64,000 nucleotides of DNA from Lytechinus pictus (Eukaryota): assembly GCF_037042905.1 (NCBI RefSeq), contig NC_087251.1, forward strand, positions 19,842,001 through 19,906,000, in the 5' to 3' direction. Made by a program: the position numbers and the translations under genes. How positions within the stretch are numbered: the stretch's first letter is position 1; the number at the start of each line of letters is the position of its first letter. Positions 1 to 64,000 of this stretch are shown here, one piece after another. Below the pieces are notes generated by a model. The model searched no databases and was not told the DNA's origin. It saw only the letters and a program-made list of their open reading frames with translations.

Positions 1-437
1 ATTTACATCTGCCCTGCTGCACATGTAATTGACTATTAACAGAGGTATACATTGTACAAGGGAAAAGGACGAAACACTTATGGGATCAAATGACAAAAAT
101 GACACAATTTAGTTAAAACACTTCCCATTAAGTTCCACACCTAATATCGTAAAATCATAATATTGTGTGTCTAAACCAAATTTGAAGGACATAAGCTTCA
201 ACAAATAAACATCGGGCAAATGAAAACTTTACATACCTAGGTTATTCAAAGATAATGGCATTAAAAACAAGGTTTTTTTAAGTGTATAAGGAACTAATGC
301 TTTTAATGGAAGACGGTCCACGTATTGTAGGTTGTCATTGAACAGCAAGTGTGTAGTTATTTGGAAGCCCTTGTCTAAAGCTCGAATCTAGTAACACCTC
401 CTCCTGTCAGCATCCCAATCCAATGTTAACCCAATCA

Positions 438-580
438 GGGGTCCGTAACACAAGAGTTTACGATCAACTACAAATTTAAATCAACACTTCTGATTGGCCA
501 GTGGTCAGTTTTTGTTCACAATGCGCTTGCAGTGATGATCTCGATTGGACAACTGCCATTTTGTCGTCGATTTTAATCCT
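438..580 (+). mobile_element. Possible truncated DNA-transposon end
   Basis: Begins GGGGTCCGTAACACAA, followed by two GATTGG words, as in common MITE ends. No partner inverted repeat was found. Confidence 0.25.
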
Positions 581-1589
581 AAATAAAACACGATGACCTG
601 AACATCAGGAGCGACTCAAGAAAGGGAGGAATGGAAATAGGGAAACGTTTCCACTATTTGAAACTCGTTGTTCTTAGACCTCAATGCTGTAATGGATTGT
701 TGATTCGATGTCATAATTAACATGGTAAAATAAAGAAATTGATGAATCCTAACAAATTGGAATCAAGAGGACTCTTGTCAAAATAGCAATCAATTAGTTA
801 TTTCTTTATAACTTCTCCCGCTTTCTTAGAGTTATAAAAACAATAGTCCTCTAATATATTCCTATGTAGAGTTACTGCAAAAATCGGGAGAAAAAAACCA
901 AATGAAGAAGATTACCACAAAATGATTTTCCCCCTTTTTACTATGACGACATCTTTATGATTTTCAAACATCAAACAAGTCATTTGTCAATGACACATCC
1001 AACTGAAAGAGACGTCTCAAATCTAATACGAAAGAGGAGAAAGAAATGATGTAATTTGACCTGAAGATTCCATTATTTAGGTGTGGTTAGATAGTGTTTC
1101 TTTGTCATGCAGCAAGTAACATTAATCAACGTCTTAGCTAAATATGATCCTGCTAATGAGTCTCGCCAGGAAACAGCCATTTTGGGGGACGATCATCATT
1201 GATAAATTATATTTCGTTTTCCTACGTATTCTCTTGAAACAGTTCCTTAAAATGTTATAATTCTTCTAATACTTTCGAAATTTTTCACCATAAACCTTAC
1301 CTCATTTATCCAATCCCTTACTCCTTTAAATCAGTATTTGTTTGTAATCATCTTGTATAAAATTGAAAAAAAAATCCTTAGGATTATTTGAATCTACGTG
1401 TTGGGAGGATTTCACTCACAAAAGACGAGGAAGAGACCAGATAATGTCAAAGTGTTGTTAAAAAATAGATCAAATAATACAATAATTACATATAACTTTT
1501 TTTTTTCATTTGTCCAAATGAAAAATAAGTTTATATTTTGGACGAAAATGTCAAAGAGTATGGAACTATACATAGACATCTGCAAGACT

Positions 1590-1696
1590 GATTGATTGAT
1601 TGATTGATTGATTGACTGATTGATTGATTGATCGATTGATAGATAGATAGATAGATAGATAGATTGGTCGATTGGCTGATTGATTGATTGATTGAT
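1590..1696. repeat. Compound (GATT)n/(GATA)n microsatellite
   Basis: Directly visible. Confidence 0.95.
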
Positions 1697-4600
1697 TTTA
1701 TTCTTCTTCATTTCAAACTCAAATAGAATAATAAGGTAAGTAAAAAGCAGAATATGAATAACAGAAATGAAAAAAGGGAACGGACCATGCCCATTGGAAA
1801 GCATCGATTGTTTATGTGAGTCCCATGCAATGAATAACTGATTTAGATATATCAAATACAAATAGTTATTAACAAGGTTCTATAGAATAATAAAAAAAGA
1901 ATACTATGTGCGAAAAATTCATACAATTATGACAATATATCATACCCTGGTATAGAAAAAATAAACAAACCTAAGATACAGATAGAGCATAGACAAGACG
2001 GAAAATAATAAAAGTAAAGCAAAACAAAAAAATCAAAGACGGTGTACAAAGGAGGATAAGACAGGACACACTAGACAAGAAAAAACAAAACAAACAAGAA
2101 ACATTCACATTAGCAATTAAGAGAGAAGATAAAGGTTAGAGGAGAGGGGGAGAGAGAATGAGAAAGAGAGAAAGAGGATGATGCTGCTTCGGTAGAAACG
2201 TTGGAGATCTGCAATTTATATTTATGGATTATAATTTGTTGAACCCTTTATTATCTATCAATGTAAATCTTTGATTATACACTAACCATAAGTGACTTTA
2301 AAACTTGCCTTAATTGTGTCGCATTATGCTACAGTCATGACAGTGACAAATGAACAAATCTGGTAGATCCCTACCCTTCCCATGTTAGTCAGTATCTATT
2401 TGAAATTATATTAAATTCAATTAAGAAACGTATGTAACTCCCAATATTTCATAAAGTGTAAGCTAAACCCCGTACACTGATATATTTCTGATATCAAAAT
2501 AAATCATTTCAAACCTTAACCACTCATATCACAAATTTTTAAGAGTAGATTATCAGGAAATGAGAAGTATATGGGTATAAATATATTATATCGGTACTCT
2601 CCTTTAACTATGTTATCAAATTCTATACATAAAATCTACATATATTAAATTTTGAATCTGAATCACATTAATGACTGATCTGCCTGTAAATCTGAATAAA
2701 AATGTTTTTAATTGTCATGGTCTATACTTCAGGCTAAATAATACATTTTGGATAAAATTCCATTCGAATTAACCATAACCAAAATACACTTTAAAGTGCA
2801 AGAATATTTTCTTTTTTTATTCAGTAAATTTTTAAAAATGGTTTCCTAATTTTCGATTAAAGAAATGTCTTCATACCACTACTTAATCACAAACTTCGTA
2901 AAGTATTTGTGATCAGAAATTGACAGGATTACCTTTAACTGTTGTAAATGGACACTAGCAAGCGATGCAACGAATACATAAGTGGTATTAATGATAGTGA
3001 CCCTTGTCACATGAGGTACTTTCCCCTGATATGAAATATATCCAAGGACATACTCTGAATGATTATATCACCCATCACATCCCTTTGGCGGTGGTAGATA
3101 CTTTAATCACGGCAATGGCGATTATGTTCAGCCAGCTGAGTTTATACGTTCGTTTAATTCGGTTTTAATCTCAAGATCTTTCAGTTAACTATGCTCTGCC
3201 TTAAGATTCAACGCGATATATATCATTGTGTAATTTCATTTATAGTTAAAACAAAAAAATATGTCACACTCAATTAATTTAAGCATGACTTAAGTAAAAC
3301 TTAAATCCATACTTACCACGATTTAGAACGGTTTACAACAAACAACCGGATTGGTCAAATCATACTAAACATGCTAAAGTGACGCGCTTTATGGAACCAA
3401 TAATGCGATTGTTTTGTTTATATATATAATATATGTTTGATTTGTATTTGTTTATAATGTTAATGATGGAAATGAAAATAAAAACTTGATCTTGAACTTG
3501 AATTGCGCGTTTAGTGTTACGCAGTATTTAAGAAGAATTTTAATTCACATCCAACAGTTCTCACCTCGTTGAGATGCATTATTTCATGAAATCGACCTGA
3601 TATAAATAGTATTTCGGGAATAAATACAAATCAATGAGCTTTACCATGTTTTCAAATAGGGCCTGCATGGCTAGCTACTGTGATTAACTATATTTTCATA
3701 CTACTCTTTCTTCTTTACACATAATGCTATTCACATGTTGCAATAAAGAATGGAACAAATGATTTGATGTTATATCAAGTGGAAAGATTATTTATTACTC
3801 TGATTCCCTAGTCCCGTATAAACACAGCCCTCCGTCAAAATAATTCTCTTTATGAAATTCAATCACATTGTTCATACGTAGAAAATATATGGGAATATTT
3901 GGTTAGATTTCCTTCCTGTAATGAAATATACTTCGCAATAACACAGTTGAACTTTTAAGAGTGTTATTTCCTTATAACGATATTATTTTAGAGTTATGTT
4001 TTGTTTATGAAATTAATCTCACTCGTTGTACCCCTTTCAATTAACAATATGTCACGATTAACATTAAAACACCCACACGGACAAGATGACAATAATTATT
4101 TATTATTCTATGAGTTTCAAACTGAAACAAGTATGTTGTGAATAGTAGAAAACAAACTAGCAAGGGGCACTGTATAGTCCAGTATCACAAATATCATAAT
4201 GATGAGCGAACATAAAATAATATTTTGTTTATGCAGCAGTCCCAGATTATCGTAAATGTTTTATTCATTCGCTGATTTGTTTTTGTTATGTATTTATTTA
4301 CACATTCATCAATTCCTTTTCTATCCCACATCATCTAATTTCATAATATATTTTATTTTCATTATATTTATATCTCTCACAGACACCTGGTAAATGTGTC
4401 GTTTATATTATTATTGTTTTGGAACGAGCCTGACGCGCAAACCGGCAGATTTTTGTTTTCTATCTACCTAATAACAGACCCATCTTTTCCATGCACAGCG
4501 TGAGTGCACTTCAAAATTTATCCAACATCTTCAATGAATACGGGGACCCAGTATTGTGAAGTGCTTATTTCCGCAATTGTCACCCATTTTATTTCATGAA

Positions 4601-5378
4601 CCAGGCCCATGATGAGATATTTTTTTGCCCAATGAGTGCTTGAAAACAAAACACAAAAAAGACCACATTTAAATATTCGTCAACAAAATATATTGAAAAG
4701 TGTATAAACATTATCTTAATTTAACGAAATTATATGAACAATGAAATGAATAACTATTATGAAAAATTAATATTCATTTATGATTTATAATTATTTATCA
4801 TAATTATATAATATTTACAATTTTTTTAATCAGACGCTCCGGTTAAGTATGAAAATTAGTATGATTTAATAGTGATTTGATATGTTTTGTGTATTAGCTG
4901 TTGAGACTGCTTGTCATCTGTTTTATGTCAATATCGGAGCTGTTTAAAGACAACGTTAGGAGTACACATGAGAAGTCCCAATTCGCTGCTCCGTTGATGA
5001 CCCATGAGCAGCATCTCATTCCCACAGCAGCTCTTGGACAAGCAGGGCAAATCGAAACTCGCTCAATCTAACCGTCTGCTCCGAAAGAGAGGGAGGACAA
5101 AAATCTCAGCTTGTTACAGAGCCAATGCAAGGAGACGGACGGAGGAGATATTTTCAGGTCTGACATTACATGGCAGCTAAACGTTGGAGAAAGAGGAGGA
5201 GGTATGGAAAGAGAAGGAAAGAAAAGAATAGCATGGGTCCATTCAAAGTTCGATCTACAGGACTCATGTTTATTCACTAGAAATCTAAAGATTTTCTCAA
5301 AAGAGTATCGAGCATGGCGACACCTCGACCCGATCAATGTGACTAACATGAGATATCAGGTTTTAAGAGATGCTCTAA

Positions 5379-5424
5379 CTCTCTCCCTCCCTTTCTCTCT
5401 CTCTCTCTCTCTCTCGCTGTCTCT
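5379..5424. repeat. (CT)n microsatellite
   Basis: Directly visible. Confidence 0.9.
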
Positions 5425-8400
5425 ATGGAACTGCACGCCGCAAATGGTATATCTTCATGCATCATTACATTACATCCAGGCTCTATTCCTTCATCTTACT
5501 CCTCTCACTCCACCTCGCTCTTCTGTCTCTCCTACATGCCTATTTCCTTTCTTTCGACGTCGTTTTCTTCTCTTGTTTTGTTTCAAGGAGGTGTAAATTG
5601 GAGGAAATTAGCATCAGGCGTAAATGGGGGCGGCATTGTCCAGATGTGAAAGGAACTTGGAATTGATTGCACTCGAACGAAACTAGTGGCTAGCTTCACA
5701 TGGCATATCCAGAAAGAGCAGAGGGAAGTTTGGAATTGTCTGCTAACCGAGAGGGGGCAGTAAAGTTGGTCTTTAAATCTGAGGTGGGTTGATAACGAAT
5801 AATGAGGTGACAAAATCTACAAGCTCGTTTAAAGCTTTATAAAATAAAAAAAAATGTTTTTTTTAATCACCGAGATGACAGTGTTTTTGTTATTACTATT
5901 TTTTTGTTTATATATATTTAACAATAAATCAAGCACAATAATTACAAATTCATGTAAAACATACTGTGGTAATTAATTAGATATTCAATATATGCATTGA
6001 ATGACAAAATCAAATCCATGTATAAAGGGTTATCTTTGAATTGACTAATTTTCAGATTGAGATGATGCTTTCATATGAAATGGCGAGTTTCGAAATCTCT
6101 TGACAGTAAAATACAAACAAATTCATATTGATTGTGGGTACAAAACTGGTAAGATCATTCCTAACCACTAAAAACCCTCATCCGATTCGCTCAATTTAAA
6201 AAATCGTGTCAATGTGTCCAGACTCTGCCTTACAAGTTCATTGATCTACGAGTTGATAAATGACCGCAAAAAATCCAAATGGTAAAGATGAGGGCAAGGG
6301 GGTAACAGTGATAGAAAGAAGATATAATAGGGTAAACGAGGTAATTATCATTCCCCTCCCCACCCTCCCCTTCCCGGTTTACCTATTTTGGTCACCCATT
6401 ACAATGTTGAAGTCGATATGAATTGACATGAAGCCAAAACTTTTGATTTCCTAGGCTTAACAGCCATATCCTTTGTCCCGGTCAACCCCAAATTGTAATA
6501 ACCGTCCCCGAGTCTCATGATTATTTCTTTTCATCAAGAGGATTCAGAAGACAGGGATTAGGGCAATATAAGCTGAGGAAGGAAAGTAATAGCACAAATA
6601 TGGGGAAAATAGGGTTCTTACCTGCTTTCGAAACTTTTATCTCGAAATTTAGTTGAGCGTCTGCATGCGACGTCATTGATGAGGTAAATTGTTTATTTTG
6701 CGCTCATCCGGGCAAGCTGAAACTGGCTATCAAGACGGACATTCCCTCTGACATCACATCACCGAGAGAGGGCCTACTTCCATCGAGGTCATGCTCACGG
6801 CCTCCTCCTCGAGTTCAAAGGTCACCACCTACAGTCGATGAAACATCAGGATGAAAATACTAATACACTTACCATGACCTAAAATACATGAATGAATCTA
6901 GGAGAAGGGCATCCGATATCATATGCTTACACCAAGTCCATGCTTACACAGAGACAAACTTCTCATGGTCTGAAATACTTTAAGATATGGATAAATCTAG
7001 GAGGCCGAAATGTACACAACGCATCATTCAATATAACAACAATTTTTAACAGAAACAATAAAACCCAATGATACTACTGCATATAAAAAAGAGAGCACAG
7101 CATAATAAGCTATGTGTTATCGCTGCACAGATTTCTCACTTTCGATACTCTTTTTTTTTCTTACAATTTTTTGTACATGTCCACAATTTATGTCACTCTG
7201 TCCTAATTAACTTCCGAACAATTTCTGTTTTACAGGGCAAAAATGGGGGAATAATTCAGACGAGACATTTGAACCCGTAGAAAACCCGATACCCATATGC
7301 TTCAACTTCCTCTTGTGAATTGCTCAACTCCACATGAGCTTTGTTTTATAAAGGCAGAATGCTATCGTGTTTCATATCTACCAATGGTTTCTTTCGCATC
7401 TTCCACTCTTTCCCTCCCCTCAAAAACACTTTGGTTATTCAAAAAATGTATCCCCATAGATTTCAAAAGAGTAAGTTTCAATCTGTGTTGAATGGTGCGA
7501 CCAGAGTTTTACAGCATTACAATGAACCTGAAGGGCCACGATGTCGTTATGTATCGGAGGAAACGAAAGAAAATATTCAAGCTTTATACGAATTATAGAA
7601 ATGTGTTCATTTTCCAACGTATAACAAAGTGTGTAAAGACTTATTTATTTTTGTTTTGATATTTCCTTATTTCCCCTTTATGTACACTAAAAAAAAGAGA
7701 AAAAATGAAGCCCCCAGTTCACTCAATTTCCGACTTAACGTTCTCATGGCATAATAAAGTGCTCAACATTTTGTGATAGAGCTAATTTTCGGAACAAGAC
7801 TTTATACATTATAGCGGTCCTTGCAACCAAAACGAAATCTATTCTAAAACAATATTATCTCTTATAACACGGTCTTTAAAAGCACATATATATTTATACC
7901 CCAACAGGCAAAAATAATTAAGAGAAGGAAGGATGTTACCCTTAAACTTGATAATGAAATACAATATATACCACCATGATAATTTCGGTTTAAAATTTGT
8001 GCCAAAATAAATCGGGAATTAACGGAATGCGTTTAGACAAGCAGTATGGCCTTATTCATTGCAATGATTTGTAATGAACACTATAATAGCAGTCTATATT
8101 AAGCGAAAGAGCAGAAAATCTCTGAAACTTCAAAGGAGGTACTATAGACACATTTATTATGCAACGTTGCATACGTGTATAAGTGTATTCTGTCCCCCGG
8201 AACCTTTAATCATTATGAGAAATTTTGTGAAAATGAGTCTGTGTATTTACATATCATCAGTCTCGAACAGATGCCGTGGCAAAAAGTGAAATCCACACCT
8301 CCCCACAGCGTTCTAGACTAAAATATAAATTATATGGCAGGCCGTTGCCATATGCATATACAGGGCAACACCTTAAACACATAATATGTCTATGAAATAT

Positions 8401-11311
8401 TTGCTTAACAGGAGCTTTGGAGACGAAATTTGAAAAGTAAATGAATTTCATGATAAAATGACATTATATGAATTTGATATTCACGTTTATTTCACTTGTA
8501 TTTTCTGATCAACGTAGCATTGATATACATGTACACCATTTCATTGTTGTTTATACATTGACTTCATAATCACTGTATAGATTTAATCTAACAAATATAT
8601 ATTAATCAGTTTAACAATCAGTACTATAAAATCATGTCTATTTTTAATCAAGATACCCGCTTTCACTAACTAGCTCTATTCTAAGCACACTCAGTTCCAT
8701 ATAAGAATTGGAAAAAAAATGAATATAAATTTAACATCGTTATCAAATGAAATAAAGATCGAGTCAAGATAATGTAATCTTTATTTGAAAAATATAGTAA
8801 GAATTAATGATTCGCGGTTGTTGAATAACTAAGAAATATAACATAGATATATTCTTGTAATTCATACATCTGTGATGAGCCCAACTGAAACGAAATATTA
8901 AACAAGGATCCACTTCATCAATATATCTTTGTATATTTGCATCACACCAGGCCACACTGAACTATTCTAATTAAATAAACTATGTCTTTGCAAATAAGAA
9001 ACATACAGTATATATTTAACGAAAATTGTTCCATGCATTTCCCTTGCTATACCTGGAATATCAAGCACATATTCCATGATGGCGTTCTCCTGTGTACATG
9101 AGTTTTGGATTAAGAATTTAATATTGTCATTAGTATTCAAGGTTCAATAACCGATATAGTATCAGATGTTTGGACACAAAACATAAACCCATCTTCCCAT
9201 CATCAAATGTTCGGCCAAACAATTTTTACGGAGATTAGTTGCAACATCGAAGTTTCTTACATTGGTTTAAACATGGACTTACTTCACGATTATTTTTTCT
9301 CGAAATTGTATTCATTCTTAGCAATCGTGTTCGCTGAAGGAATATGGCATGTATGGAAAAACCACAAACCGTATGATGAATCATATGACCAGACTCAACG
9401 ACCCAACAGATACTCAATTTGCGAGAGTCATTCCTGGCAATGTTTACAAAGCCATTAAGTCTTAAAACGCAACTTATATCATTTATCATTCCTGTTAATG
9501 GTGAATTTTATTCTTGCATATGGTATGACATTTATCAAGGCAGATAAAAGGCAAATTGTGTACACATGGATCATTAGAATATTGTTGTATTCTTCAAACG
9601 CAATGTGGAAACTGAAACAATACATTTACACCTAATTTCGCATTTTCTGAACAAAAATAAAGTAAAATATGTATTATCTGTTAACTAATACCGTTTGACA
9701 TCTTCATTACGATACACTGAATTTTTAACTCGGAAACTGAATGCTGCTGTAACTTTGTTCCGCCTACATTGCAATCTCCATAGCACAAGAGCAAATTCCA
9801 GTTGTAAAAGGGTATTGTGATCAGATAAAAATCCACGTTGATATTTATCTATCGGCTGACCTTCCGGCTAATCTAAATGAAATATTCTTGTCATCCTTGT
9901 GGATAATTGTCAATAATATGTATAATATTTATCAATAAGACATACATGATAAGCGTATATCACAGTTATTTAATTCACATACCCTTTCTAACAGTTATCC
10001 TCTTATAGTGTTTTCATCACCCTTTTTATAACTTAGAGAAATGAAGAATAAAATATTGCAAGAATAAGAGAAAATATGTAGGTACAACGTGTTGAGCACT
10101 ATCGCCGAGCTGAGAACTTACTACCGCCGCGGCACATGTTCACTTTAACCAACAATAGACTCCCATTTAGGGGTAATAAAGGGTGGGTGTGGCTGCACCA
10201 TACGTCCAATAGAAAGGGGTGTGGACCATCTACTGATCAGTGTGTGCTTGATGCTTTCTGGTAAGAATGCATTATGACATTAATTGGTCTATAAAACATG
10301 TCCACCTGTAGACTCTCGGGTTTGTTTTGGCCTATATGTTTTTTCCACATATTACTGATTTATGTCTGCAGGTCTGGGAAGTAAAAAGTTGTTGGCTTGT
10401 GTGAGGTTATTTGTTGTTGTGACATGAAATTGCTTTGTGTTTGATCTTCAGAATTTATGATGAACTGAACAGGTATCCTTCTTCATCAGCAGTAGATTTC
10501 ATAGGAGTTGGTATGTGGAATATAAAGGGTGGATCAATGCGCATAAATCAACCTATTTAATTTAATATTCAGGACTCGGTAACGAATGAAAATAGAGAAA
10601 TCCTGGTTTTGACGGCTGTTTTTGGACGAGGTTTACCCAAATATGCTTTTATTTGTCAACTCAGTTTTTAGGTAAAAAAAACCCAAAGTATAATAAACCA
10701 CACATTAAGATCCCGTTAAGATGAGTACAGGAAAACATTGATCGAAACTCCCGCGCATGTAAGCCAAAATAGGTTGGTCAAAATGACATTTTGCATTCTC
10801 TCCGCTATCTTACTTTGATTATTTTATATCATATAAGCCTACAGTAATATAGGCCTAAGACGTTAATGCAATTTGACATGGTACACACAGGGGTAGGGTG
10901 AGAAAGCTAAAAATTGAATATTTCATAGTTGCAAACAGTATTGACATTTAAACAATAACACTATCTTTAATGAAACATCAACGCCACACAAAGTTAATTA
11001 AAGTCTGCCGTTATTTTGATTTGTACAACTCCGGCATTTTTTGTTATTTATTGTGTATAAATTAGGGGACTCACACAAAAAGAAAAGAGAGAAAATTCAA
11101 ACCATTACGAAAGCAAGCATAGAAGCTACTACAGAAGTACCGGTATACAATATATGCTTAATCAGATCATACGTACTTATTTTCATAGATATCAATTTCA
11201 AAAATATAACAATGGAATATTTAAACAATAAACCCCTTCTAAAATATAATGTTATACTTAAAATTCCTGGTGCAGACGTTTCTGATAATGAGAAAAAAAT
11301 ACATTGTCCTA

Positions 11312-11558
11312 CACTGTAAAAAAAATATTGGGTACAATTTTTACCACCACGAGGGTAATTGTGTGTCCAATCAATTTGAGGCAGTATTTCACCCAACGCG
11401 GGAAGCATATTGTCCAGTAAGGATAAAAATAAGCAGCAATTACTTTAGAATGTGCAAAATTTTCATCACACTGGATAAATAAAAATGCCCAAAAGAAATT
11501 TCCAATGTTGGTTGGACACATAATTACTTTTATACAAATATATTTTTTTTTTACAGTG
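11312..11558. mobile_element. MITE with CACTGTAAAAAAAA terminal inverted repeats
   Basis: CACTGTAAAAAAAA...TTTTTTTTACAGTG ends plus an internal inverted pair GTAATTGTGTGTCCAATCAA / TTGGTTGGACACATAATTAC. Flanks are TA and GA, so the target duplication is imperfect. Confidence 0.75.
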
Positions 11559-12082
11559 GAAGGGAATTTGGAAAATATTCCGGTATGAAACCGTATCAAA
11601 ATATATAGTTATGATTCATACATTTTTTAATGTATTCAGCCTGTTCTAGCCACTCTTTTCTTCTCCAAAAGGTCGCTAAATGTTCCCTAAGTAAAGATTT
11701 TAAAAGGAAAGATGGTGACTTACTGCATGAAACCGCTTCTTCAGACTGTACGATCGTGGTCAGAAAAAACATCTCGAACATGAGACATGTTGGATGGATG
11801 TATAGAGAGAAGACTTCACCAGCACGCTTGACGACAAAATATCGGGGGTCACACGGCAAGATGGTCAAAGAAGTTGCATTTGAAAATGCAAATATCTGTG
11901 AATCTGGGCTTCATTGTTCTCTTCTTAGTCACCATCAACAACGCTCTCTTGCGTGATAAATATTCATTCCGGAAAACAGTCTCCTCAGAAAGGGACCTTT
12001 AGGTTGTGTTGCGAGTTGGACATCACACATCGATCGGCCATCTTTTCAATCCTTGTTCTCCCTAAAACATTTTACAGGTAGG

Positions 12083-12086
<4 letters not shown>

Positions 12087-12159
<73 letters not shown>
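12087..12159. repeat. (AT)n microsatellite
   Basis: Directly visible. Confidence 0.98.
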
Positions 12160-12161
<2 letters not shown>

Positions 12162-15119
12162 AGAAACAAATAAAACTATATCCAAAATGGATAATAACTT
12201 ACCATTGTATCGTTTTTAATTGCGTGGTTGGCAGGTGGAATATGAGTGTATCGAGAACAAATTAGTAATTAATCATTATGAAAAAAAGATCATTTGCAAA
12301 CTGACAAAATTCTTTACTTTTTGAAAACAAATTTTAAAAAAGCCAACAACTATATATGAAAGAGCATTCTGTGTCATTTCTCTCCTATATTCTGTTAGTT
12401 ACCACCTTATTACAGCTGTGTTGTGAAGATGTACGGGATAATGACGAGATATATGGATCAAAATATGATAAATTACAGTCGAAGTCAGTGATGAAGACGA
12501 TAACAATGGTAACCACACCAACATTCATGAAAACTGTATTGGAGATGTATAGACTTCGGCTTTGAGACGAGTTCATGGCGAAAGCATTTAACGAGTCTTC
12601 ACATCGTCTTCAATGTCGTCGTCGTCGTCGTGAGAAAAATCGGTTGAAGGAGCATTAGTTTAATATTTTTTTTCTGATAATCCCTTTACTTGTTCTCTCG
12701 CTCCATCCTTTTTTTACATTCTTATATACCTATTCAGATATAAATTTTGTTACGAATGATATAGTTTTCTAATCCCGATACACTATGTTTACCTTCAAAA
12801 TACATAGACCATTTAGGCCACGGAGGCCATGTGATATGAGTGTCCCATGCAAACAGTTATCCTGGCCTTACATTCGTCAAAATATTAATGGATATGTTCT
12901 CAATTTGAAGGACTTATATAAAAACAAATAAAAATTGTTTTTATTTGTTATTTCGTGGAGATGCAGGTGAACAGGAATCATGTGCAAATCTGAAGATGGT
13001 GAAATGAAGTGTGAGATAATTTCTTATACTTTTATCATAATCTTTGCTAAAAATGAATATATAGTAATAATTGTACTAGACTTGCCATTAACCAATGTAG
13101 ACGGTTTTTTTATTAGAAACATCATAATATTATTTCTTTACAAAGAATAAATACTTTATGAGAAAACAAATCATCTAATACAAAAACGAATAAAAATCGG
13201 TGAAAATATGACAATATGAGAATATGAGTATGACAACCCAAAGATACTGATTACCTTAGCAATTAAGATAGTTGCCTCGGATAATGTGTACCTATACATC
13301 ATGCTTTTTTAATGCAATATGACACATCCATATTGAATACATATTTATTCAGAATGCAACCTTATAATCCATTTCTATGATATATATACAAATAACGAAA
13401 AGTATTTTGTAACTTTAGCATACTTTTTAAAATGTTTACAGCATTCATGCCACGAATATGTTCATAAGGAAGAAAAGAATGAAAAATAACCCCTACATAC
13501 CATTTTGCCAATATGACCAAACATGTCAAAGGGTCGTCATAATTTATGCCAAAGTTCTCAATACATTATCAATTGTTTTATCAAAATGTATATAAATCAG
13601 GTCTATTCTACAGCACAAAATTATGTTAAAAGATCACTTTGTATCTAAAAAAGAGCAATTCTGTATTATTCTTGCATCAATAAACATCGATTCTTGACAC
13701 AGAGATAGTATATTTGTTGATATATTTTGATGGATATCTATAGAAGATGATAGTAAATAAAGAGGCTTTAATAGGAGAAATTATAATTTGTAAACAATTT
13801 ATTTTTTCTGACTTATGATTTTCATTTCAGATCGAGCATGAGATCTTAAACACATAAGAGTAATTTTGTTTACAAATTAAAGAAGATGATGTTTCCCAAG
13901 ATTTCACCGAAAATGATCACCGAAAATGAATTTACTGTCGTAAAAAAAGTATTCATGATTTCATATCAAAATATAACCCCTAAAATTATGAGGACTTGTC
14001 TTTTCCTCGGCAATCAGCGGCGTCACAAATACATAATCATGTATTCCCCTTACCTTATGTCAATAGGTTCGGCAACCCTTTCAATTTCGATTATTCATTC
14101 TCCCCCCCCCCCCCTATCCCTCCTCCTCTCTCTTTATTTCTTTCTTACTTTCTTTCTTTCAATCATTATTTCTTCTCTTCTATACATTTCTTTCCTCTTC
14201 TCTTCTTTTTCTTTTCTGTTTTTCGAACCACGCCAAACTTTGGCTTATTTCTTACCAGGTGAACAATGCCTCGTCTCCACGTTATTGACACGGTAAATGG
14301 GTAAGTAATGATACAGCTTTGGTGACATAGTAACTAAATACTTACAGCAAGAAAATCATCGGGGGCCCTTGCCGGCTCTGCCAGTGTACACATGTGGCTT
14401 TAGAACACATCCAGAGAAAGAGCATTTGTCACACAGGGGTTTTCAAAGCCAGCATGTGGCCCTACATCCAGCCCCATGCGCTATTATGGCACGTAGAGCT
14501 TTGCTATAGTATATGATAATGGTAGGTGACTAATATTCACCCAAAGACTTATAAACAGAATTTTCCACAACGAGAGAGGGGGGAAATAGTGGAAAATAAA
14601 TGCATCAGTAACCTGAATCAAACATAATGCACACATTTCTTAATCTTACTGTTTTATGATGATTTTCATCGTGTATATAATGTTATATATATGTGAAGTA
14701 AATGTCCGTGTATATATGTGTATGTATAATGTGCGTGTGTGTATGGAATGTACATGCATAGTATTATATTGAATATCGTATGTAAAATAATGTCAAACAA
14801 AATAATCAAAGTTGTGTTGTTATTCATGATAAATGTGTGAATTTACATCCATTCGCGAGTGAAAAATCGCGTTCTATACTGCAAAGAAATGCCACAATTT
14901 GAAGTTGCTATGTTTATTTCAATGATGTAATAAGATTTCGATATGACACCCACTCTGGCAAGACAAGTGAAATTGGGCACCTTCTTGATGGTACATAACA
15001 CTGATCACATCTGGTATTATGTGTTCCATAGGTAAGTATGAATATTAGAAGGTATCATTCTGTCGTATATTTCATTTGTAAATTTGATACAACAATCAAT
15101 TATAAATAAAAATACATTT

Positions 15120-15266
15120 TAATGCAAATGCAAAATCCATGATATATGATTTATAGATTTAAAATAATTTTTGCACACAACAGTGCAAGAACTAATGCAA
15201 ATGCAAAATCCATGATATATGACTTACAGATTTAAAATCATTTTTGCACACAACAGTGCAAGAACT
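15120..15266. repeat. 73-bp tandem duplication (2 copies)
   Basis: TAATGCAAATGCAAAATCCATGATATATGA...TTTTTGCACACAACAGTGCAAGAAC at 15120 and 15193, with about three substitutions. Confidence 0.95.
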
Positions 15267-15304
15267 TGACTTATATTCAACATAGAAGGATAGAAGGATT
15301 AATA

Positions 15305-15386
15305 AATATATATACATATATATATATATATATATGGGTGTGGGTGGGTGAGGGTGTGTGTGTGTGTGGGTCGGTGTATGTGTGTA
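15305..15386. repeat. (AT)n then (GT)n compound microsatellite
   Basis: Directly visible. Confidence 0.9.
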
Positions 15387-18300
15387 TAATGACTTTAATT
15401 TTGATTCAAGTGACTGGTGCATTTTCCCAAACCACTTTCGTTGTTTAAAAACCCTTTTTTTTCCAATTTTTGTAGTTTCAATAAAACCTTTTCTCATTCG
15501 GGATTATACAGAATTTCGATTCACATTCAATAATATATCGTAGATTGCACGAGTACTGTCCGAGCCGTTGCATATAGTTTTAAGTATGTACGAGATAGCA
15601 TGAAGTATATATTGCCTGTTCGAATATTCAGTTTTGACCCCCATATTTATAATTCATTTGCAAATCACTATTGGCTGTTAAAATGTATTTACAATACTCT
15701 TAACATCATTACAAACGGTTTAAAAAAAATTAATTTCCACCAGCCTTCATGCCTTTATGGTATTATGGTCTTATCAGCAGTGATAAACACGATCGAAATA
15801 GGGGTACACGGCAGATGGGAGCTTCTTTCCGCCCGCACAAAATTCAAATGGCTGTTATTCCATGTTTTCATATCTTAAATTGCCATTTTAGTACCTTGTT
15901 ACTTATGAGCATCTGTTGAGCTTTCCAGGGTAACAGTATTGCAGACATATACATAGTTATGATGGATAATATGATAAATGATCACTGGTCATGATATTTC
16001 AAATAACCGTATAAGCATAGTGTGCTACCTCCTCCCCTACACACACTCTTACTGTGCGCAAAAATAGCAAACGGTGACGATTCTTTATTACAGTGTTTTC
16101 ATCACATTTGTCAGGAGGTGAAGCCTTATAAAGAAACTGAATTAAAAAAAAGAATCAGCAAAACAAATTTGTTTGAGGTCACTGCAATGTCAGACATTTT
16201 TCCCGATGACGACAAAATAAAAATACATATTTTTCATAGGGTTTTTTTCAAGGCTACCACTGTTCCATTGAACAAAATTTACAAACGCTTTCTTCATCTA
16301 CAATGAATAAATAAATAGTATTTAACATTTCGTTTGATAAAATATATATGTATAATATGTTGTACACATATTACAGTCTTGACCTGATGAGAGAGATAAA
16401 AACATAACCTTTAAACCCTGGCTATATCATGTGAGAATAAGAAACATGATGAGAGGGGTTAGCACTGTGCTAACTCAGGTTTCGGCTAGTAAGACACCTG
16501 AGTTTATAGGTCCATGGTTTATGACAGACATTTGATATGCCTTGGGTATATTCTGAAACAAAAGGTGTTGCCATTCTGAAGATAATATGCGAGTGGACAC
16601 AGTTGGCGTTGTCGAGCGCGTATTGTGATTAAATTTCCATTCAAATTTTACCTTAAAAAAAATGCTTATTTTAGAAAATATGATTCAAGAACTATACATT
16701 TAATGGCCGATCGTACACAAAGAATACACTGATTATAATTTTATGCCCCTATATTCGTCCATGTCCCGTGTAGAAAGTCATGTCACGAGGAGGCTTATGG
16801 ACCTTAACATCCTTGTCGACTCGAAATCGTAAAGTATTGGACTTAAATGCTGGTATCTCTTTCCAAGGTCTCTTGATCCTTTCCTGAAATTTGAAACCAC
16901 TTATTTTGTTTGGTAGGTAGGGCCTATATGCACAAGACGTAAACTGGTATAAACTCAGTTGTAGGCCTATGAGTATTTGGATCAATGATCGAATGAGTAT
17001 TGTAACAGTGTGTAAAACTACTATAGCTCAGATCATAGATACACACGTGTTGAATTGGTCTATCTGATATTGGTTATACATAATGCAAGGGATGTAGTTA
17101 CAGTATGTCTTGCTACTTTCATGTCTGGGAACCTAGGAATAATCAACTATTACTTAATAATGTCACTGAAACCCCATATACTAAAAAGCTGTCGAAAGAT
17201 ACAGGCCTACCCATGAAATGTAAAGAATATCAATCAATTGCAATTGAATTCATTATAAATGTGTGTTTGTTACTTCTTCATTTCCTTGATCACAATAAAA
17301 AATATACATAAATGATTTTATTTGCTATCTATTCTTACCCTGCACCTCCTTGGAATGCGTCCTACTGTCACTACAAATGATACATTTATATATTCATAAA
17401 ATCTTATTAAATCCTAGTATTATGTCATATTATATGTATCATATAAATTTACATTACATTTGTTTTTTTTTCGTTATATGACATTATAATACAATGCAGA
17501 AAACAAATAACATTTTTTTCATATTGTATGAATTTCTAATATATTACATTACCTACTAGTCTTTGTTTTTTTAATTATGTTATATTTTTTTATTTATCTA
17601 CATGTATTACAACATGATAGCCCTTTTAGTTAAAAACTAAGGTACCACACCAACTGAGCCCTCATGAGCCCAATAATAAGTTATTTACAGGGCATTTTTG
17701 TCATGTTGTGCCCTGGCAAATACAAGGTTCGTAATACTAGACGGCAAATCCTAGTAATACTTTTAATTACTATCCACAGTTATATTAGGAATGCACAAAA
17801 ATGCATGGTATGCCGGTTTTATATTTCTCTTTGTTTTCATCTAATATTACAGTCATGGCAAGTTCAGTCTTGATGAAACGGGATTAAAGAAGGGTGTTTG
17901 AGAAAATACATAAAACTTTTGTTTTACAGTCACTTTGATCAAATTTAGACTTTTGTAATTAGCATTGGACATAAACGTGTTGAGGTAAAATTATTTTCTG
18001 CTGTTCACTATCGCCTATACTTATCAGCTTTATGTAACTCTCTTCTCGTGTATTCACGTATTCATCAATATGTGATTTATTAATGTTCTGGTATAGATAC
18101 ACATGAATTACTTATAAGTACAGATACAATAACAATCGGCGACGAATTCCAAATTTAACTTTTGTATCTTCATTCAGACTTTCGTCTGTACATTAGAATA
18201 GCGATAAAAACCGATAAATAAGTATTACAAATGTATTTGTAATTAGGCTTGTGATTTTTATACAGACTTTTTGTCTCTTGCCAATAGTAATGGTTGAAAG

Positions 18301-21300
18301 ATTCCATGGTAAAAGAAAACTAAGGAAATTGGAAGGTTAGAGTCGAATATATACGATAAAGTGAGAAGGCATGGACATTCCAAGCGAGGATTTTTTTTTC
18401 TTCGGTAACCCATCACGAGGTCAAATCTCCCAGTAAATATTTTGCAAATTTTGTCGTGATGGAGCATGCATTGAAGGCGAAGAAACCTCCTTCTTTGATC
18501 ATTAGTTTTCATAAATTCATCAATTTGGAGAAGAAGGTGGGTATTTTGATGAAGGTTCGTTCGTCGAAACATGATCGCCTGTTGTTCAGATAGGGATCAT
18601 CCTTCGGTCCGAGTACGTTAGAAGCAAATCCCAATCTCTGCGATGCGTCACGGAATTCAAAACCAAGGGAGAGAAAACTTGACAAATCGGGCCATCTTTA
18701 GCCGCCTGACACGAGTGTAACCAACCACCGCTACATCATGTCAAGAAAACCACGTTACATTGGCATTTTAGGGTAGAGAACCTGAGGTGCGATGGGCAAT
18801 ACCCGAGAGAATCGACGCGGGAGAGAAGCGGCCTGATGCTCCGCTGGGATTCCGTTCGATGCCCGTCATGTATCCATCCTCCCCATCTACCTTAGACATG
18901 GGGTGATGCAGACGTGATGCAGTTTATACCCCATGCTCTGGGAGTGAATTTCGAAACCGGTCTCGGCTATACTTAAAGTCCTGGGGTACGTGCGCTCAAC
19001 AATACCACCATTGTGATAATATTTTTATGTCGTCAGTCATGCGTTTAAAACCCCTTCTAATCACAACAGAATTAATGGACCGAAAAGGGGTAAAAAGGAA
19101 TTAAAATAGGGGCTCAGGAATGCCCACATTATTAAGAGCAAGTTGGTTTTATCGTATCGGCGTTCGTGGCGCGCGTTGGCCGGTTAAAGAAAATGTGTCT
19201 AGATTCTGATATTGTGGGGAAAATGGAGTCAATTTTCACGCTACGTTAGCAACCGCAACACGGGCATAGAGAAATCAATCAAAGAAAACCCATTTTCCAC
19301 AAGTAATCAATTACGGTCAGTATTATGACCAAATCATTGGAATAGTTTTACTGTAGCCTTCAGGTCTTCCTTAGGCTCGAAAGCAGTGACTTGATTTCCA
19401 TCTCTCAAAATCTATTTCCCCCGAAATACACAAGGCAATGGATTGGCAAAATCAACCACAATAGGCCCTACATTGAAGAAAATATTTGAATATATTACTC
19501 TTTAATAATATGTCATATTATTCAAAAAGTCGTAAGGGGCAAAATTATGGTAAGTTAAGATAAGTCATGGCTAATCCTCGACGGCGATAATATTTGTTTA
19601 AAGATGGAGAGCCAGTTGTGAGGCAAGCATTATCATGACTGTATAGATATTTTTATCTTTGGTGAATATCTAATTTTTTATTAGAAAATCGTTATATTTT
19701 TTGTATTCATGTTCAATAAGACACCCAAAAGTTTGATGGTTCAAAGAGCTAGGGTTCTAGATAATTCTCTTGATGACAATGACGATGACACGAAGATAAC
19801 AAGTCGTGTTATCCAAAATGTCACTACATTATTGACATATCCGTAATCCGAGTCAATACCAAACTTCCTTTATCATTTCCTTCTTTTAAAATAAATCAGT
19901 CATAATATTTGTCTCAGTGAATTTTCAAAATAAAGAGTGAAAATTATTCGTCATCCTTAATCCTTGATTTTAGGAAAAATGAATTCGTATAACAAAATAA
20001 ATGGCACCAATAGCCGTGTTCAAGCGACGAACGAAGGCATCGGCCATCATTATAACTATCATGAAATAAAACAAAATTTCGAGAAATACATTTGCAGAGA
20101 AGGATGAGGAGAGACTGAAATCGTCACCACTTTCTAAAGCTGGAAATCCTTCTTCATGAGAAAAAATATAAGGGTTGGAAGAAGGAGAGACCGAGGGAGC
20201 AGAAGGAAAAGAGAAGAAAACAGTTTGGAGGTGTAAACATCTAGACCCTTCAAATGCAAGAGCTTTTGTTGACACTTTTGGCCAAGTATTTCGTGAGGGA
20301 TTCTTGACAATAGCGGTACTGGCGGCGTCTAAGGCTCAAGGTTACTTAGGGGTTGCCACCCTAAGAAACCTCGGACAAAAGAGAGAAATATTTGGGCTGC
20401 CGATTTATCAGCAAATACTGCTATCGAATACCTTGAAATTGGTACCAATTTTGGACGGGGAGATGTATACTACCCGTGATTCATATAGGTTGGATATACA
20501 CATGCTGTAAACGGAATTCAATTTATAATTCGAAGAACTCTTACAGTTGTCATTTGCCTGCGTAACAAAGACACGTGAAAGTCTACACGGGTGAATCCCT
20601 GTGTGTCCCTGAGTGGTGACGAAAAAATCATTACTATCAGATATATGATGCCAAGATCACACGTTACTCATTGTCCCCGTTTGCCTTTGTAACATCTTCA
20701 TTATGTGTTTAAAGGAATACAACTGACCACTTCGACCAAAGCAAATGACAAATGGGTATTCAACGAAGTAGCAAGTCGATTTGAGTGCTAAGAATACTAT
20801 TAAACAATCCACTACAATTACAATTTCATCAAATACTGACTAAACTAATGATTTTGTTTACACATTGTAATCTGTTGACAAATTGAACTGGCGGTTCTCA
20901 TAGCATAAAACTCGTTGCTCTTTGAATACAATCGGGCCTACATATTATGACTCCATTTGAAATTTGGAGGACCTTAAGAAGCCATACTGTAAAAAAATAT
21001 TTAAAAAAATAAGGATGAAATACTTCATACATTTTGTATAGATATTAAAGATCTAAATGATTGAGATAATATGATATATCAATAATAGGCAAACCTATCA
21101 AACCAAATATAAATGCGCTATTTTACATTCAACCCGTGTTTTGATCATCAGTATTTCAAGAAATATTTATTTTTTTGATAAAGAATGCTTAACGATTTAT
21201 ATCTAATAATTTTTAATAACTAATGCTTTTCCCCTCTCTCTCTATCTTTTTTTTGGGGGTATGTATAAGTTTATTTATTCAAATCAACACATAAAGTTCA

Positions 21301-21637
21301 GCCCTCAATTTGTTATAACATGAATTATGTCAGTAAACAATATGGTACCAATAAGATCGTACATGAATTTTGGACATATACATTAGAGCCATTGAAATAA
21401 GGCTGGCGGTGAAGCAGTATCTGTATTAACAGTAATTAAAGATATTTCAAAGTGATTGTTTTTATGTCTGTCTGTATTGTCCTCATGTTTCCTATGAAAA
21501 TTGATAAAGTAAATTCGTTAAAGTTAAGTACTGATATTGCTTTTAGTGAAACACCCTCATTTCCATAATGCTTTATTTTATTACTTGCATTAGGTTTGAA
21601 TGGAAATTAAACAAAGAATTGTATTGAATTGAATTGG

Positions 21638-21685
21638 TGATGATGGTAGTAATTACTACTTCTACTACTAGTAGTAATACTACTA

Positions 21686-21721
<36 letters not shown>

Positions 21722-21875
21722 AACAACAACAACTACTACTACTACTACTACGACCACTAATATTGTTATTATTATTATTATTACTATTGATATTGTTGTT
21801 GTTGTTTTTACTATCATTATCATTTTTGTATTGCTGTTGATTTTGTTTATACCACCACCATCATTATTATGATAA
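21638..21875. repeat. Compound trinucleotide tract (CTA/CAA/TTA/TTG)n
   Basis: Directly visible; explains the poly-Leu ORF at 21634. Confidence 0.92.
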
Positions 21876-24094
21876 GAACAATGATAATCTTATTGAAAAT
21901 ATCAATAATAACAATACTCATAATATAAACAATATAACAAAATTATGCATATGCCGAGTATACACTGATAAAAATTAAGATGATGATGACGATGGGAATG
22001 CTGGTTATAAATTTATGTTGATCTTTTAAAGTGTAAATGATTAATTTTCAAAATTACAATGACTACAATTATGTTAACCCCAACGAGGTGCAGAATAAAT
22101 ATATTGTACTTAAAGTTGTAACTTTACTAATTTCTCCTTCAGTGATATCTTAATTATGTAGTATGATAGCATGATATAATTAATTATAAATCATACCATT
22201 TTTACTCAGAAATGAAAATCTGTGGATTGATTTCAATTAGTGAAATATTCATACAACTCGAATGAAATTACGAGAATCTGTATGTTTCTCTTGTGCTCAT
22301 TGTAAAAAAAATCCTACGGTACAAACCCTTCCATGCTGTATGCATCCAGTTTTCATCTAATTCATTTCGCTCGATGTATATGAATAGTATATTGCTCATA
22401 TTGAGGGGGTCCCTGTGTGAGCTTCGCCCTAGTGCATTCTTTACAGACTTTTATAATTCCGCAGCTCACAGGAAATTCACGTTCTCTATAAAAGAAATGC
22501 TTAGTGCTAAGAGCCCGCCAGAAAGAGAAAAAAAAATGGAATAAGGAAGAAGGAGGGCTCTGGCCATAAGAGCGGGTATAGCACTGTCGACATATAGACG
22601 AGGAGAGTTACGTTATAATGGAATAGGGAGGATATGCTTGCATTTTCCCTCTGTTCAAAATGTAGGTATAAGGGAACAAAATGGCGGCGCCCAATATTCA
22701 TCCGTGAACAAAATTTGGGTATAAACCTTATGCAATTTGTTACTGTATATCATCTTTATTATTATTCGCTATGGTCTAAAATCACTTTAACATCAGTCTC
22801 CCATTAAATGTATATCGAGTATTAATAATGCAACCACTTTTAAGTTACATTGTAGCGAATATTAATATTCTAATATATTATGTTTGCTTTCATTTAAAAA
22901 TGGGAGCATAATTCTGAGGTGAGTGTTGATGGGCAGTACACATCAACCACATGTTGGGCATAATACGTGACTATCCCATAGTATGTAGTATGTAACTCAC
23001 GTTCCATCGCCTTTGACGCAGCCTACATACCCAAGCCAGCAGTCTCTTTCCACACTGTTATAATAGGTGCACAGCCCAAATATTGACCAGTTTCTTCACC
23101 ACAGTCGTCGTTTATTTTCCCCTCACACTTTTCAACTTGAAGTTCGATTGTGTCATTGTATAAATGAGTACTACAAAGGGCTCCGTGGCGAACATACCAA
23201 AGAGAGAGAGAAAAAAAATGACATTCAGTTTTAATTTCAAATATACGGGCTCTATTCTGATTTCAGCCTCCCTCTTTTTTAAAGCAAATATTGTTAGCGC
23301 ATGTTCTGCGGAAATTCCAAAATCAGCCTTTATCGAACGCAGGTCCCTCTTGATCGAAGTAACATCTATTGATAACAAACATTAATATAGTTTGAGCTCA
23401 CGAGTGTTTAAACTATCAAATAAAGATAATTACGCTTTAGCACGTTCAATTGGACCCAATTGAGTTTACTTTTTGTCTTACGTTCAATCATCGTCCTCCG
23501 TGACAGGCCAGATCGATGAAAATCATAAAGCAACAAGCACTTAACGCAAACGTTTCTACTATTTGTTCCTTTATCCTTCAGCAAATCACCGAGAAATGTA
23601 CCATTTCTCGTTTTCATTAATTTTTGTCTTCTTCTTCAGGGATTGTTAATTATTGAAGGGAAATGCTAGAGAGAGACAATGTTCTGGAATCGTTAGGTTT
23701 ATTGCGATGTTGAATTTGGAATGTCTTTAGTGTATATCTCTCACTGGGGGTTCCGTTGGTTGTAGAATGCGGTTTGTTGACAGGCTTCGTACTACAAGAA
23801 AGGCGTGAAAACCTGAATTAAACACAAATTCTCATTGCTCACAAAACATCGATTCGTATTTCCCTTTATCTTATTTCCTAGAAAAGCTAATTTTGCTCAA
23901 GCATGCTCCAAAAAGTTTCCCTTTAATATTTCTTCCATAAACCCCCCTGCATCTTTACCCGATAAAATTAATTGAAGATAAAAACAAACAAATATTTTGC
24001 AGCTCAGAAATGTATAATTTATGAAACCAAAAAATAGCCCAAAAATATATCCATGAACCATACACTATCATTGACTTTTAAGATTGAAGAATTA

Positions 24095-24102
24095 CCCCCC
24101 CC

Positions 24103-24130
<28 letters not shown>
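24095..24130. repeat. Poly-C plus (CA)n microsatellite
   Basis: Directly visible. Confidence 0.92.
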
Positions 24131-24133
<3 letters not shown>

Positions 24134-25029
24134 CAATGATATGTAAATACTTCATCCGAAAATTGCCAAAAAATAAATGAATATTTTCGTTTAGCTAATT
24201 ATTCAAAAATAATTTAAATCACTTAATTTTTACAGTGTTATCACTCCAAATTTGGCATTACAGTCATCCCGATTTGCAATAAACATTATACGCAGGTGTT
24301 CTTTTAATTGAATAAATTGTCCCCAACTATATTAATAATACTTATTTCTGTTATAAATTTAGGTAAAATAATACCCCGCCCCTCTAGAAAATATATAAGA
24401 ATATTTGGTGCTTATGTCGTCGAAATGGTAGTTTTATAGACCCATTTGAACTTAAAAAAATAATCACTAATGAACATATTCGTACTAGTACTCGTTATAA
24501 AATGACAAATCCATACAATTTGATAAAGACATGCATGTATACGGATTTTATGAACTTAAAAACAGAAAATTGCATTTGGATAGATAATTGCACTACAGGA
24601 CTGCTATACATAACATGAGGAGGAAAGACATCATGCTTCCTAGTTTTTGTTGTTAAATTGATATTTAAAACGGATAACTATTAAAACCTGTGGTACATGT
24701 CGTTGCATTTCGCAAAATAGAATTTAATATGAAGTTAGATATTATTGCAGTCATTGAATAAATCAATGAATTGATTTAATTAACATTATTACATCAAGAT
24801 AACAATTACATTAACAAATAAAAAAATAATGTATGATGTATCATATATATATATATTTTTTGGTTGTAAGTTTGGGTTAATATATATCTCAACATAATGT
24901 TTATGGTTTATGTTTATGTTATGGTTGTATTATCTGTAATAGTAATAATAATGAGTTGCTCGTCTCATGTAACATTATTTAGCTCTTCATGCACCTATCT
25001 GGCGTTGCGATATTGGGAGCTATTTCTCA

Positions 25030-25290
25030 TGATAATTATAATTTTGTCATATAACTATATCCATCATTGTTATCATTATCATTATTACAATTATTGTTAT
25101 TATAATTTATCATTATTATTATCATTATCATCATCAGTATCACTTTCATTATTATTATAATTATTGTTGTTATTGTTGGTGTGGTTTTTGTTATTATTAC
25201 CATTATTATCATTATTGTTATTATTATTATTATTATCATGATTATGATTATGTTTATCTCCATAATCACAATCATAGTAATCATCATCTC
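25030..25290. repeat. Degenerate (TAT/CAT)n tract
   Basis: Directly visible; explains the poly-Ile ORF at 25036-25287. Confidence 0.9.
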
Positions 25291-28200
25291 AAGTTTATTG
25301 CTGATAAATGTATTTATTCATCTATTCATATATTCGTGTATTTGACTAAACTAAAGATAATGCAAAATGGCAATTTGATTACATTTTGTAAACAATAACT
25401 GGTTTATCTATTTTACAAGTTGGTGATGGGTTGACATAAACATGAGTTTATTTAAAATATACTTGGGATTTGTCCATAAAATGATGATTAAATGACTAAT
25501 AGGTAAAAAGTCAATGACCAAAAACGTTATCAGATGCATATCGATAAAAAAATAAATAAACAATATTTTGGGAAGTATATAGATAGTGCAATTAAATCAT
25601 TTAGTACATAATTTTCTATCACATAGTAATGAAATTATAGTTTCCTTGTAACAAAGGAACTTTAATGTGAAAGGATACTGTAAATACCATATTTATGAAG
25701 AAATGAGCATGCATTGGGATTATTCTCGGGAACTGCAAAATGGCAGAGAGGGTTGGAGGCATTTTAAGCGACAGGGAGAGACAAAATAAATGAAGCGAGA
25801 TAGTAGGGAAAGATTACAAGCGGGACGCCCTCCACGTCAGGGATTAGTTCAATTAATCGGGAAAAATTGCCCCGAAAGCCAATCAAGAGTGGGGATTATT
25901 TTCTGGAGAGGGGAGTCCTAGGAACACCAAGTAGATATTCGTGATTTAACCCAATTTTTGGTTGGTTATGCTAAAGGAGTCGATTTCATTCAGTGGCCAA
26001 ACTCTCTAACCTAGGACTGAGGCATGTAACTGGAGATGTAGAAGAGAGTGTGTAGACCCAGTGCTAAAAAACCAAAAATACAAGCCCTCTCTTCCCCCTT
26101 TCCTCCTTCATATATTCGCTATATTTCAGCACACATGAACACACGTAGCCTTTGGCAGCTGGAAAAAGGGGTAATCCCCTTTTTGTGAAAACTGACCAGC
26201 ATGAGGCAAAATGGAAGAATATGTGAAAGAGAAATCAGTAATGGAATACAGACAGGGAAAAAGTGTGACTTCTAGCCTTTCAGCGGTAGGACGGCGTCGT
26301 TAGAATATCAAAAAAATTATATCGATTAATAGGATGCCTATCTATGCCATTATAGTTTCAGAAAATCGATGAACTGTTTTAGATTGTTTACAAATTGTGA
26401 ATGGATTTGAAATGAAAACATTGGCGGTAGTGTTAGTTTTATCTAATTAGATATAAGGCACTTCATCAACCGATATGCTAAAATAAAAAATGATCATCAA
26501 TTTCTTTCCTCGTGCAAATTGATATTGAAATGTTGGGGTGGAGAGACGTGTCTTTTCTTTTTGTAGTGTTAACAATATGCGAATTACTGGGGTGAAGACT
26601 GGAGCTATCTAACAAAATGATAATAAAATTGACGGCAGATATATCATGGACACCTGTAAGATTATGGCACACCGATAATATTATAAATGTGAGGGAAACA
26701 ACCATCATAGTCACAATTCACATGCAGAACATACAATATATTTTTCGTTTCCTTTCAAAATCGAGCCTAGTCCCAAAGTAAGAATTACAAAGATAGATTT
26801 AAATATGAAAATGTAATGAAAATATTACCTCTAGACAATATTTTTCACGATTATTGAACAAATCATTGTCAATTTTTTGTGACCTTAGTTTTCTAAATTA
26901 TATAAAAGAAATTCAAATTCACGAATAATTGTTATCATGAGGTCATTTTTTATATGTTTATTGTCAGTGTCCTACTACCTCTCAAAAGCACTAACATAAC
27001 CCAATAACAATTACAACTGATATGATGTCAGGTGTGAAATATACATGCATTTTCTTGAAAATGGACTTGTCCCCTTTTGAAAGGAATCGATTAAAATACA
27101 CACGTCATAATCATAACTGGTCATGGTTCAAAGAGACTTATTACCACTCACTTTTGTATTCAAGTCACCATTTCGACAACAGCAAGCCACTGAACCAAAT
27201 GACACATACAGGGACAGACAATATTGCTTTTTAAAATTAACCAAAGACATAACTCTATTTACGAGTTGTTTCAAAATAGAACAAATGCATAGGTCTACTT
27301 TTTCTTTCTTCCAACATTGTTTTGCCAAAATAATATCACTCTCAAATGATTCAAAATAAAGTTACTTAACTTATATATATATTTTTTATCAAACAAACCA
27401 GAAGTTGTCATGGCTGTACGTTTTGGTTAATTTTAAGTTGCCCGTAATTGTCACTCAATATTGTTAACGAGCAAGCATTGCATAAATGTCAAAGGAGCAA
27501 AATTCAAACTTGATTCTAGAAATAATATCAAAATTTAAGGCATTCAAATATGAATTACGTCACAAAGAAAATAATTCATACCTATTTCCAGGACTTTTAA
27601 CACCATTACACGCATGCAATAGAAGAGTACTATTTGTTTTATTATATTTTATCAAATTTGTATCATTTTTCTCCTTAAATTTCAAGATTATAATGAATGA
27701 AACTATGGGAAGTTTTAACTAATAGGAAAATAAACAAAATTATTATGTCAATAAAAAGTAATGACTGACAAGGAACCTTCTGTCTCAAGCTTCATAACTT
27801 TCATTTGACATTACTGACACTACAAACATTCGAATTGAGAACGCAGGTGTGTGTTTTTTATTTTCTTTTAAATATATATAATTTGCTCCTTCTAACTTTG
27901 TGCAATGTTTCTCACTTTAAACATCTTTCAAAATGTATACGATCATTCCAGTTCAGAAAACACTTCCAACAACAAACAATCAATTTAAGAAACCACAGCA
28001 CCATCCAGAAAAAAAAATCACTTCATGCACTCCAGAATTTAATAACATCCTAGTCTATCGCCCATCAACATGATCAAAGTAGGAAAGATGCCAGCATCGA
28101 TCCTCGGTTGACGATTAATCAATTTCTCGCCTGCCCATGATATTAAACTCATTAAATTCGCAATATTGACAAGATTTATCTATCCAACCACAAGTTGTAA

Positions 28201-29050
28201 ATTGTTGATATCTAATTTAGAAGCACTGTCAACCCTTGCATTAACAATGGAAATTTAAAAATATATATTTTTTCACCCTCCCTCTATTATTGTGGTGAAA
28301 TGCAATAAATTATCTCTCTATTTTTTTTCGTGTTCACATTTTGACATCAATTTTATCTTGTCATTTTTCCCATGTGCCAATATTGTGCAAGAGTAATATC
28401 GTCTTTGGGATAATCAGTTCCGAGTGTGGTTTTGTGATCGATCGAGTAACTCCCGAGGGCATCGGCTTAACACACAACCGACAAAAAATACAAGCAAACT
28501 GAAAAAGAGAAGCACAAGAAAAATATCTTCCATCATTTGAAATGTCTTAACCTCTTTATTTTCGCTTAGCGAGTCGATTTTTTTTTCTCTTCTACAAAAA
28601 ATGAAACAAGCACGATTAAAATAATTTGGGAGTTTTTCGCAAAAAAACTACCTTGTCATCTTTGAAAAGTAACAAAATGGAAATAAATATCTTGAAAACA
28701 TTGTTTACATAATTTTGGATCACATTAGATTTGATATTTTCTGAGGTTTCATGTCTTCTTGAATGAAGGAACTGGACAATAATATCAATGTACATTTAGG
28801 TTTTGTCCAATAATAGCAAAAACATCCATATCATAAAACAGCAGTCCATATATTGCAGAAGAAGCAGACATCTTTCACATAACAATTTTCAAGCTATATA
28901 AATCTGATTTGAATTCAAATATCTTTCCAATGACAACGAAATGTCAAAACCAGAACCTCATCTTCACTAAAACTTGGTACGAGAACTAACATGTCTCACG
29001 CAGTCGTGAAGAGCACAAATAAGATACAGTTAAAAAAAATCATTTTGTCC

Positions 29051-29056
29051 TTTATT
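29051..29056 (-). terminator. Candidate polyadenylation signal AATAAA for Six1/2 (an alternative lies at 28555-28560)
   Basis: First AATAAA noticed on the minus strand after the stop codon. AATAAA is common in AT-rich DNA, so the 3' end cannot be fixed from sequence alone. Confidence 0.3.
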
Positions 29057-29383
29057 TTCTTCTCATACCCTCACTTCAGATAATCGTCTTAGGAATTGTT
29101 TGTGTACTATAATACAAATATTTTCAGTAAAGCAAATCTCTCTTGTCAGTCTATAAAGATAGTTCTCCTTTCATTCTGCAAGTAGGATGAAGTCGGCGCT
29201 TATAAAGCGGAAAATCTAGCTGCACACGTCATGTTTTGTTCATGTTTTTCATTTTGACTGATGGTCGTCCAGTGTATGCTAAGTCCTAGCAGTGTCCATC
29301 ATCAAACACCACGCACAATCATCTCAAAATAATTCGAACCACGCACTCACTTGGCCAGTAGGTCTCTCTCAGTTTGTTTTAGC

Positions 29384-29828
29384 TTACCCCATATCCACCA
29401 GGTTATTGGCCATGTGAGGCAGCATAGAGTTTTGGATGGAGTTTTGCAGCACCGAATCGGCGGCGTTGACCGGTGCGAGAGCTTGGGCGGCCGCCTCGGC
29501 AGCGCCGGGTGGTAAGTTCGTGATTCCGTAACCCGTTTTACTCAGTTCGCTCATCATCAGACCGGCGGGTCCGTGACTGTGAGGATGGGGGTGGCTATGG
29601 CTATGGCTATGGCTATGGCCGTGGCCGTGGCTATGCGGGTGGACGTGGCTGTGTTGATGACCATGACTATGATGAGGATGATGGTGCCCCACGTGCCCCA
29701 TGTGATTTACGCCCATATCTACCGACGTCGTCTCGCCCAAATTTTCTTTCCCATTCATAGGCAGGTCCTCTTCTGAACTTGTACTAGGTGTAGCCATTTT
29801 AGTTTTGCTCTCTTGTTCAGCATTCTCC
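29384..29828 (-). CDS. Six1/2: Six1/2 coding exon 2 (C-terminal region with His-rich tract, ends NLVDMG*)
   Basis: A pyrimidine-rich acceptor (TTTTCTCATACTTTTAAACTCCAG|G) restores the frame as ...AKE-R-ENAEQESK, matching the AKER|EN junction of vertebrate SIX1/SIX2. The end NNLVDMG* resembles the vertebrate LVDLGS* terminus. Spliced CDS is 554+445=999 nt, 332 aa. Confidence 0.93.
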
Positions 29829-32330
<2,502 letters not shown>

Positions 32331-35244
32331 ACGGGGTGGGGACTAGAGCTAGCCTTCCATTTCCTTGCCTACCACCGGCACAATCTTGCCCTAACTCCTT
32401 TGTTCAACCTCTCCTCTGGGCCTGATTTCTTGCAAGGCACTGGTAAACGAGGCTACTCGACGATCCCCGTCAAAAATTCAGTAACTGTTGCAAATTGGAA
32501 GAAATAACCGAGAGAAAACACAAAAAGTCACGTTAGAAAACAATATATCACAGATGATCACTTATCTTTATTAACAATCGTAAATATCATGCTCATCCCC
32601 CGGCAAGTGATGGCAGCAGAACTCATATTTTCAACCATAACTCACCCCCATGAAATTGCAAGTCAATTCATATTCCTGTGCGAGGCAAAATATGTTACTG
32701 CCAACTTCTTATTCTTCTCTGCAATAATCCCTGTCTCCCATCTTTCATCTGAATATTATCAATCGTTCAACGAGGCATTTCAGGTACATTGGGGTCAGAT
32801 TTTGTTTAACGCTGTGATCAGAGCAGCGAAAGGGTTTTTGTGGGGGAAATGTGAATCTTTTGGGCTGTCTCTAAACCTTCTCTACTCTAGCGAATAAACA
32901 TTGCCACTGGCAAACCATAATGGATTGGAAGGGTAAGTGGGTTCGTCCCGGCCATTGACAGAAAACTTTCTTAGGGCTGGCTTCTAAAATAGCTTGGGAA
33001 CAGAAAACATACCAAGAAACCATACATGGCACACCTTTCTCATGGTAAAACATGTTAATAAGAGCTGCTTTCATAAAATACAGTGTTAACTCAAGGTCAC
33101 ATACATTTCACCACATAAAAGCTACTAGCATTTATAAAGAAAAGAGCATACAGTTTTAGCGATTGAGCAAATAACCGCTTGTAGCCGATTCATAAAAGCC
33201 CGTCTTGGTTAAGAATCACAAGACACCCGATTTGAGACGAATTCTTTTAGAACAATAGCAATAATTAAAATTATAATTATGTTAAGAATAATCATAATGA
33301 TCATAAACATAATGATACTAGGCGGCTTGTAAAATACTACAAACAGCATCAGTAGAAAATGCACTAATGAAACTATACTACTACTACTACTCCTCCTTTT
33401 GGCAGAAATAGTAAGATAGTAGTAATAGTGGTAGTCGTGTAGAGTAGTAGTAATAATATATTATCATATTTTGATCTTACGGATATTGATAATGATGTTG
33501 AACTGTAAGTGTCAAAATAGGAACTGTAGTTTCCTATACGGAACATTGCCAGGAGAATTATGTTTGGAAATAATGGAAAAATTATGCATGCTGCCAACAT
33601 AGCACGATGTGAGCTTGGATGGGCCATGTAAAGAAAGGTCATGTCTTCCCACAGTTCAATTCGTCAATAATAACATAGGCCTATAATCGATATTGTAATT
33701 TATCATGCATGTAACTATGATTGTCTTTTGATAAATCATAATGAAATAATAATATAAGTGCATCAACATTCTCATCATTCTGCATGCTCATTCTTTTAAC
33801 GGTTTTATATAATGTTAAACGCAGGAGAATTTTGTAATACGGTGTACATCACATTTGCTAAGCAACGCCGAACAGTATATGGCCTTTATTGAACTGAAGA
33901 TGTTTACAAATTACCATTTTCTTTTCTTTTCTTTATTTTATTTTTTTTTTTTTGGGGGGGGGCTCAACAAAGATTTTAACCATTGACTTATTTATGACTG
34001 AATTTGACTATAGATTATGTCACTCTCACATGTTTAATACCCGGTTCACCAGATGATTTTCATGAGAGTTGAAAGAGCAAAAAACTGTATCGTCAGATGC
34101 TCTTTGGGTGAATACAGAGAGATTTATGTTTTGGATTTATCTTTTTAGTAGTGGTTCAATTATGATTTGAAATTAGGTCAGCGGTGTATTTAAATAGTAA
34201 AATGAATTAATGGAAAAGACAGAAGAAATTAAAAGTAAAACAATTCAGAGCGAAGAAAGAATTACGTTTAAAATTATGACACTTTCTACATTATACGTTT
34301 TACGCATGAAATTAATTTAACAATAATTATCCTCAATAATGCTTAACAAAATACACCCCGATGACCATCATCAATTTTGAATGGAGTAAGGACTGGAGAT
34401 CATTCACGATTGGCGACCTGATATTTTCCTCCTGATTTGCCACATACAAAGAATGACCGACCAGACGGGCGTTAGGCAATATAACTCACACTGTGATATT
34501 ATTATTGTGACTGACCAATTGTGCTAATCGACCATAAACTCTGTATATCTCGGGCGCGAGGTCTGTGATAAAGTACAAAGCATTTGATTCAACCAGGGAA
34601 GTATACCTCCCACTCCATCTCCCGGGATTTCATAAAAGTTTACTCCATGGAGGAGGAAGAGAGAGAAGGGGAGAGTGAGAGAAGGAGAGAGAGAGTGGGG
34701 AAGAGAGAGGAGGGGTAGGGCGGGGTACCGTATAGCTGGAAAGTAAACGTATAAAGTTGCGGGTGCACGCTCCTTTGTTTTAACGCAGAACAAAGGGTTG
34801 TATGTCATTAAGATTCCTGGTACACACCAGTATCTCATTATGGCGCCTGTAAATTAAAGATGCGGTTGGTTGAGCTTTCCCTTATCGTGAGGCATAAATC
34901 AAACTGGTGTCTATGGCTGTTGAACCGAGTAGAGAGTGTGACGTAATAATTAAAATCACGGTGTAAAATAATGACGAAATCAAATCAGTGTGCCTCATTG
35001 TTCAAAACGTTGATGAAATGAAATACCAAAATCTCCACCAATCTACAATCAGTATCAAATACCAGTAATGCACTGTTTATGTGCTTGTTTTTATTTTGTT
35101 TGTATTTTATTTTCAATTTCTAATATAGTTTCATGACCGGTATTTGGAAGGACCAACCATAGGCCATGGTGTATTAAATACAGCAAATGTATACTTTCTG
35201 TATTCCTAGTAGATTTGGACAGCACCATCCGTAAACAACTTTAA

Positions 35245-35844
35245 CGGTCAAGTTCACCCCAGAAAAATGTTGATTTGAATAAATAAAGAAAAATCAGATA
35301 TGCATTATGCTGAAAATTTCATCAAAATCGGATGTAAAATAAGAAAGTTATGACATTTTAAAATTTCGCTTATTTTTCACAAACAGTGATATGCACAACT
35401 CAGTGGCATGCAAATAAGACAGTCCATGATGTCCCTCACTCACTATTTCTTTTGTTTTTTTATTGTTTGAATGATACAATATTTCATTTTTTTACAGATT
35501 TGACAATAAGGACCAACTTGATTGAACCATATAGTATCAAACAATGCTAATTGCACATGTTCAGAGAGGAAGTAATCGTTGTTTCACACGACAACAGGGA
35601 GAAAATTCGAATATTTCATACTTCACATAATAAAATACAAAATAAATAGTGAGTGATGTCATCAGTCTCCTCATGTGCATACTGACAATGATGTGAATAT
35701 AACTGTTTTGTGAAATTAAGCGAAACTTTAAAATGTCATAACTTTCTTATTTTACATCCGATTTTGATGAAATTTTCAGTGTTATGCTTATTGGATTTTT
35801 CTCTTTTTATTTGAATCAACTTTTTGTTGGGGTGGACCTGTCCT
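35245..35844. mobile_element. Non-autonomous foldback MITE, Kolobok-like (TTAA target-site duplication)
   Basis: Long imperfect terminal inverted repeats of about 230 bp, e.g. CTGAAAATTTCATCAAAATCGGATGTAAAATAAGAAAGTTATGACATTTTAAA is present in both orientations. TTAA flanks at 35241-35244 and 35845-35848. Ends read (A/C)GG...CCT, which fits Kolobok better than piggyBac (CCY ends). Confidence 0.85.
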
Positions 35845-38800
35845 TTAAATCAAAGCTCTAAACACATCTATTTAATTACTAACAAGCATTTTAGGAGTCC
35901 CATAAACCGCAGTAGAATATAAACTTTATGGAATAGTTTATGCGCTCTACAAGTTTATATATTGTTATTATTATTATTTTTTTTTATTTTTTATAGTTTA
36001 TATTATTTCTCTTTATCATAATTCATGAATCAAAGAGAGAATTTGTATTTTTGCTATTATTGGCAACTTCGACGTGACTTCAATAATTTGTTACATAAAA
36101 TTTTAGAACATTAAATAAAGTTTTTCTTTTTACTCATCACCATGGGTCATTTTAATGATTTTTTATCCATTCTTTCACTCTAAAATTCAAATATGATCAA
36201 AGAAGACACATGTAAAATTATCATTTGATTTTTCCCTTATTATGAAAGTAATTTGTATGTAGATTATATTTTAGACAACGTAGCGATGATGCATGGCAAG
36301 TTACGCGGTATCAGAGGAGGAAATTCTGAAGAGACCTAAACCCTCCAAAGGGCAAAGCCTTTAAAGAGGTTGTTTTCCCGGAACAATACTTTCATATTTT
36401 ATGCAGTTAAACTTACTAGAGAGGATATAATCTTAACCATAAAATGGTTGTTTTTTCCTCCTTCTTTCTTCCGGGAGGAGATTCCTCATGCTGTTTTAAG
36501 CAACAAACAACCCCCCAAAAAAGACAGAAAACATGCCAAAACATCAAAAAAAGTATCGATCTAAGAGGATATGCAGTTTGTTATTTTGTATTACAATTCT
36601 ATGTTAAGACATCCCTTCAAAGACGAGTTCATGATCACAAAACGGACGGAAGCTTTTCAAGATATCATTGACTCGAGAAGGAAACTCGTATAGCTCTTCA
36701 AAATATTTTCTGCCAAATGATACTTGTTTTGTCATTTTCTTTGTAGGCCAAGCTTCCCCTGTAAATCTTGTAAGGTCACTATGTTCAAGGGAATCGATGG
36801 TCATGATGGTAGTGGTGCGAGGTGGTGGTTGCGGCGGTGGTATAGAAAATGTAGCCGGAAACATCTCAGGGTGTTCACCTTATCCACTTACAAAGGTGAA
36901 ATCTCGAGAATTTTATTTTTATTAAATCAACTGAACTCTTTCAACAACTTATATGCATTTTGCAATGCTTTCACTACATGAATTAAAAAAGGGCGTATCA
37001 GATTCACGATATTGATATAAGATAGTGCCCATTCGTGTAATGTATTAATTATGAATTTGATCTGAGTGTAATCAATTGACATTTGATTCCAGCGGAAGTT
37101 AATTTCCTTTGTGATTACGATATGTAGAGAAGATTAAAAAGGCCCCAAGAAAAGAAAACGAAGAACTGTGCATGTTACTGAGATATTTATTTAGCATCGG
37201 TAGTTTATAATCTCCGCGTAGTTTATAATCTTAAAATTATGCATTAGGTCCTGTAAACGGGTGTAAAAGCAGTCTTGCTGGTTTTACTTTCGCCATTTTT
37301 TTTGTTTATACATATCAATCTAGCATCGCCGAATTTTTCACAATATGTTATGCCTTTGCTGCTTGTGAAAAGAAACCCAATCCTTGAATGTAAAATCTTT
37401 TTTATTTTACTGAGGAGGTGATAAAAGAATCGTGAGAATATCTGAATGCCAAAATATCGGGTTTTTGTGCATTTTTAAAATTAATCGGTAAATAAATTCA
37501 AATCAGTAAAATAGACCATTGTCAAAGATGGTCTATTTAAATATATTGATAGCGCCGCGTATAATATCCTTTTAAGCATTTGAACACTTTTTAAAATAGC
37601 AACCATTCTTACTCATCTGTTCTCCATGTTCTCGTCTGTATGATCTGAGAATGCTGAGTGCGAAAGTAAATCTTTACAAAAATACCCAAAATATTTGTTT
37701 AAGTGGGGGCGTTTCTCGTCATATAAACCGTTACACAATTACTAAAAATCATTTTAATCATGTGTATGTTTATCTTCTAATTATTGATTTTGCTATATCA
37801 ATTCATATTTGCTGTATCATTAAGATTTGCTAAATCATCACAAGACTGCATAAATCGTAGAAAATGTTTCCGTCGATGTTTATGACTTCAAGCATTGTAA
37901 TGCAAAACGTCCAGGTTGACAAAAACAAGACCGCGAAATCGGTCAAACTTCTCAAGCTCATTGACGGCCAGAAAAAATCAGATCTAATCGTATTTGATGA
38001 GAAATGGTATTAAAATCAACAAGATGTCGTCCATCTGTGTCTAATTTCCTTTACATCGTTAATAACCATCTCCGAAGTCTGACCATAGTCTGCGATCGCA
38101 AAAATACCTTTGCCACGTCATGAATCCCGCCTTCTTAAATTATCATTTTGTTTTGTTATTTCCTGTTATATTTCCCCTGTTTTTATATATTTTCTTCCTC
38201 TTTTGATAGTTGTAATAAATATTTCTTTCAAACTGACCATATTTTCTTGCTGGTTTCTATTAGATTTTGTAAGATTCCAAATCCCTTCTTCCTTTCCCCC
38301 CTGTTTCCGTTTTCCGCCTTCATATCGCAAAAAAGGTCTGAATCATTTCAATCTAAACAAGTCATAAGTATTTTTGATGAATTGCATCAAATATTATCTG
38401 TCTATATTGTATTTGCACAAAAATGGTCTCTATGGTTAATTTTTTTCAATGAATCCGAGTGGGAAAGCACAATAATAAAAAAAAACTTGCAAATTTAGAG
38501 CAGTATTTGACCGATATGAAGTTATCCCTTCGGGATCAAACGATTACTAACTTGCGGTAACTACACATTCTCCTTTCATTCTATTTTAATTGATACATCT
38601 TTAGATTTTTGTTTTTCTATTCCCAACTTGAATACTATGCAGTCCTATTATAAATTTCTACTAACTAATCTTAAGAATTGGATTTACATTTTAGAAAGTT
38701 GTTGAAATGATTCCTGAGCGCATTTCATTAACTTTTATCATTATTGTAATTTTCTGTATTTCACCGAACGTCGTACACGATGGGTCAAATTCATGACTGC

Positions 38801-41800
38801 CATGTATAAGTTGACGTGGGCATATTATGTATTGCAAATGGGTTTTTTTTTATATCGAAATATGAAAAATGTGAATTTCCAAGCTCTAGAATAGAATGGG
38901 CACGCATCAATGTAAATAATTGATCTTGAAGATGGAAATTCATATGAAAATGTAATTCCAGATAATTCTCGGAGTTCACTAACCGATGTTCAAGAGGAAT
39001 ATAACACGCGTGTACATGCGATCGTGACTATTTTCGACTAGAATTTTCAAATAGATAACAATGGACGATTTGAAGGATTTGTTTGGTTTGTTTGTCTTTT
39101 TCGAAGAAAGGGAAACTACCGTACTGGGGATGGGGCTATCGGATGACTTGATGTTCAAGGTTTGGCTGCTTTGTATGAAATTACTTTTTTTTTATACGAC
39201 ACAAACATGGCTTTTATGTCTTGGGCTCTTTTTATTGGATACGGCTATAAATGAATCGTCATAATACTGACAAAATACATGGAGACGGACATTCCTATCC
39301 ACCTATACCCGTCCGGGAATGTTTCATGCAACAACTTCTTGATCATAATGACTTGAGAATACATGTTGGTAGGGGATCCATTTCATATTGTGCCCATGGT
39401 AGCGCAGCAATAACATAATGTCCTCAAATTTGTCAGAAATGATTATGATGATTTTGACGACTCATAACGAGCGAGATGACACCGTTTGGATTACATCTAC
39501 TCTCTGTACCGCCCATCAAGATGTAAACTGAACCACTTTCGCTTTCCACGAATGGTTGCTTCTTTCAAACCATTCATTTTTTTGATATATACATATCTCA
39601 TCCTCGACAGCTATTATAATCTTCTCCAAATTGCGGGAAACCCTTACATGTCTCCAATAAACTTGTAAAAGGACATTGCGAAAGTCCATTTGATAATTAA
39701 ATTGTCCTTTTTATTCGACCAAAATGAAGGCGTTATGTGAGATTTGTTTCCAACCATTGCATCGCTTGAGATGGGTTATAGATCCTTCCATAATGATGTT
39801 CAAGTATGAAAAACAGCAGTGTTTTCATTTTATGGTTTCAATCTTGTCTTAACATGATTAACGCCTCTTACTTCCTGTACTATACTTAAGAATAAAATCG
39901 ATTGATTTTATTCAATCCCAGTCTTCCATTATTAGTATTTCTCAGTATAAACATGATAAAAGACAAGTGCAGATTGTTTATGAACAATTTGAAGAAAAAA
40001 AAATAAAAAACGGTTTCTAAAATGTATACAGTTTTCGCATGTCTCATAGCAGTTTAAAAAATAAAACGGATTGTGAAATGATTAATTATTTGAAATTTGC
40101 TTTGATCATAATGATACACATCAATACCGGACAAACTTTCCATTAATCGTTCAAAGCATATTGCTCGTCACAGCGTTTTGAACGAGAAATTCGTGCTGAC
40201 TTTGGCGATATAATACAGATAAATCATTACTTTGTTTCTGGTTTTTTTTTTTCGTTTTTCTATATCTCAGAAAATGTATGATCTTCGCAAATCTACTGAG
40301 AGAAGCAGTCGTTGCAGGAGCGCGTGTGTGGATCGTAAAACATCAAAATTTGGAAGCAGAAAGGGGTTGATTTTTACAGGCTTGCCTTCAAGCTAGGGTA
40401 CCTCTGCTCTCACAGCGTGGAACGATCCACCATGGTTTGTTTCTTCTCAGTTTTTGACACGATAACATCAGAAAATATTACCAGTTCGACAGAGATCTCA
40501 CAGATGCATTCCCCAATGGCCTTTCTTTCTCTTCCTTTGACTGCAGACAGAGAAAGTAAATGTCCAAAGATGACAATTCTTGTGGTTGTGTATAGTCAAT
40601 GTGGTTTGCAAACCACGTTTTTGGTTATAATGGTCATGACGGAAGACATGATTGAACATGAATGCAAATAGAATAGTTTTCACTAACGTAATGCAATAAA
40701 TTGCTTTGGATTCATTTTAATTAGATGTAAAATGATATCAAATGGAAAGGCGTTCTGATAAATTTAGATTGTAAACGGAGATGGAAATATGTGAACAGAA
40801 ACATTACCATAGTTGCAATCAGGAAGTTTTGTTAAGAAAGTTTTTCAGCGTTCATTCTTGTGTTCATTCTACATATTCCGAAATATTTTTTATTCATGTT
40901 TTTATTAATGTCCTTCAAAATATGTAGTGCATAATATATCTGACTATAAATTATAAGAACACTTCATGAAATTATAGTAAAAATCAATTGTATTTTGCAT
41001 ACATTCAGGAGATTTAACATTGAGAAAAACTGGTAACTGATCAATTAAATACCAGAAAATAATGATTGTCAGGTTTGTTTTGGACTTCTACAGTCAAATT
41101 AAAAACGTATTATCAATCTAATTCAAGAGATAATGATTTGATGTAGGTTGTTATAATTTATCAATTCCTAGATGCCTCGATAGTATTTTTGTCTGAAGTT
41201 TGAATAAGATAGTTACTATACTTTTTATAAACTTTCAAAGACCAAACGATAATATTGTGATAATTTTTACAGTTCAAGTCAGCCTATATGCTTATATTGA
41301 ATAACAGATAAAAAAAAGTAGCATATACAGTAATGAATTATTGGACTTTTAGTATAGTTTTCTTTTAATCCCAATAACATAACTTTACACTGTTGGAAAG
41401 AATCAAGTATAAGTATACATCTAACTTAAACAGTGAATTCACATCACATTAAATATGTAATCTGTCCACGTTAACTATTATAGGGCACCGCAATATTTTG
41501 TAAATGGGATCTTATTTACTTCCTATACTTTTGGCATATTTTATATTACTTTATAATGTATGAAATATAATTTTTTTAAAGTGTGCAATACTAAAATTCA
41601 TGGAGCTTTTTCTGAAAGGTCTCATTGTTTTTTTTACTATGATGGTTCGATAGCATAGGCATGCGTGAGTGATAAAGATGTTGTTGTCTTCGCTTTCTGT
41701 TTGCACAAACTGTATCGGAAGCACTTGGGCATTCTCTGCATCATATACATGCTTTGGTTTCGGGAGAATAATCTCCATTTACTTGTTGAAGAGTCATCAT

Positions 41801-44800
41801 GTACAGTGAGGAGTAATGATGAACAAAAGAAATATCGGTAGCATAGCCTAAAGCTTTGCTTTTTAAGATGACCAGTAAAAGAACTGAGGCGTTATCAACC
41901 ATCGCGGCTTAACACACCTTTTTAGAGAATGGAGTGGGTATATCGTTCATAGGCACCGAGTTCCTGACTTTTCATCCCATGAAATATCAGTGTCTTCTAC
42001 CTGTATCACTCTAGGTGTATTGTTGCCTGATCAAGAGTCATGCTTACGGAGCTAAGAGATATTATATGTTTATCTAGTCCATTGATATAGCTCATTTTAC
42101 CGCGGTTTTATCCCAGACCGACCCGAACGGAAACGAGTCGGTACTCCAGGCGGCTCGTCGTGGCGCAACGCGGGGTCTTATTCACGTAGCCCGATCCCGC
42201 CGAGGCAGGGGAGAAGTACCCCACTACAAACTCGGTACGTGGGACTGATAGGGAAGCTGAGACCTATTCGAGGGTTCTTGAGCGATGTAAAGCGCTAGGG
42301 GCCGTTGTGTCGATACAGCTCTCGAGTCGGGCCGTAAACTTTAAAAAGCTGTGTGGTTTTCCTCTTGAACTTTCTCGGTTTGGGAATTTCAAGTTAACCA
42401 TGAGAGACGTTTACCTCTAAAATATCCAGGTATATTCATGTCTACTTAGAGGTCACGGTGAGCGTTTGAGGGGAAATAATTGAATCGAAATTACTTCAAC
42501 TGCGGTTCACATGCAATTCAAGCTTCTTGTTCTATTTTCTACGCTCACTTTCACTGCACAGTAAAACAAAATACAAAAATAAAATAGTCAAACAAGACAA
42601 AAAAATGTAAAAAAAACGTATATAGACCCAATAATTACATGAGGTCATATTCAATTGTTTTACTGTTCTCTGTAACGTTTAAAATATCATTGGCCTATAT
42701 TGTCCTATACAAGCCTTTTCATGCCCTCGTATGATTTTCTTTTTCAATCATACCTCATGGGTAAATATGACATACATGTATGTTCAAAATATCATGATCT
42801 TCTAAAGCGACATTCGATTCTTTCATTCATTTTTTCACAAAAATATTTTTGTCTGGTATTAACAAAGCTAAAAAAAAAAATCCTTGTAGGAGGAAGTGAA
42901 AAAAATTAATTGTTTACTCAATGACTCCTTGTCTAAGATTGCCAATAGAGGCTGCAGATGATTTTGATTGTTTTTGAAAAATAATAAAATGCCAACCTCA
43001 GTCAATGATTTATTCTTGAAATCTGCCTGTTAAGGTTTTGAAAGTGTTTTATAAAAGAAACTCGCAATAGAAATTTGTAAATTTAAACAAATGAAAATTG
43101 TAATGTCTCACCAATTACCTAATTATGAATTGAAACGATACAAAAACATCATGTATACAACTTTATAAAGGTAAAGTTTTCACCACATGAGGTTGACAAA
43201 AGAAAGAAATTCGATTTTACTTCTTTAAGAAAACTTAAGAATTCAACTTAATACAAAGGAAAGAGACCTATTGATTATTAAGTTTCCTTTCTGGAAATTT
43301 ATATAAAACTTGTTTTTATTGTAAGCATTGCGATTTTGACAATTTTAATGTGGAAGGGGCATATTTCTCTTCGAATGATGCTTTTATAAAGAAAGATTTG
43401 GGAGAATAGGAAAAGAAATGGAGTCATTTCAAAGAACTTACAGAACAAAATGACACGATGCTTTGTCATTACAATGTGGTATTGGTTTGTATTTTTTTAA
43501 CAATATAATTTGTCTCTTTCTTTTCCACAAAGATTTTTAGCTGATAGATTGCGCTTCATGTTTTCTCAAATTAAGGGCGTACATCACGACATTGATTGTG
43601 AAGTAAGGGAAATGATCAATCATGATTTTCATACATAAATAACCGTAACAATAACGAAGTAATTTGTTATAAAATAAGATATTTCGTATTATTTTAGCAC
43701 CTTACACTAGTCGTAAACGTCACTAGCCCTGCTATTTACGTCTGGAGAAATGGGACGTCTTGCCTTCATCGTGACAAAATAATGACGTGCTTAAGGTGAA
43801 ACGTGTCGTTGGGGGCGGTATTCCAAAAAGACAAAAATGGATGTGGATAATGGACAGTTTGCTTCTCGTAATCTAAAGAGAGTCAACTTCATCATCCTTA
43901 TTCATTCACACTCACTCTCAGCCAGTCCCAAGTGAAATTTTGTTTGTTGGAAGTCAGCTCCATATTTTAGCACTTCCATTCTTTTTCTCCTTTTACACCG
44001 TTCTCACACAACAAGATAATGCAATGATATTTGCATGATATACCCAGGCTCCTGTTTCACATAGATCTGGAACGTAATGAAAAAAAAAGGGGCAAGAAAT
44101 TGAAGATATCTATTTGGGGCATGACATATGGGCGGACACGATAGGGCAATCAATGATGTCAAATAGGTGAAAATCGTGTCTATGGAATGGTATGGATTAT
44201 GCTTCATCACAACTAAAATATCGTATACTCCCATGGTTCTGGGTCTCATAGTATATCGGGTAGAGACCCCAGTATACAGATCGGTGTAAAGGTGTAAGCA
44301 ATTAGCACCGGTTTCTAAATCCCCAAACGGTGAACCAGGGTTCACTCGCCACCCTCTCTCCTTACCCTATACTCTCTGTCAACCAAACTCCTATCAAAAT
44401 CCTTAATCCCAGAGTTCTTTCTCTCTCTGTTTTATTTTCTTTCATTCATTTTTTTCTTTCTCTCTCTTCTTTTATTTTTACTATTTTTCTTGGAGAGAGA
44501 GCTCATGAATGGTGCTTAGTATTTCCAGTGAGCGATATCGGGTTTCGAACCAATTCTGCATCCATCAGCTTGGTGAACCCGTACTGGTATTACTTACTGA
44601 CCCCTCGGTGCTAGCGCTGACGGATGGGGACCCCAGCGTTTTCGGGGCGACGCGAAGAGAGGCACTCGCTCTTACTTGAGATATAGACTGGCAGATGTGG
44701 TCCTGCCGACATCAGGCTTACTTTATTCTGCCAATCAAAAACAATGCCAGCCCGTCAACCATGGTTACCATGGAAACAGAACATATCTCACTCGTTTTTA

Positions 44801-46991
44801 CGAATGTCACGAGAAGTTAGACCATGAGGGACATGGGGCAGTAATAGTCTGCCAAGTATATTTAAAGGGTCAAAAGTCTACCCACAACAATCGAGGATAC
44901 AAACATGACAAATCTATTTCAAGCTAGCGGTCATTTCATTAAAAAAATCATATACGTTATAAAGTTTGTTTATATTCTTCAATATGTGTTTTGTACGGTT
45001 GATTTCCTTATGGGTGAGAGTTTTCAATGGAGTTTTCTGTCATAAGAGATTTGAGGACTAGATGTTGTTTTAATAAGGAAATGATATAATTCGTATTCAA
45101 TCACTTTCACCTAAAGTCATTTAGGTAGCATTATAAGATAGCAAAATATAAAACTACAAGCGAACTGTGGACGACGAATATATTATTGATATATACATGC
45201 ATATTCCAAGGGGTGACATTATGGCGAAATGCTAGTGATCGGAGTATTTTTTTTAATGTTTGCAACTCTTCTCTCTCCTTGATGTAACGACCTGTCTTCT
45301 GGTTTGAAGGAAATTCATTCGCAATAAGCGAATATTTTCACAGCGATATATTTCCTAAATTTACCCACGCATACATAGAAAAGTGGTTTGTTTGAAAACA
45401 CAGACAGTTCTCTTTTTTACATTAGGAATTTCATAACACATTGATTAAATAATATTGTTAACATTGTTTAAGGTTCTGTATCTTCTAAACAAACTTGAAG
45501 CAGCGTTTTTAATGTAAGCATTGTAATTCCATAACTCGGATGAGAAATGATTCAAATTATTTACAATTTGGCCATGAAATATAAGAAGGAAAATGTTATA
45601 CAGAGTAGAATATATCATATATCTACAGAAGTACACTATTTTCCCCTTTTGGTGTGTATTATGATTATAATTTTCAAGGTACTAGTACTCAAAGCTATGA
45701 TTTATAAGGTTTCCATTGCCCGTTGAATTGATGTTACACTGACTTTTATTGTCTCTAATGCTACTGTAAACTTTTTGTAAAATACAGTTTCAATTACGAA
45801 ATTTTGTTAAGCAATCGAACCATATTTTTGATACAAACTCCTAAATCATACATCGCTTGGTTAATAATATTCTAAATCATTGAATTGCTAAGATTTATAT
45901 CCATTTGTGACACACGAATCTGTCATGCTGGTACTTTTAAAACTAGTTACACCAGGGATGATTACACAATGCTTGATCGTGATTGGGTTGGTTTTTTTAA
46001 TGATGTTGGAATCAAAGACAATATCGTACATACAAAAATTGCATATGCGTATGAAACTTGAGAAGAAGAGGGAAAAATAAGATTACATGAACAACATAAA
46101 AGTAATGTCGACTGCTACATAAAGCCTCCAATAACTTATACTTTCTGATTTATAAGACATCCCCTATTTTGCTCTAACTATACGAGGTTATGATAGTCAT
46201 GTAACTTTCATTGTTTTAGGGAATGAACGGTATTCTGCATGGTTGAATTTGCTTTAAAATAAAGAGTGATTATTAAAACACCTACTTTATCTGTTTATGG
46301 TAAAATGTTTTATAACCAGAAACCATTCAAACAAAAATTAACAATTCACCACAATCACCATTGTGTATATGTTAACCTTTTGGTCAGTGACCTACAATTT
46401 GATAAATAGACATATAATAGATTGTTTCATCCAGATTTATTTATTTGGAGAATTTACGATACATGTACATTCATGCTTGCAATGGAATTGGTTAATTCGT
46501 AATTCTTTTAAATAAAAAATAATAATCTACGTTTTGTTTCCTAGAATCCTGTCGTCTAAGAATTGACCGTAATGTTACGATGAAGGTAATACATCTATAT
46601 GACTTTATATGATCATTCACTGTTAGATACTGACATCACTAACCTTCTATCGGAAGAAAGTGGAATAGAAATATTATAATTTTAAACTATTTTATTAATC
46701 TTAAGATCGTATCAAATCACTATATGAAGATCCTGTCCTTAGTAGAGAGGAATAAGAATTGGAATAGAACTTCGATGATTGATAGGAATGGTAAATATCA
46801 CGAAAGTGATGACGACGGTAAAACGACCACGACGTCGACTAGAACTGGAGATGTAAAGAGTAAAGATTGCCATTAGGCGTGGTGGGAAGATGAAGACAAT
46901 GGAGTAGAAAAATAGATATGAATAGCAACAGTACAGCAAAATAATCTGATTGGCAGACTTTCACCATGTTCACATAGATATTTAGATTGAG

Positions 46992-47092
46992 GATAATGGT
47001 GATGATGGTGATGATGAGGAGGAAGAGGAAGAGGATGGCAATGACGACGACGACGATGATGATGATAATGATGATGATGACGATGATAATGA
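46992..47092. repeat. (GAT/GAC/GAG)n trinucleotide tract
   Basis: Directly visible; explains the poly-His and poly-Ile ORFs at 46839-47163. Confidence 0.9.
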
Positions 47093-47450
47093 TCACTTGC
47101 GTATAAAGGGGATAATGGGGCCCAAAAACGTTTCACGACGAAATAAATAATCAAAATAATCAAAATGAAGAAAAAGAAAGAAAAAAAGTTAAATTTGATA
47201 CTTCTCTAATGATTATGTAAAAATCTATCCGAGGATGAGATTTTCACTTAAAAAAGTAAAATCACTTCGATTTCGACCTAAAATATTTTGGTTCACTACG
47301 TCATTTAAGATGATACAAATGATGATGATCATGATCATATTGGTGGAAATTGTGGTATTGGTGATAAAAGTTACGGTGACAACATTGATAATGAGATAAC
47401 GATTATTATCACAGTGTATTGATGATATTCATGATATTGATAAGGATGAA

Positions 47451-47525
47451 GGCGTAACTGGGATTCGAACCTGCATCCTCGGCTGAAATATATAGTTTAA
47501 GCTCTGTAAGCTAAACCCCGGAGAT
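47451..47525 (-). mobile_element. Degenerate tRNA-derived fragment
   Basis: B-box GCAGGTTCGAATCCCAG on the minus strand; the rest of the cloverleaf is not recoverable. Confidence 0.35.
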
Positions 47526-49864
47526 GACTCACACAAAGCCCATGTCCTTCAATATATTTCGTCAAATAATGACCTGACCATCGAATTACCAATATACGAT
47601 TTGCATGAGGTAATATTAAAACGGAAAGTGATCTCTTTATCGTGAAATGGTACAAGCGTGAATTTGACATTACAAAAATGCTTTTGTTTCTCTTTTAGAT
47701 TTGATCTGTGTCTATACTAAAAACATTTGAAAATCATAAAATAAAATCGAAATGGAAGTGATTTCGATGTATTTCTTTAAGTTTCACTTTATATATTTTC
47801 ATCATTGACCACGCAAGCATGTACTCAAATTACAAGTTATTTTTATTTTATTTCAAACAGAACACCTCTTCTTCAACAGATGCCTAAACCACAAAATTCT
47901 CTTTCTTGTGTATGCGTTTTGTGGTCTAACTCTATATCGTCGACCGATTGACGCCCGCATAACGATATACAATAAGGAGGGTTGGGAAGGATAAAGAAGA
48001 CAGCAACACGTTCGTCAATCAAATTCCCCAATCAAGAAGGCTATGATTCAATTTGGTGGGGAATATTTGGAAGAGGTTTTGCGAAAATGCATTCTGCATT
48101 GATGATTTCCTGTCGAAGTTTGGAGTCTTTGCTGCTTCCTTTATGGCAGAATCTTTTCTAAAAATTGAATTGATGATGAAGACGATGAACGCCCCCACCC
48201 TCTTACCAGATTATAGAGCCAGGCTACGCCGCATCAAGCCCCTGAGCTCATGATAAAGTGAAGAAGGGATTGGGAGCATTGGGTGCTAGGAATATGGCTT
48301 AAGCCTACCTGTCATCAACACAGCAAATCATAATATCGGGTTGCCTTTGATTTTACCACGATTGAAACTAGACATTTCAAGGGTGAGGCGGAGAGGGAAA
48401 TAAAAAAAACCTTTCTATGGTCTGCCTTGACAATGAACGGTGGTGGCGGTTTATGGATGTCGATGGACAGGGTAGGCCTCGAATCACACCCTAACCACCC
48501 ATTTATTCATCCATACAGGTGACGTGAAATCAGTGAAAAACAAAGATTCCATCATTATATGCATTCCCTTTTAGATTCAGTAAAATTAGTGTCCATTCAT
48601 GCACAACATTTTATTATACGATTATTATTTTTCCTAATATAAGGTACACGTTATTTTATGCCTTCCGTTCGACATGATATTTCAAAAGTATCAAAATATA
48701 CGGTAAACTATTCCCGTGTATTCTAAGAAACTATCAAGAACGAACCACAGAAAAAGTTATATAGTTTGTAAAAAAAATATATATCGTTTTCTGTATACTT
48801 TTTACCCTCCCCCTTCCATAAGACATCACGTGATATACCCTTATTCATTTTCGAGGGATTAGAGACTTGGGTTAAACGGCATTCCTTTTCCTCTATCTCA
48901 CCGGGACCCACTTCATTTTCGTTTCTCAAACGAAACTATTTTCCAATCGACGAACGATCGGTGAAAGAAGCGAGGAAGATAAATATGAAAACATATCAAG
49001 TGGCAATCTCCGATGATAGCTTTTGATGGAGTTTTTAGATTGTGAGAACATAACGCATAAAATACACACCGTATACTCACTGTGAGGAATGGTTAGAAAT
49101 CAGTCAGATCAGATGGTGATATTGATGGCATAAGCCCCTGTGTTAATTGGGCGTTTGAAAAAAAGAGTGGGAAATCAAAAGGCCGCAAAGTTTTGATGAA
49201 TCAATTCAGAATAAAGGATAATTTTACTACATTCCGATTATTTAACGAGTTCAACCACATACAGAAGAAACGGTTTGGGTCTGTCTGAAAGTGGCATTTT
49301 CTTTAACCAAACCGATTCTCAATTTGCTTATAAGAAAAAATTAATTCTAAAATCGTGACAGCAAGTACATGAAGAATGTGATGTAATTTATAAATTTTAT
49401 AGTCAGGAGCTACAGCAAGGGACCTAGCTTTCCTTATGATTTTTTTTCTTCTTTTCCCCTCTCAAACTGCCGTGAAAAGTTAACCACTTGTCATAGTTCT
49501 TTTTATGGTTTTATCATCCTTGTCATGTACAATATGGAATAATTTTCGATCCCAGAGATTGTGCCATATTAATCTTTAAACGGATTGTATTTGGGATTTG
49601 TTTGGTTGTTTTTGTTCGTTGTTTCAAGCATGTCAATTGTTCAATTGGATATTCAATAAGTAAACATGAATTTTCACCATAACGTAAATTTCATCAAAAA
49701 TATAAAGGAGTGATTATGCAGATAACAACATTTATGACCGTTACAAAAAAATTGTTCTTTTTTAAAGATTTGGAACAGTTCCAAGTTAAGCTAAGATTTT
49801 AAGTGTTTTGCAGATATATTATTTCCCCAGTCATTGAATTATTGCTTGTCGGCACATAATGTAT

Positions 49865-50027
49865 GCGCCTTCTCCACTCCCGGCATAGCATTTTAGCCAG
49901 AGATGATGACCTCAAATTGATTTTTTTTTAATGCTAAGCATGTGACAGCGTTTTTTCACATCATACTGGTTGCCTATTTAACACCTGGGTGAAGAGTGTC
50001 TAGAGTAAATTAACGTCTTGCTGAACG
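49865..50027 (-). mobile_element. Old SINE body remnant (CORE-like central domain)
   Basis: Minus strand CAGCAAGACGTTAATTTACTCTAGACACTCTTCACCCAGGTGTTAAATAGGCAACC resembles the invertebrate SINE central motif ...GCAAGACACTT...CTCTCCACCCAGGTGTATAAATGGGTACC (recognised from memory). Confidence 0.4.
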
Positions 50028-51059
50028 ATTACTCGAAAACAGAGACAAAACGTTCTTGTTAGAGTATCTTTAGAAAACTATTTGTAACAGATAAGAAAAA
50101 TTGGAGCGATTGTATATTGTGCTCATAGCTCTATCCATATATTGATGGTTACCATCCAAACTATCGCATAATAGTTTATGAGGTGAAAAGCATGCCAAAA
50201 TTTGAAAGCCTTCTGTTCCTTCCACAGTGTTCATAGATACACTTCTCAGACCCCCACCCTCACTTCCATCCTTTTTTTTATTTAACATGTTTATAGACAT
50301 GCTATATCCATCGTTAGCGGCTGAGGTTGAAATCGGGGATTTGTAATTCATTTATCATTGCATACTATTGAAGACAATCGCAGACAAATTGGATTTATCC
50401 ATACATCATTGAATACAATATTTTACAATTCTTAACAATGCCCCAAAGAGCAGTTGATTGATTAACTGTATGCTTTGAGTTTGACGCATGGAACATTAAT
50501 TGTCATAATAACCGGAAACTTAAATCCATTTAAAGTTAAAAGTGATCCATGAAGTGGGTGAGAATGATAGATCACTATAAACTTCGAAGACGACGATAAT
50601 CGACTAAGTTAATTATTACTGCCAAGCAAATGCCACATCGTGTCAAAATTATTCCCCAAAGCTGTCAAAAACGCATGGAAAAGGAGGATTATAGATTTAC
50701 CATTGTACGTAAAGAAAAAAAGAAGTGTGAGAGAGGGAAAATGGGGAATTTCGAGTCGATTCAAACAGCGTCATTACCTGTTTAAATAGCCAGCAGCATT
50801 TCTTACACTCGTCAATGGAGCAAGACTTGTGGAATATTTACGAATGCTTTGAGGGGGAATAAGAGGACCATGCATCAATGCTCATGAACCCAGAGAAAAG
50901 AAACACCAGTTCATGCGTGCCAGTTAGGGTTCCTAACCTCTAAAACGACCTTAAGCCATACAGAGCTACGGTCTTTACAATCCCTGGCCGGCCGAAGAGG
51001 GGTGAGGGCGGAGGGGGTGTAAAGAAAAAGAAATATTGAAAGAAGGAAGAAATCAACAG

Positions 51060-51172
51060 AAAGGGTGAGAGTTTAAGAGAGAAAGAAAATGGAGAGAGGG
51101 GGTGTGAGACGAAGAGAAAGAGAGAGAAAGTGTGTGGGAGAGGGTGTATGTGAGTGTGTGTGTGTGTGTGGA
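51060..51172. repeat. GA-rich and (GT)n low-complexity tract
   Basis: Directly visible. Confidence 0.8.
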
Positions 51173-52099
51173 GATGGGGAGAAAATATAACTGCAGAGAG
51201 TGAGCGAGTATCAGAACTTAAATCTGCCAAAATGAAAAGTCAACTTCGGAGCGCAGACCGCCTTCAGCTAAAACTTTTTGACCAAAAATTGCTACATGAA
51301 AAGAGCCTTTCAGGGTTGAAATATTTTCACCTCTATTTTAAAATTATATCTGTTTGTTTTACAGCTTTTGGCCCGATAATTTTCGCCATATTTTTACCAG
51401 ATCGTACGTGAATATGCGTACGGTTTGGTTTGTAGGGATTTCAAAGTCAAATGCCAACTAAGTACTTTCCAAGACGTGTCCTGAATGAGAGCTCAGAGTT
51501 TTCTATAAAATCATATGTAAATGTCCCTTGAAATATGTTTCGGAATTTGTATGGCATTTGTTTTGTAACGTTTAGTCTTTCTTCTGTTTAAGTTGACGTA
51601 AGTTAACTTATGTTAATATTTTATGCTGAAGGTATAGGATAGCAAGAGGTAGGTTGATTACATACTTTTTTATTCGGTTTTATTAATTGCGTCATAATCG
51701 TTGACAATGCTTTGTCCATTACAATTACATGAATAAACAAAAATCATGTCGTGATTAAGTATGCTTTTCATACTACATTAACTGAGGCGAGTCATCGTAA
51801 CAAATTGTGATAGTTAAACGCTTATTAAGAGCGTTTGTTTTTCAAGATTATTGTAATTAGCGTCATAACCTCATGTTTAAAGTCAACAAACAAACCTACG
51901 GGAGTAATTTTATTTTATTTTGTATTTGTTTTTGTAATATTTATCTTGAAAGAAAGTTGATTGCACCCTTTAGCAGACCTATAATTAATAATAGCTATTA
52001 TTTTACAATGTTCAAATTCAATTCAATTATTGTTGAGCTACTGGCCTCTAGTGTATTAGCTAGCTCTTTAATCATGTTACACCGAAAACAATTGCTGTT

Positions 52100-52313
52100 A
52101 CATGTTCTGTGACAACATTTCTGTGTATGGTAACTTACGTAAGAAACATTGTACCTATATTAAAGTTAAATCAGGCATATTGGCTGACCTTATAGACGGC
52201 AGATATTACTCTCGGGTCTTTTTATCAAAGTGGAAACGATGGCAGATCGGGGATTTGAACTCACAACCTTGTAGTCATGAGTCCTATGCTCTATCCACTA
52301 GACCACACGACCC
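52100..52313 (-). mobile_element. tRNA-derived SINE remnant
   Basis: Minus-strand head GGGTCGTGTGGTCTAGTGGATAGAGCA...GTGAGTTCAAATCCCCGATCTGCC (52313-52241) has A- and B-box matches but a poorly pairing acceptor stem. The 3' boundary is approximate. Confidence 0.6.
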
Positions 52314-52427
52314 GTAATATTGTAGTAGTCTGGTAGTTATGAGAAACCATACTCACGACACTCGACAATTAAACTATCATGTACACAGCCAATTTAATAG
52401 TAGCCGCGTTTCGTAACTACACTCTTC

Positions 52428-52520
52428 ATTCTCTCTCTCTCTCTCCCTCTCTCCCCCTCTGTATCTCCATTTCTGTCTCTCTCTCTCTTTCTTGTTTCAC
52501 CCCCTCCCTTCCCTTCTTCC
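52428..52520. repeat. CT-rich low-complexity tract
   Basis: Directly visible. Confidence 0.8.
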
Positions 52521-55500
52521 GATGGCATCAATATGTTTCTCTATCTCTCGGCCTCGATCTTCATCGGTGTCAATTCTCTCGTTTTTCGGAGTACAAAATC
52601 TCAAGATCAATAATTAATAAAATTGTTGGAAATGTAAAACTTAGAATGGTCGGTACACCCCTTACAAACCCCAATTCTTGAAGAAATCTCAGGGTTATAT
52701 GTCACCCGGGTATCGCCACACAGACGTACGCCATTGATCGGCGATCGTAAAGTTTCGTCCAATCAGCGGACGGAGCTACCCTTAAATGGCGCCAAACTCT
52801 AAACATGCCTTCTTTTATTTTTCGTTACTCAAAGTTTGTTCAAGCAATTAGCCAGAGGACTCGTAAGATACACCGTTTACACAAGATTGATTTCTTCTTG
52901 GTTTTTATTAAAACGATTTGCCCCAAGTGTTAATTGATCTAGAGGTGGGCCGGAAAGAACATGTGATTTCAGGGGAGGGATGTTTTCCAAAATGAAGACA
53001 TGGGGGTAGAATTAGGAAACTCATCCGGGTTCGGCAAGTACCTACTACTTCCGTTCGTGTGTCTGCGTAAGACCATGAACGGTCGTATGTTTGAGATGTG
53101 TATTTTGGGCGTACGCGAGTGGGTGCCGTGTCTTGAAGCATTGCTTGTAGCGATGCAGAGACTGACACAAAATCTGGTGACTCGGCTGAGCTCTCCAAGC
53201 CAGGCTGGTCGAAGTTAATTTTCCAAATCGAGAAATCCACAAACTATGCAGTTTGCTTTGACCCAAGTTTGCTTATGTTACATGTAAGATTCCGGACTTA
53301 ATTACAACTTTTGTATCGGAGTGAATTAAGAGCGGGAAACATGAGGTATCTGTAGTCCCTAAGATTGGCATGAGAAGATAAGGATTTGATTCAAGATCGT
53401 GACATCCTAGTCAGGTGTGCATTGGAGTAGAGGTGATTACATGACATTCACATTGTCACGAGAATCAGTTTCCAAACTGCCTGGATAACAGAGGTCAGTC
53501 TCCGTAATCTGGCGATTTCCAAAGGCCATGGGTCACGTGGTTTTATTCCCGGGGAATGGCTCCAACAATATGACGAATGTAGGCCAATACATATTTTGTT
53601 GCTGAAAGTTGATGCTTTCGATCGGGTACCGTCCACCCGCGCCACCGGCAATCTCTGCGGGCATGAAACCGCAATTAAGGAGGAAGTAAACCATGATAGG
53701 TATCCACTCAAATTATCAGGATGATGGCATGGTAAAAACGCCCCAGTGGTAAAGTCAGTTATTATGGCGTCTTTTTCGATGCCCCATCAGGAACCAATGG
53801 CGTGTCTCCCAATTCATTTTCCAACCCTTGCTTCGCTCCGCGCGACCAGACAAGACAAACATCAAGCATCTCTTCCCCCTCTTTTCCCTTCACACCCATG
53901 CAATAATCATCAACGAATATTTCAAAATGATGACCAAAATAAGAAATGTGATTGCATATTTTGCCTGAGCACGCTTTTATAATTTCCCGTAGTGGCTTTA
54001 AGTTGGGGCCTCAGTGGGTGTCAAATCTCATACAAAATAATAATCATAGAAATGATTCGCGTTCTGTGGTAGCTTGGTGGGTTTTTTGTTTTCTTTACTT
54101 TTAATCACCTATATCTCGTAAATTCGCTTTCTCTGGGTTTGTTGACAGACTCATTCCTAAGAACGATTTATTAATGCCTGCCCGGATAACTACAAGAGTT
54201 GATCCTGCAGAGCAATTCAGGTTCGGTCAGATAACCATTTTACTTGCAGATACCCATGAAAGCTTCTTAATCCGTCGATGACTCTCTGAAGCTATGTGTG
54301 TTGCATATCACTCGGGTGAGATTTGAAGGTTCGGGTCATTAGGTTTGAATTGATGAATTATAGAACTATTCTCCATCCTTTAAAAGGGAATAAATCCTAA
54401 TCGGGGTAAAGGAAGGGAAAGGGTCAACCTGTTCACCGAACTCATTCTTGATCAAATAGTTCAGTGTCATCGGAGCAGTGATCCGCAGGATAACTTAAGA
54501 AATAACAGCTAAGAACATCTTCGAACACTTAAAGAAGTTTAGTGGCTTTGTATCGTATCTCATCTAATAAAGGAACATAAAGCAGCGCAAAGAACAAAAA
54601 GGTTTTTTGACCTGTGTATATCTATCTCTAGAGAAATGTATGCTGACTTCAAGAACCTACGCCCGTTAAGGAACTGACGAATATTAATTGCAAAAATAAA
54701 TCTTGAAATATAAAAAGAAAATGGAAAGAATAACTGCACCCAAATGAATGATCGACTTTATGCAAACGTTGTAATACATATGAATTTATTTCAAATCATG
54801 CTTAGGGGATCTCTTCAATGTATTGAAGACGGTCCCTCTCATATATTTCATTATTTCGCCCTCGTGTAAAATGAAACCAGTGTTCCACACCAATGCTATG
54901 AGCAGAATTAACATTACACGTTGCCCTGGTGCATTTAAACCTTTCCCAAATGAGTCATGGTTTTGTATCATACACAAAGTTAAGCAAAAACTTGTTTTCA
55001 GCACAGCGGAGCTTGAACGCAAAATATGAAATATTATTTTGAATAAATGAATTGAACACCGAGACATTTCTCCTCAGTTTACCCGAATAGTTTTGGAAAT
55101 TGGGCATCAACATGCAGTTACGACTCAAAATACTAAAAATTGTTTTCATGCAAAGAAAGACATGATAAGCCAGGACTGAAAAGAGAGGTCATGTTATCAT
55201 CAGATATAGAGATTGAAATCAGAGGCAAGACGAGTTAAACATTATCAGATAGATTAACCAAGATTTGTATCAAAACCTGTTAAAAATTATATTTCCATTG
55301 AAGTTGAAGAAACGTGTACGACCAAACATTGATGTTTCTCCTTTTTTATTTGTCAGGAAAACAATGTCAAGGTAATGAGGATAATATTCCGACAGCACGA
55401 AATGAAATAAAAACTCAAAAGACCAAATTAAAAGAGGGTGAGCGGAAAAGAAATATGATTTTCAGCCGGAGGTAGCCACGAGAGGTTAAAAGGCCGCGGA

Positions 55501-57474
55501 ATGGTCCTTGAAAGAGGTGGAAGCGGGGTAAGGTCTTCCCCGACCCAACGGCACAGCACTCAGCAGGCGAAGCCATGTGGTACGCGGCTGCATCAAAATG
55601 TAGCATGAGTTTACCGTATTGTAGCCCACCCACCTCACTCAATTCTTCAAACTACATTCATACTTCATCAAAGTATCATACAAACCAACTTAATCATGAT
55701 TGGGGATATAAGGATAGACTCAATGGCCTTGGTAATAAAATCATCGATAAACATGGATGAAATGTTATTATGATTGGCATGGCAATTGTTTCGTTACATT
55801 TCACTGGTGTTATATCAATGCTTTTAGAGATCATGACAAATAAACCGATGATTACTATTTTTTTCTTAAAATCTGTGTTTTATAGTTTAAATATATTACA
55901 TTTCTTTACATGGGATCAATAACATACCGTTACAAAAAACGAAAAGGAGCATAACCCTTTGCATTTTAAAAGCGGATCAATCATGGTCGTTAACTTGCTG
56001 TTTAAACGTGTTGTTCAAACAATCCAATCATTGTCTTCATTATAATTACCATGATGCCTTATCATATCACTCTCTATCAATTAAATCAACTAAACACAGG
56101 TTTACAGTTCTTGTTATCCGAATTAGACGAAATTAAAAAAATACTCAGTCAATATCTACTGAAGATAGCGCGACCATTAAAACCGATAGCGATTGGTTGA
56201 CATTCAACTTCTCTTGGAATATTGCAAATTTCTACTTGAAATGAAATAAGAGGGCGATTTCGTTTCACTGTAAAGGTACACAATCTATATTTTCCTCTGG
56301 GTAGATTTTTTTTAGCACAAAAGACGCCAAAATAGTGACTTGGTAAGCGTAAAAATGACTTGAATCGTAAACTGGCTTCCACAAACATATATTGGACGCT
56401 ATGATCGGTAGCAATGAATAATCTATTCTATTTCATTTACAAGGCTGGGACACTGAAGCAAGAAATATCATTATGATTGCATTTTTAACTTTTGATTTAT
56501 GTTTATCCCTACTTACCGAGAAAAAACCCTCGTAGCCAAGGAGACGGAATCTTTGTAGAGAATAATCTCTCCCTTCTAGATACAGACGACTGCGGCTTTA
56601 GGGGTGAATGGCAGCCCCAGCTATGGGCAAAAAGTGCCCCCGGCAGTTTCCCGAGGAAGTGCTAGGAGCACGGGAGGTTTATTTGGTGTAGAAAAAAAAT
56701 GGAAGCCTGGGTTCAATGGACAAGACATAATTGTTGAAATCTCACTGATGTGACGTGAATATAAGCACGAGCGTGCTACTGAATTGAGTCTGCATAACAA
56801 AGGGGGAAATATGCAAAATTTATTTTCTCTTTAGGCAACGAATTCTGAGCAAATATTTGGAGGTGGCTGATTTTTGTGCACGATATTATATCCACATAAC
56901 CTAATGAGTTTTGTAGTGCATCATGCGTGCAACACCAACACAATAAGACGTTGAAAATTAACAAAAATTCATAAGTATGTTTAAAAAATATCTATTCGCT
57001 GCTTCGTGTTTATGTATAGTTGTGTAACATATTTCAATTGGCAATCATCTTTCATCAAGCATGTCATAGATTTTTTTTTAATTTGTTATTTATGAAATCA
57101 CACTCCTGATTCAAACACTTTCCGTTGACATTTTGTTTGCAAATCAATCCAATAAGTAATTTTAATACAATACAAGAGAGTAAAATTACCACATTTTATC
57201 ATTTAAATATATTTCCATTCCTATTATCTGTTGCTCACTTTTTTCTTATGTAATATTATAATGATTTTCAATCTTTTCATTTCAAGCTCTTTACGAGATA
57301 CTTAAATTGGCTTAATATTAGGTTTAACTTTCAGTGAAAAATACAAATAATTTATGGTACTGCTTGTTAAAAGGTGATTTGAAATCATTTTTTTCTTCAC
57401 AATTTTGTCACGAAACAAGGTGTGAATTTTACTAATTCATTTTTTAAAGCGGGCCCTAGAACAAGTAGATAATG

Positions 57475-57478
<4 letters not shown>

Positions 57479-57568
<90 letters not shown>
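57479..57568. repeat. (TA)n microsatellite
   Basis: Directly visible. Confidence 0.98.
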
Positions 57569-57569
<1 letters not shown>

Positions 57570-57690
57570 CTTGAATATACAATTCTGCGTTGACATGATT
57601 GCAGAATACTTTAACTCTTTGTAGTTTCATTTTTTCAATTCGTTTTCTAAATAATCTCATGGATGTGATATATATATACATATATATATA

Positions 57691-58118
57691 TGTGTGTGAA
57701 GTTATACATGTACTACAGCTTTGGCAACTCTTTTATTTGAATATTGTGTGAAAGAAATGGATGAAGAGAACAATGGTAGGCGTAGCTTAAATCAAGGTTC
57801 CCCAGAGCTATCTACCCTTTTGGAAAAATTGGTGATGCCGAAAAAATGTCTCTGCCGGGAATCGAACCCGGGCCCCCAGCTTTGAACGCCGGTGCCTTAA
57901 CCACTAGACCACAGAGACGGGTTAGTGGCTAGGGCGACCCCGATCCGATTGACCGTCAGATAGACAGATTTTCGACACCATACCAATTATAATTTCCTTT
58001 GTCGGGTGAAGGTGGGTTTTGAACAATGACAAGCCGCCATGCCTCAGCTGGATCAAAGCTATTGCTTTGATACAGTACACGTATGGGAGAATGTATACAA
58101 ATGTATGGGAGAATGTAT

Positions 58119-58123
<5 letters not shown>
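57691..58123. mobile_element. Putative (TA)n-flanked cassette carrying the tRNA-like gene
   Basis: GC-richer block bounded by TA tracts (about 57669-57691 and 58124-58151). It has an 8-bp hairpin ATCAAAGC/GCTTTGAT (58052-58071) and a terminal direct repeat GTATGGGAGAATGTATAC x2 with period 22. Confidence 0.5.
57847..57918 (-). tRNA. tRNA-like gene, full cloverleaf with anticodon TCA (opal-suppressor-like, Glu-like body); probably repeat-borne
   Basis: Minus strand reads GTCTCTG TG GTCT AGTGGTTA AGGC A CCGGC GTTCAAA GCTGG GGGC CCGGG TTCGATT CCCGG CAGAGAC A. All four stems pair, A and B boxes are intact, and T6 (57846-57841) follows immediately. Confidence 0.75.
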
Positions 58124-58154
<31 letters not shown>

Positions 58155-60780
58155 TTTCTAGATAGTTTCCATTTTCAAAGAGCAAATCATGATTATAATT
58201 GTTAGGTGTTATGAATCAACAATATATTTAATATACATCAGGAATTTTATAGTTATTAAATTACATTTATTATCGCTTTTTACTCGCAACAAATTAAAAA
58301 ATTTCCAGAAAAAATTCCCTTAACATGTTGAACATACGGTTTTTACAAAATAAAAATCAAATCAACCCCCCCCCCCCAAAAAAAAAAAAAAAACACATAT
58401 AAGTTATATAATGCACTTTTATTTAAACTATCAATATCTTATGAACATAATGAACATGGGTAAATCATACATTTTCAGTGTGCCTATGATTTCGACACTC
58501 ATGTTTCCCATTTTACAATTCTTTCCGTTATGAATGTTATAAGTACAACTAATATTTCAAATTTATTTGGTTTTTTTCTTTGTATCTCATGAATGGCAAT
58601 TTGAGTGGAATGACCCTACCTAAATTAGTATCTCTTTGAACTACATCAATATGATGTGAAAATTTGTATAGAAATGCTAAATGTTAACTGCAAAATAAAT
58701 CCTTTCCTGCATACAAAGATCTTAGTGAAATTTTGATGAATATAATTCTGTATAATCTTGGAAATACCAAGAAAGTTCTTAATCAAGTGCTTACAGTTAT
58801 TTTGTTATGTCAAACATTCTATACATGAAACACTGATTGATTACATAAAACTTTTCTTTGATGAGCAATCAATGTACTTTAGTGCAGAGGGAATCTTCTC
58901 ACATATCTTATTTTCCCATGATCCTTACTTCTTTTTTTTATAGATTAGGCTATTCCGTTGATGTTGATGTGATTCTCGATACCATAATTATTTAAAAAAA
59001 TTAAATGTACCTCATTCCCAATGTGCGGTTAGTGCTGATATTAAGAGCATGAATCACTCTAACGTAATAGCGTACAACTCTGATACCAAATGCATGAATG
59101 TGCGTTTACATGAATAAAAGTCAACATCAAACTTGGAATTACCAACTGGGTATATGATGATACAGATTAATTCTTAATTTGTTAAAGTATCGTAAGACAA
59201 TAAAGTAATTCCGGTAATCTTATCCATGATACAAATGCTACGAAAAGAAAGATCTTATATTCAATGGATATTATATTAATTGAACAAATGTCTTTTTCAA
59301 GATTGGTTTCGAACTGCCATTCTGAAAATTTTTGCAGCCTTTGGTATTATTTAATCATTGGTGTTAAAAAAAACACTTAGGTTCTGTCATTGTTTTTGTT
59401 TTATTTTATTTCACTTTTACTTTTATCTTAGGGGTGTTATATGTACTGATTTGGGGTGAAGATTTTTTTTCCCGAAGGCCCTGAAATCGGACAATATTTA
59501 CAATAATTATGATGACATGACATGCAAAATAATCGGCACTGATGACCCACAATAAAATTAGAAGAACAAAGAAAGTAGAAAAGTTATTTATTGCGTCCAA
59601 TTGTATTGTGAAAAGGAGTTTAAGGATATGATTTTGTACAGTAACAATCTAAAGTTTGCAACGTGTATCCAACTTATTAACATGATTGAGGGGTTTAAGC
59701 GTCATAGAGCGGTGACAATGGGCTCACTTTGCAATCTAACTATAGCATAATTTCAAGCATGAAAATATCCCTCGTATGCATTGCCTTTCAACTATAATTT
59801 GGAATATTTTTTGTGTTTTTAACGTAAAAGTTGAAATGCCCCGCCCACTCTAAATGATCGAGCAACATCGCGGGAACTAGTTGATCCAGCATTACAATTA
59901 GGGGGAAAACAGTACGATAGGGAAAATACTGAAAATCTATACCCCATTGTCAGGTTGGTCATGGGAATGAATTCCATCCCTCATCTGAGGACACACCTCA
60001 AAATCCCTGAGAGCTACCTGGTCTCATGTTTGGACAAACTCTACAGGGGAGGTCATGACAAACACCTCTTCAAAATAAAAGAAAATGGGCCAGAGTGATG
60101 GGGAAGATGGATGAAGAGCGGTTTAAAAACAACATGTAACCATGTGAAGATTTAAACTGGGGAAGGGAATCCCAAAGATGTGTTACAAAATAAATATCCC
60201 GCACCAAACCCCATCTGGCCTACGTGCTATGTGAGACAACATTCTCCTAATCGCACAGGTGCGAATATACTTGATGTTAAGACACCCATAATCCTCGCGT
60301 GGAGTTTGGATCTGTGAACATGTTCACATAACACCATCCCTCCCAATTCCCCCAACACCCACACCCACACGTTGGCGGACACACACGCACATCTACCCTC
60401 ACTCATGCGCACACACACCCACACACCAGGCCGCTTTTTTTTTAAAGAAAACTAATTGCATATGCAACAATCGACATCCCATCTCCCTCTCATGTCCCTG
60501 CTTTGATCAGCACGTTTGTATCACCCTAATCATGCTAATACAATTGTTATTAAATTATGTTTGCAGTATTATAAACACGATTGAAATTCAGTACTGAATT
60601 TCTACTCTGCTTTTGTATTTTTATCTGTATCTTTACATGTCGCATGTGTTTTGATCAATTTACATAGCGCAAATAGAAGCCACTGAATATAGCCATAATT
60701 ACGGTGATAAACTGAACATTATACGTTTTCGGTGGTCAAAACTATGCATAGTTCTGGGGGAGGTGTGTGTTTGATATTTT

Positions 60781-60880
60781 TTATTATCATTATTATTATT
60801 ATCATAATTATCATCATTATTACTATTATATTATTACTATTATTATCATAATCATCATCATCATCATCATCATTATTATT
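60781..60880. repeat. (TAT/CAT)n tract
   Basis: Directly visible. Confidence 0.9.
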
Positions 60881-62996
60881 TCAACAATATTACTTTATTC
60901 GATTTTGGGTAAGAAATGTCTTAGAAATATCATGAAATTATAAGTCCATTTTTATCCTATACATGGTTCTATTCCTATATGTAAAGGAAATACATGAAAT
61001 GGGCGTGGCCGTCCATTTGCTATTGTGTAAGTATATACAAAGAATGATCCATAACACATTTACATAGTAAATCTGGGATAATTGAGAAAGCAGGAAAGTC
61101 CAGCATTAACCTCTATGTTAGGTGAAAAAAATTCAGAGGTACTTGAAGAACAAGAGGATCAGACGCCAAATCGAAGATTCTGACCAATAGCTTACCCCGA
61201 TAAATGCTCTATAATGACCTCTTAATCATCTAGGTCGAAGAAAAATCAGGGGGTTGGGGACTGAATAAGGGGTATCAGGCGCGCTCAGTGTTCTTACTCG
61301 TTAGATTATGTTAAACTCATTTAGTTTAAAAGTAAGATTTGTCTTCTAATTATTTACCTTCAATAAGCAGACTCTGCCGAGGCAAGCCAATTCAATTACA
61401 AAAGTTTTGTTTGTCATTGTGTGAAAATGTTAATTATCCAAGAACATTTTTTTTAAACCATCTATGAATGTAAAGTATGTAAAAAGCACGTAATATCAGC
61501 TCTATTATATTCAGGGTAAACAGTCATGTTAATATGCTGATTGGGAGACTTTGAATCTTGGTACGGAAAGATCTTTTTCAAAACCTGATAGGAGAACATT
61601 GGCATAAAAATTAAGCAAGCGAAGTGTCAAGCACAGCGCCTCGCGGATAGAATATGAGTTGTATTTCTCTGTAAAACATGGAATGGGGGAGAGCTCGTTC
61701 GTTGACTCCCTATATCCTCCCCCTATTCGCCACCCCTCTACGCGTTCTTCAATGAGAGGGGCTTGAAAATGAAGCTGCGATGTCGCCGACCCGTGTCCAA
61801 CCCGAGCCTTAACGGTGGAAACCCGAACCATGCTCCCTCTCGAAACCGCGCTCGTCGCCGGCGTTGACCCGTGGCCGATTCATGTGGTAAATACTCCACT
61901 CGGCTTTCACCCTTCGTGATCTCCAGGCTTCCACTGTAATCTCACACGCAGAGATGTAGGCTGAGATGCCTTAAAGTACGACAACCGGTAAAACTTTTCA
62001 AGCCATGTTGATTGTCAAACTTAATCATAATCAGAGTTCAATCAAACCGTCTTTTGACTCACAGGTATCACATTCAATGGGAAAATATATAACATAAGTT
62101 TCTTGAGCGGAGAGAGCATATTGATTTTAATTGTTTCTGGACGACAAACGTCAATTTAAAAACAGGTCGAGTTTTTGACGTCTACTCATATAAGTACTTC
62201 AAAGAATGACTCGACATTATCATCAGTCACCATTTTCCGAATGATTAGACTATTGCTAAAATGTGTTCGTATTTGGAGCAATCAAAAAGTCCAATTAGAT
62301 AACAATTTCCGTTAAACCGAAGAGACTTGCATCAAATCAAATTGGAAGGTAGTATAACATACCTTTAAATGCTCGTAAGAATCTCTTCAACAGACTGTAT
62401 AAGTTATTGACAAGTAGAAGCGGTCCACTCATAGCCTTACACTACAACTAATGGCTAGTTTTCACCACCCCAAAACGTCTTTATAATGCAAGGAATAATT
62501 AGGAATGCTTGACTTCAGTCCCACAGGTTTGTTTCGATGCTGGTCCTGTTTCGCGTTAGTCAGTTTCAACCCTAATTGATTTTATTGGCAAGTCCATTAA
62601 GATGTTGGCAGGTATACTGTTCGGTTTATGGACAATTAAGAAAGAAAAGTTGAAAGGGTCATCTTCGTTTAGAGGACGATCGACATTTCCCCACCTCCAA
62701 TGACATTTTGTTGGATGATATGAACATAACATAAAACAGTTTACTGCCGCTATCCTTAACTCAAAATTGAAAGATTTTTTGATGAAGCTTGAAGTGTTGC
62801 AAGTGAAGTCATGTCAGTCATTTTTGGTGGCAAGTTTTTATGTTGGTGAGATAGATTTCAGTAGCTTTGAACATCTTTCAGTGGAAATCATTGAGAAAAT
62901 GTTTCATAAAACCATCTTAGAATAAGGGGGGGGGGGAACTACCAGTCACAGGGGCCGCTTGTCGTGACAGAAAAAATGGCTCAATATTAATAAAGG

Positions 62997-63137
62997 CATG
63001 GCGGCGGAAGCCAAAAATTTTAGGGGACCACCAAAAATTTTTGACAAGCAAAAAAAAAGGTTATTAACCAAAATTTCAGGGAGGGAATACCAACATTTTT
63101 TGACAAGCCAAAAAAAAAAGGTTATCCGCCGCCTATG
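62997..63137. mobile_element. 141-bp non-autonomous hAT-like element
   Basis: Inverted ends CAT(A)GGCGGCGGA / TCCGCCGCCTATG. Perfect 8-bp duplication AATAAAGG at 62989-62996 and 63138-63145. Two internal units of about 55-60 bp (CCAAAAATTTT...TTTTGACAAGC...AAAAAGGTTAT). Confidence 0.85.
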
Positions 63138-63251
63138 AATAAAGGTCATTTATCGCAAGAGTCCCTAGTAATAACCGACGGACAGATTAGCTGGTAATGA
63201 TCGGCAAAGATTGTAATTTTCCATTATCAAATAAGAGGATCGCTATTCATG

Positions 63252-64000
63252 AACAAGTGGAATGCCTCTGGCGGTCTCACCTGCATCACGCGATTCAATA
63301 TAGCAGCAGTGCTGACTTTGAAAACTACTATAAAATAATTATTCACGAAAAACACCATAAATATAATGATACAATACTACGTTCATTAATATTCGACCTT
63401 GATCATGTGACCTAAAACTTGTCAGTTATACTTGATTACCCCTATATCCAAATTTTATACACTATATCTATAGACTTTGAAAGTTATGACAGCAATCTAA
63501 TAATTACCTCTAAAATGGCCAAAGTTCAAAGACCTTAAATGACCTTAACTTTGGTCATGTGACCTGAAACTCGCATGAGATGTTCAGTGATACTTGACTC
63601 TTATGTCCAAGTTTTATGAACTAGATCAATACACTTACACAGATATGATGGTAATTCAACAAATACCCCCAACATGGCCAATGTCCATTGACCTTGGTCA
63701 TGTGACCTGAAACTCGCACAAGATGTTCAGTGATACTTGGTTACTCTTATGTCCACGTTTTATGAACTAGACCAATACACTTACAGAGATATGATGGTAA
63801 TTCAACAAATACCCCCAACATGGCCAAAGTTCATTGACCTTACATGACCTTTGACCTTAATCATGTGACTTGAAACTTCCACAGGATGTTCAGTGATACT
63901 TGATTATTATTATGTTCATGTTTCATGAATCAGATCCATAAACTTTCAAAGTTATGATGGTAATTCAACATATACCCCCAATTTGGCCAAAGTTCATTGA
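63252..64000 (+). mobile_element. Tandem-array element (about 143-163 bp TGACCT-rich units), possibly a non-autonomous Helitron/Helentron type; runs off the window
   Basis: The word CATGTGAC recurs at 63404, 63556, 63699 and 63862, with shared GATGTTCAGTGATACTTG and ATGATGGTAATTCAACAAATACCCCC blocks. A unique head begins AACAAGTGG at about 63252. The tandem structure is certain; the superfamily is inferred. Confidence 0.7.

Follow-up and report, generated by a model that had tools for sequence, protein, structure and literature searches.

The tRNA-like cloverleaf with a UCA anticodon on the minus strand of a 64,000-nucleotide stretch of the Lytechinus pictus genome (contig NC_087251.1, hereafter the window) is no lone gene: it sits at the middle of a high-copy repeat about 405 bp long. 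It is considered reasonably probable that this repeat is a non-autonomous, ribozyme-free, retrozyme-like selfish retroelement, equipped with a Pol III tRNA module and probably moved by Penelope-like elements, rather than a host suppressor-tRNA gene. Read in this likely way, the repeat would be the equivalent of animal retrozymes that does without a ribozyme, and it would warn annotators that many tRNA-Sec or opal-suppressor predictions in this genome are copies of it.

Structure and Identity of the tRNA Module

The features of the module are as follows (positions are those of the window).

57847-57918, minus strand: tRNA-like gene with 7/5 cloverleaf, A- and B-box-like sequences, G32, anticodon UCA, and A73 (sequence, ARAGORN, Rfam, pair listing)
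57883-57885, minus strand: anticodon TCA, the family norm (ARAGORN and run variants)
57841-57846, minus strand: T6, Pol III terminator-like, with a T5 next at 57828-57824 (sequence)

The cloverleaf comprises 72 nt (57918-57847), in which all 7 acceptor pairs are Watson-Crick in the pair listing, the D stem has 4 bp with one U-G, the anticodon stem has 5 bp with one G-U, and the T stem has 5 of 5 pairs. The variable loop is 4 nt long, the discriminator is A73, and the anticodon loop reads G32 U33 U34 C35 A36 A37 A38 with TCA at 57885-57883. The match to the Rfam tRNA model RF00005 (60.9 bits, E 9.8e-11, gathering score 29) is far beyond chance. The sequence itself, the pair listing, ARAGORN, and RF00005 agree with the cloverleaf drawn in the sequence-only reading, including its stems, G32, U33, A37, TCA, 4-nt variable loop, and T6. 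The free tRNA RNA folds at -30.4 kcal/mol (z -2.0; 5 of 200 shuffles were equally good), and the full cloverleaf lies 0.8 kcal/mol above the minimum-energy fold because the D stem is weak.

ARAGORN labels this sole tRNA of the window tRNA-SeC(tca), which is due to the anticodon. Eukaryotic tRNA-Sec is defined by a 9/4 fold with a 13-bp acceptor plus T stem, a long variable arm, a 6-bp D stem, and G73, and it is over-called by general tRNA finders, as described in the sections of PMC5330540 used here. The element shares with this class the UCA anticodon only and differs from it in 7+5 pairs, the 4-nt variable loop, the 4-bp D stem, A73, and many copies, so that the initial denial of a tRNA-Sec identity was correct.

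The relatives of the module were sought with a pattern made of its own D-arm start and T arm in part of a metagenome collection, where two cut-off matches were skipped. The 145 complete tRNA matches comprised 118 Glu, 25 Gly(TCC), and 2 Lys; the earlier claim that the D and T arms resemble tRNA-Glu is thus right for most matches, but the resemblance is not exclusive. In this search, biased to the D and T arms, the closest relative was a Gly(TCC) tRNA with 18 of 72 differences and the closest Glu tRNA had 21, while the 52 distinct Glu/Gly/Lys relatives differed at 18-31 of 72 positions, chiefly in the acceptor and anticodon stems. By these sequence comparisons the module appears to be of Glu/Gly type and no one-step mutant of the metagenome relatives. 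A glycine-TCC ancestor was considered and rejected: the nearest relative is Gly(TCC), yet no TCC variant was listed in any of the four aligned runs (contigs of 82% identity or more). The acceptor and T arms presumably also resemble tRNA-Arg(TCT). Exact tRNA-arm patterns gave 0 matches each in the metagenome, viral, and prokaryote genome collections. The metagenome tRNAs L093 and L124 combine Glu-type bodies with Lys anticodons and are probably decayed or switched copies.

A pyrimidine is the rule at tRNA position 32, and a purine there is rare. The module has G32 instead, and no other base was listed at this position in four of four aligned runs. Contacts between positions 32 and 38 modulate tRNA binding to the ribosomal A site, according to the part of PMC10275265 relied on here. 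G32 together with an acceptor stem unlike that of the Glu/Gly relatives likely keeps the element tRNA from decoding well.

Extent, Copies, and Context of the Repeat Unit

The unit and its surroundings contain the following features.

57696-58102, minus strand: whole high-copy repeat unit, about 405 bp with ends uncertain by a few bases, present head-to-tail as well (runs X11 and X2)
57696-57840, minus strand: 3' part of the unit, containing AATAAA at 57737-57732 and predicted to pair with the 5' arm and with the 5' end of the unit (fold)
57919-58015, minus strand: 5' arm, which repeats the tRNA, except for the anticodon arm, and the tRNA's 3' flank in antisense and decayed form (alignment, fold, inverted repeats I2 and I4)
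58103-58120, no strand: 18 nt at the 5' edge of the unit that repeat 58081-58098 exactly (repeat search, D1)
58124-58151, no strand: (AT)14 microsatellite at the 5' edge
57668-57698, no strand: short CA/TA microsatellite at the 3' edge
57475-57568: (TA)47 tract beyond the 3' edge

At the studied locus the unit is a monomer between the (AT)14 and the short CA/TA tracts, and a second copy was not found within the 64-kb window. Part or all of 57600-58200 is present in 20 of the 24 listed runs. The contigs of four runs were aligned to the stretch with a floor of 82% identity, which may leave out older subfamilies. In the DNA run X2 there were 9,416 contigs on the unit (3,188 at 99% identity or above, 3,695 at 95-99%, 2,004 at 90-95%, and 529 below 90%), and the summed depth in bins from 57705 to 58082 was 0.2-1.25 million versus 30-46 for the eight single X2 pieces listed, a comparison that does not give a copy number. 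The flanks 57600-57702 and 58114-58200 were masked as repeats in the depth profile, and the unit ends were set from junctions and not from depth. The single X11 contig of 434 nt is circular and runs back into its own start with a 404-nt period, and an X2 joint connects 58102 to 57718; these junctions represent head-to-tail copies with about 3 letters between unit ends. Four of the 15 joints listed are opposite-strand, each seen in one contig, and could stem from the unit's internal palindrome. Many internal loose ends of X2 lie near 57741-57751 and 57819-57820 and look like truncations; the X2 loose ends are AT-rich. A target-site duplication, which in Helenus elements has 4 bp, is unreadable at the locus, since the unit ends inside a microsatellite. 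The AATAAA motif lies about 40 nt before the end of the unit.

The contrast with an ordinary SINE head, suggested from the letters of the locus, was confirmed: about 184 nt of the unit lie upstream of the tRNA, and T6 follows it. The titles and abstract openings searched held no published description of a family of about 405 bp, which may be catalogued in Repbase, Dfam, GtRNAdb, or supplements.

Run-word shares of the repeat were 0.13 in X19 and 0.06 in X20. Presence across species or horizontal transfer is not proposed. The word share is 0.43-0.49 in organisms B-E, yet only 1 contig of X11 and 22 contigs of X12 aligned, at low depth. X12 and X14, which are labelled as other organisms, contain about half of the repeat's words and further runs of their samples (X21-X24) 0.00-0.02, a discrepancy that makes carry-over between libraries as likely as cross-species presence.

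Antisense Arm and Predicted Fold

The unit reads as an imperfect palindrome whose centre is the start of the tRNA. Some 95 nt upstream of the tRNA match, as reverse complement, the tRNA together with its 3' flank, and the arm-to-arm alignment scored above all 300 shuffles at 4 of 5 gap settings; at the harshest setting it was not above them (18.5 versus a shuffle maximum of 21.5). The fold contains 41 predicted arm-tRNA pairs with the arm side at 57919-57966.

The unit RNA on the tRNA strand is predicted to form a rod of -148 kcal/mol (z -7.95, 0 of 100 shuffles as good; core z -7.21) with 67% of bases paired, the outermost 16 and 9 nt being unpaired. Within this rod the equilibrium prediction gives the acceptor, D, and T stems a probability of 0.0 and the anticodon stem at least 0.99, while the acceptor-stem probability is 0.998 for the tRNA with T6 alone and with a leader of up to 8 nt and falls to 0.001 with a 15-nt leader. 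The prediction for unit-length RNA is thus a fold without the cloverleaf, in which only the anticodon hairpin is exposed. The opposite strand also folds (-128.9 kcal/mol, z -4.16), as does the DNA strand (z -6.55); this modelled folding is as expected for any old palindrome and counts against the retroelement reading.

A separate small hairpin lies at 58037-58086 near the unit's 5' end (I1), and the common change at 58068 keeps its pairing, from A-U to G-U. Release of monomers from read-through RNA by RNase P was considered but not adopted, since by equilibrium folding the acceptor stem is absent from both tRNA copies (probability 0.0 and 0.003). For self-priming by the element's own tRNA, the rest of the unit was found to contain no stretch of 6-13 nt exactly complementary to the tRNA 3' end.

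Variation among Copies

In X2 there were 28 changes at 4% of depth or more, of which 27 were listed; the change at 57739 (95%), private to the studied copy, was dropped, and 26 changes were tested. Nine of them break a pair on the tRNA strand versus 12.9 under the null (P 0.024), whereas 15 of 26 do so on the opposite strand versus 14.4 (P 0.69), and the mean energy cost of common variants was 1.22 versus 1.92 kcal/mol (P 0.027). Common variants spare the predicted rod on the tRNA strand only, by tests of modest strength on changes that are linked in subfamilies. The partners 57780 and 58037 both vary in a compensating way (C-G, U-G, U-A), the two changes not being phased. In X12, by contrast, the two sets of phased variants carry energy costs of 4.0 and 7.0 kcal/mol and lack compensation. 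A strand bias of G-U versus A-C between the arms was not detected (9-14 versus 14-16, P 0.3-0.86).

None of the 25 commonly varying positions, one of them a 1-nt deletion, in the 398 nt scanned in X2 lies inside the 72-nt tRNA, where 4.5 would be expected. Uniform placement gives P 0.006, a circular-shift test 0.05, and the merging of clustered sites 0.09. The longest invariant stretch in X2, 87 nt, spans the tRNA and T6, and the next longest is 37 nt. The five tRNA sites with listed changes reach 0.05-1.1% in X2, a level also found at rare sites of the flanks; the only anticodon change listed there affects the third base (57883) at 0.19% of depth, and in X13, tentatively an RNA run, this base differs in 2 contigs (8%). 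No change or indel was listed for T6. TCA and all stems are thus fixed at the 4% level in X2, and the randomised anticodon loops and stem decay named at the outset as the mark of an inert pseudo-tRNA did not appear in contigs of 82% identity or more. Within the family TCA is the rule, not a product of drift. Intact source copies within an abundant repeat would explain this conservation without a role in translation.

In nine of the 41 arm-tRNA pairs the arm base varies, and in none of them the tRNA base (P 0.004; the changes are linked). Because the arm varies while the tRNA does not, the rod alone leaves the invariance of the tRNA unexplained, and by sequence the tRNA appears to carry constraint, or history, beyond the rod. 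That it is invariant while its pairing partner drifts points to a testable function of the short RNA.

One alternative is a transcribed and charged opal-suppressor or decoy tRNA acting in translation and amplified with its flanks. The complete cloverleaf with A and B boxes and T6, the absence of the 25 commonly varying positions from the tRNA, and the nine variable arm sides versus none on the tRNA would fit this explanation, as would A73, G1-C72, C35, and A36, which we take to overlap tryptophan identity elements. Against it stand G32 where a pyrimidine is usual, an acceptor stem unlike all 52 distinct Glu/Gly/Lys relatives, and the cost that very many active opal suppressors should have for the host. 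In-frame UGA codons, which also speak for the suppressor, are described in some clam and spider Naiad elements (PMC8557442, in the part consulted), though they are read there as Sec via SECIS, and predicted suppressor tRNAs in mobile elements are a known annotation artefact, with the precedent of Helenus tRNA-Sup, where all suppressor-tRNA predictions came from one mobile element (PMC10886601, in the sections considered). We regard the translational explanation as very unlikely. The step from intactness to a functional host suppressor, offered as a possibility in the sequence-only reading, is not supported, as the gene lies in an abundant repeat and its cloverleaf is predicted to be absent from unit-length RNA. 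Were the RNA charged, the animal would carry a mass-amplified stop-codon-reading tRNA. On an altered genetic code the Six1/2 gene of the window, which ends in TAA, gives no information about UGA.

A hairpin-shaped non-autonomous DNA transposon of the MITE or foldback kind, TA-targeting and carrying the tRNA gene only incidentally, would account for the imperfect palindrome of the whole unit, the folding of its DNA strand, the TA context, and the lack of a G-U excess between the arms. Such an element is unlikely here, given that true terminal inverted repeats were not seen (the termini are unpaired, and none of the 4 inverted repeats is a terminal pair), that head-to-tail junctions contain about 3 extra letters, that variants spare the fold on one strand only, and that the internal loose ends in X2 look like truncations.

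Selection on the tRNA and the rod may be dispensed with altogether if the unit is a young satellite-like repeat with a recently captured or homogenised tRNA, whose fold is a by-product of an old inversion. This we hold to be improbable in view of the 87-nt invariant stretch centred on the tRNA (versus 37 nt for the next), the strand-specific sparing of pairs, and the one compensating pair, although the P for tRNA invariance weakens to 0.05 and 0.09 under the stricter treatments, both strands fold, and SINE-derived satellites (PMC10702118) and SINE palindromes (PMC11481361) are known from the parts of these reports used here.

Comparison with Known Mobile Elements

Animal retrozymes are non-coding units of 150-450 bp, present as monomers or tandem copies, with a type I hammerhead ribozyme in each unit, self-paired RNA expressed as linear and circular monomers, and a proposed mobilisation by Penelope-like elements (PMC7229834; 10.64898/2026.07.22.740005; both as far as consulted). 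The element resembles the animal non-LTR retrozymes of Cervera and de la Pena (2020, PMC7229834) and of Li, Clavereau and Pollet (2026) in unit size, head-to-tail copies, and predicted self-pairing; it differs in lacking a hammerhead ribozyme and in having a full tRNA gene with terminator as its core. A ribozyme was not found among 20 Rfam matches at E up to 10, nor was the hammerhead core heptamer on either strand of the unit.

In Craig et al. (2021, PMC8557442) study the Naiad elements are described, in the part drawn on, as having an insertion bias for (TA)n, head-to-tail copies, and no hammerhead. Their (TA)n context (seen at one locus here), head-to-tail arrangement, and lack of a hammerhead link the unit to Naiad/Chlamys Penelope-like elements and their non-autonomous derivatives, from which it differs by having no coding part and by a tRNA module that is not among the Naiad features described in the same part of that paper. 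Non-autonomous elements of the Naiad kind would also show tandem and inverted truncated copies and a 3' end similar to that of an autonomous family. The element would help to test a question raised in that paper, whether Penelope-type cargo depends on hammerheads or only carries them as passengers.

The Helenus / TRIMp3 elements (Kojima 2024, PMC10886601, in the sections considered) are likewise short mobile units; their internal Pol III module is tRNA-like and leads to exaggerated counts of tRNAs and suppressor tRNAs. Unlike these, the element shows no two-LTR layout, PBS, or PPT, its tRNA is fully paired and has a terminator, and its palindrome has the start of the tRNA as its centre. A solo LTR of a Helenus-type TRIM, that is, a tRNA-bearing LTR mobilised by Gypsy, has in its favour the tRNA-like part within a unit of a few hundred bases, TG near 58099 and CA near 57696, AATAAA about 40 nt before the end, and the tandem arrays known for LTR-11_DR from the same sections (PMC10886601). 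The roughly 3 letters between X11 unit ends leave no internal part with primer site and polypurine tract, though rare full forms are possible; Helenus keeps mostly the boxes, and echinoderms and microsatellites are not mentioned in the part of its main text considered. A solo LTR is therefore judged highly improbable.

With tRNA-derived SINEs (SINE2, including palindromic and tandem forms, PMC11481361 and PMC10702118, as far as these sources were used) the element shares a tRNA-derived Pol III module and a high copy number, and such a SINE is its probable ancestor. It differs in that its tRNA is central and not 5', is followed by T6 and then T5, and has the inverted arm as a fixed part of the unit.

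Proposed Origin and Mobilisation

For the retrozyme-like retroelement the following course may be proposed. A tRNA-headed retroposon would have folded back on its own 5' end, the dimer becoming the mobile unit, and its UCA anticodon would be an inherited founder state. Source copies may have retained the tRNA gene because it serves them as an internal promoter module for Pol III. The short transcript from +1 to T6 is predicted to fold as the cloverleaf, and a transcript with at least 15 nt of upstream sequence as the rod, in which the acceptor, D, and T arms are buried and the anticodon hairpin stands out. Rod RNA of unit length or multimeric, arising by read-through, would be the template for reverse transcription, and an endonuclease-bearing Penelope-like element would perform the insertion into (TA)n. 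The Penelope link is probable by analogy: it draws on resemblance in (TA)n bias, tandem copies, the lack of hammerheads, and the proposed Penelope origin of retrozymes.

Pol III should terminate at T6 plus T5, and a long RNA would therefore require read-through or transcription by Pol II. The passage of a long transcript beyond T6 and T5 and the invariance of the whole tRNA, beyond its A and B boxes, are the weakest steps of the proposal. None of the 30 ORFs of the window matches a reverse transcriptase or GIY-YIG family, and this lack of an autonomous partner within the window counts against the retroelement reading.

A further-reaching variant, to which we give little probability, is a tRNA-driven retrozyme with a conformational switch. 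Its short transcript would be a stable, chargeable UGA-reading tRNA produced from very many loci; its long transcript would form a viroid-like rod, and at the anticodon loop, its one exposed hairpin, a host tRNA nuclease would cleave the rod and a tRNA ligase would close it into circles made without a ribozyme, which a Penelope-like reverse transcriptase would copy into tandem insertions.

Other Features of the Window

The tRNA repeat lies about 26 kb upstream of a Six1/2 homeobox gene, encoded in two exons on the minus strand (31392-32285 and 29384-29887; Pfam SIX1_SD and homeodomain). Its exon 2 contains a His-rich tract and the stop TAA and is 79% identical to a six1b-like protein of Diadema setosum, the best named match, and 46% identical to a starfish protein. 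At 35240-35849 there is a 610-bp imperfect palindrome with 158-nt outer arms that are 84% complementary, which is MITE-like. A tandem repeat with a period of 146-163 bp occupies 63392-64000 and runs off the window end; presumably it resembles a common sea-urchin repeat. Two near-identical tandem copies of 73 bp are located at 15120-15266.
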